64,000 bases of DNA from Phycisphaerae bacterium (GCA_035524355.1 DATKPA010000021.1:1-64000); one strand, 5' to 3'; positions 1-64,000 are shown, numbered from the stretch's first letter. Translations and numbers: made by a program. The notes: generated by a model not told the origin, from the letters alone.

Positions 1-99
1 CCGATCTCCCCCGACGAAAATTTCTCCACGACTTCCCCCCCCAACGCGGATATAAATAAAAGAGGAACACGCCCTCCGTCCGTCTTACCGGAGTACCGC

Positions 100-1650
100 A
101 TGCTCAGTTCCACCGCCCGCCAGGTCACCGAACTCCCACCCGATCTCGCCGCCGCCAACGAACAGATCCGCGCCACCGCCAGGTCCTACGGCCTCGATTT
201 CTTCGAAACCATCTTCGAAATGCTCGACTACGACCAGATCAACCAGATCGCCTCCTTCGGCGGCTTCCCCGTCCGCTACCCCCACTGGCGCTTCGGCATG
301 GAATACGAACGCATGTCGAAACAGCACAACTACGGCCTCGGACGCATCTACGAAATGGTCATCAACAACGACCCCTGCTACGCCTACCTCCAGCGCTCCA
401 ACTCCATCACCGATCAAAAACTCGTCATGGCCCACGTCTACGCCCATTGCGACTTCTTCAAAAACAACCTCTGGTTCTCCAAAACCGACCGCAAAATGAT
501 GGACGGCATGGCCAACCATGCCACCCGCGTCCGCAAACACATCGAACGCATCGGCATCGACCGCGTCGAAAAATTCCTCGACGTCTGCCTCTCCATCGAA
601 CACCTCATCGATCCCCACTCCGTCTTCCTCAAACGCGCCGGCCCTGATGAACCCCTCTCCGATTCCGACGTCGCCGGCAGCGAGGAGCCCGTCACCCGCT
701 TCCAGTCCAAAGGCTACATGGAACGCTTCATCAACCCGCGCAAGCTGATGGAGGAAGAGCGCACCCGCATGAAAGCCGAGGCCGACCGCAAGCGCAAAAT
801 CGTCCCCTCCGAACCTGTCCGCGACGTCCTCCTCTTCCTCCTCGAGCACGCCCCGCTGCAACCCTGGCAATCCGACATCCTCACCATCATCCGCGACGAA
901 GCCTACTACTTTTCCCCGCAGGGCATGACGAAAGTCATGAACGAAGGCTGGGCCACCTACTGGCACTCCACCATGATGACCAAGCACTACCTCGATTCCT
1001 CCGAAATCATCGATTACGCCGACCACCACTCCGGCACCGTCCACATGCCCCCCGGCAACTTCAACCCCTACAAAATCGGCGTCGAACTCTTCCGCGACAT
1101 CGAAGACCGCTGGGACCACGGCCGCCACGGAAAAGAATTCGAAGAACTCGACACCCTCGGCGGACCCGGCCGCTGGAACAAGGAAAACCCCGGCGAAGGC
1201 CGAAAGAAAATCTTCGAAGTCCGCCGCATCTACAACGACGTCAACTTCATCGACGAATTCCTCACCGAGGAAATGGTCGACCGCCTCAAGCTCTACCAGT
1301 ACCGCCGCGACCCCCACACCGGCCAACTCCGCATCGTCAGCCGCGACTACAAACGCATCAAAGAGTCTATGTTGTACCGCCTCACCAACATGGGCCAGCC
1401 CTACATCTACGTCGTCGACGCCAATTACAAAAACGCCGGCGAACTCTACCTCGCCCACAAACACAACGGCCTCGACATCGAAATCAAATACGCCATCGAA
1501 ACCCTCAAAGGCGTCCAGCACATCTGGACCCGCCCCGTCCACCTGCAGGCCCGCATCGACGACGACATGATGCTCTTCAGCTACGACGGCAAACAAAGCC
1601 AGCAGCAGAAAATCCACGACGACCTGCCAAAACCCGCGCACCAGTTGTAA
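100..1650 (+). CDS. spoVR: SpoVR family protein
   Basis: 516 aa ORF; N-terminal FFETIFEMLDYDQINQIASFGGFPVRYPHWRFGMEYE and overall length typical of SpoVR/YcgB family; C3-rich codon use. Confidence 0.85.
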   Translation: MLSSTARQVTELPPDLAAANEQIRATARSYGLDFFETIFEMLDYDQINQIASFGGFPVRYPHWRFGMEYERMSKQHNYGLGRIYEMVINNDPCYAYLQRSNSITDQKLVMAHVYAHCDFFKNNLWFSKTDRKMMDGMANHATRVRKHIERIGIDRVEKFLDVCLSIEHLIDPHSVFLKRAGPDEPLSDSDVAGSEEPVTRFQSKGYMERFINPRKLMEEERTRMKAEADRKRKIVPSEPVRDVLLFLLEHAPLQPWQSDILTIIRDEAYYFSPQGMTKVMNEGWATYWHSTMMTKHYLDSSEIIDYADHHSGTVHMPPGNFNPYKIGVELFRDIEDRWDHGRHGKEFEELDTLGGPGRWNKENPGEGRKKIFEVRRIYNDVNFIDEFLTEEMVDRLKLYQYRRDPHTGQLRIVSRDYKRIKESMLYRLTNMGQPYIYVVDANYKNAGELYLAHKHNGLDIEIKYAIETLKGVQHIWTRPVHLQARIDDDMMLFSYDGKQSQQQKIHDDLPKPAHQL

Positions 1651-1694
1651 ACAGCATCACACGCAAACAGGAGCGAAGCTCCGAAAGAAAATAG

Positions 1695-1714
1695 CCCCCA
1701 CCGTGAGGTGGGGG
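1695..1714. repeat. REP-like hairpin CCCCCACC-GTGA-GGTGGGGG flanking RAYT (left copy)
   Basis: perfect 8-bp stem/4-nt loop palindrome immediately 3' of the RAYT gene; inverted counterpart at 2307-2326. Confidence 0.6.
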
Positions 1715-1802
1715 TAAGCTCGGACAAACAATGTTGAGGGCCAACGGCCCGACACTTTTCTTCTTGGGGACAATGACATTGAGGGGGGTTGGCGCTCCTC
1801 AC

Positions 1803-2246
1803 TCACAAAAACACATACCGGGAGTCATAGGGAACGCGGTGCTTCTCCAAAAACTCAATCAACTCTTCCTGAAACGATTTGCGCGAATGATGCGACTTCT
1901 GATTCTCAATATAGCGCCGCACCGCCTCCTCCCCCGAAACACTCACCGAAAACGCCGCATATCCCTTCTGCCAATCAAACACCCGATCCCCCAACTCCTC
2001 ATGTACAAACCGCGAAGAATTCGCCTTCATCGCCGACGCGGCATCTGCCAACGACAATGTCGCCGGGAGCGAAGTGAACACATGTATATGATCCGCCACG
2101 CCCCCAACACACAGCAACTTCGCCTTCTTATTCTCCAGAATCCCCCCGATATACGGATACAACCGCTCCTCCCACTCCGCCCGAATCGTTGGTTCGCGTT
2201 TGGCCGTGCTCCAGATGAAATGAACGAGGTTCGAAATGTAGGACAT
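1803..2246 (-). CDS. REP-associated tyrosine transposase (IS200/IS605-like Y1 transposase, RAYT)
   Basis: MSYISNLVHFIWSTAKREP...HIHVF motifs typical of IS200-like/RAYT proteins (HxH and conserved Y near C-term); flanked by inverted REP hairpins; start chosen at MSYISN (longer ORF to 2285 possible). Confidence 0.75.
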   Translation of the reverse strand: MSYISNLVHFIWSTAKREPTIRAEWEERLYPYIGGILENKKAKLLCVGGVADHIHVFTSLPATLSLADAASAMKANSSRFVHEELGDRVFDWQKGYAAFSVSVSGEEAVRRYIENQKSHHSRKSFQEELIEFLEKHRVPYDSRYVFL

Positions 2247-2306
2247 GGGCGTCTCCGTAAGAAGTGTCGGGCCCTTGGCCCTCAACAGATGTGTGCGGCC
2301 ACTTTA

Positions 2307-2326
2307 CCCACACCTCACGGTGTGGG
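2307..2326. repeat. REP-like hairpin CCCACACC-TCAC-GGTGTGGG flanking RAYT (right copy, inverted)
   Basis: reverse-complement reads CCCACACC-GTGA-GGTGTGGG, same family as 1695-1714 in opposite orientation. Confidence 0.6.
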
Positions 2327-2363
2327 CTATTACCTGCCGGAGCTTCGCTCCTCCCAAAACGCC

Positions 2364-4031
2364 TCAACCCGCCAGCGCCGCCCCCACCACCTCCTGCGCC
2401 TCCCGAATAATCGCATCCAGATGCGCCTGCGACACAAAACTCTCCGCATAAATCTTGTAAATATTCTCCGTCCCCGACGGCCGCGCCGCGAACCACCCGT
2501 TCTTCGTCGTCACCTTCAAACCCCCAATCGGCGCCCCATTCCCCGGCGCATTCGTCAGCTTCGCCTCGATCGAGTCCCCCGCCAATGTCGTCGCCTTCAC
2601 CGCCGCCGGCGTAAGCTTCTTGAACGCCGCCTTCTGCTCCACCGTCGCCGGCGCATCGATGCGGTTATAGAACGGCGTCCCAAACTTCTCCGTCAATTCA
2701 CGGTAATGCACCCCTGGATCCTTCCCCGTCACCGCCGTGATCTCCGCCGCCAGGAGCGCCATGATCGGCCCATCCTTGTCCGTCGACCACGACGTCCCAT
2801 CCATCCGCAGGAACGACGCCCCCGCCGATTCCTCCCCGCCAAAACAAATCGTCCCGTCAAACAACCCCGGCGCAAACCACTTGAACCCCACCGGCACCTC
2901 CACCAGCTTCCTCCCCTCCCCCCCCAAATCCGCCACCACCCGATCGATCATGCTCGAACTCACCACCGTCTTCCCAATCCCCGCACCTTTGCTCCACTTC
3001 GGCCGATGCCCCAGCAAATACTGGATCGCCACCGCCAGGTAATGATTCGGATTCATCAATCCCGCACTCGGCGTGATGATCCCATGCCGATCCGAATCCG
3101 GATCATTCCCCACCGCCACCGCATACTGATCCTTCAACTTCACCAGCCCCGCCATCGCATACGGACTCGAACAGTCCATGCGTATCTTCCCATCGTGATC
3201 CACCGTCATGAACGAAAAAGTCGGATCGATCCGCTTGTTCACGATTGTCATGTTCAGCTTGTGTACATCCGCGATCGCCTCCCAATACGCCACCGACGCT
3301 CCGCCCAGCGGATCCACGCCCAGCTTCACCCCCTTTTCTCGTATTGCCGCGATATCCACCACGCTCGGCAAATCCCGCACGTACGGCCCAACAAAATCCT
3401 CCTGCCGCGTCGTCCCCGTCCCCCCTCCGCGCAGCGCCGCCTCATACCCCATCCGCTTCACCCCCGCATTCCCAGCCTTCAAGTATTCATTCGCCTTGTT
3501 CTGTATCCAGGCAGTGATATCCGTATCCGCCGGTCCCCCATTCGTCGGGTTGTATTTGAACCCGCCATCCGACGGCGGATTGTGCGACGGCGTGATCACG
3601 ATCCCATCGGCCAACCGCTCCTTCCTCCCGCGATTGTGCGTCAGAATCAACCACGAAATCACCGGCGTCGGCGTGAATCCATCCCCGCTCTGAATCACCG
3701 TCTCCACCCCATTTGCCGCCAGCACTTCGAGCGCCGACTTCTCCGCCGGCGCCGAAAGCGCATGCGTGTCCTTGCCCATGAACAGCGGCCCGCTGATCCT
3801 CTCCTTCGCCCGATAATCCACGATCGCCTGCGTGATCGCCAGAATATGCGATTCCGTAAACGTCCTCTCCCCGCCGCCGACTGTCCCCCGATGCCCGCTC
3901 GTCCCGAACGAGACCAGTTGCCGCGGGTCGGAAACGTCCGGCTTCACCGCATAATAATCCGCGATGAGCTTATCGACATGAATGAGCAGTTCCGCCGGAG
4001 CGGACTTTCCCGCAAGCGAACTCAAAGGCAT
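2364..4031 (-). CDS. pgm: phosphoglucomutase (alpha-D-glucose phosphate-specific)
   Basis: 555 aa; GTSGHRG phosphoserine-loop region, TPSHNP active-site Ser loop, full-length PGM architecture. Confidence 0.9.
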
Positions 4032-4288
4032 GGCAGACTCCTTGTTCTTCTCTCTGCTGGATTGTCGTACTCGAAGAGGCTTAACACAAGAAGCGAAAAA
4101 AGCTCTTTACTTTTCCTTTCGACTCGTCACAATTCATGCGACATCAACTCTTTTAGCGCATCGGCTTTCTCCCGGAGAGTTTTCTCACGAAAGCGATCCA
4201 GGGAGATCGTTCATGCAGGGAAGGAATAGCGGAACGCCCCGGCATCCACCGGGTGGTCCTGCAGGTAGAATTTTGCGGAGCATCATCA

Positions 4289-5074
4289 ATGCCGATCACC
4301 ATTTGCTGCCCCTCCTGCAACAGGGAATATCGCGTCGACGGCAAGCTCGCCGGCAAGAAGGTCAAATGCCGCGAGTGTAGCGCCCCGATTCTCGTCGCAG
4401 CCGGTGAATCATCCAGCGCCAGCACCCGCGCGGCCGAACAAGTGCCCGCGCCGCAACCGTCCGGCGCCCTCCGGCGCTGCCCCTCCTGCCGCTCGCCCAT
4501 GACCGCCTCGGCAACCTACTGCACCGCCTGCGGATGGGCGCCCACGCCGGCGCCCGCTGACGCCCAAGTCGATCACGGCATCCCGGTCGCCGGGAACATG
4601 CCCATCAAACGCAAGCGCAAATGGGTGCGCGATCCGGGAAACAGGAACCTCAACTCCCTCGACAGCCTTCTCAATCTCCTGCTCTGGTGCGGCCTTATCG
4701 CCGGGATCGCGGTGTGGGTCATCCACATCGCCAAATCTCCGTGGGGGCTCAGCGCCATCTACCTCCTCCCCATGGGTCTCACGATCGCCGCCATCGTCAT
4801 CACTGCCGCGCTCATGAACGCCGGCATTCGCGTCGCCTCGCGCTACCTCGAGTTTCCTCCGCGCGATGATACATTCAACCGCTGCCTTCTCGTCCTCTTC
4901 CTCCCGTTTGCGGCGGGCCTCCTCGCGGGCTGGCCCGGCCTCGACAGCGGCCTTGATTCCACCGTCATCACCCTCGCCTGGATCGCCACCCCTGCGCTCT
5001 TTATCTACTTCTTCCGCGCCGATCCGCGATTCACCTTCACGCTCCCCGCGAACAACTCCCGCATCAGCTTCTGA
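4289..5074 (+). CDS. zinc-ribbon (CxxC...CxxC) domain membrane protein, hypothetical
   Basis: MPITICCPSCNREYRVDGKLAGKKVKCRECSAPI zinc-ribbon then second CPSCRSP...CTACG ribbon, followed by 3-4 hydrophobic helices; ORF could start at 4253. Confidence 0.5.
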   Translation: MPITICCPSCNREYRVDGKLAGKKVKCRECSAPILVAAGESSSASTRAAEQVPAPQPSGALRRCPSCRSPMTASATYCTACGWAPTPAPADAQVDHGIPVAGNMPIKRKRKWVRDPGNRNLNSLDSLLNLLLWCGLIAGIAVWVIHIAKSPWGLSAIYLLPMGLTIAAIVITAALMNAGIRVASRYLEFPPRDDTFNRCLLVLFLPFAAGLLAGWPGLDSGLDSTVITLAWIATPALFIYFFRADPRFTFTLPANNSRISF

Positions 5075-5247
5075 ATCGTTTCCGCCCGCTCCTGCATGAA
5101 CTGCAGTTTGTACAAAGACGGCGCACTGGTCGTCTGATTGAACTTCACGCCGCGATCCGCAAGAAACCGCGCGACTTCATTCAAATCGTCGCCGTGCACC
5201 AGAGTAAAGGGTGGGGCATCCCCAAATACCTTCGGTTCTTCCGTCAT
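5005..5247 (-). CDS. hypothetical small protein (80 aa)
   Basis: ORF only; G/T-ending codon bias unlike neighbouring genes; overlaps 3' end of 4289-5074. Confidence 0.2.
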   Translation of the reverse strand: MTEEPKVFGDAPPFTLVHGDDLNEVARFLADRGVKFNQTTSAPSLYKLQFMQERAETIQKLMRELFAGSVKVNRGSARKK

Positions 5248-5405
5248 AAGATCCCGCTACCGTCTCTCCTACGAGTAGAACACTCCACCATAACCCATGT
5301 TTCATAAGAGTGACCTAAGTCTCACGCCGCCCCGCATCACTTCGGAAAAAGGCCCCCATTGCGCATATCTTGTCAAATCGCCCACGCCTCCGTACTCTCC
5401 CCCTC

Positions 5406-7082
5406 ATGCCCCATGTTCGCCGACTCACCGCCCCGCTTCTTCTCGTCCTGTTTGCCTTTATTCTCACGGCACTCTGCCGCATGGCCGGCCCGAGCGACCT
5501 TTACGACAAGGAACAACCCCGCACGATTTCCTACACCGTCGACATCCTCCTTCATCACCGCTGGAGCCTCCCAACCGATAACTTCGATATTCCCGCCACC
5601 AAGCCCCCCCTCTTCAACTGGATCAGCGCCCCCATTGTCGCCGCCTTCGGCTATCACGAATGGACGCTCAAATTCCCCTCCCTCCTCGCCGCCGCCATCG
5701 TCCTCCTCTGCATCCTTATCGCCGCCAGAATAATTTCCCCCCCTGCTACCACTGATATCACTGGTACAACGGATATCACTTCTACTCCGAATCCCACCTC
5801 CCTCGGCGTCCTCGCTTCCCTCCTCTGGCTCTCCACATTCATGACCGCCAAGCTCATGTACCTCGCCCGCCCCGACATGCTCGTCACCGCCTGCCTCACC
5901 CTCGCCTGGCTCACCGCCACCCAGATCATCCTCTCCCCGAAACCTCGGCCCCTCGCCTCCTCCCTCCTCTGGCTCTCCATCACCGCCGCCGCACTCACCA
6001 AAGGACCCATCGCACTTCTCCCCATCCTCTACTTGATCGTCGCCGCAAAATATCTCGCCGGCTCGTTCCACCCCCTCAAGCGCGCCGGCCTCTGGTGGGG
6101 AATCCCCCTCCTCCTTGCCGCCGTCGGCCTCTGGTCGGTTCTCGCCTACCAGCAAGACCCCGAATTCTTCCGCCAGGTTCTCCTCGGCCGCGAACTCTCC
6201 CAACGCCTCCTCCCCGGCGCCGCCGGCTCGAACATCAAACACTTCGGCTGGCTCGTTACCCTCCCCAACGGCCCCTTCTACATCATCGCCCGATTCCTCC
6301 CCTGGTCCCTCCTCCCACTCGCCGCCCTCATCTGCTGGATCATCAACAAATTCCGCAAGCGTTCCCGGCCCCCAATAACTGATATCACCGCTACCACCGA
6401 TATCACAAAACCCGCCACCCTCTGGATCCTCATCATCGCCCTTTCCTTCTGCTTCCTCTCCACCAAGCGGCCTGACCGCTACGCCCCCGTCTTCCCCGCG
6501 CTCGCCCTCATCACCGCACAACTCGCGCTCCGATATGCCCCCAGACTCCGCCTCCGCTTCGCTCACCTCGCCGCCCTCCCGCTGCTTTTCCTTTTCGTCA
6601 TCTTCATCAACAACCAGTTCCTCGACTCCCCCGCCAAATCGCACCTCGGCGACAACCTCCTCCGCTTCACCACCGCCGTCTCGCAGAAAACCGGCGACGA
6701 CACCATCCTCTTCGAAGACGGCGAACAAACCCCGCTGCAAACGCTCCTCGCACGCCATCAACCCCTCACGCCCTCACCCGACTACCTCCAATCCGCCAAA
6801 TGGTCCATCCGCTTCTTCGATCCGCACGCCCCCTCCATCCCGGCCGCCGTCTCCGGCCCCATCGCCCAGATCGATGGTCCAAAACCCGGTCGCCTCGCCC
6901 TCTACCCCCTGGCCCCCAACGAAGGCCCCGCCGAATTCGAACGTGCCCAGCGCGTCCCCCGCCTCTACACCGAAGAGAATTCCCGCGACCTCCTCGTCAA
7001 TCCCGATCCCGCCACCACCCGCTGGCTCCAGTTCTGGCGCCAACACACCGCGCCCACCTCCCAGCCCACCTCCCAGCCCTGA
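5406..7082 (+). CDS. ArnT/PMT-like (GT39/GT83 family) membrane glycosyltransferase
   Basis: ~12 predicted TM helices, N-terminal DKEQPRT...PPLFNW loop resembling the Asp-containing catalytic loop of ArnT/PMT enzymes; ORF may begin at 5370. Confidence 0.7.
   Translation: MPHVRRLTAPLLLVLFAFILTALCRMAGPSDLYDKEQPRTISYTVDILLHHRWSLPTDNFDIPATKPPLFNWISAPIVAAFGYHEWTLKFPSLLAAAIVLLCILIAARIISPPATTDITGTTDITSTPNPTSLGVLASLLWLSTFMTAKLMYLARPDMLVTACLTLAWLTATQIILSPKPRPLASSLLWLSITAAALTKGPIALLPILYLIVAAKYLAGSFHPLKRAGLWWGIPLLLAAVGLWSVLAYQQDPEFFRQVLLGRELSQRLLPGAAGSNIKHFGWLVTLPNGPFYIIARFLPWSLLPLAALICWIINKFRKRSRPPITDITATTDITKPATLWILIIALSFCFLSTKRPDRYAPVFPALALITAQLALRYAPRLRLRFAHLAALPLLFLFVIFINNQFLDSPAKSHLGDNLLRFTTAVSQKTGDDTILFEDGEQTPLQTLLARHQPLTPSPDYLQSAKWSIRFFDPHAPSIPAAVSGPIAQIDGPKPGRLALYPLAPNEGPAEFERAQRVPRLYTEENSRDLLVNPDPATTRWLQFWRQHTAPTSQPTSQP
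5749..5790. repeat. in-frame ACTGATATCAC...GGATATCAC repeat (encodes TDITGTTDIT) inside glycosyltransferase gene
   Basis: two GATATC-containing units 21 nt apart; second copy of same element at 6373-6417. Confidence 0.55.
6373..6417. repeat. in-frame ACTGATATCAC...CGATATCAC repeat (encodes TDITATTDIT) inside glycosyltransferase gene
   Basis: near-identical to 5749-5790 element. Confidence 0.55.
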
Positions 7083-7230
7083 TCGCCCGCTCCGAACGTG
7101 CCTGAACAGCAAAACTTTTCGTGGTGTTTGCCGCGCCCGATGGGTATAAGCGTCTGCATCTTTCGCATATGAAGTCCAGGCCTACGACCATCCGCACGCG
7201 TGCGCTCCACGCAGAGGGGTATCGTCTGAT

Positions 7231-7842
7231 ATGAGCTACAAAGAACTCGTGTTCGATTTGATTACGCTCTGGGTCACCATCGACCCCGTCGGCACCCTGC
7301 CGCTCTACTTGTCGGTCACCAAACACATGACCCCTGCCCAGCGCCGGCGCGCCGCAATCCGCGCCTCCATCATCGCCTCCTGCATCCTCGCCGGCTTCCT
7401 CTACCTCGGCCAATACCTGCTCGAAGAAATGCGCATCGAACTTCTCTCCTTCCAGATCGCCGGCGGCATCGTATTGTTTCTGTTCTCCCTCAGCATGATT
7501 TTCGAGAAGGACTCCCCATCCGACGTCGTCCCCGACGCCGGCCGCGATGTCGCCGTCTTCCCCCTCGCCATGCCCTCCATCGCTACACCCGGAGCGCTCC
7601 TCTCCGTCGTCGTTCTGACCAACAACAACACGCACAACTTCTTCCAGGAATCCGCCACTTGCGCCGTGATGCTCGTCGTCCTCGCCATCAATCTCCTGAT
7701 CATGCTGCTCGGCGACCGCATCGTCGCCTTTCTCGGCCGCGCCGGCCTGAGCGTCCTGAGCCGCGTGATGGGAATGATCCTCGCCGCCGCCGCCGTCCAG
7801 ATGGTCTACAGCGCATTGAAGGGCGAGTTGGGCCCCGGATGA
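7231..7842 (+). CDS. MarC family (UPF0056) integral membrane protein
   Basis: 203 aa, 6 TM; N-terminal LITLWVTIDPVGTLPLYLSVT matches MarC/YchE family signature. Confidence 0.8.
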   Translation: MSYKELVFDLITLWVTIDPVGTLPLYLSVTKHMTPAQRRRAAIRASIIASCILAGFLYLGQYLLEEMRIELLSFQIAGGIVLFLFSLSMIFEKDSPSDVVPDAGRDVAVFPLAMPSIATPGALLSVVVLTNNNTHNFFQESATCAVMLVVLAINLLIMLLGDRIVAFLGRAGLSVLSRVMGMILAAAAVQMVYSALKGELGPG

Positions 7843-7867
7843 CGGCATCAAAACAACCACGCAAAAA

Positions 7868-7940
7868 TGACCCCGGCAGGACTCGCACCTGCACGCCTCC
7901 GGTTAAAAGCCGGATGCTCTGCTGATTGAGCTACGGAGTC
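7868..7940 (-). tRNA. tRNA-Lys(TTT)
   Basis: manual cloverleaf; acceptor GACTCCG/CGGGGTC, anticodon stem-loop TCCGG-CTTTTAA-CCGGA; T-loop TGCGAGT (G55 atypical); A73; no encoded CCA. Confidence 0.75.
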
Positions 7941-7945
7941 TCGTT

Positions 7946-7968
7946 GTGGCATCGGCGTCTCGCCCATG
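7946..7968. repeat. GTGG-CATSGGC-N5-GCCCATG hairpin repeat (copy 1, variant CATCGGC)
   Basis: gtggcatcggcgtctcgcccatg directly abutting 5' end of tRNA-Lys; family of 5 copies in window. Confidence 0.6.
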
Positions 7969-7979
7969 TTCGCCACATT

Positions 7980-8053
7980 TGGCCCGGGCGGGACTCGAAC
8001 CCGCATCGAACGGGGTTTGAGCCCGCCGCGTCTACCCATTGCGCCACCGGGCC
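7980..8053 (-). tRNA. tRNA-Leu(CAA)-like, class-I shape (no long variable arm)
   Basis: acceptor GGCCCGG/CCGGGCC, Leu-type D-arm GTGGCGCAATGGGTAGACGCG, anticodon loop CTCAAAC, 5-nt variable loop TCGAT, T-arm GCGGGTTCGAGTCCCGC, A73. Confidence 0.6.
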
Positions 8054-8084
8054 GCATGAAGAGTCGGTCCATACAACACGAAAA

Positions 8085-8159
8085 TGCTCCCGGCAGGATT
8101 CGAACCTGCAACAACTGGCACCTCAAGCCAGCGCGTCTACCAAATTGCGCCACGAGAGC
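8085..8159 (-). tRNA. tRNA-Leu(GAG)-like, class-I shape
   Basis: acceptor GCTCTCG/CGGGAGC, D-arm GTGGCGCAATTTGGTAGACGCG (near-identical to E. coli tRNA-Leu D-arm), anticodon arm CTGGC-TTGAGGT-GCCAG, variable TTGTT, A73. Confidence 0.6.
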
Positions 8160-8167
8160 AGATAAAA

Positions 8168-8190
8168 GTGGCATGGGCATCCTGCCCATG
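8168..8190. repeat. GTGG-CATGGGC-ATCCT-GCCCATG hairpin repeat (copy 2)
   Basis: abuts 5' end of tRNA at 8159; followed by C14 homopolymer (8213-8226). Confidence 0.6.
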
Positions 8191-8231
8191 ACGGCCAGCA
8201 GGCCGTTTCCCCCCCCCCCCCCCGCTCACCA

Positions 8232-8304
8232 TGATCCCGGCGCGACTCGAACACGCAACCTTCAGCTCCGGAGGCCGACGCTCTTCCAATTGAGCTACGG
8301 AATC
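8232..8304 (-). tRNA. tRNA-Arg(CCG)
   Basis: Arg-type D-arm GCTCAATTGGAAGAGC, anticodon arm TCGGC-CTCCGGA-GCTGA, A73. Confidence 0.8.
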
Positions 8305-8338
8305 CCAATTCTGAATTCTGAACTCTGCATTCTGAATT
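8305..8338. repeat. ATTCTGA heptamer tandem repeat
   Basis: ccaattctgaattctgaactctgcattctgaattg between two tRNA-Arg genes; same motif at 24840-24870 and 28853-28875. Confidence 0.5.
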
Positions 8339-8342
8339 GAAC

Positions 8343-8415
8343 TGACCCCGGCAGGACTCGAACCTGCACGCTTCCGCTTAGAAGGCAGATGCTCTTCCAG
8401 TTGAGCCACGGGGTC
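8343..8415 (-). tRNA. tRNA-Arg(TCT)
   Basis: acceptor GACCCCG/CGGGGTC, anticodon arm TCTGC-CTTCTAA-GCGGA, A73. Confidence 0.8.
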
Positions 8416-8431
8416 TCGCCTGAAGGGGAAA

Positions 8432-8504
8432 TGCGGCGCACGAGCCTCGAACTCGCAACCTCCTGGTTGGAAGCCAGGCGCTCTGCCGATTGAGCTAACG
8501 CCGC
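8432..8504 (-). tRNA. tRNA-Gly(TCC)
   Basis: acceptor GCGGCGT/GCGCCGC, anticodon arm CCTGG-CTTCCAA-CCAGG, A73. Confidence 0.8.
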
Positions 8505-8545
8505 AAGGAATACTCTGCGTGTCGATCCGGCGTTAAAATGAAAGC

Positions 8546-8869
8546 ATGCCCTGGGTCGCAACGAGTTTGGCCGTCGGAATTGCAACGCTCTTCACGCTCG
8601 CGGTCGCCCGTTACACAATCGCCGTGATCTACTGGTTACCCCGCCGTCTGCGCTGGCAACGCGCCATGAAGGGACTCTGCCCCTCGTGCGGATACAACCT
8701 TACAGGCAACACGACCGGCATTTGTTCCGAGTGCGGCCAGATCATTCACTCTGCCACAGGGCAGCCGCCCCGAACTCCGTTCCTCGCAACCGAGCGACAA
8801 CCCTGGTGGGTCTGGGCCAGCGTCGGCGCCGCCATGATCGCCGCCGCCATCGTGCGAAACACGATCTGA
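8546..8869 (+). CDS. small zinc-ribbon membrane protein embedded in tRNA array (hypothetical)
   Basis: 107 aa; N-terminal TM helix, CPSCGYNLTGNTTGICSECG zinc-ribbon, C-terminal TM helix; only plus-strand gene inside the minus-strand array. Confidence 0.45.
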   Translation: MPWVATSLAVGIATLFTLAVARYTIAVIYWLPRRLRWQRAMKGLCPSCGYNLTGNTTGICSECGQIIHSATGQPPRTPFLATERQPWWVWASVGAAMIAAAIVRNTI

Positions 8870-8877
8870 GCAACATG

Positions 8878-8951
8878 TGCTCCCGGCAGGACTCGAACCT
8901 GCATCCAACGGTTTTTGAAACCGCCGCGTCTCCCAATTGCGCCACGAGAGC
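8878..8951 (-). tRNA. tRNA-Leu(CAA)-like, class-I shape
   Basis: paralog of 8085-8159 (same acceptor GCTCTCG, D-arm GTGGCGCAATTGGGAGACGCG), anticodon arm GCGGT-TTCAAAA-ACCGT, variable TGGAT, A73. Confidence 0.6.
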
Positions 8952-8961
8952 CTCTCGAAAA

Positions 8962-9032
8962 GTGCCTGGCGGGATTTGAACCCGCAGCCTCAGCGCTGGC
9001 GGCGCCGCGTTCTGCCGTTGAACTACAGGCAC
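8962..9032 (-). tRNA. tRNA-Gly(GCC) with C33
   Basis: acceptor GTGCCTG/CAGGCAC, U73 (Gly-type discriminator), anticodon loop CCGCCAG (C at position 33). Confidence 0.6.
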
Positions 9033-9043
9033 ATCATCTATAA

Positions 9044-15510: not shown

Positions 15511-16626
15511 ATGACCCTCAAGATCCTCATCAAGAACCACGAACGCGGCCTGCTCTTCAAGAACGGCAACTTCCAGCGCGTCCTCGCCCCCGGCGAATAC
15601 ACCCGCTGGAACCGGCTCTTCTCCAACCACGAAGAGGTCACGGTCTTCAACACGCTGGAGACGTTCGTGAAGCATCCGCTTCTGGAGACGTTTGCGACGC
15701 GCCCGGAGTTTTTGGCGGAGGCGCTGGTGCTCTCGCTGAAGGACACGGAGCGGGCGCTGGTGTGGCGCGATGAGCGGCTGTACTGGGTGTTTGGTCCGGG
15801 GCGGCATGCGCTCTGGAAGGCGCCGTACGCGCTGCGGGTCGAGACGTTCGACATCACGGCGCTGCGTTTTGAGCATCCGCAACTGGCGACGGTGCTGCAG
15901 AATTCGTCGGCAGCGCAGTACCTCGAAGGGGTGCAGGTGCCGGCGCATGAAGTGGTGCTGATGTATCGTGACGGTGTGCTGATGGAGCAGCTTCGCGAGG
16001 GTCTGCATGTGTTCTGGAAGGGCACGGGAAAGCTGGCGTTCAAAAGCGTCGACCTGCGGGAGCAGGTCGCGGATGTCGCGGGGCAGGAGATCATGACGGC
16101 GGACAAGGTGACGCTGCGTGTGAACCTGGTCGTGACGTTCCAGGTTGCGGACCCGGTTCTCGCGGTGACGAGCACGGCGGATTATCAGCAGGCGCTGTAC
16201 CGTGAGGCGCAGCTTGTTTTGCGTGCGGCGGTCGGCGGGAAGACGCTCGATGCGCTGCTCGCCGATAAGGAATCGGTCGGTAACGAGGTGCGGTCGACGC
16301 TGACGGCGCGTGCGTCGCAACTGGGTGTGCAGGTGAAGTCGATCGGTTTGCGCGACATCGTGCTGCCGGGCGATATGAAGGAGCTGATGAACCGGGTGAT
16401 CTCCGCCACCAAGGAAGCGGAGGCGAACCTGATCAAGCGCCGCGAGGAAACTGCGGCGGCGCGCAGCCAGGCGAACACGGCGAAGCTGCTTGCGGAGAGC
16501 CCGCAGCTGGCGCGTTTGAAGGAGCTGGAAATGCTGCAGCAGATTCTTGCCGGCACCAAGACGACGTTTGTGCTTGGCGCGGGGGATTTGACGCAGCAGA
16601 TTCGTGGGCTTGTGAGCACGGAGTAA
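15511..16626 (+). CDS. SPFH/Band-7 (stomatin/prohibitin-like) domain protein
   Basis: 371 aa; good RBS aaggagg; C-terminal VTLRVNLVVTFQVADP...LRDIVLPGDM...EAEANLIKRREETAAARSQAN SPFH core plus coiled-coil; N-terminal region contains two copies of an ERGLLFKNG/VLMEQLREGLHVFWKG-type segment. Confidence 0.8.
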   Translation: MTLKILIKNHERGLLFKNGNFQRVLAPGEYTRWNRLFSNHEEVTVFNTLETFVKHPLLETFATRPEFLAEALVLSLKDTERALVWRDERLYWVFGPGRHALWKAPYALRVETFDITALRFEHPQLATVLQNSSAAQYLEGVQVPAHEVVLMYRDGVLMEQLREGLHVFWKGTGKLAFKSVDLREQVADVAGQEIMTADKVTLRVNLVVTFQVADPVLAVTSTADYQQALYREAQLVLRAAVGGKTLDALLADKESVGNEVRSTLTARASQLGVQVKSIGLRDIVLPGDMKELMNRVISATKEAEANLIKRREETAAARSQANTAKLLAESPQLARLKELEMLQQILAGTKTTFVLGAGDLTQQIRGLVSTE

Positions 16627-16627
16627 C

Positions 16628-16650
16628 GTGGCATGGGCATCCTGCCCATG
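16628..16650. repeat. GTGG-CATGGGC-ATCCT-GCCCATG hairpin repeat (copy 5)
   Basis: identical to copy 2; starts 2 nt after SPFH stop; followed by second hairpin cgatggagtggtc...gaccactccatcg. Confidence 0.6.
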
Positions 16651-16754
16651 ATCGATGGAGTGGTCCCGACGACCACTCCATCGATTCTTCGGCGCGACGC
16701 GATCGCGCTGCAAACATCGCATAATGCCCAGGGATCTGATCCCTGGGCTTTCAC

Positions 16755-16826
16755 TCGCGGGTCGGCCAATTGGTAGGCCAGCGGATTCTGAATCCGCCAA
16801 TGGAGGTTCGAATCCTTCTCCGCGAA
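16755..16826 (+). tRNA. tRNA-Gln(CTG)
   Basis: U1-A72 acceptor TCGCGGG/TCCGCGA, anticodon arm GCGGA-TTCTGAA-TCCGC, T-loop TTCGAAT, A73. Confidence 0.75.
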
Positions 16827-16928
16827 ATTCTGATCTGATGAATCCTTAAAGAGAATCGATCAGCTAATATGGTTCCAGAACGACTTGCGAGGTACAGGAG
16901 GTGGCCCGTGGATTTAAAGGCAAAACAG

Positions 16929-17546
16929 ATGTGGGAAGATTTTTTGAATCCCGAGGTACTCCGATTTCGACTGGCCATCTCGTCCATCTACATCGTTACT
17001 TTTGAAGCATTGAAGGATTCTATTACCGATCACATCAAAACATTTTTTTGGACGGGGTTTGAGGACGGTAAGGAAGTTTTGGACCAAAAGTACGAATCGG
17101 ATGTTCTGAGCCGAAATCGGAGTCCCGTTCATGCCAGCCTTGAGTGGCTCCAAGAACGGAAGGCAATCGATGATAAGGACATCGAATCATTCGTCCGCGT
17201 AAAGGATTGTAGAAACAAGCTCGCCCATGGTTTGCTGAAAGTAGTGACTAAGGATGGCATTCCGTCTGATTTTGAGGAAAGGTTTCAGGAAATGGTCGCT
17301 CTCATGAAGAAGATCGACCACTGGTGGATCATCAATTTTGAAATTCCAATTAATTCTGACTTCGACGGCAAAGAAATTGATGAAGAACAAATCATGTCGG
17401 GACGGTTGATGTCGCTGCTAGTGCTCTACGACATTGCCCTCGGTTCCCCCGAGAAAAGCAGCTATTACCATGACGAGTTTCGCAAGCGGTGCGACGAGAA
17501 CCAAGCGAACACAACTAAGGAAAGACCCGCACATGACGAACGTTGA
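16929..17546 (+). CDS. hypothetical protein with HEPN-like Rx4H motif (RNKLAH), encoded on AT-rich island
   Basis: ORF 16869-17546 (start at MWEDF 16929 preferred); GC ~45% vs ~63% flanks; CRNKLAHGLL fits HEPN R-[N]-x3-H RNase motif; island begins at 3' end of tRNA-Gln and overlaps rtcB start by 15 nt. Confidence 0.5.
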   Translation: MWEDFLNPEVLRFRLAISSIYIVTFEALKDSITDHIKTFFWTGFEDGKEVLDQKYESDVLSRNRSPVHASLEWLQERKAIDDKDIESFVRVKDCRNKLAHGLLKVVTKDGIPSDFEERFQEMVALMKKIDHWWIINFEIPINSDFDGKEIDEEQIMSGRLMSLLVLYDIALGSPEKSSYYHDEFRKRCDENQANTTKERPAHDER

Positions 17547-19032
17547 CTACTACTTCATCCCCACCGGCGAAGCCACCGCCCTCCTCCCCGCTCGCGAAAA
17601 ATCCCTCTCCCCCATCACCGTCATCGCCACCGAAAAACTCCGCAGCACCTTCGACGACCTCTGCATCACCCAGGCCCTCAACTCCCGCGGCGCCCCCGGC
17701 GTCACCGAGCTCGTCCTCAACCCCGACGCCCACTGCGGCTACGGCGCCCCCATCGGCTGCGTCCTCGTCTCCCCCACCCACATCTACCCCGGCCCCGTCG
17801 GCGTCGACATCAAATGCTCCATGTCCCTCCTCCAGACCAACATCCCCGCGCGCGAAATCAACAACCCCAAAATCCGTCGCAACATTATTGATGCCATCCT
17901 CGAACGCGTCCCCACCGGCGCTGGCCGCGGGCAGCGCTCGGTCAAGAAATCGCGCCGTGTATCCGTCGAACAGGGCAAGCAACTCGCCATCCACGGCGCC
18001 TCGCGCGAAGTCCTCGAATCACTCAGCATCCCCGTCGAATGGGCCGCCCGCTGCGAAGACGCCCACCACCTCGGCTCCGATGGCACCACCGACTCCCTCG
18101 CGCGCCGCCTCGACCAGCTCCTCGCCAACCGCGTCCTTTCCAACTTCGAAGAAAAAATCCACCAGCTCGGCTCCTACGGCGGCGGCAACCACTTCGGCGA
18201 AGCCGAAATCGTCAACATCCGCCCCGGCATGGAAAAAATCGCCGACACCTTCGGCCTCCAGAACGGAAACGTCGCCTTCCTCTCCCACTGCGGCTCGCGC
18301 GGCTTCGGCTACCAGCTCGCCAGCAACCAATTCAAAACCCTCCAGGCCCAGTTCGAAAAATGGTCCACCCCCTTCCCCGCCGGCGACAAACAACTCGTCT
18401 ACGCCCCCCTCGGCACCTACGAGGCCGACCGGTACATCGACGACATGTCGCTGGGCGCCAACTTCGCCACCCTCAACCACCTGCTCATCAACGCGCTGGT
18501 TCTCGAAGCGTTTCAGGAAGTGCTGCCGGGAACGAAGGGAAATCTCGTCTACTTCATCTCGCACAACATCGCGCGGCTAGAGCCGGTGAAGAACAGCCCG
18601 CTCGGCATGGCCTGGGTTCATCGCAAGGGAGCCACCCGCGCCTTCTCCGCCGGCCATCCGCAACTCCAGAACACGCCCTTCGCCGCCACCGGCCACCCGA
18701 TTCTCCTCCCCGGAAATCCGCAGGCGGGCAGCAGCGTCATGGTCGCCACCGAAGGCGCACAAAAATCCGCCTACTCCGTCAACCACGGCGCCGGCCGGGT
18801 GAAAGGCCGCAAAGCCGCCATCCGCGAGTTCGATCAGAAGGAAATCGACCAGAGCTTCGAGGACGCGGATATCCTCACCAACTGCCGCCAGTACCCGAAG
18901 GACGAAGCCCCCGCCGCGTATAAGGATTTCAACGAAGTGCTGAAATCCGTTGAGACCGCCGACCTCGCCAAAGAAGTCGCCAGGCTCCGCGCCCGCTTCG
19001 TCATCAAAGACTCCGACAAGGCCGACGACTGA
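17532..19032 (+). CDS. rtcB: RNA-splicing ligase RtcB (3'-phosphate/5'-hydroxyl RNA ligase)
   Basis: NPDAHCGYG, HNIA, VHRKGAT, NHGAGR metal/GTP-binding motifs of RtcB; start at MTNVDYYF (track ORF begins 17434 in AT-rich island). Confidence 0.9.
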
Positions 19033-19073
19033 TATACCCCCCGGCTTGCCGGAGGTGACCCTGCCGCAACCAT

Positions 19074-19583
19074 ATGCGAGGCCGTCCAATGACAGCGCAC
19101 GAAATTCCCCGCTATCATGCCCCGATGAACCTCCACTCCGCCGGCAATCAAATCCTCATCCACGGACTCCTCTTCGTCGGCGTCGGTCTCCTCTGGGGCC
19201 TCGTCGTCCCCCACACTCCCTACCCCCGCCTCGCACTCGGCGCCCACATCCAATTGGTACTCAGCGGACTCCTCTTCCTCATCACCGCACTCCTCCTGCT
19301 CAAACTCCCCCACCGCGTCGGCTCCAAATCACTCCTCATCATCCTCACCTCGGTCTACCTCACCTGGCTCATGGCCCTCTCCGAAGTCGCCAACGCCTGG
19401 TGGGGCACCACCCACATGCTCCCCATCGCCGCCCTCCAGGCCAACGCCCCCGGCGCCGCCCCATGGCAGGAGACCATTGTTTCCCTCACCCACATCTCCG
19501 CCGGTCTCGCACTCATCGCCGCCTGGACCCTCCTCACCATCGGCTTCATCAAATCCCCTCCCCCGAAATCCCCCAGCCCGTGA
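19074..19583 (+). CDS. hypothetical 4-TM membrane protein
   Basis: 169 aa, four hydrophobic helices, C-rich codon use. Confidence 0.45.
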   Translation: MRGRPMTAHEIPRYHAPMNLHSAGNQILIHGLLFVGVGLLWGLVVPHTPYPRLALGAHIQLVLSGLLFLITALLLLKLPHRVGSKSLLIILTSVYLTWLMALSEVANAWWGTTHMLPIAALQANAPGAAPWQETIVSLTHISAGLALIAAWTLLTIGFIKSPPPKSPSP

Positions 19584-19607
19584 GGACCAGTAAAACTTGC
19601 ATTTTTC

Positions 19608-19634
19608 TTGACTTCATCAGGAAATCGATATAGT
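19608..19634 (+). promoter_or_regulatory. candidate sigma-70-like promoter (TTGACT-N15-TATAGT) at start of a ~400-nt low-GC leader upstream of adhesin gene
   Basis: hexamers match consensus but spacing is 15 nt. Confidence 0.2.
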
Positions 19635-20042
19635 TTCCACTATCGTTACGTGATACCGCCGTTAAGAAAGGCTTATTCCGCATTCCTCTGCGGCATGACT
19701 TCCTGATCGCACCTGACCCCATTTCGTATTCCGGTCTGTTGCGGTGAAACGAATGTCTGTGCCAACCACCATGTCGGCAAGCGCATTTCGGCAAGCGATT
19801 CTCCCATCCTGGAACTCCGTAAGTCGACCCGTGCTTGCTTCATCCCGAATGCGGAGCCCTCATCCCTGCGACCGTTCGCCGCCACACGGAACCCCGTGGA
19901 GGTAAGCCTGAGCCACCGACCACGCACCACGGATATAACCCTATATCCCTCCCATGGCCGGTGAATAAAAATTTGGAGCCGAACATCTCGCCCGTCGTTC
20001 ATTCACAGGTTCCCGGCCTCCGCCGGTGATGAGGAGACTTTC

Positions 20043-22655
20043 ATGCTCGCATCGCTTCGCACCGCGTTCACAAGTCACTTCGCGCCCCAATTCCCCGCAC
20101 TGGAAACCCCCGGCGCTGCTAAAGCACCAGCCCCTACAGGCCTCGCAAAACTCCGACGCCACGCCGCCCGCGCCATCCTCGAAGCCCTCGAACCCCGAAC
20201 ACTCCTCACCGCCTACGTCGTCAATACCCTCGTGGATGAAAGCAACGGCATCAACGTCGGCAACGTCTCCCTCCGCGACGCCATCAACGCCGCAAACGCC
20301 AACCCCGGCCCGGACTCCATCTCCTTCGCCCCGGCCCTCACCGCCAACGGTCCCGCCACCATCACCCTCACCAACGGCGAAATCGACTTCACCGACACTA
20401 CCGGCCTCACCACCATCACCGGCCCCGGCGCCACCCTCCTCTCCATCAGCGGCAACAACGCCAACCGCATCTTCAGCCTCTCCGCTTCCGCCTCCGCCTC
20501 CATCAGCGAACTCACCATCTCCCACGGAAACGACGCCACGCAAGGCGGCGCCATCCAGAACCTCGGCGCTCTCACCCTCTCCAATTGCACCTTCTCGCAA
20601 AACACCGCCGGCTCCCTTGGCGGGGCGATCTACGCCAACCAGTCCAACACCTCCCTCATCAACTGCTCTTTCTCCAACAACACCACTTCCGGCGGCACCA
20701 GTAAGGGCGGCGGCATCTACCAGTTCGCCGGCACCGTGGATGTCACCGGCAGCACCTTCTCCGGTAATTCCTCCGCCAATGGCGGCGCTCTCTATAACGT
20801 CGCCGGCACCCTCACCGTCGCCAATTCCTCCTTCTCCGCCGATACCGCGAGCAACTTCGGCGGCGCCATTTTTAACGACACTTCCCTGATCCTCTCCGGA
20901 AGCACCTTCTCCGGTAACTCCGCCGTCGACGGCGGCGGACTCGCCTCCACCAACACCGCCACCGTTACCAACTCCACTTTCGTCGCCAATAACGCCTCGG
21001 CCTACGGCGGAGCAATCTTCAACTTCGGCACCATCAACATCGCCGACAGCACCATCTCCGGTAATCACGCCAACAACACCTCCGGCGGAATTGACGGCTT
21101 CGCCGGAACACTCAACAACACCATCATCGCCGGAAACACCGGCACCATCCCCGACATCTCCGGCTCCGTCACCTCTCCCGCATACAACCTCATCGGCGTC
21201 GGCGACTCCCTCACCGGCATCAACAACGGCGTCAACGGCAACATGGTCGGAACCGCCGGCTCCCCCATCAACCCCCTCCTCGGATCTCTCGCCAACAACG
21301 GCGGCCTTGTTCAAACCATGGCCCTCCTCCCCGGCAGCCCCGCAATCGACGCCGGCGATCCCGCTTTCTCCGCTCCCCCCGCCACAGACGCCCGCGGAAC
21401 CAACTTCGCCCGCGTTGCCAATGGCCACCTCGACATCGGCGCCTTCGAAGCCCAGAAAATCCACATCGTCTTGAGCGCCCCCACCTCCGCCATCGCCGGT
21501 GCCCCCTTTACCGTCTCCATCACCGCTCTCGATGAATTCAACCAGCCCGTTGGCGGATACACCGGACCTCTCAACATCACCAGTTCCGCCTCCTCCTCCC
21601 TCCTGCCTTCCGGTGCCACACTCAGCAGCACCACCGGCACCGGCACCTTCTCCGCCACCATCAACTCCGCCGGCACCTTCTCCCTCGAAGCCAAGGACCC
21701 CGTTACCCCCTCCATCGACAATTCCACCAACATCGCCATCATCGCCGACGCCGCCCCCACCGCTCTCGCACTCGCCGGCAGTTCCGTTGGCGAGCATCTC
21801 CCCATCGGCACCACCATCGGCTCGTTGAGCACCACCGACCCCGACGCCGGCGACTCCTTCTCTTACGCCCTCGTCAGCGGCGACGGCAGCACCAACAACA
21901 CCTACTTCGCCATCTCCGGCAACTCCCTCATCACCAACGCCGTCTTCACCTACAGCGCGCAACACACCTTCTCCATCCGCGTCCGCACCACCGATCACGC
22001 CGGCCTCTTCACTGAGCAGACCTTCACCATCACCATCCTCCCCCCCGTCGCCCGCCTCTTCTTCCCCCAGTTCCCCCCCAATGTCGTCGCCGGACAAACC
22101 CAGAGCCGCACGATCACCGTCCAGGTCCTCAATGCCATCGGCACCCTCAACACCACCAGCAAAAACAGCGTCACACTGAAGATCCTCAACGGTCCCGCGA
22201 AGGCCAAGTTGACCGGAAAAACCGTCCTCACCCCCGCCAACGGACAGGTCGCCTTCGGCAAGTTCTCCTTCACCATCGCCGGCCTCTACACCCTCCAGGC
22301 CACCGACTCCGGTTTCGCCGCCGCCACCACCATGTTCACCGTCTGGGCCGCCCCCTCCGTTTCATTGCGCTTCTCCAAAATCCCCACCACCGCCAGCGTC
22401 GGCGTCCCCTTCCTCGTCCGCGTCTCCGCCTACGACAAGTACAACAACATGAACACCCGCGACACCCGCCTCATCACCCTCTCCCTCGCCACCCACCCCA
22501 ACGAGTCCCTCCTCCACGGCACCCTCAAACTCCACCTCATCGCCGGCACCATCGCCTTCACAGGCCTATCCGTCAACAAAGCCGGAAAATACACACTCAA
22601 AGCCACCGACGGCCTCAAACTCACCCTCACCTCCGGCAATATCACCGTCACGTAA
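20043..22655 (+). CDS. large secreted Pmp-repeat (GGAI) / parallel beta-helix protein with cadherin-like and Ig-like domains (putative adhesin)
   Basis: 870 aa; repeated GGAIY/GGALY/GGAIF motifs every ~30 aa, FSxN repeats, DPDAGDSFSYALVSGDG cadherin-like segment. Confidence 0.8.
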   Translation: MLASLRTAFTSHFAPQFPALETPGAAKAPAPTGLAKLRRHAARAILEALEPRTLLTAYVVNTLVDESNGINVGNVSLRDAINAANANPGPDSISFAPALTANGPATITLTNGEIDFTDTTGLTTITGPGATLLSISGNNANRIFSLSASASASISELTISHGNDATQGGAIQNLGALTLSNCTFSQNTAGSLGGAIYANQSNTSLINCSFSNNTTSGGTSKGGGIYQFAGTVDVTGSTFSGNSSANGGALYNVAGTLTVANSSFSADTASNFGGAIFNDTSLILSGSTFSGNSAVDGGGLASTNTATVTNSTFVANNASAYGGAIFNFGTINIADSTISGNHANNTSGGIDGFAGTLNNTIIAGNTGTIPDISGSVTSPAYNLIGVGDSLTGINNGVNGNMVGTAGSPINPLLGSLANNGGLVQTMALLPGSPAIDAGDPAFSAPPATDARGTNFARVANGHLDIGAFEAQKIHIVLSAPTSAIAGAPFTVSITALDEFNQPVGGYTGPLNITSSASSSLLPSGATLSSTTGTGTFSATINSAGTFSLEAKDPVTPSIDNSTNIAIIADAAPTALALAGSSVGEHLPIGTTIGSLSTTDPDAGDSFSYALVSGDGSTNNTYFAISGNSLITNAVFTYSAQHTFSIRVRTTDHAGLFTEQTFTITILPPVARLFFPQFPPNVVAGQTQSRTITVQVLNAIGTLNTTSKNSVTLKILNGPAKAKLTGKTVLTPANGQVAFGKFSFTIAGLYTLQATDSGFAAATTMFTVWAAPSVSLRFSKIPTTASVGVPFLVRVSAYDKYNNMNTRDTRLITLSLATHPNESLLHGTLKLHLIAGTIAFTGLSVNKAGKYTLKATDGLKLTLTSGNITVT

Positions 22656-22728
22656 TCGGGCGAGACGGCCCCGGCACAGGCGCCATCAGTGGAAATGCCG
22701 ACAACTGACTTCCGACTTCCAAACTCAG

Positions 22729-23493
22729 CTACCCCACCACCCTCACCACCTCCGCAATCTGCTCCGCCTCAAACCGCTTCCGCTCCGTCCCATCAAACGA
22801 CAGCTTCACCTTCCCCACCTTCGCCACCACATTCACCGCCACATCGCACAACCGCATCATCCGCGGCTTCGCGTGCGGTGGATTGATGTTGAACACATCC
22901 GTCACATCCCCCAGCGCCGGCTTCAAATCCACCAGCGCTGCCGGATCATTGATGTACTCATACTCCCGCACCGCCTCCAGCCGCACCTCCGGATCCCCCG
23001 ACGCCAGCTTCTTCCGCTGGATCGCCCGCGCCCCGCCATCCCCCAGCCGTGCCAGCGCCAGCACAATCTTATGATTCGCATCCCCGTCTTTCTCGAGTTC
23101 CCGCCGTCTCTCCAGAAATGTCGTGTCCCCCCGCTTCATGATCCGCCCCAGCACCAGCGCCACCTCCCCACGAATATACGGATCCGCATTCCCCGCCAGT
23201 TGCATCTGCAGCGCCATCACATCCGTTTCATCCGCCCACTTCTCCAACCCCCGCATCGCCTCCGACCGCACATTCACATCCGCATCCCCCAGCGCCGCAA
23301 TCAGCATCCTGTTCCGCGACGGCCCCCCCGCCGCATTGATCGCCTTCATATCCAGCTCCCGCACCTCCGCATCCGGATTCGTCGCCAGCTTCTCCAGCAC
23401 CCCCTCCGCATTCGCCCCCAGCTCCCCCGCCAGTGCGATCGCCGACCGATCCTTCGCCACAATCTTCTGTTCCAGCACCTGTGCATTCATCAT
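22729..23493 (-). CDS. HEAT/PBS-lyase repeat protein
   Basis: repeated ...DPxVRxxAxxALGxIGD-like units; start placed at MMNAQV. Confidence 0.6.
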   Translation of the reverse strand: MMNAQVLEQKIVAKDRSAIALAGELGANAEGVLEKLATNPDAEVRELDMKAINAAGGPSRNRMLIAALGDADVNVRSEAMRGLEKWADETDVMALQMQLAGNADPYIRGEVALVLGRIMKRGDTTFLERRRELEKDGDANHKIVLALARLGDGGARAIQRKKLASGDPEVRLEAVREYEYINDPAALVDLKPALGDVTDVFNINPPHAKPRMMRLCDVAVNVVAKVGKVKLSFDGTERKRFEAEQIAEVVRVVG

Positions 23494-23599
23494 CGACTCT
23501 CTTGTCTCTTGCCCATCCACTCGCCCAACACCACAAACAACCACCACCGCCACACACAACACCCGCCCCACCCGAAGCAGCCATCCCAAAACCCAAAAA

Positions 23600-23626
23600 C
23601 TTTCGTGTCTTTCGTGTCTTTCGTGG
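23600..23626. repeat. CTTTCGTG x3 tandem repeat
   Basis: ctttcgtgtctttcgtgtctttcgtgg in intergenic region. Confidence 0.5.
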
Positions 23627-23651
23627 CCATTCATCCGTCGTCAAACCGCTC

Positions 23652-24782
23652 CTAAAACGCATTCCGCGCCCGCGTCCGCGCATCATACCACTCCGCATCC
23701 CGATTAAACTGCGCCCGATTCCGCAGCGTGATCAACGCCCCACGCTGCTGATGCCCATACCCCAACTCCTCCCGCCAACCCACCTGCGCCGCGAACGGCC
23801 GAAACGCATACATCAACTGCCGGCACACCCACATGTCCTCCCGCGAATGATCGTTCTGCGTCTTGTCGTCCGCGTGCGGCAAACTCAAAAAATGCCCAAG
23901 CTCGTGCGCCAGATCGTTCGCATCCGCCCCGTCCTTCATCACGATCCCATGATTCGTCGGATCGTTGACCTTGTCCCACGTCATCGCATTCAACGCATGC
24001 GGATGTGCCGCATTACCCACGTTCGTAAACTGCCCCGCAAAATACACGTTGATCTGGTTCGCCCCGCGCTTCTGTTGCCGCAACTGCCAGAACTCATTCC
24101 AATACTGCGCCGCCACCGACCCCACCGCCGCATTCGTGTCGTTGTACGTGATCTCCCCCGCCGTCACATACCCCGTCATCGTCACATCCTGCCCCGTCGT
24201 CGGCAAAAACCGAAACTGAATCCCGCACGGCCGCCAGATCGCATTCACCCCCGTCGCCAGATCCTCCACATCAAAATGATCCGTGTTGCACGCCGTCCCG
24301 TTGATCGTCACCAAATGCGGCAACACATCCAGAAGAATCCGCTGAAACACCCGCACCCCGAACTCCATCATCAAAGGCCCCGTCGTCGACCCCAGCCGCA
24401 CCTCCACCACCACAAACTTGTTCGCCGTCCCCCCCGTCGCCCCCGACACCCCATGCAGCGTAAAAATCCCATTCGCCGGCACCGGCCCCCCGCCGCTTGG
24501 CGCCGCAATCGTCACCGTCCCCGTATCCTTCGACACCAAAAACAACTCCGCCGTATCCTCAATCCGCACCCGCTTCAACTTCACCCGCACATCCGTCCCC
24601 TCCGTCAGCCCCACCACCGGCCCATGCACATCCGCCAGCGTATAACTCGCCCCCGACGGATCCGGATCCCACCCCCGATCATCCACATCCGGCGCATCCG
24701 CCACCGCCGGCCCCGTCACCGCCCGCTCAATCGTCAACGGCACAATCCGCCGAAACCCATGCACCTCTTCCTCAATCGCCAC
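23652..24782 (-). CDS. metzincin-like zinc metalloprotease
   Basis: HELGHFLSLPH (HExxHxxxxxH) zinc-binding signature; 376 aa. Confidence 0.7.
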   Translation of the reverse strand: MAIEEEVHGFRRIVPLTIERAVTGPAVADAPDVDDRGWDPDPSGASYTLADVHGPVVGLTEGTDVRVKLKRVRIEDTAELFLVSKDTGTVTIAAPSGGGPVPANGIFTLHGVSGATGGTANKFVVVEVRLGSTTGPLMMEFGVRVFQRILLDVLPHLVTINGTACNTDHFDVEDLATGVNAIWRPCGIQFRFLPTTGQDVTMTGYVTAGEITYNDTNAAVGSVAAQYWNEFWQLRQQKRGANQINVYFAGQFTNVGNAAHPHALNAMTWDKVNDPTNHGIVMKDGADANDLAHELGHFLSLPHADDKTQNDHSREDMWVCRQLMYAFRPFAAQVGWREELGYGHQQRGALITLRNRAQFNRDAEWYDARTRARNAF

Positions 24783-24793
24783 AACTCCCCCCC

Positions 24794-24870
24794 ATCATCT
24801 TCATCCTAATCTTCATCTTCATCTCCATTCTGAATTCTGAATTCCTACATTCTGAATTCCAACTCACTCC
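24794..24870. repeat. CATCTT / ATTCTGA short tandem repeats
   Basis: tcttcatcctaatcttcatcttcatctccattctgaattctgaattcctacattctgaattcc. Confidence 0.5.
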
Positions 24871-25367
24871 CCCGCATCCCCCGTCAACCCATCGCGCGTC
24901 CTCCTCCCCGCCACCCCATCCAGTTCCAGCCCCTTATCAGCCTGAAACATCAACACCCCCTTCTCCGTATTCCCCCCCATCTGCCCATCCGCCCCCGACG
25001 TCCCCACATCATAGCCCAGCATCATCAACCGCTGCTGCACCCCGCGCGTCTCCGTCGCCGCATCCAGCGCCGCATCGTTGATCGACACCGTATACTCCGA
25101 CACCACCGTCCCATTGAACAAAATCTGCAGCGTCGACGAATCCCCGCGCACCTGGCAATCGATCTTCCCATCCGCCGGCGTCTGCCCGCTCTGAATCTGC
25201 GTCCCGTTCGACAGCACCCGGTACTCCAGATTCTGAATCCCCCGATCCCCCGACGACGCCTCCACCCCCGGAAACCGCTGAAAGTAAACCGGGATCGTCC
25301 GCGTATCGATCGTGTTGAACGCGCCCGACTCATTGATCAGCCGCGCGATGACATCCAGAAAGCTCAT
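24864..25367 (-). CDS. peptidoglycan-binding (PGB_1) domain protein
   Basis: C-terminal QQRLMMLGYDVG...DGQMGGNTEKGVLMFQADKGLELDGVAG PG-binding domain. Confidence 0.6.
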   Translation of the reverse strand: MSFLDVIARLINESGAFNTIDTRTIPVYFQRFPGVEASSGDRGIQNLEYRVLSNGTQIQSGQTPADGKIDCQVRGDSSTLQILFNGTVVSEYTVSINDAALDAATETRGVQQRLMMLGYDVGTSGADGQMGGNTEKGVLMFQADKGLELDGVAGRRTRDGLTGDAGE

Positions 25368-25980
25368 TGCCCAAACCGCTCCTGCAGCATGTTCCGCGTA
25401 TCCTCATTCAACTCCCCCGTCTCCTCCAGCCCCACCTTCTTCTGAAACGCCTTCAACGCGTTATACATGTTCCCATCATTAAACCGATACCCCATCGTCC
25501 GCAGCCGCCCCGCCACGCCACTCTCCGTGCTCAACGGATCCACCGTCCCCAACTGAATTGGAAATTCATCGATCTGCTTCCCCGAACCCACCTTCAACAA
25601 CCCGCTCTGCGCCCCCGCCGGAATCTTCTGCTTCAAATACCCGTCCTTATCCAGCTTCCCCGTATACCACGTACCATCCACCAGCAACTTGTACGGCTCA
25701 TTCGCCCGCGGCTTACCCCCCGTCATCACCCGTATCTTCACCTTCGCCCCCCCCTTCTTCTTGAACTTGTACTTCGCCCCCGAACTCCGGCTCTCCTCCC
25801 TCAACTGCTTGTCCGGTATCACCACCACATCCCCCGGCAACAACGCATTCGGATCCTTCCGCTCCTCCTTCAGCTGCGCATTCTCCCCGTAATTCCAGAT
25901 CGTCGACCACAAAAACCCATACTCGTCCGCGATGCTCGACAGACAATCCCCCTGCTCCACTGTGTACTGAATCGGCATGG
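25364..25980 (-). CDS. LysM + peptidoglycan-binding domain protein
   Basis: N-terminal YTVEQGDCLSSIADEYG LysM, C-terminal VAGRLRTMGYRFNDGNMYNALKAFQKKVGLEETGELNEDT PG-binding domain; start at MPIQYT (ORF extends to 26146). Confidence 0.65.
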
Positions 25981-26138
25981 ACAATCGCCCCGCAGTTATC
26001 CTGAATATCTTCCCGAAGCCCTTCCCTCGCACTTTACCACCAACCCCACCCCCGTCCAATACGCAATTCCCCATCTGCCCCCCTCGGCCAAACGACGCGG
26101 ACTCTTCAACGGACCTCCTCCGAAAATTCACATCCTGA

Positions 26139-26435
26139 TCAACCACCCGCGAGAGCGCCGACGATCAGCAGCGGTTCCTTACCGGATGCAATTGCTTCGG
26201 GAAGCGGCGTGTCGGGCGGGTCGTAGGAGATATCCTCCTGGCAGGCGAAGAAGCGCACGAGCGGCCGACGCTGCCGGGTCTGGTGATCGCGGATCGTGCC
26301 GCGCAGCATCGGATAAGCCGCTTCGATGGCGTCGACAACGGTGCGCTGCGTAACGGGCGCTTGCACGTCCAGCTCAACTTCTCCGGTAACACGGGCGAGC
26401 GTGCGCAAATGAAATGGAAGCACAACACGAACCAT
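26139..26435 (-). CDS. MoaD/ThiS-like ubiquitin-fold protein (C-terminal GG)
   Basis: 98 aa ending ...[10 protein letters not shown]; beta-grasp sulfur-carrier pattern. Confidence 0.5.
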
Positions 26436-27610
26436 CAGATTACCTGCACTTCAACCGAGAGAACCGCCGGGAGATCGTGAACGATCGGTTTCCAGGAATC
26501 GCCGCCGTCGGGAGAGACGTAGACCTGCCCGCCCGTAGTGCCGAAGTAGATCCCGCACGGATCGAGCTTATCAACGCACATCGCGTCGCGCAGGACATTC
26601 GCGTAACAATCCTTCTGCGGCAACCCGTTGGTCAGCGCCTCCCACTCATTTCCTCCCGACCGGCTGCGATACACGCGAAGTTTCCCCTCCGGCGGATAGT
26701 GCAGCGAATCGCTGGTGATCGGGACGACGTAGATCGTCTCCGGCTCGTGAGCGTGCACATCAATCGGAAAGCCGAAGTCCGTCGGAAGATTCCCGCTGAC
26801 TTCATGCCACATCGTGCCCGCATCGTCCGTCCGCATGACATCCCAGTGCTTCTGCATGTAGAGCACGTCTGGCCGTGAAGGATGCATCGCAATCCGGTGA
26901 ACGCAGTGCCCAACGTCGGCATCGGGGTCGGGAAGCTGGTATAGCGACTTGAGGCCATTGTTGATCGGCGTCCAGGTCTTCCCGGCATCATCCGTGCGGA
27001 ATGCGCCGGCGGCGGAGATGGCGATGTACATGCGGTTCTTGTTCGTGGGGTCGAGCAGAATGGTATGGAGCCCGAGCCCGCCCGCGCCGGGTTGCCACAG
27101 GTCCCCCTTTGCCGCGCGCAGGCCCGCGAGTTCCTGCCACGTTTGCCCGCCGTTCGTGGAACGGAACATCGCGGCATCTTCAACGCCGGCGTAAACGGTG
27201 TTGGGATCATCCAGCGACGGCTCCAGGTGCCAGACACGCTTGAAATCCCACGGGTGCTGCGTGCCGTCGTACCATTTGTGCGTGGTGATCGGCTTCCCGG
27301 TTTCCGCCGAGCCGTCATAAACGAATTTGTTGCTTTCGCCCCGCGCGACGCCTCCTTGTGCTTCTTCAGGTCCACCCCCGGGCGTCTCCCAGGTTTTTCC
27401 GCCATCACTGGAACGCTGGATGATCTGGCCGAACCAGCTGCTCGTTTGCGACGCGAAGATGCGGCTGGGATCCGCCGGCGATCCCTTCATGTGATAGATT
27501 TCCCACCCCGCGAAATAGGGGCCATCAACTTTCCATTTGTCGCGCTTGCCATCGGAGGTCAGCAGGAAGGCCCCTTTGCGTGTACCGACCAGAACTCGAA
27601 TGGCAGTCAT
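26435..27610 (-). CDS. BNR/Asp-box repeat protein (sialidase/Ycf48-like beta-propeller)
   Basis: six SxDxGxTW-type Asp-boxes ([48 protein letters not shown]). Confidence 0.75.
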
Positions 27611-27686
27611 AATCGGCTCCGAAAAGAAGTGCGGGTGAATTGAGAACTGCGCGGCAATTTCCACTTCTGTAACGACTGTTACACTA

Positions 27687-27848
27687 GGCTCTGTCTGAAA
27701 ACAGCAGTGCGGTCGGATGGCGGTCTGGAAGGGCCAGATGCAAGGACGCAGACCTGAGGCATATTCGCAAATATTCCGAAGGGCGAGGACGCCGCAGATG
27801 GCCTTTCCAGGCCGACAGACGATCCCGCTGATGTTTTCAGACAGAGCC
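27687..27848. repeat. ~160-bp element with nested inverted repeats (outer GGCTCTGTCTGAAAACA / TGTTTTCAGACAGAGCC)
   Basis: 17-bp perfect terminal inverted repeats plus inner imperfect IR (tctggaagggccag / ctggcctttccagg); lies in low-GC intergenic region. Confidence 0.5.
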
Positions 27849-27947
27849 TAAATACCCCGGTCAGGGGGCGTCAAGGGAATTCCGCGAGGAAGGAGAATGC
27901 GCCTAAACGCTTTTAGCGCCATCGCAACGCGACGCCGTTCGGAGTTC

Positions 27948-28409
27948 CTATACGTTGCGGGTCTTCCCAATCGGCGCCAAGGAATAGTTGCTCTCGAACT
28001 CACCCAACTTGTCGCTAATTTCATCTTGACGCCAATACCTATCGTCAGCAGTGCCTGACGTTGGTTTATCCTTGCGCGACCTTTCATCAGCGACGATTCG
28101 CGGAACAATGAAGACGCGCCTACATGTTTGATCCGCACCCGGCAGGAGCACAATTGCCAGCCAATCGAACTGATCTGTCGCGCTGTAGGTGACGAAGGTG
28201 TCTCCTCCGCGCTTAAAGGTGCGAGACTTAACCGAGATCCGTTGCGGTGGTCCGCCGCCCGGCGGTTGCGCAATTACGTCATAGTGCGGCCAGCAGTCGG
28301 GAACTTTTAGCGCTGGCACGCCCGCGAGCGTCATTTCGGCTGCAACCAGCATCTCACACGCGTCGCCCATTTGCTTGGAGGTATAGGGTCGATCTGCCAT
28401 GTGCGACAT
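27948..28409 (-). CDS. putative PD-(D/E)XK-fold nuclease (restriction-endonuclease-like), hypothetical
   Basis: 153 aa; E...YDVIA...ISVKS arrangement compatible with E-x(n)-D-x(n)-(S/E)VK motif; gene lies in ~50% GC island. Confidence 0.4.
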   Translation of the reverse strand: MSHMADRPYTSKQMGDACEMLVAAEMTLAGVPALKVPDCWPHYDVIAQPPGGGPPQRISVKSRTFKRGGDTFVTYSATDQFDWLAIVLLPGADQTCRRVFIVPRIVADERSRKDKPTSGTADDRYWRQDEISDKLGEFESNYSLAPIGKTRNV

Positions 28410-28805
28410 TGTAAGCGGTCTACAGCATCTTGCTCACCTCACCATGACTGCCAACGGCCCCACCCTCATCCTCTCCCCGCCTCCCCCTGCAGAACTGGAA
28501 ACCCCCGCACCTCCCCTTTCATCGACCGCATCACCCACCGCAAAACCCGCACCCCCAAATGCAACCCCAGCATTAAAAACCCCATCATCGACATCGCCGC
28601 AAACCCCTGCCCCGGCTCGTCCACCGACCACGCAAACGCCGCGAACGTCCCCGCATACACCAGCAGAAAAACCAACGTCCCCCAGTAAGACCCATCCGCT
28701 CCATTCGCCACGTTCCACTCCTCAAAGATGCCGACTCACTCTTGCATACGTATCTTCGGCAAAAATGATCGCGCGATTTATTGCGCCTCCTCCTCCCTGC
28801 CAAAC

Positions 28806-28915
28806 CCATTTGTGTTCATTTGTGTCCATTTGTGGGCAATTCCCGTCCTCCCTCATTCTGAACTCTGAATTCTCCAATGAATCAATGCCCCGATGACTCA
28901 ATGACTCAATCCGCC
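28806..28915. repeat. CATTTGTG / ATTCTGAA / AATGACTC short tandem repeats upstream of recA
   Basis: catttgtgttcatttgtgtccatttgtggg...cattctgaactctgaattctcc...gatgactcaatgactcaatcc. Confidence 0.5.
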
Positions 28916-29046
28916 CCTTCCCAAAAAATTCCCGAACTTCCCCTTGACCGTTCGCCTCCCGTTCGGTATACTCATCCCACGACCACATGACTCCGTAAAG
29001 TTTTTGTGATATTACCCGATTCTGTTGCTATTACGTGGAGAAACTC

Positions 29047-30174
29047 ATGTCCAAGGAAACGAACCCCCCTCGTGGTGACACCGCCCAACGCGACCAGGCC
29101 CTCGACCGTGCTCTCGCCCAAATCGAGAAGACCTACGGCAAGGGCGCCATCATGAATATGGAGGGCAACACCACCCTCAATATCGACGGCATCCCCACCG
29201 GCGCTCTCTCCCTCGACATCGCCCTCGGCGGCAAAGGTATCCCCCGCGGACGCATCGTCGAAGTCTTCGGCCCTGAATCCTCCGGCAAAACCACCCTCTG
29301 TCTCCACATCATCGCCGAAGCCCAGAAGAAGGGCGGCGTCGCCGCCTTCGTTGACGCTGAACACGCCCTCGACCCCTCCTGGGCCAAGCGCCTCGGCGTC
29401 TCCCTCAAAGACCTCCTCGTCTCCCAGCCCGACACCGGCGAACAGGCCCTCGAAATTGTCGAAACCCTCGTCCGCTCCAATGCCGTCGACGTCATCGTCG
29501 TCGACTCCGTCGCCGCCCTCATCCCCAAAGCCGAAATCGAAGGCGAGATGGGCGACGCCACCATGGGCGCCCAGGCCCGCCTCATGTCCCAGGCCATGCG
29601 CAAACTCACCGCCGCCGTCTCCAAATCCAAAACCCTCGTCATCTTCATCAACCAGATCCGCATGAAGATCGGCGTCATGTTCGGCAACCCCGAAACCACC
29701 ACCGGCGGCAACGCCCTCAAGTTCTACTCCTCCATCCGCATCGACATCCGCCGCATCAACGCCATCAAGGAAGGCGAAGTCGCCATCGGCAACCGCGTCC
29801 GCGCCAAGGTCGTCAAAAACAAAATCGCTCCCCCCTTCCGCGAAGCCGAGTTCGACATCCTCTTCGACTCCGGCATCTCCTACGAAGGCGACCTCCTCGA
29901 CATGGGCGTCAACGAAACCGTCATCGACAAATCCGGCGCCTGGTTCAACTACGGCAACGTCCGCCTGGGTCAAGGCCGCGAACAAGCCCGCCAGTTCCTC
30001 AAAGACAACCCCGAAGTCGCCAAAGAAATCCGCGAAAAAGTCCTCGCCAAGAAGTCCCGCGAGTCCGCCCCCGAACCCAAGCCAGATCCGAAACCCGCTG
30101 GCAAGACTGAAGTTAAGACCGAACCCAAGGCCGAAAAAGCCGACCACAAAGTCCCCGCAAAAACCGGCAAGTAG
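29047..30174 (+). CDS. recA: recombinase RecA
   Basis: GPESSGKTT Walker A, full RecA core and C-terminal acidic/lysine-rich tail; strongly C3-biased codons. Confidence 0.95.
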
Positions 30175-30497
30175 GGCCATAACGACGCCTCATCGAGGCG
30201 GAACGAAGCCGTATCGACGCCAAAAAGAGCCCAGGTCCGGGCCAAAAACGGGAGTTTTGGAGGGGGGAGCATGGCAATGTCGGCCAAAACCAATCGCAAG
30301 ACCAAGGGCGTGATCGCCACAACGATCACGCCCTTTTCCGATCCATCCCAATCACCCTCTTTACGAATAACCCCCACCGCTGCCTCGCCGCCGCTCAAAA
30401 ACCGCCGCTGCCGTGGTGCCCCGGAAAAGTCCAAATGTCTGGCGGACCGCAGGAAAACGCTGTATTCTTTCCGGCTCAACTCAACCGGAGGAACGGA

Positions 30498-31832
30498 ATG
30501 AGTAAACAACTCGCCAATCGCGCAGCCATCGAAAAGGCCGTCACCAAGGCCCTGCGCGAACAACCCATCGTGGACATGCACACCCACCTCTACACCCCCG
30601 AGTTCGGCACGCCCGATCCCAATCGCACCGGCAAAACCGATCCCAACGGCTTGCTGCTCTGGGGCCTCGACGAACTTTTGACCTATCACTATCTTGTCGC
30701 CGAAGTCTTCCGCATCGTCCCCGCCACGGAGCTGCCCTACGAGAAGTTCTGGAAAATGTCGAAAACGGAGCAGGCGGATCACATCTGGAAGCATCTGTTT
30801 GTGGAGCGGCCCCCGATCAGTGAGGCGTGCCGCGGCGTGCTGACTTCGCTCGAAATGCTCGGGCTCGAGGTGGGGAAGAAGAAGGACCTGACGAAAGCGC
30901 GAAAGTGGTTCGCGGCTCAGGACCCGGACAAGTACATCGACAAGGTGATGGAACTCTCGAACGTCGAGAGCATCACCATGACCAACCCGGTGTTCGATGA
31001 CAACGAGCGCGGCCGCTGGTTGAAGTCGGCGGAAGTGCTGCGGAGCGATCCGCGGTTCAAGGCGGTGCTGCGGATTGACCCGATTCTGCGCAACTGGCCG
31101 CTCGCGGCACAGAAGTTGACGGAATGGGGCTTCGCGGCCGGGGATGGGAAGAAGTTGTCGCCGAAGAACATTGAAGAGGGGCAACGGTTCCTGCGGGAGT
31201 GGCTGGATCGGCAGGAGTCGATTTACATGGCGCTCTCGCTGCCGCCGGACTTCCGGTATCCCGCACCCGAAGGGGATGCGATTGCCGAAGCGGGGCAGAT
31301 CGCGCTGGAGAAAATCATTCTGCCGATCGCGGCCGAGCGGAACATTCCGTTTGCCATGATGATCGGCAGCCGGCTGAGGGTGAATCCGGCGCTGGGCGAT
31401 GCGGGCGACACCGTCGGATATTCCGACGTGAGTTCGGTTGTGCGGCTGTGCGCGGCGTTTCCGAAGAATAAGTTCTTTGTGACGATGCTGGCGCGAGAAA
31501 ATCAGCACGAGCTGTGCATCGCGGCGCGGAAGTTCGGCAACCTGATGATCTTCGGCTGTTGGTGGTTCCTGAACAATCCGAGCCTCATCGAAGAGATGAC
31601 ACGGATGCGCATCGAACTCCTCGGCAGCAGCATGATTCCGCAGCATTCCGATGCCCGCGTGCTGGATCAGCTTCTTTACAAGTGGACGCACAGCCGGGCG
31701 ATCATCGGCAAGGTGCTGACGGATAAATATTCGGACATCGTCGATACCGGCTGGGTGCTTTCCGAAGAGGATGTGAAGAAGGATGTCGAGCGAATGCTGA
31801 AGGGCAATTTCCTCGACTTCCTGAAGCGGTGA
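30498..31832 (+). CDS. uxaC: glucuronate isomerase (uronate isomerase)
   Basis: IVDMHTHL, NPVFDD, GCWWFLN motifs of UxaC family; 444 aa. Confidence 0.85.
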   Translation: MSKQLANRAAIEKAVTKALREQPIVDMHTHLYTPEFGTPDPNRTGKTDPNGLLLWGLDELLTYHYLVAEVFRIVPATELPYEKFWKMSKTEQADHIWKHLFVERPPISEACRGVLTSLEMLGLEVGKKKDLTKARKWFAAQDPDKYIDKVMELSNVESITMTNPVFDDNERGRWLKSAEVLRSDPRFKAVLRIDPILRNWPLAAQKLTEWGFAAGDGKKLSPKNIEEGQRFLREWLDRQESIYMALSLPPDFRYPAPEGDAIAEAGQIALEKIILPIAAERNIPFAMMIGSRLRVNPALGDAGDTVGYSDVSSVVRLCAAFPKNKFFVTMLARENQHELCIAARKFGNLMIFGCWWFLNNPSLIEEMTRMRIELLGSSMIPQHSDARVLDQLLYKWTHSRAIIGKVLTDKYSDIVDTGWVLSEEDVKKDVERMLKGNFLDFLKR

Positions 31833-32010
31833 ACTCCCCGTCCCGAAGGCCGGGGCTAAACGGGTGAAATACCGAGGAATTGCTGCGGATTCGCCCTAGG
31901 GTGAATGTGGTTTCGCCCTGAATTGCTGGCGGATTCGCCAACTGATACGATCCGCGTTCATGCGCTGCCGGATCACCACATCGTGACGTGCAGCGGATTG
32001 AGAAAGTGAG

Positions 32011-32988
32011 TTGAGGGTAAACATGCGTATTTTGTTGACCACTACGAGTTTTCAGGACACGCCGGGGAAGCATCACGAGGTGCTGGCGAAGAGCGGATTT
32101 GAAGTGGTGCGGGCGCGGGGGCCGCTGAACGAGGGGCAGGTGTTGGATCTGGTGAAGTCAGGCGGCGGGTTTGATGGGTTGCTCAATGGGGATGATGCGA
32201 TCACGGCGAAGGTGATTGACGCGGCGCTGCCGCGGCTGCGGGTGATTGCAAAGTACGGGATCGGGCTCGATTCGATCGATGTGAAGTACGCGACCAGCAA
32301 GAAGATTCCGGTGCTCTTTACGCCGGGCGTGAACCACACGACCGTTGCCGAGCACACGTTTGGATTGATGATCGCGCTGGCGAAACACTTCTGGCCGCAC
32401 TTGAAGAGCACCAAGTCGGGCGGGTGGAAGCGGATGACGGGGAGCGAGTTGTATGGAAAGACGATCGCGGTGATGGGCGTCGGCCGCATCGGCAAGGAAG
32501 TCATCAAGCGGGCGAAGGCGTTCGACATGAACGCGATCGGCTACGACCAGTACTGGGATGAAGCGTTTGCCAAGCAGTACGACGTGAAGCGCGCCAACAC
32601 GATAGAGGAAGCGGTGACGCAGGCGGATGTCGTTTCGCTCCACATGAACCTCGACGACTCCAACCGCGGATTTATCAACAAAGACCTGATCAGCAAGATG
32701 CGCAAGGGCTCGTACATCATCAACACGGCACGCGGCGGCCTGGTCAATGAGAACGATGTGGCCGAGGCTTGCAGGAGCGGGCAGCTCGGCGGCTACGGCT
32801 CCGATGTCGTGAACGAGGAGCCGCCGAAATCGGATCATGTATTCACGACGGTCGACAACATTATTGTAACGCCGCACGTGGGCAGCCGGACGTTCGAATC
32901 GGTGGAACGCCAGGCGCTGCGGGCGGTGCAGAACATCGTGGAGTTTCTCAACGGCGGAAAAGATTACATTCAGGCAAACAAGTTCTAG
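32011..32988 (+). CDS. D-isomer-specific 2-hydroxyacid dehydrogenase family protein
   Basis: GVGRIGKEV NAD-binding motif, catalytic R...E...H arrangement (TARGGLV...VTPH). Confidence 0.85.
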   Translation: MRVNMRILLTTTSFQDTPGKHHEVLAKSGFEVVRARGPLNEGQVLDLVKSGGGFDGLLNGDDAITAKVIDAALPRLRVIAKYGIGLDSIDVKYATSKKIPVLFTPGVNHTTVAEHTFGLMIALAKHFWPHLKSTKSGGWKRMTGSELYGKTIAVMGVGRIGKEVIKRAKAFDMNAIGYDQYWDEAFAKQYDVKRANTIEEAVTQADVVSLHMNLDDSNRGFINKDLISKMRKGSYIINTARGGLVNENDVAEACRSGQLGGYGSDVVNEEPPKSDHVFTTVDNIIVTPHVGSRTFESVERQALRAVQNIVEFLNGGKDYIQANKF

Positions 32989-33000
32989 TACTTTGCCAAA

Positions 33001-33024
33001 TGCCCATTGCCAATTGCCGATTGG
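33001..33024. repeat. inverted repeat (left) flanking four-helix-bundle gene: TGCCCATTGCCAATTGCCGATTGG
   Basis: imperfect inverted copy at 33425-33460. Confidence 0.5.
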
Positions 33025-33042
33025 ATTTAATTCGAGAGATGA

Positions 33043-33441
33043 TTGATGAATTCGGAGCAGCTTAAAGAGAGGACGATGGAGTTTTCGCTTCGAGTTGCTC
33101 GATTGATTGAGTCGTTACCTCGCACAAGAGCCGGGCGATTAGTGGAGGACCAACTTGGGCGTGCTGGCACGAGCGTTGGTTCGAATTACAGGGCAGCATG
33201 CAAGGCACGAAGCCGCAAGGAGTTCATTGCAAAGATTGGCGTTGTTGAAGAAGAATCTGACGAATCGTCGTTTTGGCTTGAGTTTATTATTCGATATGGA
33301 CTCGCAAAGGCTCACTTAGTGCAGCCGCTTCTTGAGGAATCACGGGAACTTGGCAAAATCTTCGCCAGGTCGCGCATCACTGCGAGCAATAACGAGAATC
33401 GGATACGGTCTACCAAATCCCGTGCCAGCAATCGGCAATAG
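33043..33441 (+). CDS. four-helix-bundle protein (TIGR02436 / 23S rRNA intervening-sequence protein family)
   Basis: [68 protein letters not shown] is the family signature; GC ~48% island. Confidence 0.7.
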
Positions 33442-33460
33442 GCAATGGGAAATGGGCAAT
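33425..33460. repeat. inverted repeat (right) flanking four-helix-bundle gene
   Basis: ccagcaatcggcaataggcaatgggaaatgggcaat, reverse complement resembles 33001-33024. Confidence 0.5.
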
Positions 33461-33475
33461 TTACGGAGTTCTGAG

Positions 33476-35023
33476 ATGGCTGCTGTCGCGGACGTTGGAT
33501 TGATCGGTTTGGCGGTGATGGGCGAGAACCTTGCGCTGAACATGTCGGATCACGGGTACAAGGTGGCGGTGTACAACCGCACGACCGAGGTGATGAAGAA
33601 GTTCATCGCGCGGGAGAATCCGCCGGGCGGGCTGGTGGGGTGCGAATCGCTGAAGGATTTTGTGGCGGCGATCAAGAAGCCGCGGAAGATTATTATTCTT
33701 GTCAAGGCGGGGCCGGCGGTGGATGCCGTCGTGAAGCAGCTGTTTGAGGCCGGCGTTGAGGCGGACGACATTGTCGTGGACTGCGGCAATTCGCTCTGGA
33801 CGGATACGATTCGTCGCGAGAAGGAATACCAGGCGAAGTGCAAGTTCTTTGGCTCGGGTGTTTCGGGTGGGGAACTGGGCGCTCGCTTCGGGCCGTCAAT
33901 GATGCCTGGCGGGGATCCGGATTCGTGGCAGCATCTCAAGCCGATCTGGGAGGCGGTGGCAGCGAAGGTGGATGAGAAGACGGGCAAGCCGTTGGAGGAT
34001 TATGCTCCGGGCAAGCCGGTGGTGGGCGGGGTTCCGTGCACGACGTACCTCGGACCGAACGGTGCCGGGCACTACGTGAAGATGGTGCACAATGGCATCG
34101 AATACATCGACATGCAGTTGATCTGCGAGGCGTACACGCTCATGAGCAGCATGGGCATGTCGGCGCCCGAAATCGGAAAGGTGTTCGAGCAGTGGAACCA
34201 GGGCGAGCTCGACAGTTACCTGATCCAAATCACCGCGGACATTCTGCAGCAGCATGATCCGGTACATAAGGATGGTTATCTGGTCGACCACATTCTCGAT
34301 ACGGCCGGCCAGAAAGGCACGGGCAAGTGGACCAGCACCAACGCACTGGACATGGGCATTCCGGCGAACTCGATCGCGGAAGCGGTGTTCGCGCGGTGCC
34401 TCTCGGCACTCAAGGAAGAGCGCGTAGCGGCCAGCAAGATTTTGAAAGGCCCGGCGCACGTTCAGTCGCCCGATGAGGCGGCGAAGTGGTTCGGCGGGAG
34501 CAAGGCGGATCTGATCAATGCGATTCGCGATGCTCTCTATTGCTCGAAGATCTGCGCGTACGCCCAGGGCTTCCAGTTGATGCGCGAGGCCCAGAAGGAA
34601 TACAAGTGGAAGCTGGATTTCGCGGGTATCGCCGCCATTTTCCGCGGCGGGTGCATCATCCGGGCGCGATTCCTGCAGAAGATCACCGATGCCTACCGCC
34701 GCAACGGCGACCTCGTGAACCTGCTGCTTGATACCTATTTCAACGAGCAGATTCAGAAGGGCCAGGGGAACTGGAGGAAAGTGGTGGCACTCGCGGCGAC
34801 GAACGGCGTTTCGGCTCCAGCGTTCATGTCGGCCATCGCTTATTACGATGGGTACCGCTCCGAACGTCTGCCGGCGAATCTGCTGCAGGGGCAGCGCGAC
34901 TACTTTGGCGCTCACACGTACGAGCGCACCGATTCGCCGCGCGGGAAGTTCTTCCATCTGGATTGGCCGGAGAAGGGTCGGCCGCAGATTGATATCGTCC
35001 CGGGCTCGGGCGGCGGTCACTGA
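33476..35023 (+). CDS. gnd: 6-phosphogluconate dehydrogenase, decarboxylating
   Basis: [18 protein letters not shown]-binding N-terminus, full-length 6PGDH; start at MAAVADVG (track ORF begins 33332). Confidence 0.9.
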
Positions 35024-35042
35024 TCCCCCCCCCCCACCGGCG

Positions 35043-35082
35043 AAAACACGAAGGCACGAAGACACGAAGGACCACGAAGACT
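35043..35082. repeat. CACGAAG x4 heptamer tandem array (preceded by C11 tract)
   Basis: cgaaaacacgaaggcacgaagacacgaaggaccacgaagac; reverse orientation of the CTTCGTG arrays. Confidence 0.55.
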
Positions 35083-35098
35083 GTTTAAGGGTTTCTAG

Positions 35099-36193
35099 AT
35101 GGCTACGAATTTTGTTGTTCCCACCAAGGTGCATAACGATCTTGTGGCTGCGGCTTACAGGCATCGTGGATATAGCGCGGAAGAAGCCAACGCTGGTGCG
35201 AAGTTTTCGGAGCTGACCGCATGGCATGGCATCAAGACGCACAATGCGATCAAGGCGCTGCACCTGGACGAGTTGTTTGGCTCGAAGGCGGGGGGATGCA
35301 AGCCGGGCGCGAAGATTGAGAAGCTGCCTTCGAAGTTCAAGGCAGTGGAGAAGTGGAACGCGAATCGCAAGCTGGGGCAGGCGACTGCCTTTGAGGCGAT
35401 GGATCGCTGCATGAAGCTGGCGGATGAGTATGGCGTCGGCGTCGTGGCGGTGGATAACGCGTTTCATTACCTGTGGGGCGGCGGGTATGTGATCGATGCG
35501 GCGAAGAAGGGATATATCGCGTACACGTCGTGCACGGCGGCGCTGGCGGAAGTGGTTCCGTTCGGCGGGCGATTCCCGACGCTGGGGACGAACCCGCACT
35601 CGTGGGGGTTCCCGACGACGGACGAAATTGGGTATCCGATCTGCATCGACTGGGCGACGAGCATCGTGGCGATGGGGCGTATTCAGCAGTTCATCCGCGA
35701 AGGGAAGCCGGTGCCGGCGGGGTGGGGCGTGGATGAGAGCGGGAATGAGACGACCGATCCGAACAAGATCAAAGCGCTGTTCCCGTTCGGGCAGCACAAG
35801 GGGTATGGGCTGTCGCTGATCGATGAGTTGTATGCGGCGTACATCGGCGGGTCGTTGCCGACGATTCGGAACCGGTGGGACAAGGTTCCACAGGGCGAGA
35901 AGGGGACGTGCTGCTTCTTCTTCCAGTGCATTCGTCCGGAGGCGATCAACGCGGAAGCGTTTGCGGGCGGGCGGTCGCAGAAGGAGAACGTGAAGGCGGT
36001 GATTCAGGATATCCTGGGGCATGGCAACGAGAAGGCGATGCTGCCCGGGCAACTGGAGGCACAGGCGGCGGCGCTGTCTGCGAAGCATGGCGGGCTGCTG
36101 TTTACAAAGGCGGAAGTAGATGCCCTCGCGGAGATCGCGAAGGAAGCCGGCTTTGCGTTCGACACGGCGGCGCTGAACACGGTTGAGATTTAA
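35099..36193 (+). CDS. Ldh_2 family malate/L-lactate/L-sulfolactate dehydrogenase-like oxidoreductase
   Basis: 364 aa; HNAIKALH, GTNPHSWGFP, FGQHKGYGLS motifs of the Ldh_2 family. Confidence 0.8.
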   Translation: MATNFVVPTKVHNDLVAAAYRHRGYSAEEANAGAKFSELTAWHGIKTHNAIKALHLDELFGSKAGGCKPGAKIEKLPSKFKAVEKWNANRKLGQATAFEAMDRCMKLADEYGVGVVAVDNAFHYLWGGGYVIDAAKKGYIAYTSCTAALAEVVPFGGRFPTLGTNPHSWGFPTTDEIGYPICIDWATSIVAMGRIQQFIREGKPVPAGWGVDESGNETTDPNKIKALFPFGQHKGYGLSLIDELYAAYIGGSLPTIRNRWDKVPQGEKGTCCFFFQCIRPEAINAEAFAGGRSQKENVKAVIQDILGHGNEKAMLPGQLEAQAAALSAKHGGLLFTKAEVDALAEIAKEAGFAFDTAALNTVEI

Positions 36194-36244
36194 GCAAAGG
36201 CGCGAAGGCGCTCAGACGGGCTATTGAATCAAGGAATTTTCATC

Positions 36245-37063
36245 ATGCAAAACATGTTCGATCTCTCCGGCAAGGTCATCGCCATCACGGGCGGTGGGGG
36301 CGTCCTGGGTGCGGAGATGGCGACTGGTCTCGCGGCGGCGGGCGCGAATATCGTGGTCCTCGGGCGGACGCTTGAATCTTTGCAAAAGGTGGTCGATCGC
36401 ATCAAGAAGAACGGGGGCAAAGCGCTTGCGGTGTCGTGCGACGTGCTGGACAGGAACCGTGTGGAAGCCGCTCGCGACCAGATTCTCTCGGCGTTCGGCA
36501 AGATCGACGTTCTGATCAATGGCGCGGGTGGCAACAAGAAGGAAGCGACCACCGGACCTGACATGCCGTTCTTCGATCTCCCGGCCGATGCCATCAAATA
36601 TGTTTTCGATCTCAACTTCATAGGGACGTTGCTGCCGAGCCAGATTTTTGGCAAGGAGATGGCGCGCACGGGAACGGGCGTCATACTCAATGTTTCGAGC
36701 ATGAGCGCGTTCAGTCCGCTGACCAAGATTTCCGCCTACTCTGCGGCGAAGGCTGCGGTCAATAACTTCACGCAGTGGCTTGCGGTACACCTGTGCCAGA
36801 ACTATTCGAAGAACATCCGCGTGAACGCGATTGCGCCCGGGTTTTTCCTCACGGAGCAGAATCGGTTCCTGCTCACCGACGAGAAGAGCGGCAAGCTCAC
36901 GCCAAGGGGTGAAACGATTGTTGCTCATACGCCGATGAGCCGGTTTGGTGAAGCGAACGAACTTCTTGGGGCGACGATTTGGCTTTGTTCCGATGCGTCG
37001 AAGTTTGTCACCGGGATCGTGGTGCCGGTCGATGGCGGCTTCAGCGCGTTCAGCGGTGTCTGA
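36245..37063 (+). CDS. SDR family oxidoreductase (gluconate 5-dehydrogenase-like)
   Basis: TGGGGVLG Rossmann motif, NGAGG, catalytic YSAAK. Confidence 0.85.
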   Translation: MQNMFDLSGKVIAITGGGGVLGAEMATGLAAAGANIVVLGRTLESLQKVVDRIKKNGGKALAVSCDVLDRNRVEAARDQILSAFGKIDVLINGAGGNKKEATTGPDMPFFDLPADAIKYVFDLNFIGTLLPSQIFGKEMARTGTGVILNVSSMSAFSPLTKISAYSAAKAAVNNFTQWLAVHLCQNYSKNIRVNAIAPGFFLTEQNRFLLTDEKSGKLTPRGETIVAHTPMSRFGEANELLGATIWLCSDASKFVTGIVVPVDGGFSAFSGV

Positions 37064-37114
37064 CAAGGCGAACGCAGAACAGACTTTCGAGCCCGGTACT
37101 CGGACCGCGTTTTT

Positions 37115-38023
37115 TCATGCCAGTTCGGCGCGGAGGGCGGATTCGAGTGTGGGGTGGAGGAAGTGGAAATCGGCGGGGAGGCGGGTGGAGATGACGCGCT
37201 GGGAGGCGAGGAGCATTTCCTGGCCCATTTGGCCGAAGGCGAGTTTGACGAGGGGCGTGGGCATGGGGAAGAGGGCGGGGCGGTGGAGGAGGGTGGCGAG
37301 GGTGCGGATGAATTCGTGCTGGCGGACGGGGTTGGGGGCGACGATGTTGAGGGGGCCGGTGAGGGGCGCGGCGATGAGAAACTGAATGAGGCGGGAGAGA
37401 TCGGTGAGGGAGATCCAGGGGAGGAACTGGGTGGCGGGGCCGATGGGGCCGGCGAGGCCGAGCTTGGTGGGGAGGAGCATTTTGGCGAGTGCGCCGCCGG
37501 ATTTTGCGAGGACGACGCCGAAGCGGAGGTGGAGGGTGGGGATGCCGGCGGCTTCAGCGGGTTGGGTGGCGGCCTCCCAGGCGCGGCAGACGTCGGCGAG
37601 GAAGGAGGTTTTGGGTGGAGCGGGCGGAGAGGATTCGGTGAGGAGTTCGTCGCCGCGGTTGCCGTAGATGCCGACGGCGGAGGTGGAGAGGAGGAGTTTG
37701 GGGCGGTTTGATCGGGGGAGAGTGGCGAGGTGTTGGGCGAGTTTTTCGGTGGCGGGGACGCGGGAGTTGTAGATTTCGGATTTGGCTTTGGCGGTCCAGC
37801 GGGTGGCGACGGAGCGGCCGGCGAGATGGAGGAGGATGTCGGGGGGTTCGGGGGTGGAGAGTTGGCCGGTGTCGGGGTTCCAGGTGCATTCGTTTGTGGT
37901 GGAAGTGGTGGCGCGGCGCAGGGGGTAGACGGTGTGGCCGGCGGTGCGGAGGTCGGCGGCGAGGCGGGAGCCGATGAGGCCGGAGGGGCCGGTGATGGCG
38001 ATGCGGAAGGGTTGGTTGGTCAT
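37115..38023 (-). CDS. TIGR01777/YfcH family NAD-dependent epimerase/dehydratase-like protein
   Basis: IAITGPSGLIGSRL N-terminus and C-terminal DUF1731-like region. Confidence 0.75.
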   Translation of the reverse strand: MTNQPFRIAITGPSGLIGSRLAADLRTAGHTVYPLRRATTSTTNECTWNPDTGQLSTPEPPDILLHLAGRSVATRWTAKAKSEIYNSRVPATEKLAQHLATLPRSNRPKLLLSTSAVGIYGNRGDELLTESSPPAPPKTSFLADVCRAWEAATQPAEAAGIPTLHLRFGVVLAKSGGALAKMLLPTKLGLAGPIGPATQFLPWISLTDLSRLIQFLIAAPLTGPLNIVAPNPVRQHEFIRTLATLLHRPALFPMPTPLVKLAFGQMGQEMLLASQRVISTRLPADFHFLHPTLESALRAELA

Positions 38024-38070
38024 GCGCGGTTCCTCTCGGTGTGGCCGGCTGAAGGCGGAAGTCCGAACGT

Positions 38071-40749
38071 TTAAGCGCGGCCGGAGGCGAGGAGGGTTCG
38101 TTGGGCGAGGAGAGCGGCGCGGGCGGCGGGGAGGATGGCGGCGAGCCAGGCGAGGAGGGTGGTGATGACGATGCCGATGAAAACGTAGAAGGCAGCGGAG
38201 GTGAAGACGCCGAGGAGGGTTTTGTCGAGGAAGTTGGTCTGGAAACCGGTGAGGAGGAAATCGACAAGGGTGGACATGTAGGCGAGGTGGAGGCCGGCGG
38301 CGACGCCGAGGACTCCGGCGATGATGCCGATGAGTGAGACTTCGGCGAGGACAAGGCGGATGAGCTGCATGCGGCCGGCGCCGACGGCGCGGAGGACGCC
38401 GAACTCATAACGGCGGGCGTGGACGGAGGCGATGACCATGTTGGCGACGCCGAGGGAGGCGACGACGAGGGCGCCGAAGGCGATGATGGAGAGGGCGTCG
38501 ACGACGCGGGTGATGACCTTGCGGATACCGACCTTGAGTTCGACGGCGGAGACGGATTGGAAGCCGTCCTTGGCAAGTTGCTGGCGGAGGGCACCGAGTT
38601 TGGCGGAGGAATGTGCTGCGGGGTCGAGGTTGACGAGGATGAAGGAGCCCTCGCGGACACGGAAGTATTTCTTGGCGTCAGAGAGGGTGCCGAGTACGGA
38701 GGAGACGGCCTGTTCCTGGAAGATGGTGCGCATGTCGAAGTAGTTTTTGACGAGTTCCATGCCGGTGGAGGCGACGACGGCGGCGATGGTGAAGTCGACG
38801 GGTTTTCCGTCGGCGGCGACGAGGGTGAGCTTGTCGCCGACGGTGAGGTGGCGGTGGTTTTCGAAGTCTTCGGTGACGAAGATGTGTGCCCCGTCGGCGA
38901 GTTGCTTGAGTGCGGTCTCGCGGTCGCCTTTGACGAATTCCATCTCGACGACTTTTGGGAAAGCGGTGGGATCGACGGCGACGAAATGGGTGGCGGCGTC
39001 GGAGAGGATTTCGCGGGACTGGCCGGGATCGGTTTTGATTTTGACGGGGAAAGACGAGGCGGGGCAGGCGATGGTGATTTCGGGGTGCTCGGCCATGAGG
39101 GTTTCGGCGCGGCGTTCGGGGCTCGGGCGGAGGGGACTGGGGACGAAGGAATCGACGACGGTGTCCATGACGGTGTAGAGGAGGAGGTCGGGGACACGGG
39201 CGGGGGAGACCCAGGAGACGAGGAGGGATTGGCCGCGGGCGCGGACGGCGGTGAGGAGCGTCACGCCGATCATGAGGGCGGCGATCATGGCACTGGCGCG
39301 CCAGGGCGTACGAGACCAGGCACTACGGAGGAGGACTGGGCGGATGAAGAAGAGACGTCCAAGGACGTGAGCCCCGGCCCATTCTGCGGCGACGAGAATG
39401 GCGGGACCGAGCAGGGCCCAGCCGATGAAGATGAGCGGGATGCCGGCGAAGAGATAGATAAAGAACCTGGCGTCTTTCTGCGGGATGAGATTCCAGAGAA
39501 GGAACTGGGCTGCGAGAGCAACGCCGCCGATGAGGAGTGCCAAGTGGATGCGGGAGTGGCGCGGTGGGTGGGCGGCGGCGGTGATGGCGGCCATGGGTGA
39601 AACGCGGGTGACCTGCCACATGGGGATGGCGGCGCCGAAGGAGGTTGCCAGGAGGCCGGTGATGATGGAAATGAGAATGTAGGCGGGGGCGATTTTGTAG
39701 GCGAGGAAGTATTGAGGGAAGTGGGTGACGAGGAGGGTGGAGAAAGCGAAGCCGAGGGCGATTCCGGCGGCGCTGCCGATGACGCCCATAACGAGCGCGT
39801 CGGCGAGCACGAAGGAGGCGAGTTGAGAGCGCGAGGAGCCGATGCAGCGGAGTTGGCCGAACTGGCGGATGCGTTCCTGAACGCCGACGGAGAGGGTGGT
39901 GCCGATGATGAGGGCGGCACAGATGGAGGAGATGACGGCAAGGAGGGAAAGGATGAGCTCGATGGAATGGGTTTCCTGAGCGAGTTTGGCGCGGGAGTTG
40001 GTGCCGGGGGAGGCTTTGACGGTGGGGCCGAGCTCGGCGGTGAGTTGTTTGGCGTAGGCGTCGTAGTCGGTGTCGGGGGGGAGTTTGAGCTTGAGGTCGA
40101 TGACGTTGTATTCGGGGGTGAGGCCGAGGTCTTTGGAGAGGGCGTTGATGTCGAGGTAGGCGGTGGGGCGGGAGAGGAGCTCGATGGCGGGACGTTTGAT
40201 GATGCCGACGATGGTGAGTGGGCGGGAGTGGGCGCCATCGAAGGAGTAGTCAATTTTCTGATTGAGGTGGAGGTGCATGAGGTCGGCGATGGTGGAATCG
40301 ATGATGATTTGGTTGGGATCACCGGGGGTGAGGCCGTGGCCATCGGCGTAGATCTTGGGGCGGAGCTTTTCGTCGAGGTCGGGAAAGATGCCGATGGCGT
40401 CGAACCAGCGTTTGTCGTCCTCTCCCCCCCTACCGGTCGGGGCGAGGGAGATGTGGGTCTGAAGGCGGCCGGCGGCGAAATCAACATCGGGGCGATTGCG
40501 CAATTGCTGGAGGAGGGAATCGGGGAGGCGGGCGTCGACGCCTTTTTGAGCGGCACGGATATGGATTTCGGCGACGCCGAGCATCTGGCCGATGACCGTG
40601 TTGACCGTGTAACGAAGGGATTCGAAAGCGGCGCCGACGCAGACGATGAGGGCAACGGCGGCGGCGATGGCGATGGAGCAGAGGATCGGGCGGAGCGGGC
40701 GGGCAGTCCATTGGCGGACGGCGAGGCGAAGAGGGATGGGGAGGGGCAT
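38071..40749 (-). CDS. MacB-like ABC transporter permease with two FtsX domains
   Basis: 892 aa; two 4-TM FtsX modules separated by large periplasmic domains. Confidence 0.85.
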   Translation of the reverse strand: MPLPIPLRLAVRQWTARPLRPILCSIAIAAAVALIVCVGAAFESLRYTVNTVIGQMLGVAEIHIRAAQKGVDARLPDSLLQQLRNRPDVDFAAGRLQTHISLAPTGRGGEDDKRWFDAIGIFPDLDEKLRPKIYADGHGLTPGDPNQIIIDSTIADLMHLHLNQKIDYSFDGAHSRPLTIVGIIKRPAIELLSRPTAYLDINALSKDLGLTPEYNVIDLKLKLPPDTDYDAYAKQLTAELGPTVKASPGTNSRAKLAQETHSIELILSLLAVISSICAALIIGTTLSVGVQERIRQFGQLRCIGSSRSQLASFVLADALVMGVIGSAAGIALGFAFSTLLVTHFPQYFLAYKIAPAYILISIITGLLATSFGAAIPMWQVTRVSPMAAITAAAHPPRHSRIHLALLIGGVALAAQFLLWNLIPQKDARFFIYLFAGIPLIFIGWALLGPAILVAAEWAGAHVLGRLFFIRPVLLRSAWSRTPWRASAMIAALMIGVTLLTAVRARGQSLLVSWVSPARVPDLLLYTVMDTVVDSFVPSPLRPSPERRAETLMAEHPEITIACPASSFPVKIKTDPGQSREILSDAATHFVAVDPTAFPKVVEMEFVKGDRETALKQLADGAHIFVTEDFENHRHLTVGDKLTLVAADGKPVDFTIAAVVASTGMELVKNYFDMRTIFQEQAVSSVLGTLSDAKKYFRVREGSFILVNLDPAAHSSAKLGALRQQLAKDGFQSVSAVELKVGIRKVITRVVDALSIIAFGALVVASLGVANMVIASVHARRYEFGVLRAVGAGRMQLIRLVLAEVSLIGIIAGVLGVAAGLHLAYMSTLVDFLLTGFQTNFLDKTLLGVFTSAAFYVFIGIVITTLLAWLAAILPAARAALLAQRTLLASGRA

Positions 40750-40775
40750 GCGTCACTCCGTTCCTGAATGACACT

Positions 40776-40932
40776 GGGAATGACGAATGACAAATGACGA
40801 ATGACGAATCAAATTCCAATCACGAATGATTGAATGTTCGAAACGGGGTTGTCGGTGGGTAGTCCTGGACATTTGAGCCTTTATCATTTGGTCATTGATT
40901 CGTCATTTGTCATTTGACATTCGTCATTCCCG
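40776..40932. repeat. MITE-like element: 37-bp terminal inverted repeats made of GAATGAC heptamers, ~83-bp core
   Basis: 5' arm gggaatgacgaatgacaaatgacgaatgacgaatcaa; 3' arm ttgattcgtcatttgtcatttgacattcgtcattccc; fills the intergenic gap between ABC ATPase stop and permease start. Confidence 0.6.
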
Positions 40933-40934
40933 CG

Positions 40935-41675
40935 TCAGCGGGCGATCGTCTGGTAATGGGCGGCGAGGGAGGCGGGGTCGGTGAAGGAGTCGGGGGCGAA
41001 TTCGCCGGAGATCTGGCCGTCGCGGAGCACGACGACGCGGTCGGCATGAGCGGCGGCGGCGGGTTCGTGCGTGACCATGACAATGGTGGTGTGGGAGGCG
41101 CGGGCGGCTTCATCGAGAAGGGTCCAGAACTGGCTGGCGGAGTTGGAGTCGAGATTGCCGGTTGGTTCGTCGGCGAAGAGGACCGGGGGATTGTTAATGA
41201 GGGCGCGGGCGATGGCGACGCGCTGTTGTTCGCCGCCAGAGAGGGCGTCGGGTCGGTGATCAGCGCGGTGGTCGATTTTGAGGATGGAAAGGAGTTCGCG
41301 GATGCGGCCGGCGTCGGAGGGCTGCCAGGAGCCGTCGAGTTGGCGCGGGAGCGCCACATTCTCGAAAGCGGTGAGAGTTGGGATGAGATTGAACTGCTGG
41401 AAGACGATTCCGATGCGGCGGCGGCGGAAAATGGTGAGCTGAGATTCGGAGAGGGTTTCGAGCTTTTCGCCGGCGACTTCGATGGAGCCGGAATCGAAAC
41501 GGTCGAGAGCGGCGCAGAGGTGGAGCAGGGTGGATTTGCCGGAACCGGAGGCGCCCATGATGGCAACGAATTCACCGGGCTTGACGGCAAGATCCACGCC
41601 GCGGAGAGCGAGGATTTGGCGATCTCCCTGGATATAGTTTTTTTTGAGGGCCTGAACGTGAACTGCGTAGGGCAT
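40935..41675 (-). CDS. ABC transporter ATP-binding protein (MacB/LolD-like)
   Basis: GASGSGKSTLL Walker A, LSGGEQQRVAIARAL signature, start at MPYAVHVQ. Confidence 0.85.
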   Translation of the reverse strand: MPYAVHVQALKKNYIQGDRQILALRGVDLAVKPGEFVAIMGASGSGKSTLLHLCAALDRFDSGSIEVAGEKLETLSESQLTIFRRRRIGIVFQQFNLIPTLTAFENVALPRQLDGSWQPSDAGRIRELLSILKIDHRADHRPDALSGGEQQRVAIARALINNPPVLFADEPTGNLDSNSASQFWTLLDEAARASHTTIVMVTHEPAAAAHADRVVVLRDGQISGEFAPDSFTDPASLAAHYQTIAR

Positions 41676-41809
41676 GGAGTGATTCCGGGACGCGGTCGAA
41701 TGATGCATGATAGGCGCACGTGCGGCGTTGCGAAAGGCGATGGGGAGTAATGTTGGAGAGTTCATCGAAAGCGTGGTATTTGAAGTTCAGATAAGCTGAG
41801 AACGTTCGG

Positions 41810-42205
41810 TCAGTTGGGAACGACTTGCACATAACGAAGGAGGAGTTCATCGCCGGTTTTCATGCCGCGAAAGACGATCGTGTCGCCGGGTTTGGCCGGA
41901 AGATCGACATGCTGAGTGACCGGTTGGACTTCCTTCTTGGATGGAGCGAGCGAGTTGGCGGGAGCACTGGCGGCACGATGTGTGTCCACCCCTTCCACGC
42001 GAAACGGGACTACGACGTCGCTTTCCCAGTAGGCGGGCACCTGTTTGCCATCGACCTTGAGCAGGGCCATGCCCAGGGTGTTGTCGACCTGGAGGACGGT
42101 GGCTTTACCCTGGACGAATGCAGACGGTCGAGACGGTTGTTTCGACGTGGAGGTACACCCGACGAGCAGAGGCGCGAAGAAGAGGACGAGAGTTGCGAGC
42201 CGCAT
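41810..42205 (-). CDS. hypothetical lipoprotein
   Basis: signal peptide LVLFFAPLLVGC lipobox. Confidence 0.5.
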   Translation of the reverse strand: MRLATLVLFFAPLLVGCTSTSKQPSRPSAFVQGKATVLQVDNTLGMALLKVDGKQVPAYWESDVVVPFRVEGVDTHRAASAPANSLAPSKKEVQPVTQHVDLPAKPGDTIVFRGMKTGDELLLRYVQVVPN

Positions 42206-42316
42206 GGGCGAGTTCTCCAGCAGAGTTGCAGATTATAACGTTGCATCGGGGAAAGAGCGCATAAAGAAGCCCCGCGAATGGGCGGGGCTTTGGAAGATAT
42301 GAGTGGCAGCGAAGCG

Positions 42317-42931
42317 TTACTTGAGCTTGGGCTCGATGGTGAGGTCGGATTTGGGACCGGTGGGAGAATCGGCGTGCTGCAAGGTGACGTGGTCGGGGGC
42401 GATGTCCACGACCCTGGCGTCGTCGACGGTCATGCCGGTGGAGACAATCCGGCCGTTGATGATGGCGCACAAGGTTTTGTCGCGCTGCTGCAGAATGCCG
42501 CTGAGCTTGTAATTCTGAAGGTTCACCGCCTGGGGTGCGGGTGTATAGACCGTCGGTTGAGGGGTATAGATGGGCTCATGCACTTCCGGAGCGCGGACAA
42601 GCATGTTTCGCCATTCCGGAGATATCAAGAAAGGATTGTGGGGCGTTCGTTCCCCTGAAGGCTGTTCGGGCTTGCTGGATCCGCGGAGAAGTTTGGCGGT
42701 GGGATCGTTGGCGAGCGCCGCTTCGGCCTGCGCCGGCGTTTCATCCATCGTCGCGTCGCCAGGAGTATCCGATGCTGAAGAGAAGACCGAGGCGGATGCG
42801 GACTGAGGGCCGCTCTTTACGGAATGAACCACGAGAACGCCAATCAGGATGGCCCCGAGCGCGCCGACAACAGCCAGCTTCTTCTTTTCCGCGGAAGGGT
42901 CGGAGGTCTTCTGCTTATCAAAATCACCCAT
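42317..42931 (-). CDS. hypothetical membrane-anchored protein (pilus-cluster associated, PilP-like position)
   Basis: N-terminal TM, Pro/Thr-rich linker, C-terminal beta domain; last gene of pilM-N-O cluster. Confidence 0.45.
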   Translation of the reverse strand: MGDFDKQKTSDPSAEKKKLAVVGALGAILIGVLVVHSVKSGPQSASASVFSSASDTPGDATMDETPAQAEAALANDPTAKLLRGSSKPEQPSGERTPHNPFLISPEWRNMLVRAPEVHEPIYTPQPTVYTPAPQAVNLQNYKLSGILQQRDKTLCAIINGRIVSTGMTVDDARVVDIAPDHVTLQHADSPTGPKSDLTIEPKLK

Positions 42932-42934
42932 AGC

Positions 42935-43579
42935 TCACCGTGCCATGAAAGTAGAGATATCGACATTAATCTGACATGAAGGTTCCTGTCCGGGTGCAAG
43001 ACCGAGGGGTTTCCCATCGGGGGTTGTGTTTTCGACCTGGAGCGTCAGGCGGTCGAGGCGCGTCAGACGGTTCATCGAACGAAGACCAATCAGGAAGCGG
43101 TAGCAGGTGTCCCACTTTCCGTGCCCCGAAATCGCGACGGGAAGAGACTTGTAATCACCGGCATCCGTGAGGTCACGATTGAAGGTGGTGGAATCGACGA
43201 TCAATCCAGCGTTCTCTTCCACCTTGGCGATCTGGGCCAGAAAGTCGTCCATCGACTGGGAGTTCGGGAGGCGAGATTCGGCTTCGAGGAGGCGGGCCTC
43301 GGTCTGTTTGCGGGCGGATTCGACTTCGCTCAGCGTTTTATTGAGGCCGTCAAGTTCGGAGAGGGTTCCCTTGAGTTCTGTGGCAGCCCGCACGTTAGCA
43401 GTACCCACGGAATAGAAATGGAAAGCGGCGAAGGCGGAAGGCGCGATGATCCCACCAAGGACGGCAAAAGTTCCGATGATGTTGATCACGCGACGCTTTT
43501 CTTGAAGGATGTCAGCCATAACGATTTCCTGTGTCTGTTGAGACGAGGGGTCAGGAACCCTTGCTTTCGGGTTGTTCAC
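42935..43579 (-). CDS. pilO: type IV pilus assembly protein PilO-like
   Basis: single N-terminal TM, coiled-coil then ferredoxin-like domain; position after pilN. Confidence 0.6.
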   Translation of the reverse strand: MNNPKARVPDPSSQQTQEIVMADILQEKRRVINIIGTFAVLGGIIAPSAFAAFHFYSVGTANVRAATELKGTLSELDGLNKTLSEVESARKQTEARLLEAESRLPNSQSMDDFLAQIAKVEENAGLIVDSTTFNRDLTDAGDYKSLPVAISGHGKWDTCYRFLIGLRSMNRLTRLDRLTLQVENTTPDGKPLGLAPGQEPSCQINVDISTFMAR

Positions 43580-44144
43580 AGGTGAGCTCGAAATGCATCA
43601 CCTGGCCGTCGAGGTACGATTCACGCCTGGACGACTGAAGCACGACGTTGACCGGGGGCTGCGTCGATTTTCCGAGGCGCGTCATGAGGTCGGCGAGGGT
43701 CCTGGAGTTTTCGGTGATGCCGACGATGTGGACGATATAATGTCCGTCGGAATCGCTGGCATTGCCCGAAGGGTCATTCTTCTGAGCGCGGGCATCGATG
43801 TTGATGTAGTCGAGGGAATCCCTGGCGGAGAACCCGTTGGAGATATCACAGAGGAGCGAAAGAAGGGTTCTGTCATCCATGAGTTTCTGGATCTTCTGCA
43901 TGCGGTTGGCGAGATCCTGCCGGCGCGAGCGGAGATCCTGGGAGCGCGTGATGAGCGCCGATTTTTCCTTGCACTGTGAGGCAATCCCCTGATATTCCGT
44001 GACGCACCGGTGCTGCCACATGTAGACTGCGCCGACACCGCTCAGGGAAATGACGGCTGCAACGGCTGCGGCGATGGACCAGCGCTTGATCTGCTGCCGC
44101 CGCATCGTACGGATGCGGTAATCAAATGGAATCAGTTCAGCCAT
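43551..44144 (-). CDS. pilN: type IV pilus assembly protein PilN-like
   Basis: MAELIPFDYRIRTMRRQQIKRW... single TM and coiled-coil typical of PilN. Confidence 0.6.
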   Translation of the reverse strand: MAELIPFDYRIRTMRRQQIKRWSIAAAVAAVISLSGVGAVYMWQHRCVTEYQGIASQCKEKSALITRSQDLRSRRQDLANRMQKIQKLMDDRTLLSLLCDISNGFSARDSLDYINIDARAQKNDPSGNASDSDGHYIVHIVGITENSRTLADLMTRLGKSTQPPVNVVLQSSRRESYLDGQVMHFELTCEQPESKGS

Positions 44145-45090
44145 GGATCGACACTCCTTGGGGCTGCAACGCCAGTCCCACCGCGGCAGCAAAATGAGTA
44201 GCCACATTCGGCTGCACAGCGGCACGCACTTCGGGAGCCATGGAGTCGGCGGTGAGCGCATCAAAGGGGGAGGGCGCTCTCACGGGGATGTGGAACCGGC
44301 TGGTGAGGTATTCAGCGAATTTTTCGTCCTCAGCGCCATTTCCGAAGAGAAGCAGTTCGCTGAGGTTGTCGAGTTGCATGGTACCGACCATGTGTGAAAC
44401 GCACTTGGAGATCTCATCGCCGACGCGATCCAGTCCGGAGGAGGAGTATTTCTGCGCGGCGTTGGAGATTTCGAAGGGACGCCAGAAGAGAAGCTGCTTG
44501 TTCTCGACGACCGCGAAGTAGCCTGTGTTTTCGGCGATGGCGACGGTGCAAATGGTTCCTTCAGCAAAGGAAGATTGGCGGATGAGGAGGCTGGCCACCG
44601 CACACGGGGCGACATCAAGGTGTTCGCAGGTCAGGCCCAGTTTTTCGAATCCCTGCAGGTAACGCTGGACGACGCTGGCCTGCACGGCGACGACGAGGAC
44701 ATCGCGGGTGCGGGCGTTGGGCTTGGGCTCCCCCACCGGCCAGAAATCGAATGCCAGGTCCTTGGGATCGAACGGGAGGCAGTTCTGAAGGGTCCAGCGG
44801 ATCTGCTCTTCCGGAGATTGCGGCTTGGAGGGGTCGATGGCAACAGAGCGGCTGATCACGAGAGAGGTCGGAAGCGCGCTGACGCAGCGCTTCGACTTCA
44901 GGCGATGCGTGTCGATCAAGGAACCCAGTGCCCGGAGGTGGCGATCGGGGAGAGTCTCGTTGGTGCCGGCTTCGACAGTTTGCGTGGCAAAGGCCTGAAC
45001 GCGAGGGCCGGACTTTTTCTGCCGGACATCGAGCACGCGCACCGCATCCCTGGAGAGGTCGATGGCGAGGATGCTGTCTTTTACAAACAT
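44137..45090 (-). CDS. pilM: type IV pilus assembly protein PilM (actin-like ATPase fold)
   Basis: ILAIDLSRDAVRVLDV N-terminus and overall PilM architecture. Confidence 0.75.
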   Translation of the reverse strand: MFVKDSILAIDLSRDAVRVLDVRQKKSGPRVQAFATQTVEAGTNETLPDRHLRALGSLIDTHRLKSKRCVSALPTSLVISRSVAIDPSKPQSPEEQIRWTLQNCLPFDPKDLAFDFWPVGEPKPNARTRDVLVVAVQASVVQRYLQGFEKLGLTCEHLDVAPCAVASLLIRQSSFAEGTICTVAIAENTGYFAVVENKQLLFWRPFEISNAAQKYSSSGLDRVGDEISKCVSHMVGTMQLDNLSELLLFGNGAEDEKFAEYLTSRFHIPVRAPSPFDALTADSMAPEVRAAVQPNVATHFAAAVGLALQPQGVSIHG

Positions 45091-45113
45091 GTGAACACCT
45101 GCAAAGGTCCGGA

Positions 45114-46295
45114 TCAATGGACTGTCGAACTGAGTTTGAACATCGGGAGAATGACGGAGACGGCGATGAATCCGACGAAACCGCCCATCAAGACGATGAT
45201 GATCGGCTCAAGAGCGGTGGTGAGAATCTTGATGCGTTCCTGAAGTTCTTCCTCGTGGAATGTGGCGATCTCGATGCAGACCTGGGCGAGGGTGCCGGTC
45301 TGTTCGCCGACGGAGATCATCTGGGTGACCATGGGGGGGAAGAGCGTGGTGGAGTCGAAGTCGCTGGAGAGCTGCTTGCCTTCGCCGATATGGGTTCGGA
45401 GGCGGTCGAAGAAGCGCCAGTAGTAGATGTTGGGCATCATGTCGCGGGTGAGGACGAGGGCATCTGCGAGAGGCAGGCCGGACTTGATGAGCATGCCGAG
45501 CGTCTGAATCGATCGGCAGACGTAGGCGAGCATGAGTGTTTTTCCGAGCAGGGGGATGCGGAGGAACATCTTGTGAGCCGTATCGCGGACGGCGGGGTGG
45601 TGGAGAAGCCAGACGCCGCCGATGACGAGCACGAAGATGCCGACCCCAATCGCTGCGAAGTGCGCGGAGAGGAATTGGCTGGCGCCGATGACGAATTTGG
45701 TGGTCGTCGGCAGCGGCGTGTGAGAAGCTTCGAAGATCTTGGCAAACCGCGGGAGCACGAAGGTGGTCATGACGGTGATCGCGGTGATGGCCACGAGGAG
45801 GAGAATGACCGGGTACATCAGCGCGCCACGGATGGAGCTGACAATACGGATGTTGTTGCGGATCATCACCTGGAGCGCCTGGAGCATATGTTTGAGGAGA
45901 CCGGCCGACTCACCGGCACGCACCATGGTGACATAAAGGTCTGAGAAAACGTCGGGGTGGCGGGAAAGCGCCTGGGAGAAAGACTGGCCCTGCTTCACGC
46001 GTTCGTGGAGGTCGGCGAGGATTTTTTTGAGGGTGGGGTGAGCCTGCTGCTTGGAGAGGGCTTCGAGCCCCGCACAGAGATCGCAGCCAGAGGCAAGCAT
46101 GACCGCGAGTTGGCTGGTGATGACGAGGAGGAGCTTCGTGGAGACCGCCTCTCCGGTGACGTTGCGGCAGAGTGAGTGGAGCCACGCAAAGCCACCCTTG
46201 CTGACGGGACCGTTGGCGGCGCCGGCTGCATCGCGCGGATTCATCTGGCGGAACAGTTCGCCGGCCTGGTCGGAAGTTGTCATGGTTCGAGTCAT
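45114..46295 (-). CDS. pilC: type IV pilus / T2SS platform protein PilC (GspF family)
   Basis: two GspF repeats, three TM segments. Confidence 0.85.
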   Translation of the reverse strand: MTRTMTTSDQAGELFRQMNPRDAAGAANGPVSKGGFAWLHSLCRNVTGEAVSTKLLLVITSQLAVMLASGCDLCAGLEALSKQQAHPTLKKILADLHERVKQGQSFSQALSRHPDVFSDLYVTMVRAGESAGLLKHMLQALQVMIRNNIRIVSSIRGALMYPVILLLVAITAITVMTTFVLPRFAKIFEASHTPLPTTTKFVIGASQFLSAHFAAIGVGIFVLVIGGVWLLHHPAVRDTAHKMFLRIPLLGKTLMLAYVCRSIQTLGMLIKSGLPLADALVLTRDMMPNIYYWRFFDRLRTHIGEGKQLSSDFDSTTLFPPMVTQMISVGEQTGTLAQVCIEIATFHEEELQERIKILTTALEPIIIVLMGGFVGFIAVSVILPMFKLSSTVH

Positions 46296-46362
46296 CGTAG
46301 CTGCTTATCGGCCCAAAAACGGCCATCCTTTACGAGGTTCCCCTAAGTGAGCGGGATTGTGT

Positions 46363-47373
46363 TCAAAGCCGCAATTCAGAGATGACTCCTTTTGCCAGAA
46401 GTTCCCGATGACACTGTCCAAAGCTCATCATGCCATGCTCTCGACCGGAGTTGATGGCGTTCTGCAGTTGTTCGATCTCGTTGGAGCGGATCATGTTGGC
46501 GACGGCCGGCGTCCCGATGAGGATTTCGTAGAGGAGGACACGCGTGTCCGGGTTCTTGCCCTGGACGAGGCGCTGGGAGAAGACCATGCGGAGGGCCTGC
46601 GAAAGCTGAAGTCGGACCTGCGACGCCTGGTTGGGCGGAAAGACATCGACGATTCGGGAGACGGCGCCGGGGGCGGAGGAGGAGTGCACGGATGCCATCA
46701 CGAGGTGGCCGGTTTCCGCGGCACTCAGGGCGATGGAAATGGATTCGAGATCGCGCAACTCGCCCAGGACAATGACATCGGGCGCCTGGCGAAGCACGTT
46801 GCGAAGGGCGGCATGCCAGGAGATCGTGTCTGACCCGATCTCGCGTTGTTCGATGATGGATTTGTCATTTTTGTAGATGAACTCAATGGGGTCTTCGATG
46901 GTGATGATGTGGGCGGGTCTGTGGGCGTTGATGTGCTCGACGATGGCGGCGAGGGTGGTGGATTTTCCGGAGCCAGTCGGGCCGGAAACGAGGATGAGGC
47001 CGTTGGGTTTGTCTCCCATCTGGATGACGTGCTGGGGGATTCCGAGCGCGAGAGGCGTAGGGATCTCGGGCCAGACGAGCCGGTGGACCATGGCGAGATG
47101 ATCGCGCTGGTAGTGGGCGTTGCAGCGGATTCTGCCGGTGGTGGGAAGGGAGAAGGAGAAATCGAGTTCGCGCTTGCGCTGGAGCTCTTCGAAGGCGTCG
47201 TTCTGCAGGACGCTGCGGGCCATGGTTTCGAGCATGGCATCGTTACAGCGGCTCATATCAATCCGGTGCCATTTTCCGGCGACGCGCATCGCGGGCGAAT
47301 CGCCGACCATGACGAGCAGGTCGGAAGCGCCCTTCTGCTTCGCCTGCACCAACAATTCTTCGAGCACGTGCAT
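46363..47373 (-). CDS. pilT: twitching motility ATPase PilT
   Basis: GPTGSGKSTTL Walker A, Asp box, His box, AIRNLIRE-like (AVANMIRSNE) motif; ATGA overlap with pilB stop. Confidence 0.9.
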   Translation of the reverse strand: MHVLEELLVQAKQKGASDLLVMVGDSPAMRVAGKWHRIDMSRCNDAMLETMARSVLQNDAFEELQRKRELDFSFSLPTTGRIRCNAHYQRDHLAMVHRLVWPEIPTPLALGIPQHVIQMGDKPNGLILVSGPTGSGKSTTLAAIVEHINAHRPAHIITIEDPIEFIYKNDKSIIEQREIGSDTISWHAALRNVLRQAPDVIVLGELRDLESISIALSAAETGHLVMASVHSSSAPGAVSRIVDVFPPNQASQVRLQLSQALRMVFSQRLVQGKNPDTRVLLYEILIGTPAVANMIRSNEIEQLQNAINSGREHGMMSFGQCHRELLAKGVISELRL

Positions 47374-49076
47374 CAATTCTCCTCGGCGGGGGCCCAAGCG
47401 ACGCGGAGCACTTCTTCAAGGCTCGTCTGCCCGTTGCGCGCAGCGAGCATGCCTTCTTCAAACAAGGTGGTTTCCCCGATACGGCGGCGCAGGTCGCGGA
47501 GTTCGCCTGCGGAGGCGTTTTTCTCCATAAGCCGGCGTGCCTCGGGGGAGATTTCGAACACTTCGTAAAGACCGCAGCGACCGCGGTGGCCGCTGTTAAA
47601 ACACTGAGAGCAGCCCTGCCCCTTCCAAAAGCTGGCGCCGTCATCGGGAAGATTCAGGCGAGAGCGGACCTCCTCCGGAGGCGTGTACGGCTGTCGGCAG
47701 GCGGGGCAGATTTTCCGGGAAAGCCGCTGGGCGACGACCCCGATGACGGAGTTGGCCACAAGGAACGGCTCCACGCCGATGTTCACGAGGCGGGTGATGG
47801 CGCCGACGGAATCGTTGGTGTGGAGCGTGGAGAGCACGAGGTGACCGGTGAGGGAGGCCTCGACTGCGACGCGCGCGGTCTCGGCATCGCGGATTTCACC
47901 GAGCATGATGACGTTGGGGTCCTGACGAAGCACGGAGCGGAGCACGGAGGCGAAAGTGAGATCGATCGCCGCATGCACCTGCACCTGGTTGATCATGCCG
48001 AGCTGATATTCGACGGGGTCCTCGATTGTCACGATGTTCTTTTCTGGGGATTTGACCATCTGGAGCGCGGAGTAAAGCGTGGTGGTTTTTCCCGAGCCGG
48101 TGGGACCGGTGACCAGCAGCAGGCCGTGAGGTCGGTCAAGCATCCGCGTGAATTTCTGGATGAGGGGCGCGCGGAAGCCAAGCTGCTCGAGATCGAAGAC
48201 GAGATTGGCGGAATCGAGAACGCGCATCACGACCTTTTCGCCGCCGGTGGTGGGCAACGTGGAGACGCGGATGTCGATTTCGCGGGCATTGATCGACACG
48301 GGAATGCGTCCATCCTGCGGCCGACGACGTTCGGCAATGTCGAGTTTCGCCATGACCTTGATGCGCGAGACCATGGCTGGTTGCAGCGAGATTTTCTGCG
48401 TCATCATCTCGCGCAACACACCGTCGATGCGGTATCGGACGCGGACGATCTTTCCGTCGGGCTCAATGTGGATATCGGAGGCCTTGTGGGTGATGGCCGT
48501 GGTGAGGATGTAGTTGACGAGGCTGGCGATGGGCGAATTCTCGGAAATCTCGCCGATCTGCTCGCTCTTTTCGCTCTCGTCGACGACTTCGATTTTGCTT
48601 TTTTCGATGGAGGAAAGGAGGCCGTCGATGTTCATATCGGAGGCGTAATATTTTTCGATGGCCTGTGCGACGGCTTCACTGCCGCAGAGCACGAGCTGGA
48701 TGGAGGTATCGCTGATGCGTTCGAGATCGTCGAAGTCGAAGATGGAGAGGGGCCGGGAGATGGCGACCGTCAGCCGGTCCTCCACGTAAAACATCGGAAT
48801 GACGCCGTAGTACTGCGCCTTTTCCTTGGGAATGAGTTTAAGGGCTTCGGGGTCGATCAACCCGGGACGCAGTTCGACAGCGGGCAGTCCGATCTGCTTG
48901 CCCACGACGCGCAGCAGTTCCAGCGACTTGATCAGCTTCATCTCGACGAGCATTTCGCCGAGCATCGTGCCCGTTTCCCGGGAGCGTTTCAGCGCGTCGT
49001 CGAGCTGGTCCTGGGTGATGCGACCCGAGGAGAGCAGCAGTTCGCCGAGTTTGAACTTCCGCTTCAGATCAGGCAC
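47373..49076 (-). CDS. pilB: type IV pilus assembly ATPase PilB (GspE family)
   Basis: N1 domain, GPTGSGKTTTLY Walker A, tetracysteine CPACRQ...CSQC motif. Confidence 0.9.
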   Translation of the reverse strand: MPDLKRKFKLGELLLSSGRITQDQLDDALKRSRETGTMLGEMLVEMKLIKSLELLRVVGKQIGLPAVELRPGLIDPEALKLIPKEKAQYYGVIPMFYVEDRLTVAISRPLSIFDFDDLERISDTSIQLVLCGSEAVAQAIEKYYASDMNIDGLLSSIEKSKIEVVDESEKSEQIGEISENSPIASLVNYILTTAITHKASDIHIEPDGKIVRVRYRIDGVLREMMTQKISLQPAMVSRIKVMAKLDIAERRRPQDGRIPVSINAREIDIRVSTLPTTGGEKVVMRVLDSANLVFDLEQLGFRAPLIQKFTRMLDRPHGLLLVTGPTGSGKTTTLYSALQMVKSPEKNIVTIEDPVEYQLGMINQVQVHAAIDLTFASVLRSVLRQDPNVIMLGEIRDAETARVAVEASLTGHLVLSTLHTNDSVGAITRLVNIGVEPFLVANSVIGVVAQRLSRKICPACRQPYTPPEEVRSRLNLPDDGASFWKGQGCSQCFNSGHRGRCGLYEVFEISPEARRLMEKNASAGELRDLRRRIGETTLFEEGMLAARNGQTSLEEVLRVAWAPAEEN

Positions 49077-49389
49077 GCATCACCTCTTCCAGCGCGGAGA
49101 CGGTGAAGCGCGAATCCAGGCGCGTTGCGAGCAGAATATCCACCACGATCGGAGGAACAGCGACCAGATGGAGCGTGATGTTGGAGGCGGCGAGGCGGCT
49201 CTGAGCGTTCAGCAGCCAGTTGAGGCCGGCGGAATCGATGATCTGCGTGGCCGACAGGTTAAGAGCAACGTTCGGCGCGCGCTGGGTGATGGCTTCGTCC
49301 AGGTCGCGGTCGATGCCGTTCACGGTTCGTTGCGATATCTGCTGCGGCGCATCAATCAGCGCAGCGCCAGCATTGACGTTTCGGACCAT
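49069..49389 (-). CDS. STAS-domain anti-sigma-factor antagonist
   Basis: 106 aa SpoIIAA-like fold, LDLSATQIIDSAGLNWLL. Confidence 0.65.
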   Translation of the reverse strand: MVRNVNAGAALIDAPQQISQRTVNGIDRDLDEAITQRAPNVALNLSATQIIDSAGLNWLLNAQSRLAASNITLHLVAVPPIVVDILLATRLDSRFTVSALEEVMRA

Positions 49390-49501
49390 TCAGACTGCCT
49401 CCATCGGCGCGCATTCCGCGCCTCAGGAGGTATCGGACCGGAAAGTGGCAAACTGAAGGTGAAATGCGTCAGGAAAACCCTGAAAAGGGTTGAGGACGCC
49501 G

Positions 49502-50269
49502 TTAAGGGTAATCCTGTTTGGTGGGCCGAATCATGATGTCGTTCAGATGCACGTGGGACGGCTGACTTACCACGAAGCCGATTGTGCGGGCGACGTCGGC
49601 AGGGTCGAGCATTTTTCCGAACTTTTCCACAGACCGATAAAAATTCTCCGCGTTGTAGCCCGCAACCTGCTGGAATTCACTCGCAACCAGCCCGGGTTTG
49701 ATGGTGGTGACCCGGACGCTCTTCGAGCAGATTTCACGGCGGAGGGCTTCAGCCATTGCGCTGATTGCGAATTTGCTCGATCCGTAAAAACCGGAGAACG
49801 GTGAGATGTTTTCGCCCACGGCACTGGAGAGCACGACGATATCGCCGGATCCCTGTTCGCCCAGGAGCATGCCTGCCCGGCGCATGAGGGCGGCCGCCCC
49901 GAGCACGTTGATCTCGTAAACTTCGCGCCACTGCGCCATGTCGCTGCTGAGCACTCCTCCGGCCAGACCGCGCCCGGCATTCGCAACGACGATGTCGAGG
50001 CGGCCGGCGTGACCAAGTTTCTGACTGAATTCGCGAGCCGATGAAAGCAACTTTTCGATGTCCGCGTCCTTCGATGCATCCGCGGCCACGGCAAGCGCCT
50101 TGCCGCCGGCGGAGGTGATGCTGCGGGCAAGCTCATCGAGTCTCTCCTTCCGGCGGGCGGAGATGACCACGGCGGCGCCGAGAGAGACGAGTTCTTCTGC
50201 GGTCGCTTTGCCGATTCCGGCGCTGGCGCCGGTGATGAGGGCAACTTTGTTCTGGAGGGGGTGAGGCAT
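49502..50269 (-). CDS. SDR family oxidoreductase
   Basis: TGASAGIG, NAG, YGSSK catalytic motif. Confidence 0.85.
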   Translation of the reverse strand: MPHPLQNKVALITGASAGIGKATAEELVSLGAAVVISARRKERLDELARSITSAGGKALAVAADASKDADIEKLLSSAREFSQKLGHAGRLDIVVANAGRGLAGGVLSSDMAQWREVYEINVLGAAALMRRAGMLLGEQGSGDIVVLSSAVGENISPFSGFYGSSKFAISAMAEALRREICSKSVRVTTIKPGLVASEFQQVAGYNAENFYRSVEKFGKMLDPADVARTIGFVVSQPSHVHLNDIMIRPTKQDYP

Positions 50270-50413
50270 CCTTGAACTCCTGTGCGTGGAAGATTATGCG
50301 TTGGGGGAGTATAGTCGCGGGTCAGAGTTGTGTTTATCCTTGGCGCGCTTTTTTGCCGTTGGCGCGAGGGGGCCGCCTGAAGGCGGCACCCCGAACTGGC
50401 GGAACTCCGAAGA

Positions 50414-51520
50414 TTGAGGGATGTTGTGGCAGAGTTGAAGCGGACCCCTTTTTATGATTTTCACGTGAAGGCCGGCGCGAAGATGGTCGATTTCGCCGGC
50501 TGGGAAATGCCTCTGCTGTACCGAGGGATCATTGAGGAGCATCAGCACACGCGCACCGCGGCGAGCATCTTCGACGTGTCCCACATGGGTCGACTGAAAT
50601 TCACCGGCAAGGGGGCGGAGGCGTTTCTGCAGAAAGTCTGCACGCGCAACGTGGGCAAGGGGAAACCGGGGCAATCGATGTACTCACTGGTGTGCAATGA
50701 GAACGGGAAAACGCTGGACGATGTGATCGTCTCCCGTTTCGACGGCCACTGGTACATGGTCTGCAACGCCAGCAACCGCGAGAAGCTGCTGGGTTGGTTC
50801 GCCAAAGTGGGGCTGCTGAACACGGAGATCGAAGACGAGACCGAGAAGACCGCGATGGTGGCGATCCAGGGCCCGAAAGCCGTGGGATTGCTCGACGGCG
50901 TGTTGCCCGATCCGGTTTCCGACATCCGGCGGTATCACTTCGAAACGATGCGGTACATGATGATCGTGCAGTTCAACGTCTTCCGCTCCGGGTACACCGG
51001 AGAGGATGGGGCGGAGATCGTATGCGGCACCACGGCGGCGGGGATGGCCATGAATTACCTGTTGAAGTCGGAGGGGGAAAATGAGGTGTTGAAGCCCGCC
51101 GGCCTTGGCGCGCGCGACACGTTGCGGCTGGAGGCGGGCATGCCGTTATATGGTCACGAACTGACCGAAGAGACGGATCCGCTTGCCGCGGGGCTGGGAT
51201 GGGCAGTTGATCTCTCAAAGGATTTCATCGGCGCTGAATCACTCCGCGCCGCTGCGAGTAACGGACCCGCCCGCAAATTGGTCGGAATGATCGTCGAGGG
51301 CCAGCGTGCGGCGCGCCAGGGAATGGAAATTCGGCAGGGCGGCAAGAGCCTGGGCATCGTGACGTCCGGCGCGATGTCACCGACGTTGAAACGCCCGATT
51401 GCGATGGGATACGTGGATGCGGCGCTGTCATCCGAAGGCACAGGACTGGAGATTGATTGCCGAGGCAATTGCCTCTCCGCTACCGTAACAGCCCTGCCGT
51501 TTTACAAACGACAGAAGTAA
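50414..51520 (+). CDS. gcvT: glycine cleavage system aminomethyltransferase GcvT
   Basis: full-length GcvT homology (FDVSHMG, GYTGEDG); apparent TTG/GTG start. Confidence 0.9.
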   Translation: MRDVVAELKRTPFYDFHVKAGAKMVDFAGWEMPLLYRGIIEEHQHTRTAASIFDVSHMGRLKFTGKGAEAFLQKVCTRNVGKGKPGQSMYSLVCNENGKTLDDVIVSRFDGHWYMVCNASNREKLLGWFAKVGLLNTEIEDETEKTAMVAIQGPKAVGLLDGVLPDPVSDIRRYHFETMRYMMIVQFNVFRSGYTGEDGAEIVCGTTAAGMAMNYLLKSEGENEVLKPAGLGARDTLRLEAGMPLYGHELTEETDPLAAGLGWAVDLSKDFIGAESLRAAASNGPARKLVGMIVEGQRAARQGMEIRQGGKSLGIVTSGAMSPTLKRPIAMGYVDAALSSEGTGLEIDCRGNCLSATVTALPFYKRQK

Positions 51521-51593
51521 GCGTATTTTTTGAGACCGGCAGTTGACCGGGATAGAGACCGCCGTTCAGGCGGGAGTTGAAAGGAATAAAAAC

Positions 51594-51968
51594 ATGGGCG
51601 CGCCCGCTGATCGTAAATATGCAACGACGCACGAATGGCACAAGCAGGAGGGGGATGTCGTGACCATCGGGATCACGCAGTTTGCCGTGGATGAATTGAC
51701 GGACGTAACGTACGTCGATCTTCCCGCCAAGGGGAAGCAGCTATCGGCGGGGAAAAGCTTCGGCGAAATCGAATCGGTCAAGGCGACAAGCGAGTTGTAT
51801 TCAGCCGTCGCCGGCGAAGTTGTCGAAGCAAACGACGCGTTGAAAGACGATCCATCGCTGGTCAACACCGACCCCTATGGGAAGGGGTGGATGATCAAGG
51901 TGAAGGTGCCCGGGGCCAATCTCGATGGCTTGATGACGGCGGAGCAGTACAACGCGAAGCACGGCTGA
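51594..51968 (+). CDS. gcvH: glycine cleavage system H protein GcvH
   Basis: lipoyl-lysine motif ESVKATSELY. Confidence 0.9.
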   Translation: MGAPADRKYATTHEWHKQEGDVVTIGITQFAVDELTDVTYVDLPAKGKQLSAGKSFGEIESVKATSELYSAVAGEVVEANDALKDDPSLVNTDPYGKGWMIKVKVPGANLDGLMTAEQYNAKHG

Positions 51969-52158
51969 TGCCGCCGCCGATGTCTGCACACAAACTATTA
52001 TCATTAAGATAGTTACGAACATCCAGCCATCCCTCCGTAAAAATCCGCTCACGGCTGGGAAGAAACTCCTGCCCCAGCGCAACTAACTCCCCGAAGAGCC
52101 GGATGTTGAGACTTTCTCAACGTCTTCACATTTCGGTTCGCATGAAGGGAAGTTGGCG

Positions 52159-52635
52159 ATGCGCCATGATGAAATCAGCAAGCGTCTGAGTGCGTATCTG
52201 GACGGCGAAGTCTCCGCCGAAGAGCGCACAGTCATTGAGCAGCACATCGCCGCATGCGGAATCTGCACGGAACTGCTCGGAAGTCTGCGGGCGGTTTCGG
52301 CGATGGTGCGCGGCGGTGATGTTGCCCCGTTGGATGCCGCCTTCCTTCGCCGTCTTCATACCCATGTGGACAATCTCAGCAAGCGCAGCGTGGAACGCTT
52401 CGGGTGGGCCCTTGCGGCAGTCGCCGCCTGCGTGGCGATCGTTGCGGGCATCCATCTGTCGATGCTCCCCGCTCAAACTCAGTCCGCGGCCGTTACCGCG
52501 CCGGATGCATGGGAAGGAGTCGCCGTTCAATTGAACTCCGCCAACGACGAGGCCGCTTCCTCCGGGAACAGCGAACTCGCCATGGCGCAGTGGATGGTCA
52601 CCGATCTTTCCGATGCGGGCCACAGCCATGAATAG
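52159..52635 (+). CDS. zinc-finger (HxxxCxxC) anti-sigma factor, no adjacent sigma factor gene
   Basis: EQHIAACGICTELL ZAS motif, central TM segment. Confidence 0.65.
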   Translation: MRHDEISKRLSAYLDGEVSAEERTVIEQHIAACGICTELLGSLRAVSAMVRGGDVAPLDAAFLRRLHTHVDNLSKRSVERFGWALAAVAACVAIVAGIHLSMLPAQTQSAAVTAPDAWEGVAVQLNSANDEAASSGNSELAMAQWMVTDLSDAGHSHE

Positions 52636-53191
52636 ACTCCACATGCTCATCATCGCCCTCTTCACCGTCGCGCTTGGTACAGGGATCGTCGTAGGCATGG
52701 GAATGACCCGGCCACCCGCGGTGCCGCACGATGGCGGTCGCTCCTGGCTGGCGGACAAACTGCAACTCTCACCGCAGCAAAGCGAGCAGATCAAGGCCGT
52801 CTGGTCGGAGAACCTGCACGATTCCTGGAAGCGCCGCTCGGACACCGTGAAACAGTATCGCAAGGAGCGCGACGACGCCCTGATGGCACTGCTGACGCCG
52901 GAACAAAAGGCGAGCTATGACAAGATCGTCGATCGCTACAACGTCGAAATCGCAGAACTGAACCGCGAACAGGAAGCGAAGTTCCAGGCATCCGTTGACA
53001 AGACCAAGCAGATTCTCGACGACCACCAGCGGCAGATTTACGAAGAATTGCTCAAGAAAGGTTTCCGCGGCGGCCCCTTCGGACCACAGCGCGAAGGCCC
53101 CGGTGGTCCTCCCGGAACCCACCCCGATGGCGGACACGAGGGGCACCCCCGACATGGCGGGCCTGCAGCCGGCCAGCCGGGTCCCGTTTGA
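52613..53191 (+). CDS. Spy/CpxP-family periplasmic protein (LTxxQ motifs)
   Basis: LQLSPQQSEQIKAVW and LLTPEQKASYDKIV LTxxQ repeats. Confidence 0.6.
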   Translation: MRATAMNRLHMLIIALFTVALGTGIVVGMGMTRPPAVPHDGGRSWLADKLQLSPQQSEQIKAVWSENLHDSWKRRSDTVKQYRKERDDALMALLTPEQKASYDKIVDRYNVEIAELNREQEAKFQASVDKTKQILDDHQRQIYEELLKKGFRGGPFGPQREGPGGPPGTHPDGGHEGHPRHGGPAAGQPGPV

Positions 53192-53271
53192 ACCATGGAA
53201 ATGAAAGCGGTTTCTCCCGCCGCGCGGCGAGAGTGACAGGCTTGTGCTCTTTCTACGACGAGGAGTGAGGT

Positions 53272-53862
53272 ATGAAGAAAAGTGTTATGAGTTTGTTGCT
53301 CGCTGTGGGCCTGATGGGATCCCTCGCGGCGTTACCGACTGTGGCCCAGCAGAACAACGGCGGCGGTGGCGGTGGCGCCGGCGGAGGGCAGAATGGCGGC
53401 GGTGGCGGTGGCGGTGGCGGTGGTCGTTTCAATTTCCAGCAGATGATGCAGCGACGCATGGACCAGATCAAAACCGATATGGGCGTCTCCGACGATGACT
53501 GGAAGGCCATCGAGCCGAAGATTCAGAACGTTCAGCAACTCCAGTTCCAGCAGCGCGCCGGCGGGTTCCGCGGTCGCGGCCGTGGCGGTCCAGGCGGCGG
53601 CGGCGGTGGCCCAGGCGGTGGCGGCGGTGGCCCGGGCGGCGGCAACGGCCCGACCAACCCCGTGAGTCAGGCGATGCAGGAACTGCAGACCGTCCTCGAC
53701 AACAAGGACGCCACGCCCGAACAGATCAAGTCCCGGATCGACGCCGTGCGCGACGCCCGCAAGAAGGCCGCTGATGAGCTCAAGAAGGCCCAGGATGACC
53801 TTCGCGAACTCCTCACGGTCCGCCAGGAAGCCGTGCTTGTTGAGAATGGCCTCCTTGACTGA
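53272..53862 (+). CDS. glycine-rich Spy/CpxP-like periplasmic protein
   Basis: signal peptide, G-rich low-complexity segments, C-terminal DATPEQIKSRIDAV helix. Confidence 0.55.
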   Translation: MKKSVMSLLLAVGLMGSLAALPTVAQQNNGGGGGGAGGGQNGGGGGGGGGGRFNFQQMMQRRMDQIKTDMGVSDDDWKAIEPKIQNVQQLQFQQRAGGFRGRGRGGPGGGGGGPGGGGGGPGGGNGPTNPVSQAMQELQTVLDNKDATPEQIKSRIDAVRDARKKAADELKKAQDDLRELLTVRQEAVLVENGLLD

Positions 53863-53929
53863 GAACTCCACACCGTGCGGGGCCCGCACCTCGCGTGCCC
53901 CGCACTCCTTCGTTGGAAATTCGTGCTGA

Positions 53930-55678
53930 ATGAACGACGTACTCAAAACTCTGCAGCGGGATGGCATTCTGGATGAAGCGACGGCGAAGCGCGTGGCCGA
54001 TGCATGCGCCAACGGTACGCTGCTCGAGGATGCTTTGCGCGAAGCGGCTCCCGAGGAAAAGGTCCTCAAGTCGCTGGCCGCACATTTTGAAATTCCTTAC
54101 GTCGAGTTGGGCGAAGTCTCCGTCCCCAAGGAATTCCTTTCCAAATTCCCCGCCCGCGTTCTGCTGAATCACCACCTGCTCCCATTGAAGGAAGAGGACG
54201 GCGTCGTACAGATCGCCACCAACCGCGTCTTCGATACCTCCGGCCTCGATGAACTTCGCCTCACCACCCGCATGGATTTTCATCCCGTCCTCGCTTCCAC
54301 CGCCGAAATCGACCGCGCCATCAAACGCCTCCTCGGCATCGGCGCCGATACGCTCCAATCGATGGCCGGAGAAGACAACGGCCTCAAAGTCGTCGAAGAT
54401 GAAAACGACGACATGGACCTCGAAAACGCTGCGGAAGATGCCTCCATCATCCGCTTCGTCAATCAGGTCCTCGCCGAAGCCCTCGATTCCCGCGCCACCG
54501 ACGTGCACATCGAACCGTTCGAAAATCAGCTTCGCGTCCGCTACCGCATCGACGGCGAACTGCAGGAAGCCAACATCCCCGCCGAAGTGAAGCGCTACCA
54601 CGCCGCCATCGTTTCCCGCATCAAGATCCTCTCCCACCTCGACATCGCCGAAAAGCGCGTCCCCCAGGACGGCCGCATCCGAGTGAAAGTCGCCGGCCGC
54701 GAAATCGACCTCCGCGTCTCCGTCATCCCCATGATCCACGGCGAAGCCGTCGTCCTACGTATCCTGGACCGCGGCGACGCCAAGTTCGGCCTCGAATACC
54801 TCGGCATGGCCGCACGCGACGGACGCATCTTCGAGAAACTGCTCGAACTCCCCCACGGCATCATCCTCGTCACCGGCCCCACCGGCTCGGGAAAAACCAC
54901 CACGCTCTACACCGCCCTCGCCCACATCAACAGCGTTGACCGCAAAATCATCACCGTTGAAGACCCCGTCGAATACCAGCTCCGCGGCATCAACCAGATC
55001 CAGGTCAACACCAAGACCGGCCTCACCTTCGCCAGCGGCCTCCGCGCCATCCTCCGGCACGACCCCGACGTCGTCCTCATCGGCGAAATCCGTGACCGCG
55101 AGACTGCCGAAATCGCCGTCCAGGCCTCTCTCACAGGCCACCTCGTCTTCTCCACGCTGCACACCAACGACGCCCCCGGCGCCGCCACGCGTCTCATCGA
55201 CATGGGCGTGGAGCCTTACCTCGTCTCCTCGTCGCTGGAGATGGTGCTCGCTCAACGCCTCGTCCGCCTCATATGCAAAAACTGCAAGGAAGAGACGCCC
55301 GTCGCTGATCTCGAAGGGATGCGCGCCGAGTACGGCTCCCTCGTCCCGGAAAAAGTTTATCGCGGCCGTGGATGCCGCGCCTGTCAGAACACCGGCTTCC
55401 GAGGCCGGCAAGGCATCTTCGAACTCATGCCGCTGAACGAAGACCTCCGGGCGATGATCATCGAAAGGAAATCCACCGGCCAGCTACGTAAAAAAGCGGT
55501 CGAGCAGGGCATGCGCAGCCTCCGCGAAGACGGCTGGCGACTCGTCCGCGAAGGCAAGACGACCATCGACGAAGTCGTCCGCAACACGATGGAAGAACAA
55601 TTGGCGATGAAACCTGTGGAGGTAGTTGCGCCTTCCGTTCACAACAGCGCTCCCGAGCAGGTTTCAGTTCACGGATGA
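53930..55678 (+). CDS. gspE: type II secretion system ATPase GspE
   Basis: GPTGSGKTTTLY, tetracysteine CKNC...CRAC, N-terminal GspE N1 domains. Confidence 0.9.
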   Translation: MNDVLKTLQRDGILDEATAKRVADACANGTLLEDALREAAPEEKVLKSLAAHFEIPYVELGEVSVPKEFLSKFPARVLLNHHLLPLKEEDGVVQIATNRVFDTSGLDELRLTTRMDFHPVLASTAEIDRAIKRLLGIGADTLQSMAGEDNGLKVVEDENDDMDLENAAEDASIIRFVNQVLAEALDSRATDVHIEPFENQLRVRYRIDGELQEANIPAEVKRYHAAIVSRIKILSHLDIAEKRVPQDGRIRVKVAGREIDLRVSVIPMIHGEAVVLRILDRGDAKFGLEYLGMAARDGRIFEKLLELPHGIILVTGPTGSGKTTTLYTALAHINSVDRKIITVEDPVEYQLRGINQIQVNTKTGLTFASGLRAILRHDPDVVLIGEIRDRETAEIAVQASLTGHLVFSTLHTNDAPGAATRLIDMGVEPYLVSSSLEMVLAQRLVRLICKNCKEETPVADLEGMRAEYGSLVPEKVYRGRGCRACQNTGFRGRQGIFELMPLNEDLRAMIIERKSTGQLRKKAVEQGMRSLREDGWRLVREGKTTIDEVVRNTMEEQLAMKPVEVVAPSVHNSAPEQVSVHG

Positions 55679-55686
55679 AGTAACCT

Positions 55687-56907
55687 ATGGCAGTCTTTAC
55701 CTACACCGCTCTCGCAACGGACGGTCGCTCCACCACCGGAACGATCCCCGCCGACTCGCGCTCGCAGGCGATTGCCGCCGTCATCGGCAAAGGACTGCAC
55801 CCCGTCTCCGTGGAAGAGCAAGGCAGCAGGAAAGCCAAATCCGCAGCCCCCGTCACGCCCAGCAAGGGCCGCGTCACGCAGAAACACGTGGAAGCATTCA
55901 CCCGCGAACTTGCCTCGCTGCTCGCCGGCGGCGTCCCACTTTCCCGCGCTCTCCAGCTTCTGCGCCGAGAAACCAAATCCCCCGGCCCGCAGGCACTCTG
56001 GTCGCAAATCCACGATGACGTCATCGGCGGCACCGCACTTGCCGATTCCCTCGCCCAGCACCCCAAAGTTTTCTCCTCTGTCTACGTCGCCATGGTCCGC
56101 GCCGGTGAAGCCGGCGGGTTCCTCGACGTCGTCCTCAACCAGATCGCTGAATTCCGCACCCGGGAGCAGGACCTCAAAGGCAAAGTCAAAGCCGCGATGG
56201 TCTACCCCTGCGTCCTGGGCACCCTCGCCGTCGGCGTCCTCATCTTCCTCCTCACCTTCTTCATCCCCACCTTCTCCGGCATCTTCAAAGACCTCGGCGG
56301 CTCGCTCCCCCTGCTCACGCAAATCATCATGGCCGCCAGCGACGTCGTCCTCCACTACGGCCTTTACGTCGCCCTCGTCCTCATCGCCATTGTCGTAATC
56401 GTCCAGCGCGCCGCCGCCACCGACGCCGGCCGCCGCAACATCGAAAGAGCCATCCTCGCCACCCCCGCCCTCGGCAAGGTCATCGCCTTTTTCGCGATGG
56501 TCCGCTTCTGCCGCATGCTCGGCACCCTTCTCGGCGCCGGCGTCTCCCTCATCGCTTCCCTGAAGGTCGCCAAAGAAGCCATCGGCAATCAAACCCTCTC
56601 CGACACCGTTGGTCATGGAATTGAAGAAGTGCAGCGCGGCGAATCCCTCGCCCGGGCACTCGGCCAGGCCGAGCAGCTTTTCCCGGCCTCCGTCGTCGAA
56701 ATGATCGCAATCGCCGAAGAGACCGGCCGCCTCGACAAGGAACTCGTCCGCCTCTCGATCGCGTACGAGACTGAGCTGGATCGCCACCTGCGAATACTCG
56801 TCGCACTCGCAGAACCCGCGCTCCTCTTCGTCATGGCAAGCCTCATCGGAACCGTCGTCATCGGCATGCTGCTGCCGATCTTCAATCTGCAGGAATTGAT
56901 CAAGTAA
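55687..56907 (+). CDS. gspF: type II secretion system platform protein GspF
   Basis: two GspF repeats, 3 TM. Confidence 0.9.
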   Translation: MAVFTYTALATDGRSTTGTIPADSRSQAIAAVIGKGLHPVSVEEQGSRKAKSAAPVTPSKGRVTQKHVEAFTRELASLLAGGVPLSRALQLLRRETKSPGPQALWSQIHDDVIGGTALADSLAQHPKVFSSVYVAMVRAGEAGGFLDVVLNQIAEFRTREQDLKGKVKAAMVYPCVLGTLAVGVLIFLLTFFIPTFSGIFKDLGGSLPLLTQIIMAASDVVLHYGLYVALVLIAIVVIVQRAAATDAGRRNIERAILATPALGKVIAFFAMVRFCRMLGTLLGAGVSLIASLKVAKEAIGNQTLSDTVGHGIEEVQRGESLARALGQAEQLFPASVVEMIAIAEETGRLDKELVRLSIAYETELDRHLRILVALAEPALLFVMASLIGTVVIGMLLPIFNLQELIK

Positions 56908-56952
56908 CCAGAGATGGACCTCAGCGGTCCGCGAATGCAAGGAGTCACCCAC

Positions 56953-57369
56953 ATGAGCCGTCGTCAGAATCAACGGGCATTCACCCTCATCGAGCTGCTG
57001 CTGGTGCTCGTCATTCTCGTCGTCCTCGCAACCCTGGTGCTGCCCAAGCTCACTGGCCGCTCGAAGCAGGCCAAGATCGACGCCGCCAAATCGCAGATCT
57101 CCCTCTTCGACAACGCCCTGAGCCTCTACGAAAGCGACGTTGGCAATTACCCCACCAGCCAGCAGGGCCTGCTGGCGCTCGTCGAAGCCCCCTCTGGCGT
57201 CAAAGGCTGGAAGGGCCCTTACCTCACCAAGACCTCCATCCCCAATGACCCCTGGGGCAACGCCTACATCTACGTCTGCCCCGGCCAGCACAAGCCCGAT
57301 ATGTACGACCTCTCTTCCAACGGCCCCGAAGGCAACACCGAACCGATCGACAACTGGACCACACAGTAA
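56953..57369 (+). CDS. gspG: type II secretion major pseudopilin GspG
   Basis: prepilin leader ...QRAFTLIELLLVLVIL and conserved GspG core (SQQGLLALV...KGPYL...DPWGNAY). Confidence 0.85.
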   Translation: MSRRQNQRAFTLIELLLVLVILVVLATLVLPKLTGRSKQAKIDAAKSQISLFDNALSLYESDVGNYPTSQQGLLALVEAPSGVKGWKGPYLTKTSIPNDPWGNAYIYVCPGQHKPDMYDLSSNGPEGNTEPIDNWTTQ

Positions 57370-57378
57370 ACCAATGGC

Positions 57379-57912
57379 GTGACCGGAAAACCCATGATGC
57401 GGTGGCGTGAAACAAATTCGATGGGCAGTGGCATGGCAGGTGGCTTTACGCTGCTCGAGCTCGTGCTCGTGCTTGCCGTCATCGCCGTCGCCATTTCCAT
57501 CGTCGCACCTTCCCTCTCCGGCTTCGCCAAGGGCCGCGCCACCATCAACGCCGCCGGCCTCTTCGTCTCCACCGCCCGCTGGGCCCGCGCCCAGGCCATC
57601 ACCACCGGCAATGTCTATCACCTCAACATCGACACCAGCGCCGGCAAATGGTGGCTCTCCGCCGACAACGGCAGCACCACCACGGACGTCACCAGCGATT
57701 ACGCCGCCTACACCCTTCCCGAAGGCGTCACCATGACCACCGACGCCCCCAAGGCCCAGAACTCCAATGCCCAAGCCATCGACTTCGATCCCAGCGGCCG
57801 CAGCGACCCCGCCACCGTCCATTTCTCCGGTCCCCGCAACAGCACCGCCGACGTCGCCTGCGACACCCCCGCCGACCTCTATCACGTTCTCCCCCAGAAT
57901 GGAGGACGCTGA
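57379..57912 (+). CDS. gspH: GspH-like minor pseudopilin
   Basis: GGFTLLELVLVLAVIAV prepilin N-terminus. Confidence 0.7.
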   Translation: MTGKPMMRWRETNSMGSGMAGGFTLLELVLVLAVIAVAISIVAPSLSGFAKGRATINAAGLFVSTARWARAQAITTGNVYHLNIDTSAGKWWLSADNGSTTTDVTSDYAAYTLPEGVTMTTDAPKAQNSNAQAIDFDPSGRSDPATVHFSGPRNSTADVACDTPADLYHVLPQNGGR

Positions 57913-58361
57913 TGAAATCTAATTACCAATTACCAATTACCAATTACCAGTTTCCGCGCCGCCGCGCCTTCACTCTCATCGAAACCCTCGTCGCCATCGC
58001 CATCATCGCCGCCGTCCTCCCCATCCTCCTCTCCGGCATCAGCATCGCCAATCGCGCCGCACTTCTCGCGAAACAGCGCACCCTTGCCACCACCCTCGGC
58101 GAAGCCAAGCTCAACGAACTCGTCGGCACTGATCTCTGGCAATCCGGCGCCCTCTCCGGCGACTTCGGCGATGACGCCCCCGGCTTCACCTGGAATGCCG
58201 TCGTCACCCCCTACAACGACACCGACCTCACCACCCAGGACCTGCAGGAAATCGACCTCACCGTCTCCTGGAAATCCCGCTCCGACACCCGCCAGGTCGT
58301 CCTCAGCACCCTCATCTACGCCCCCACTACCACTTCGACAACGGGAGGAACCTCGCAATGA
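57912..58361 (+). CDS. gspI: GspI-like minor pseudopilin with heptamer-repeat-encoded leader
   Basis: RAFTLIETLVAIAII prepilin N-terminus preceded by MKSNYQLPITNYQ encoded by (AATTACC)x4. Confidence 0.7.
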   Translation: MKSNYQLPITNYQFPRRRAFTLIETLVAIAIIAAVLPILLSGISIANRAALLAKQRTLATTLGEAKLNELVGTDLWQSGALSGDFGDDAPGFTWNAVVTPYNDTDLTTQDLQEIDLTVSWKSRSDTRQVVLSTLIYAPTTTSTTGGTSQ

Positions 58362-58996
58362 AACGCGCGTTCACTCTCATCGAAGTCCTCCTCGCCCTCG
58401 GCATCACCGTGATCATCGGCGCCATCCTCGCCGCCAGCCTCTGGACCGCCACCAAGGCCAGCCGCACTGCCGACGCCGCCGTCGAGGAATACCGCCAGAC
58501 CTCCACCGTCGGCGACATCCTCGAGCGCGAAATCGCCAACTGTCTCCCCCCCACCGGCCAGCTCGCCGGCCCCTTCGAAGGCCTCTCCGACGACATCCAG
58601 TTCTTCACCACCGGCCCCGAGCCCAAAGCCTCCGTCCAGGGCGACATTCGCGGAATCGAATACACCACCGCCGCTTCCAGCGGAAACACCACGGGCCAGA
58701 CCCTCATTCGCCGCGTTACCACCAACCTCCTCGCCCAGGTCGCCGTCACACCTCCCGATCAGCCCATTTGCACTGGTGTGAATACCCTCGAATTCTGGTA
58801 CTACGACGGCACCGAATGGCAGGACTCCTGGGACTCCACGCAAACCAACAACACACTCCCCATGGCCGTCAAATTCACCCTCACCCTCCTCCCCGCCAAG
58901 CAGGGCGGCCAACCCCTTACCACCACGCGTATCGTCCCCCTTTCCTGCTACAACCCCTCCGCCTCCTCCTCATCATCCACCACCGGAGGAGGCTAA
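58358..58996 (+). CDS. gspJ: GspJ-like minor pseudopilin
   Basis: MKRAFTLIEVLLALGI prepilin N-terminus. Confidence 0.7.
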   Translation: MKRAFTLIEVLLALGITVIIGAILAASLWTATKASRTADAAVEEYRQTSTVGDILEREIANCLPPTGQLAGPFEGLSDDIQFFTTGPEPKASVQGDIRGIEYTTAASSGNTTGQTLIRRVTTNLLAQVAVTPPDQPICTGVNTLEFWYYDGTEWQDSWDSTQTNNTLPMAVKFTLTLLPAKQGGQPLTTTRIVPLSCYNPSASSSSSTTGGG

Positions 58997-58997
58997 C

Positions 58998-60494
58998 ATG
59001 AATCTTCTTAATCTTAATCCTAATGTTAATCGTAATCTGAACCGCTCCCGCGGCGCCGCCCTCATCACCACCATCTGGGTGATCATCATCATCTCCGGCA
59101 TCGCGCTCATCATGTCCCGCGCCATGCGCGTCGAAACCCTCGCCAGCGCCAACCGCCTCTCGCAGCTCCAGGCGGACATGACCGAACGCGGCGCCGAGCA
59201 ATTCCTCTGCTCCGTCGTCGATCAGGAAGTCGCCACCCCCGGCTCCACCGCCACCGTCGGCATGGAAGCCCGCCAGATCGGCGACGGCTACTTCTGGGTC
59301 CTCAAAATGGATCCGAACAATCAGCAGAATCGCGCCTTCGGCCTCACCGACGAAGCCAGCAAAATCGACCTCAATACCGCCACCCTCACTACCAGCGGCG
59401 GCGGCATGCTGCAGATGCTCCCCAATATGCCCGCCGATGTCGCCTCCTCCATCTACAACTGGCGGGGTACCGGAACATCCCCCGACGGCCTTGGCGCCAC
59501 CGACCAGGACTACGAAAGCCTCCCCGACGCCTACCTCTGCAAACACGCCCCCTTCGAAACCACCGAGGAACTCCGCCTCGTCAAGGGTGTCGACGACGCG
59601 CTGCTGTTCGGTTCCGACAGAAACCGCGACGGTTATCTCGACGCAAGCGAACAGACGAGCGCCGGACCCGCCGCCTCCATTAACTCCGGCAACACTTCCG
59701 CCGTCGGGATCTTTCCCTTCGTGACCGCTTACGGCGTACAAGCAACCACGTCGACCTCCACCTCCTCCAGCAGCGGCCAGCGACTCGTCAATGTGAACCT
59801 GTCGCCCGTGGGCGGAGGGGGCGGAAGGGGCGGAGGGGCGGTTTCCCTCAACTCCACCGCCCTGCGCAATGCGCTGCAGACCGCGGGCGTTTCCAATGTG
59901 ACTGGGATTATCACAAACACGGTAACGAACGAATCCTCGGGCAGGTCCTTTAGCAGCGTGCTCGCCTGGGCGGCGACAGTGAACATGACTTCGGCCGACC
60001 TTTCCAAGGTCTACACCCAACTGACCGCCACGCCGCTCGGCGGGGCCGCGACCGCCAAGGTCGCAAAGATCAACGTCAACGACGCCCCCAAGCAGGTCCT
60101 GATGTGCCTCCCCGGCCTTGAGGAATCGGACGCCGACGCCATCATCGCCCAGCGCCAGACCACGACTTCCACCACTCCCGCCGACATCTCCTGGATGCTC
60201 GACGCCATCGCACACAACAAGCTCGCCCCCATTGGCAGTTACCTCACCGGCACCTCCACCGTCTTCTCCGGCGATATCCTCGCCATCAGCCCCGATGGCC
60301 GCGCCTTCCGCCGCTACCGCGTCGTCATCGACGGCACCAAGTCCCCCGCCTACGTCATCTATCGCCGCGACCTCACCCGCTACGGCTGGCCGCTCACCAG
60401 TGACATCCGCGATGCCCTCCGCGCCGGCAATCCCCCGCCTGACGCCAACGCCGCCGCCTCCAGTTCCAACACGCCCTTCGGACAAGGAATCTGA
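58998..60494 (+). CDS. gspK: type II secretion protein GspK
   Basis: N-terminal TM, IDLNTAT and ETTEELRLVKGV GspK motifs; N-terminus MNLLNLNPNVNRNLN encoded by TAATCNT heptamer repeats. Confidence 0.75.
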   Translation: MNLLNLNPNVNRNLNRSRGAALITTIWVIIIISGIALIMSRAMRVETLASANRLSQLQADMTERGAEQFLCSVVDQEVATPGSTATVGMEARQIGDGYFWVLKMDPNNQQNRAFGLTDEASKIDLNTATLTTSGGGMLQMLPNMPADVASSIYNWRGTGTSPDGLGATDQDYESLPDAYLCKHAPFETTEELRLVKGVDDALLFGSDRNRDGYLDASEQTSAGPAASINSGNTSAVGIFPFVTAYGVQATTSTSTSSSSGQRLVNVNLSPVGGGGGRGGGAVSLNSTALRNALQTAGVSNVTGIITNTVTNESSGRSFSSVLAWAATVNMTSADLSKVYTQLTATPLGGAATAKVAKINVNDAPKQVLMCLPGLEESDADAIIAQRQTTTSTTPADISWMLDAIAHNKLAPIGSYLTGTSTVFSGDILAISPDGRAFRRYRVVIDGTKSPAYVIYRRDLTRYGWPLTSDIRDALRAGNPPPDANAAASSSNTPFGQGI

Positions 60495-60499
60495 CCATC

Positions 60500-61918
60500 G
60501 TGAAACGACGCAACGGAAAAATTCTCGGCCTCGCCATCGGCCAAAAAAGCATCCTCATCGCCGAGGTCGGCGGAAAGGCCGGCGCCTGGTCCGTCCATCA
60601 CGTCGCCGAATTTCACTACCCCGAGAACGCCGACCTCGAAAAACCCGTCGAACTCGGACAGGCCCTTCGCGCCTTGCTCAAATCAGAAAGGTTCTCCACC
60701 CGCGACGCCGTCATCGGCCTCCCCGCCAAACGCCTCGTCACCCGCCGCAAAGAAGTTCCTCCCGCCAGCGCCGCCGTCGCCGCCAGCACACTCCGCCTCC
60801 AGGCCGAAAGCGAATTCTCCACCGAAACCGACACCCTCACGATGGACTTCGCCGGCGACACCAGCCCGTCTGAGCCCACCGCCGTCCTTCTCGTCGCCGC
60901 AACGCGCGAGTGCATCGCCCAGTGCGAATCCATGGCCCACGCTGCCGGATTGAAACTCCTCGGCATCACCTCCACCGGTACCGCTCTTGGCCGCGCGACC
61001 AGCCGCGTCCCTGGTGGCAACGGAGTCGTCGTCAACCTCGCCCCGGGCGGTTCCGAACTCATCGTCCAGCACGGCGATTCCCCCACGGCGCTTCGTCACC
61101 TCAACATGGGCGATAGACCCTCCGCCGAATCCCTCGGACTCCTCGCCGGCGAAATCCGCCGCAGCGTCGCCGCCCTCCCCCGCAATGGCTCCCCACTCAC
61201 CCTCGCCATCTGGGAGCACGACAGCAACAAAGGCCCCGGCAGCACCCGAAACCTCCTCGAAGAACGCCTCAGCATGCCCGTCGCCACGCCCGAACTCCAT
61301 GCCCTCACATCGGCAAAGGCCGACGCCCCCAATCAATTCGCCCCCGCCATCGCCATCGCAATCGTCTCGCTCGAAGCCGATCGCCTTCCCGTCGACTTCC
61401 TCGATTCCCGACTCGCCCCTCCCCCACCGCCCACCAACAGCCGTCGCATCGCCTGGGGTGTCGCGTTCGGCCTCCTCGCCCTCATCGTCATCGGCGCCTC
61501 GCTCTACGATCTCAACAGCAAGCAGCAGCAACTCGACTCCGACCGCGCCTATCTCAAATCCCACGCCGATCAAATCAAGCAGGTCAAGACCGAGCAGGCC
61601 CGCCGCGACACCGTCCGCAACTTCAACCCCGGCACCCCGCGCATGGTCGCCTGCCTCCGCGATGTCACCACCGTCTTCCCCGACGAGAACTCCATCTACG
61701 CCACCAGCATCAACCTCACCCCGCAAGCCGACGGCACTTACAAGGGCCAGCTCGCCGGCAAGGCCGCCAACGAACAGAACATCCAGCAGCTCACCGCCCG
61801 CATGAGCGGCAACAAAAACTTCTCCAACGTCTCCAACCCCGATACCCGCCGCGACAACAACCGCGGCACCGACGAATTCACCTTCTCCATCTCCTTCATC
61901 TACCACCCGACGGAGTAA
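60500..61918 (+). CDS. gspL: GspL-like type II secretion protein (cytoplasmic actin-like + TM + periplasmic domain)
   Basis: domain order and position between gspK and gspM; GTG start. Confidence 0.65.
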   Translation: MKRRNGKILGLAIGQKSILIAEVGGKAGAWSVHHVAEFHYPENADLEKPVELGQALRALLKSERFSTRDAVIGLPAKRLVTRRKEVPPASAAVAASTLRLQAESEFSTETDTLTMDFAGDTSPSEPTAVLLVAATRECIAQCESMAHAAGLKLLGITSTGTALGRATSRVPGGNGVVVNLAPGGSELIVQHGDSPTALRHLNMGDRPSAESLGLLAGEIRRSVAALPRNGSPLTLAIWEHDSNKGPGSTRNLLEERLSMPVATPELHALTSAKADAPNQFAPAIAIAIVSLEADRLPVDFLDSRLAPPPPPTNSRRIAWGVAFGLLALIVIGASLYDLNSKQQQLDSDRAYLKSHADQIKQVKTEQARRDTVRNFNPGTPRMVACLRDVTTVFPDENSIYATSINLTPQADGTYKGQLAGKAANEQNIQQLTARMSGNKNFSNVSNPDTRRDNNRGTDEFTFSISFIYHPTE

Positions 61919-61921
61919 CCC

Positions 61922-62506
61922 GTGGCTCTCAATAAGCGCGAAAAAAACATCGCAACCATCCTCGGCGCAGTCCTCGGCGGCTACCTCGTCTACGCCTACG
62001 CCATCGACCCCTACCTCGCCACCATGGACCAGATCAAAAAAGATCAGACCGCCGCCACCGCCCAGCTCAATCTCGCCCATCACCTCTTCACCAACCGCAA
62101 GAGCGTCAAAGACGAATGGGATGTGATGATCGCCAACGGGCTTGCAAGCACCCCCTCCGCCGCCGAACTCCGCGTCCTCCCCGAGATCAGCCGCTGGGCG
62201 CAAAACCGCAACGTCCATATCGACTCCCACAAAACGGACGCCGCCTCCCAGACCGGCGATTTCCAGCAGATGCGAATCACCATCACGGGCTCCGGCAATA
62301 TGTCCAGCATCTGGCGACTCCTCGCCGATATTGAAACATCCAGGCTGCCCATCCAGATCAGCGACTGCCGAATTTCCTCCAAAAAAGCCGATGGCTCCGA
62401 CGACCTCTCCGTCCAACTCACCGTCAACACCCTCATCTTCTCCCCGCTCCAATCCACCACCAAACCCAACGACAAGAAACCGAACGCCGCCGGAGACGCA
62501 ATATGA
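61922..62506 (+). CDS. gspM: GspM-like type II secretion protein
   Basis: single N-terminal TM, ~190 aa, position. Confidence 0.55.
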   Translation: MALNKREKNIATILGAVLGGYLVYAYAIDPYLATMDQIKKDQTAATAQLNLAHHLFTNRKSVKDEWDVMIANGLASTPSAAELRVLPEISRWAQNRNVHIDSHKTDAASQTGDFQQMRITITGSGNMSSIWRLLADIETSRLPIQISDCRISSKKADGSDDLSVQLTVNTLIFSPLQSTTKPNDKKPNAAGDAI

Positions 62507-63168
62507 TCCCCCATCTCCTCCCTTCCTCCTCCCTCCAACAACGCCCGCCGGCTCAGCCGGCGCGGGGCACTGTGCGCGCATTCATCGCCACAGCCCTCCT
62601 CACCACCCTCGCCCTCGCCCTCCCCGTGCGCGCCGCCTCCACCCTCCCCTCCGACTACTACGATATCCTCAACCGCAAGAATATCTTCTCCAAAAACCGC
62701 ATCATTCCACGCCGCGATGAAGGCCCCACCCGTCCGCGCGGCCCCCAGGTGCACAAGGTCTACACCCCCGTCCTCATCGGCGCCATGCTCGAAGACGACG
62801 GTTACGTCGCCTTCATCGTCGATCCCGAATCACACAACATCGTCACCGCGCGCTCCGGAGACGTCCTCCCCAGCAACGCCGGCACCCTTAAGGAAGTCAC
62901 GCTCGATTACATCGTCACCGACCCCGGCAAGGGCAAACCCGCGAACAAGGTCCTTCTCGGCCAGAACATCCTCGGCGGCGCCGCGGAATACCCCGACTCC
63001 GACAATGCCAGCGCTTCCTCGGGTGACAGTGGCAGCGCTCCATCGGCCAACCCCGACAACCACGGTGAGGCCGGCACTCAACCCGCCGGCCCCGCACCCG
63101 CCGGCGGCAGCGTCGATGATATTACAGAACGCCTCCGAAAACGCCGGCAGGCCCAGTTGGGAAAGTAA
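62503..63168 (+). CDS. hypothetical secreted protein (GspC/GspN position)
   Basis: signal peptide, Pro/Ser-rich C-terminus; immediately upstream of secretin. Confidence 0.45.
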   Translation: MIPHLLPSSSLQQRPPAQPARGTVRAFIATALLTTLALALPVRAASTLPSDYYDILNRKNIFSKNRIIPRRDEGPTRPRGPQVHKVYTPVLIGAMLEDDGYVAFIVDPESHNIVTARSGDVLPSNAGTLKEVTLDYIVTDPGKGKPANKVLLGQNILGGAAEYPDSDNASASSGDSGSAPSANPDNHGEAGTQPAGPAPAGGSVDDITERLRKRRQAQLGK

Positions 63169-63224
63169 CGCCAGGATAATAATCCCGTCCAGGCTTTTTA
63201 GAATCGCCCCCTCAAGGAGTACTC

Positions 63225-64000
63225 ATGCACACGTTGGCACGCCGTTCGGCCGCGCTCACCTCTTCAGCTCTTCTCAGCCTTGCCATATCGGCGGCGCTCG
63301 CCCAGTCCACGCCCGACGCATCCGTGCCCACCACCGCCTCCGCGCCCTCCATTTCCAATAGCACCGAAAACGCCCCCGCCACCCAGCCCGCCTCCACCAA
63401 TCCCTCCCAGCGCCAGAGAAACAACATCACCCCCTCCAAACGCGTCCGCTTCGTCTTCCAGGATGCCCCCGTCGAATCCGTCCTCACCTACCTCTCCGAA
63501 GCCCTCGACTTCATCGTCGTCAAACAAGGCCACATCGACGGCCGCGTCACCATCATGTCCAAGAACGACGTCACCGGCCAGGAAGCCGTCGACGCTCTCA
63601 ACACCGTCCTCAAACCGCTCAACTTCACCATCCAGCAGAACGGCCGCGTCCTCAGCATCGTCTCCCTCGAAAAAGGCCGCCAGGCCGCTCCCGTCTTCAA
63701 CGGCAGCGATCCCGAAACCATCCCCATCTCCGATTCCATCCGTACCCAGGTCATGCCCGTCGGAACCGTCGACGCCACCAAGCTCAAAAACGACCTCCAG
63801 CCCATTCTCAATCCCGACGCCACCGTCACCGCCAACCAGGGCGCCAACGCCATCATCGTCACCGACACCTCCGCCAACATTCACCGCCTCGCCGAAATTA
63901 TCGCCGCCCTCGACGCGCACAAAGAATCCGTCTCCGACATCCGCATCTTCAAACTGAAAAACGCCAACGCCACAGCCACCGCTAAGCTCATCAACGACGT
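63225..64000 (+). CDS. gspD: type II secretion secretin GspD (5' partial, runs off window)
   Basis: signal peptide then secretin N0/N1 domain repeats (DVTGQEAVDALNTVL..., VVTDTSANIHRLAEIIAALD). Confidence 0.8.
   Translation, partial: MHTLARRSAALTSSALLSLAISAALAQSTPDASVPTTASAPSISNSTENAPATQPASTNPSQRQRNNITPSKRVRFVFQDAPVESVLTYLSEALDFIVVKQGHIDGRVTIMSKNDVTGQEAVDALNTVLKPLNFTIQQNGRVLSIVSLEKGRQAAPVFNGSDPETIPISDSIRTQVMPVGTVDATKLKNDLQPILNPDATVTANQGANAIIVTDTSANIHRLAEIIAALDAHKESVSDIRIFKLKNANATATAKLIND

Follow-up and report, generated by a model that had tools for sequence, protein, structure and literature searches.

Short-armed tRNA-Leu genes in a tRNA array adjoining the rtc RNA-repair locus of a Phycisphaerae bacterium

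Four tRNA genes with leucine anticodons and a variable loop of only 5 nt lie within a 64-kb stretch of DNA (64,000 nt, hereafter the window) from a metagenome genome of a Phycisphaerae bacterium (Planctomycetota). The genes are real and, to judge from their sequence and its conservation, they are probably functional tRNA-Leu genes. As an overall account we favor, as likely though well short of certain, a reading in which they are functional tRNA-Leu isoacceptors, charged by LeuRS, within a damage-induced spare L-array, probably under a sigma-54-type promoter next to rtcR; leucine charging, expression, and control of the array by RtcR are what we infer from the evidence set out below. An earlier, sequence-only reading had noticed the four genes but had missed the context that helps to explain them, namely, an accessory L-array with an internal HNH gene, situated beside an rtc RNA-repair locus (Table 1).

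Table 1. Coordinates, strand, and supporting evidence for the array, its Leu genes, and the adjoining rtc locus
Feature	Coordinates	Strand	Evidence or details
L-array, 30 tRNA genes, one orientation, all 20 amino acids	7868..12504	-	ARAGORN
tRNA-Leu(CAA), class I	7980..8053	-	Variable loop TCGAT, acceptor stem GGCCCGG, A73; ARAGORN, Rfam 60.2 bits
tRNA-Leu(GAG), class I	8085..8159	-	Variable loop TTGTT, acceptor stem GCTCTCG, G37, A73; ARAGORN, Rfam 58.3 bits
tRNA-Leu(CAA), class I	8878..8951	-	Variable loop TGGAT, acceptor stem GCTCTCG, A73; ARAGORN, Rfam 58.6 bits
HNH endonuclease gene in array, between tRNA-Pro(CGG) and tRNA-Met	9954..10574	-	Pfam HNH_5 6e-18, HNH 9e-16
tRNA-Leu(CAG), class I	12431..12504	-	Variable loop ATCCT, acceptor stem GGCCCGG, A73; ARAGORN, Rfam 53.8 bits
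Conserved structured leader, ~310 nt, promoter-like site to first tRNA	12505..12835	-	Alignment, RNAalifold -107.5 kcal/mol
Sigma-54-type promoter-like site (TGGCATGCTTCCTGC), upstream of array	12843..12857	-	Consensus and conservation
rtcR, sigma-54 activator of RNA-repair operon	13078..14703	-	Pfam RtcR 9e-84, Sigma54_activat 4e-49
Sigma-54-type promoter-like site of divergent rtcB-side operon (AGGCACACTCCTCGCT)	14838..14853	+	Conservation in four genomes
tRNA-Asn(GTT) in rtcB-side operon	14945..15019	+	Rfam 67.8 bits
rtcB-side operon (Band7/SPFH, tRNA-Gln(CTG), ORF, rtcB)	15511..19032	+	
Band7/SPFH gene	15511..16626	+	Pfam Band_7 5e-30
tRNA-Gln(CTG) in rtcB-side operon	16755..16826	+	Rfam 60.1 bits
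rtcB	17434..19032	+	Pfam RtcB 1e-100

ARAGORN and Rfam agree on tRNA genes at all four loci, with the boundaries and anticodons (CAA, GAG, CAA, and CAG) that had been assigned to them from the sequence, and their scores against the Rfam tRNA model RF00005 (53.8 to 60.2 bits, against a threshold of 29 bits) place them in the family. Dissection of the cloverleaves gave, in each gene, a 7-bp acceptor stem, U8, a 3-bp D-stem with a D-loop of 11 to 12 nt, a 5-bp anticodon stem, a 5-nt variable loop, a 5-bp T-stem, and A73, bearing out the loop, anticodon stem, and discriminator base described earlier. A wrong fold that conceals a long arm had been named as one danger to this description. Each gene is 74 to 75 nt long without CCA, so that no space is left for a long arm, and free-energy folding, which returned the cloverleaf for three of the four genes, never yielded a long arm in any of them. 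We also used a pattern made up of the Leu D-arm and a distance to the T-loop that leaves room only for a variable loop of 4 to 6 nt, and found that it matched three of the four genes, compared with none in 100 shuffles. With loops of 5 nt, the genes lack the long variable arm that defines class II; as bacterial cytoplasmic tRNAs that combine a Leu anticodon with a 5-nt loop, they fit the definition of type I tRNA-Leu. ARAGORN found no long-armed Leu gene among the 32 tRNA genes of the window (30 of them in the array), as expected from the earlier statement that the array holds no class II tRNA-Leu, and the two pairs recognized from the acceptor stems, GGCCCGG (CAG and the CAA gene at 7980) and GCTCTCG (GAG and the CAA gene at 8878), are as described.

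The rest of each molecule looks like tRNA-Leu. When the genes were aligned to E. coli leuV, the only large difference was one clean gap at the arm, and the class-II-type D-arm with its 3-bp stem was kept. The sequence-only reading had called all of the D-arms almost identical to those of bacterial tRNA-Leu; this is true of three genes, in which the D-arm reads GTGGCGCAAT(T)TGGTAGACGCG compared with GTGGCGGAATTGGTAGACGCG in leuV, but not of the CAG gene, the first of the array, whose D-stem has diverged (GTGATGCAAACGGCAGACAT). Even so, this gene keeps A14, A15, G18G19, and A21. Leu tRNAs that read CUN codons usually carry G37; the CAG gene has A37. A14, A15:U48, G18G19, and A73, which make up the identity set of the E. 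coli and Aquifex LeuRS enzymes (PMC9976931, PMC6614811), are present in all four genes. Similarly, among the 128 class-I Leu-anticodon tRNAs of all of the loci collected at that stage, A73 was found in 123, A14 in 124, and A15:U48 in 121.

To compare isotype with anticodon, as the sequence-only reading had proposed, we built one profile per isotype from the tRNAs of viral and genomic loci, after masking the anticodon and taking out the variable region; only long-armed Leu tRNAs went into the Leu profile. Leu was the best profile for all four genes (55.6 bits for the CAA gene at 7980, 49.8 for GAG, 53.0 for the CAA gene at 8878, and 37.7 for CAG), with a margin over the other isotypes of 8 to 12 bits, the CAA gene at 7980 lying 12 bits above its next profile. 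This classifier is crude (it named 18 of the 32 window tRNAs correctly), and we therefore used only large margins, among the largest of which are those for Leu. BLAST of a whole Leu gene against E. coli genomes was tried as an isotype test and rejected, as it ranked tRNA-Arg at the top because of the generic T-arm; the 5′ half of a Leu gene gave no match to E. coli genomes at that database size.

The reverse anomaly occurs in the same array. The tRNA-Cys(GCA) gene at 9129-9213 (minus strand; 84 to 85 nt, with U73) has a long variable arm with a 4-bp stem, as do tRNA-Cys(GCA) genes at L126 15517-15601 (92% identical between window and L126), L325 1201-1284, and L326 736-820; among the Cys genes of all of the loci collected, 3 of 37 are long. 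With the arm removed, the tRNA-Cys core scored best on the Cys profile (41.0 bits, compared with 33.8 bits on the Ser profile), and the tRNA might be charged by CysRS or SerRS.

Comparison with related genomes shows that the genes are conserved. A sister species (L126), whose RtcR is 89% identical to that of the window, carries, downstream of rtcR, an array of 30 genes syntenic with that of the window, in which the Leu genes (CAG, CAA, GAG, and TAA) are short-armed, and this synteny implies that the array is a stable chromosomal resident. Identity between the two species is 71 to 97% for the tRNA genes, whereas the spacers are mostly below 50%; the Leu genes are 86, 97, 88, and 87% identical to their counterparts, the value of 97% belonging to the CAA gene at 8878. 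Out of 100 stem pairs compared between the Leu orthologues, 94 were unchanged, 2 had changed on both sides and 3 on one side with pairing kept, and 1 was broken; there are compensatory changes at 28:42 in the GAG gene and at 10:25 (A-U to G-C) in the CAG gene. In one pair of orthologues the wobble base differs (CAA in the window gene at 7980, TAA in L126), pointing to an anticodon change after duplication and thus supporting the earlier suggestion of duplication followed by anticodon diversification. At the syntenic position in a third genome, from another metagenome (L325), Leu(GAG) is a class II gene of 82 nt with a 13-nt arm and yet shares its T-arm, anticodon loop, and 3′ acceptor strand with the Leu(GAG) gene of the window; the CAA and TAA Leu genes of L325 are short-armed. 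The long and the short arm are thus both found in a single tRNA-Leu lineage, and the most economical reading is that the lineage of the window lost the arm.

A related arrangement is found in a Myxococcales metagenome-assembled genome (L156; JANPFD010000239.1, 5883-18776), whose RtcR and Band7 proteins are 60 and 48% identical to those of the window. There, two RlaP genes, rtcA, and rtcB are transcribed divergently from rtcR; on the strand of rtcR itself, the next genes are Band7, two ORFs, and an array of 28 tRNAs that encloses an HNH gene and includes Leu genes for GAG, CAG, and CAA of 75 to 78 nt. The HNH protein of the window is 83% identical to that of L126, 73% to that of L325, and 43% to that of L156. 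Among 80 rtcR loci, an array was found only in close Phycisphaerae relatives and in this one Myxococcales genome; by a rough estimate, it is very unlikely that an array would lie within 10 kb of rtcR twice by chance. Another locus, L140 (Phycisphaerales OFTM189), has a small group at 7207-7546, between Band7 and rtcB genes, that consists of Leu(TAA) (76 nt), Arg, Leu(TAG) (74 nt), and Pro; its two Leu genes lack the long arm and have a different D-arm (GTAGCCCAA..AGAGGC) that resembles that of the Anabaena Leu(CAA) gene.

The array of the window packs 30 genes into 4.64 kb in an unbroken series from 12504 down to 7868, including tRNA-Ile(TAT) and two Met genes. An L-array is described as having at least 20 tRNA genes at a density of at least 2 per kb (Tran et al. 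2016, PMC4758250), and tRNA array units or L-arrays are defined by such traits (PMC4758250; Santamaria-Gomez et al. 2021, PMC8421152); in gene number, density, single orientation, and possession of an HNH gene, the array in the window is an L-array. The array lies in bacterial chromosomal DNA that also encodes SpoVR, type II secretion proteins, RtcR, and RtcB. The 64-kb window showed no phage structural genes, and BLAST of the array against GenBank phages gave matches to single tRNAs only and no related array. A scan of the array region for sigma-70 promoters and terminators was uninformative (1 promoter-like site versus 1.5 expected). Several assemblies, including a 221-kb ENA contig, stop inside or just before the array (L001 to L003, L124, and L125, from the source genome and two related ones), and as a consequence the array is likely to be underrepresented in metagenome-assembled genomes.

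Several further observations concern the array and the rest of the window. A 107-aa ORF inside the array (8546-8869, plus strand) has predicted membrane segments, a CPSCGYNL...CSECG motif, and no Pfam match; it is absent from L126, in which the spacer is 19 nt versus 371 nt in the window. A run of 15 C residues (8209-8223), which reads as G on the strand of the tRNAs, is part of the spacer that separates tRNA-Arg(CCG) from tRNA-Leu(GAG). ARAGORN drew the tRNA-Thr(CGT) gene at 9044-9116 (minus strand; Rfam 49.3 bits) with three acceptor-stem mismatches, which may reflect decay of this gene within the array or a misplacing of its boundaries. Outside the array, the Rfam small RNA Acido-Lenti-1 has two matches, at 1669-1714 (minus strand) and 2307-2352 (plus strand), scoring 44.4 and 46.6 bits versus a threshold of 37, one just before and one inside an 832-aa ORF (1731-4229). 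GC skew is very strong and switches sign from block to block (-0.30 to -0.45 at 1 to 8 kb and 18 to 26 kb, +0.15 to +0.36 at 32 to 48 kb) and seems to follow gene orientation, the coding strands being C rich.

The rtcR gene lies directly upstream of the array and on the same strand. Over the stretch from rtcR to the first tRNA, about 230 nt are poorly conserved, after which conservation begins sharply with TTTGGCA[TC]-N7-[CT][TC]GCGTATAG. The site in question is the sole match to TGGCAY-N5-YYGC on either strand of the 64-kb window, and its GG and GC elements are kept in L126 and L125, with a variable spacer between them. We derived this sigma-54-like pattern from the cross-species alignment; a search with the sigma-54 consensus, allowing two mismatches, gave no more matches than expected by chance and missed the conserved site. 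TGGCAY-N5-YYGC also occurs at the expected position of the rtcBA promoter in L156, while no clear sigma-54-like site was found before the array of that genome. The site of the divergent rtcB-side operon is conserved as GGCAC-N5-CTCG[CT]TATA in four genomes. From its match and conservation, we infer that the site upstream of the array may act as a promoter; no RtcR binding site was identified. RtcR is described as a sigma-54 activator that responds to damaged tRNAs (PMC7790460), which makes the joint induction of repair and spare tRNAs a reasonable model.

Between the promoter-like site and the first tRNA lies a leader that RNAalifold draws as several long hairpins, with the variable sites and indels in the hairpin loops, and for which Rfam has no family. 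A 54-aa ORF (12585-12749) overlaps the leader, with an amino acid identity of 71 to 82%. The block was considered as a 54-aa gene, the indels being in frame, and this was rejected, since amino acid identity does not exceed nucleotide identity and Pfam finds nothing. The placing of the indels in hairpin loops and the relation of the two identities make a structured RNA likelier than a coding sequence, and the ORF is probably noncoding.

On the rtcB side, tRNA-Gln(CTG) occupies the equivalent place in L124 to L126. The first gene after the rtcB-side promoter differs: in L124 to L126 it encodes a protein that starts MANKSLFKS...NSHGAPAYKL, which may be Ro60/TROVE-like, and the window has the tRNA-Asn gene and other sequence there. 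In several unrelated rtcR loci (L145, L158, and L159), a lone tRNA gene lies on the strand opposite rtcR, some 330 nt upstream of it.

Short-armed Leu tRNAs are also found well beyond these genomes. At least 120 IMG/VR contigs match the pattern of Leu D-arm and 4- to 6-nt variable loop, and among the matches listed, 72 of 100 pattern-bearing tRNAs have Leu anticodons; many of the tRNAs belong to clusters, the largest with 42 tRNAs. In 109 distinct short-armed Leu sequences, pairing holds at 97.5% of stem positions, with 4 to 6 pair types at most positions and an invariant U48. A less biased sample, selected on the D-arm alone, contained 7 short-armed tRNAs among 62 with Leu anticodons, a fraction that is rough, as are short and long fractions in general here, because the sample includes host attachment-site tRNAs; in the viral loci, 70 of 71 Ser genes and 26 of 32 Tyr genes had the long arm, whereas genes with Leu anticodons frequently had a short one. 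Among GenBank mycobacteriophages, many annotated tRNA-Trp genes (e.g., NC_022965.1 5479-5548) are 77% identical over their full length to the window Leu(CAA) gene at 8878-8951, and the single-base difference between CCA and CAA offers a hint of a short-armed Leu body whose anticodon has shifted. A limited literature search found no general survey of the short Leu arm in mobile tRNA sets or phages.

Although a review holds that tRNA-Leu is long-armed everywhere but in animal mitochondria (PMC9976931), and the sequence-only reading had likewise taken an arm of 13 to 15 nt to be universal in bacterial tRNA-Leu, the viral contigs and three bacterial cases contradict this. The first is the type I tRNA-Leu(CAA) of Streptomyces coelicolor, which, like the genes of the window, is bacterial and combines a Leu anticodon with a 5-nt variable loop; it is leucylated and essential (it could not be deleted) (Fan et al., NAR 2019, PMC6614811). 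It is a genuine substrate for translation, and its charging depends on how many nucleotides the loop has and not on which they are (PMC6614811). It differs in being a single chromosomal housekeeping gene beside four long-armed Leu isoacceptors, whereas all four Leu genes of the window array are short-armed. Moreover, the S. coelicolor LeuRS ignores A73 and charging requires a particular LeuRS domain. E. coli LeuRS did not charge it, and the ability was mapped to that LeuRS domain (PMC6614811), from which it follows that charging of the window genes depends on the LeuRS of the host. The argument made earlier from E. coli LeuRS (that it relies mainly on A73 and the tertiary core) is accordingly qualified by the failure of that enzyme on the S. 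coelicolor tRNA; variants of E. coli tRNA-Leu that lack the arm retain activity (PMC9976931).

The second case is a horizontally acquired tRNA cluster of mycobacteria, in which Leu(TAG) has a short variable loop and the chromosomal copy has a normal arm (Behra et al. 2019, PMC6582537). Phage and mycobacterial clusters (PMC6582537; Morgado and Vicente 2018-2019) resemble the array in their short-loop Leu genes, internal HNH gene, and tRNA-Ile(TAT); unlike phage clusters, the window shows no phage structural genes and its array is syntenic in a sister species. The third is the trn operon on a plasmid of Anabaena PCC 7120, an L-array in which we found four Leu genes of 75 to 78 nt, the Leu(GAG) copy having a defective T-arm. 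It shares with the window an array in one orientation, an HNH gene, a link to rtcB and a slipin/Band7 gene, and four short Leu genes, and L-arrays in general have 20 to more than 40 tRNA genes in one orientation and a patchy distribution. According to the Anabaena papers, 23 of the 26 tRNAs of this operon are aminoacylated in vivo, 3 of the 26 are pseudogenes, and its tRNAs occur in polysomes; with four Leu genes, at least one short-armed Leu tRNA must be charged, in the sense of aminoacylation as such, the amino acid not being specified as leucine. The L-array, rtcB, the slipin (Band7) gene, and the HNH gene are placed by the same papers in one stress regulon under TrcR, which its authors term a functional equivalent of RtcR (PMC8421152, PMC10272220). 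Anabaena has the repressor TrcR and is without RtcR and sigma-54, whereas in the window (Planctomycetota) the array is joined to rtcR, with a sigma-54-like site and the 310-nt leader. In the accessible portions of the array papers (PMC4758250, PMC8421152, PMC10272220) we found no mention of the short Leu arm. Animal mitochondrial tRNA-Leu is likewise of class I, and A73 and A14 serve it as identity elements (PMC9976931), but it belongs to another lineage and has a degenerate elbow, whereas the window genes keep the canonical bacterial Leu D-arm and T-loop.

How a Leu tRNA might dispense with its arm can be set out as follows. SerRS and bacterial TyrRS make use of the long arm, which LeuRS does not need. 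In the reading that we favor, the long arm would have shrunk to a loop of 5 nt, with the Leu D-arm and the LeuRS identity set retained. Bacterial LeuRS reads A73, A14, and the A15:U48/G18G19 elbow and not the arm, and this would account for the loss of the arm from Leu tRNAs in mobile sets and for its near-constant presence in Ser tRNAs; the LeuRS of the host would charge the short-armed Leu tRNAs. The four genes would be the Leu complement (readers of UUG and CUN) of an accessory, horizontally spread L-array, and the array would be a spare tRNA set expressed upon damage to the housekeeping tRNA pool or to translation, probably from the sigma-54-type promoter beside rtcR and together with the RtcB repair operon. 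We entertain only tentatively a broader version, in which the damage-induced, RtcR/sigma-54-controlled spare operon includes a new leader RNA, and loss of the arm is general in mobile sets and serves, perhaps, as an escape from host toxins or nucleases to which long-armed tRNAs fall prey through recognition.

The sequence-only reading had left the choice open between compact isoacceptors and decoys or pseudo-tRNAs. The identity set, the Leu profile, and the conservation of the genes fit functional isoacceptors best, and they give nothing in favor of decoys or pseudo-tRNAs. Nevertheless, the setting of the array, next to a system that senses tRNA damage, would also suit a role against toxins, in which the short-armed Leu tRNAs, and perhaps the whole array, serve as decoys or sponges for toxins that cleave or modify tRNAs or as toxin-resistant replacements. 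A sponge role was proposed by the Anabaena authors (PMC8421152), tRNA array units have been discussed as anti-defense elements (PMC12803027), short-armed Leu genes are enriched on viral contigs, and, for the resistant variant, a tRNA that has lost the arm no longer presents a feature by which some toxins recognize their targets. However, a decoy would have no use for the full LeuRS identity set and anticodon-loop features, and coverage of all 20 amino acids suits translation, as do the aminoacylation and polysome association of the operonic tRNAs of Anabaena; no toxin dependent on the Leu arm was identified, nor any toxin gene in the 64-kb window. We regard this role as improbable.

We consider it very unlikely that the four genes are decaying, nonfunctional copies in a mobile array. 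L-arrays do hold some pseudogenes, as in Anabaena, the window has its ill-matched tRNA-Thr(CGT), and the Leu genes would be dispensable if housekeeping Leu genes exist, as we assume; but pseudo-tRNAs are marked by broken stems, loss of invariant residues, and conservation no higher than that of the flanks, and in the four genes we found all stems intact (with Rfam scores of 54 to 60 bits), conservation well above that of the spacers, and stem substitutions that keep pairing. In addition, U48, A14, A15, and A73 are conserved in more than 100 distinct family members. It is more improbable still that the genes carry another amino acid to Leu codons, recoding them or causing deliberate mistranslation. 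Identity that does not depend on the anticodon permits such isotype switches, precedents exist elsewhere (e.g., the nematode nev-tRNAs), and Leu is not the best-scoring profile for the Leu-anticodon tRNAs of L140 and L156; against this, the window genes score best on the Leu profile, they keep A73 and the Leu elbow, and we found in them no determinant of another synthetase, neither G3:U70 (3:70 is C-G or U-A) nor a SerRS arm.

Taken together, the results call for no new category: this is type I tRNA-Leu inside an L-array, both already known. Two aspects are modestly new, namely, how general arm loss appears to be among mobile Leu tRNAs and the physical linkage between an L-array and rtcR, accompanied by a sigma-54-like, promoter-like site and an unclassified structured leader. 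The data from the window, the viral contigs, and Anabaena indicate that short-armed Leu tRNAs recur in mobile tRNA sets, which bears on tRNA annotation, on the rules of LeuRS recognition, and on the design of compact or orthogonal tRNAs. That an L-array adjoins rtcR, Band7, and rtcB in two distant phyla lends support to a view that has come mainly from Anabaena, in which L-arrays supply spare parts for use alongside RNA repair when the tRNA pool is damaged, and it yields the testable prediction that the array depends on RtcR and sigma-54.
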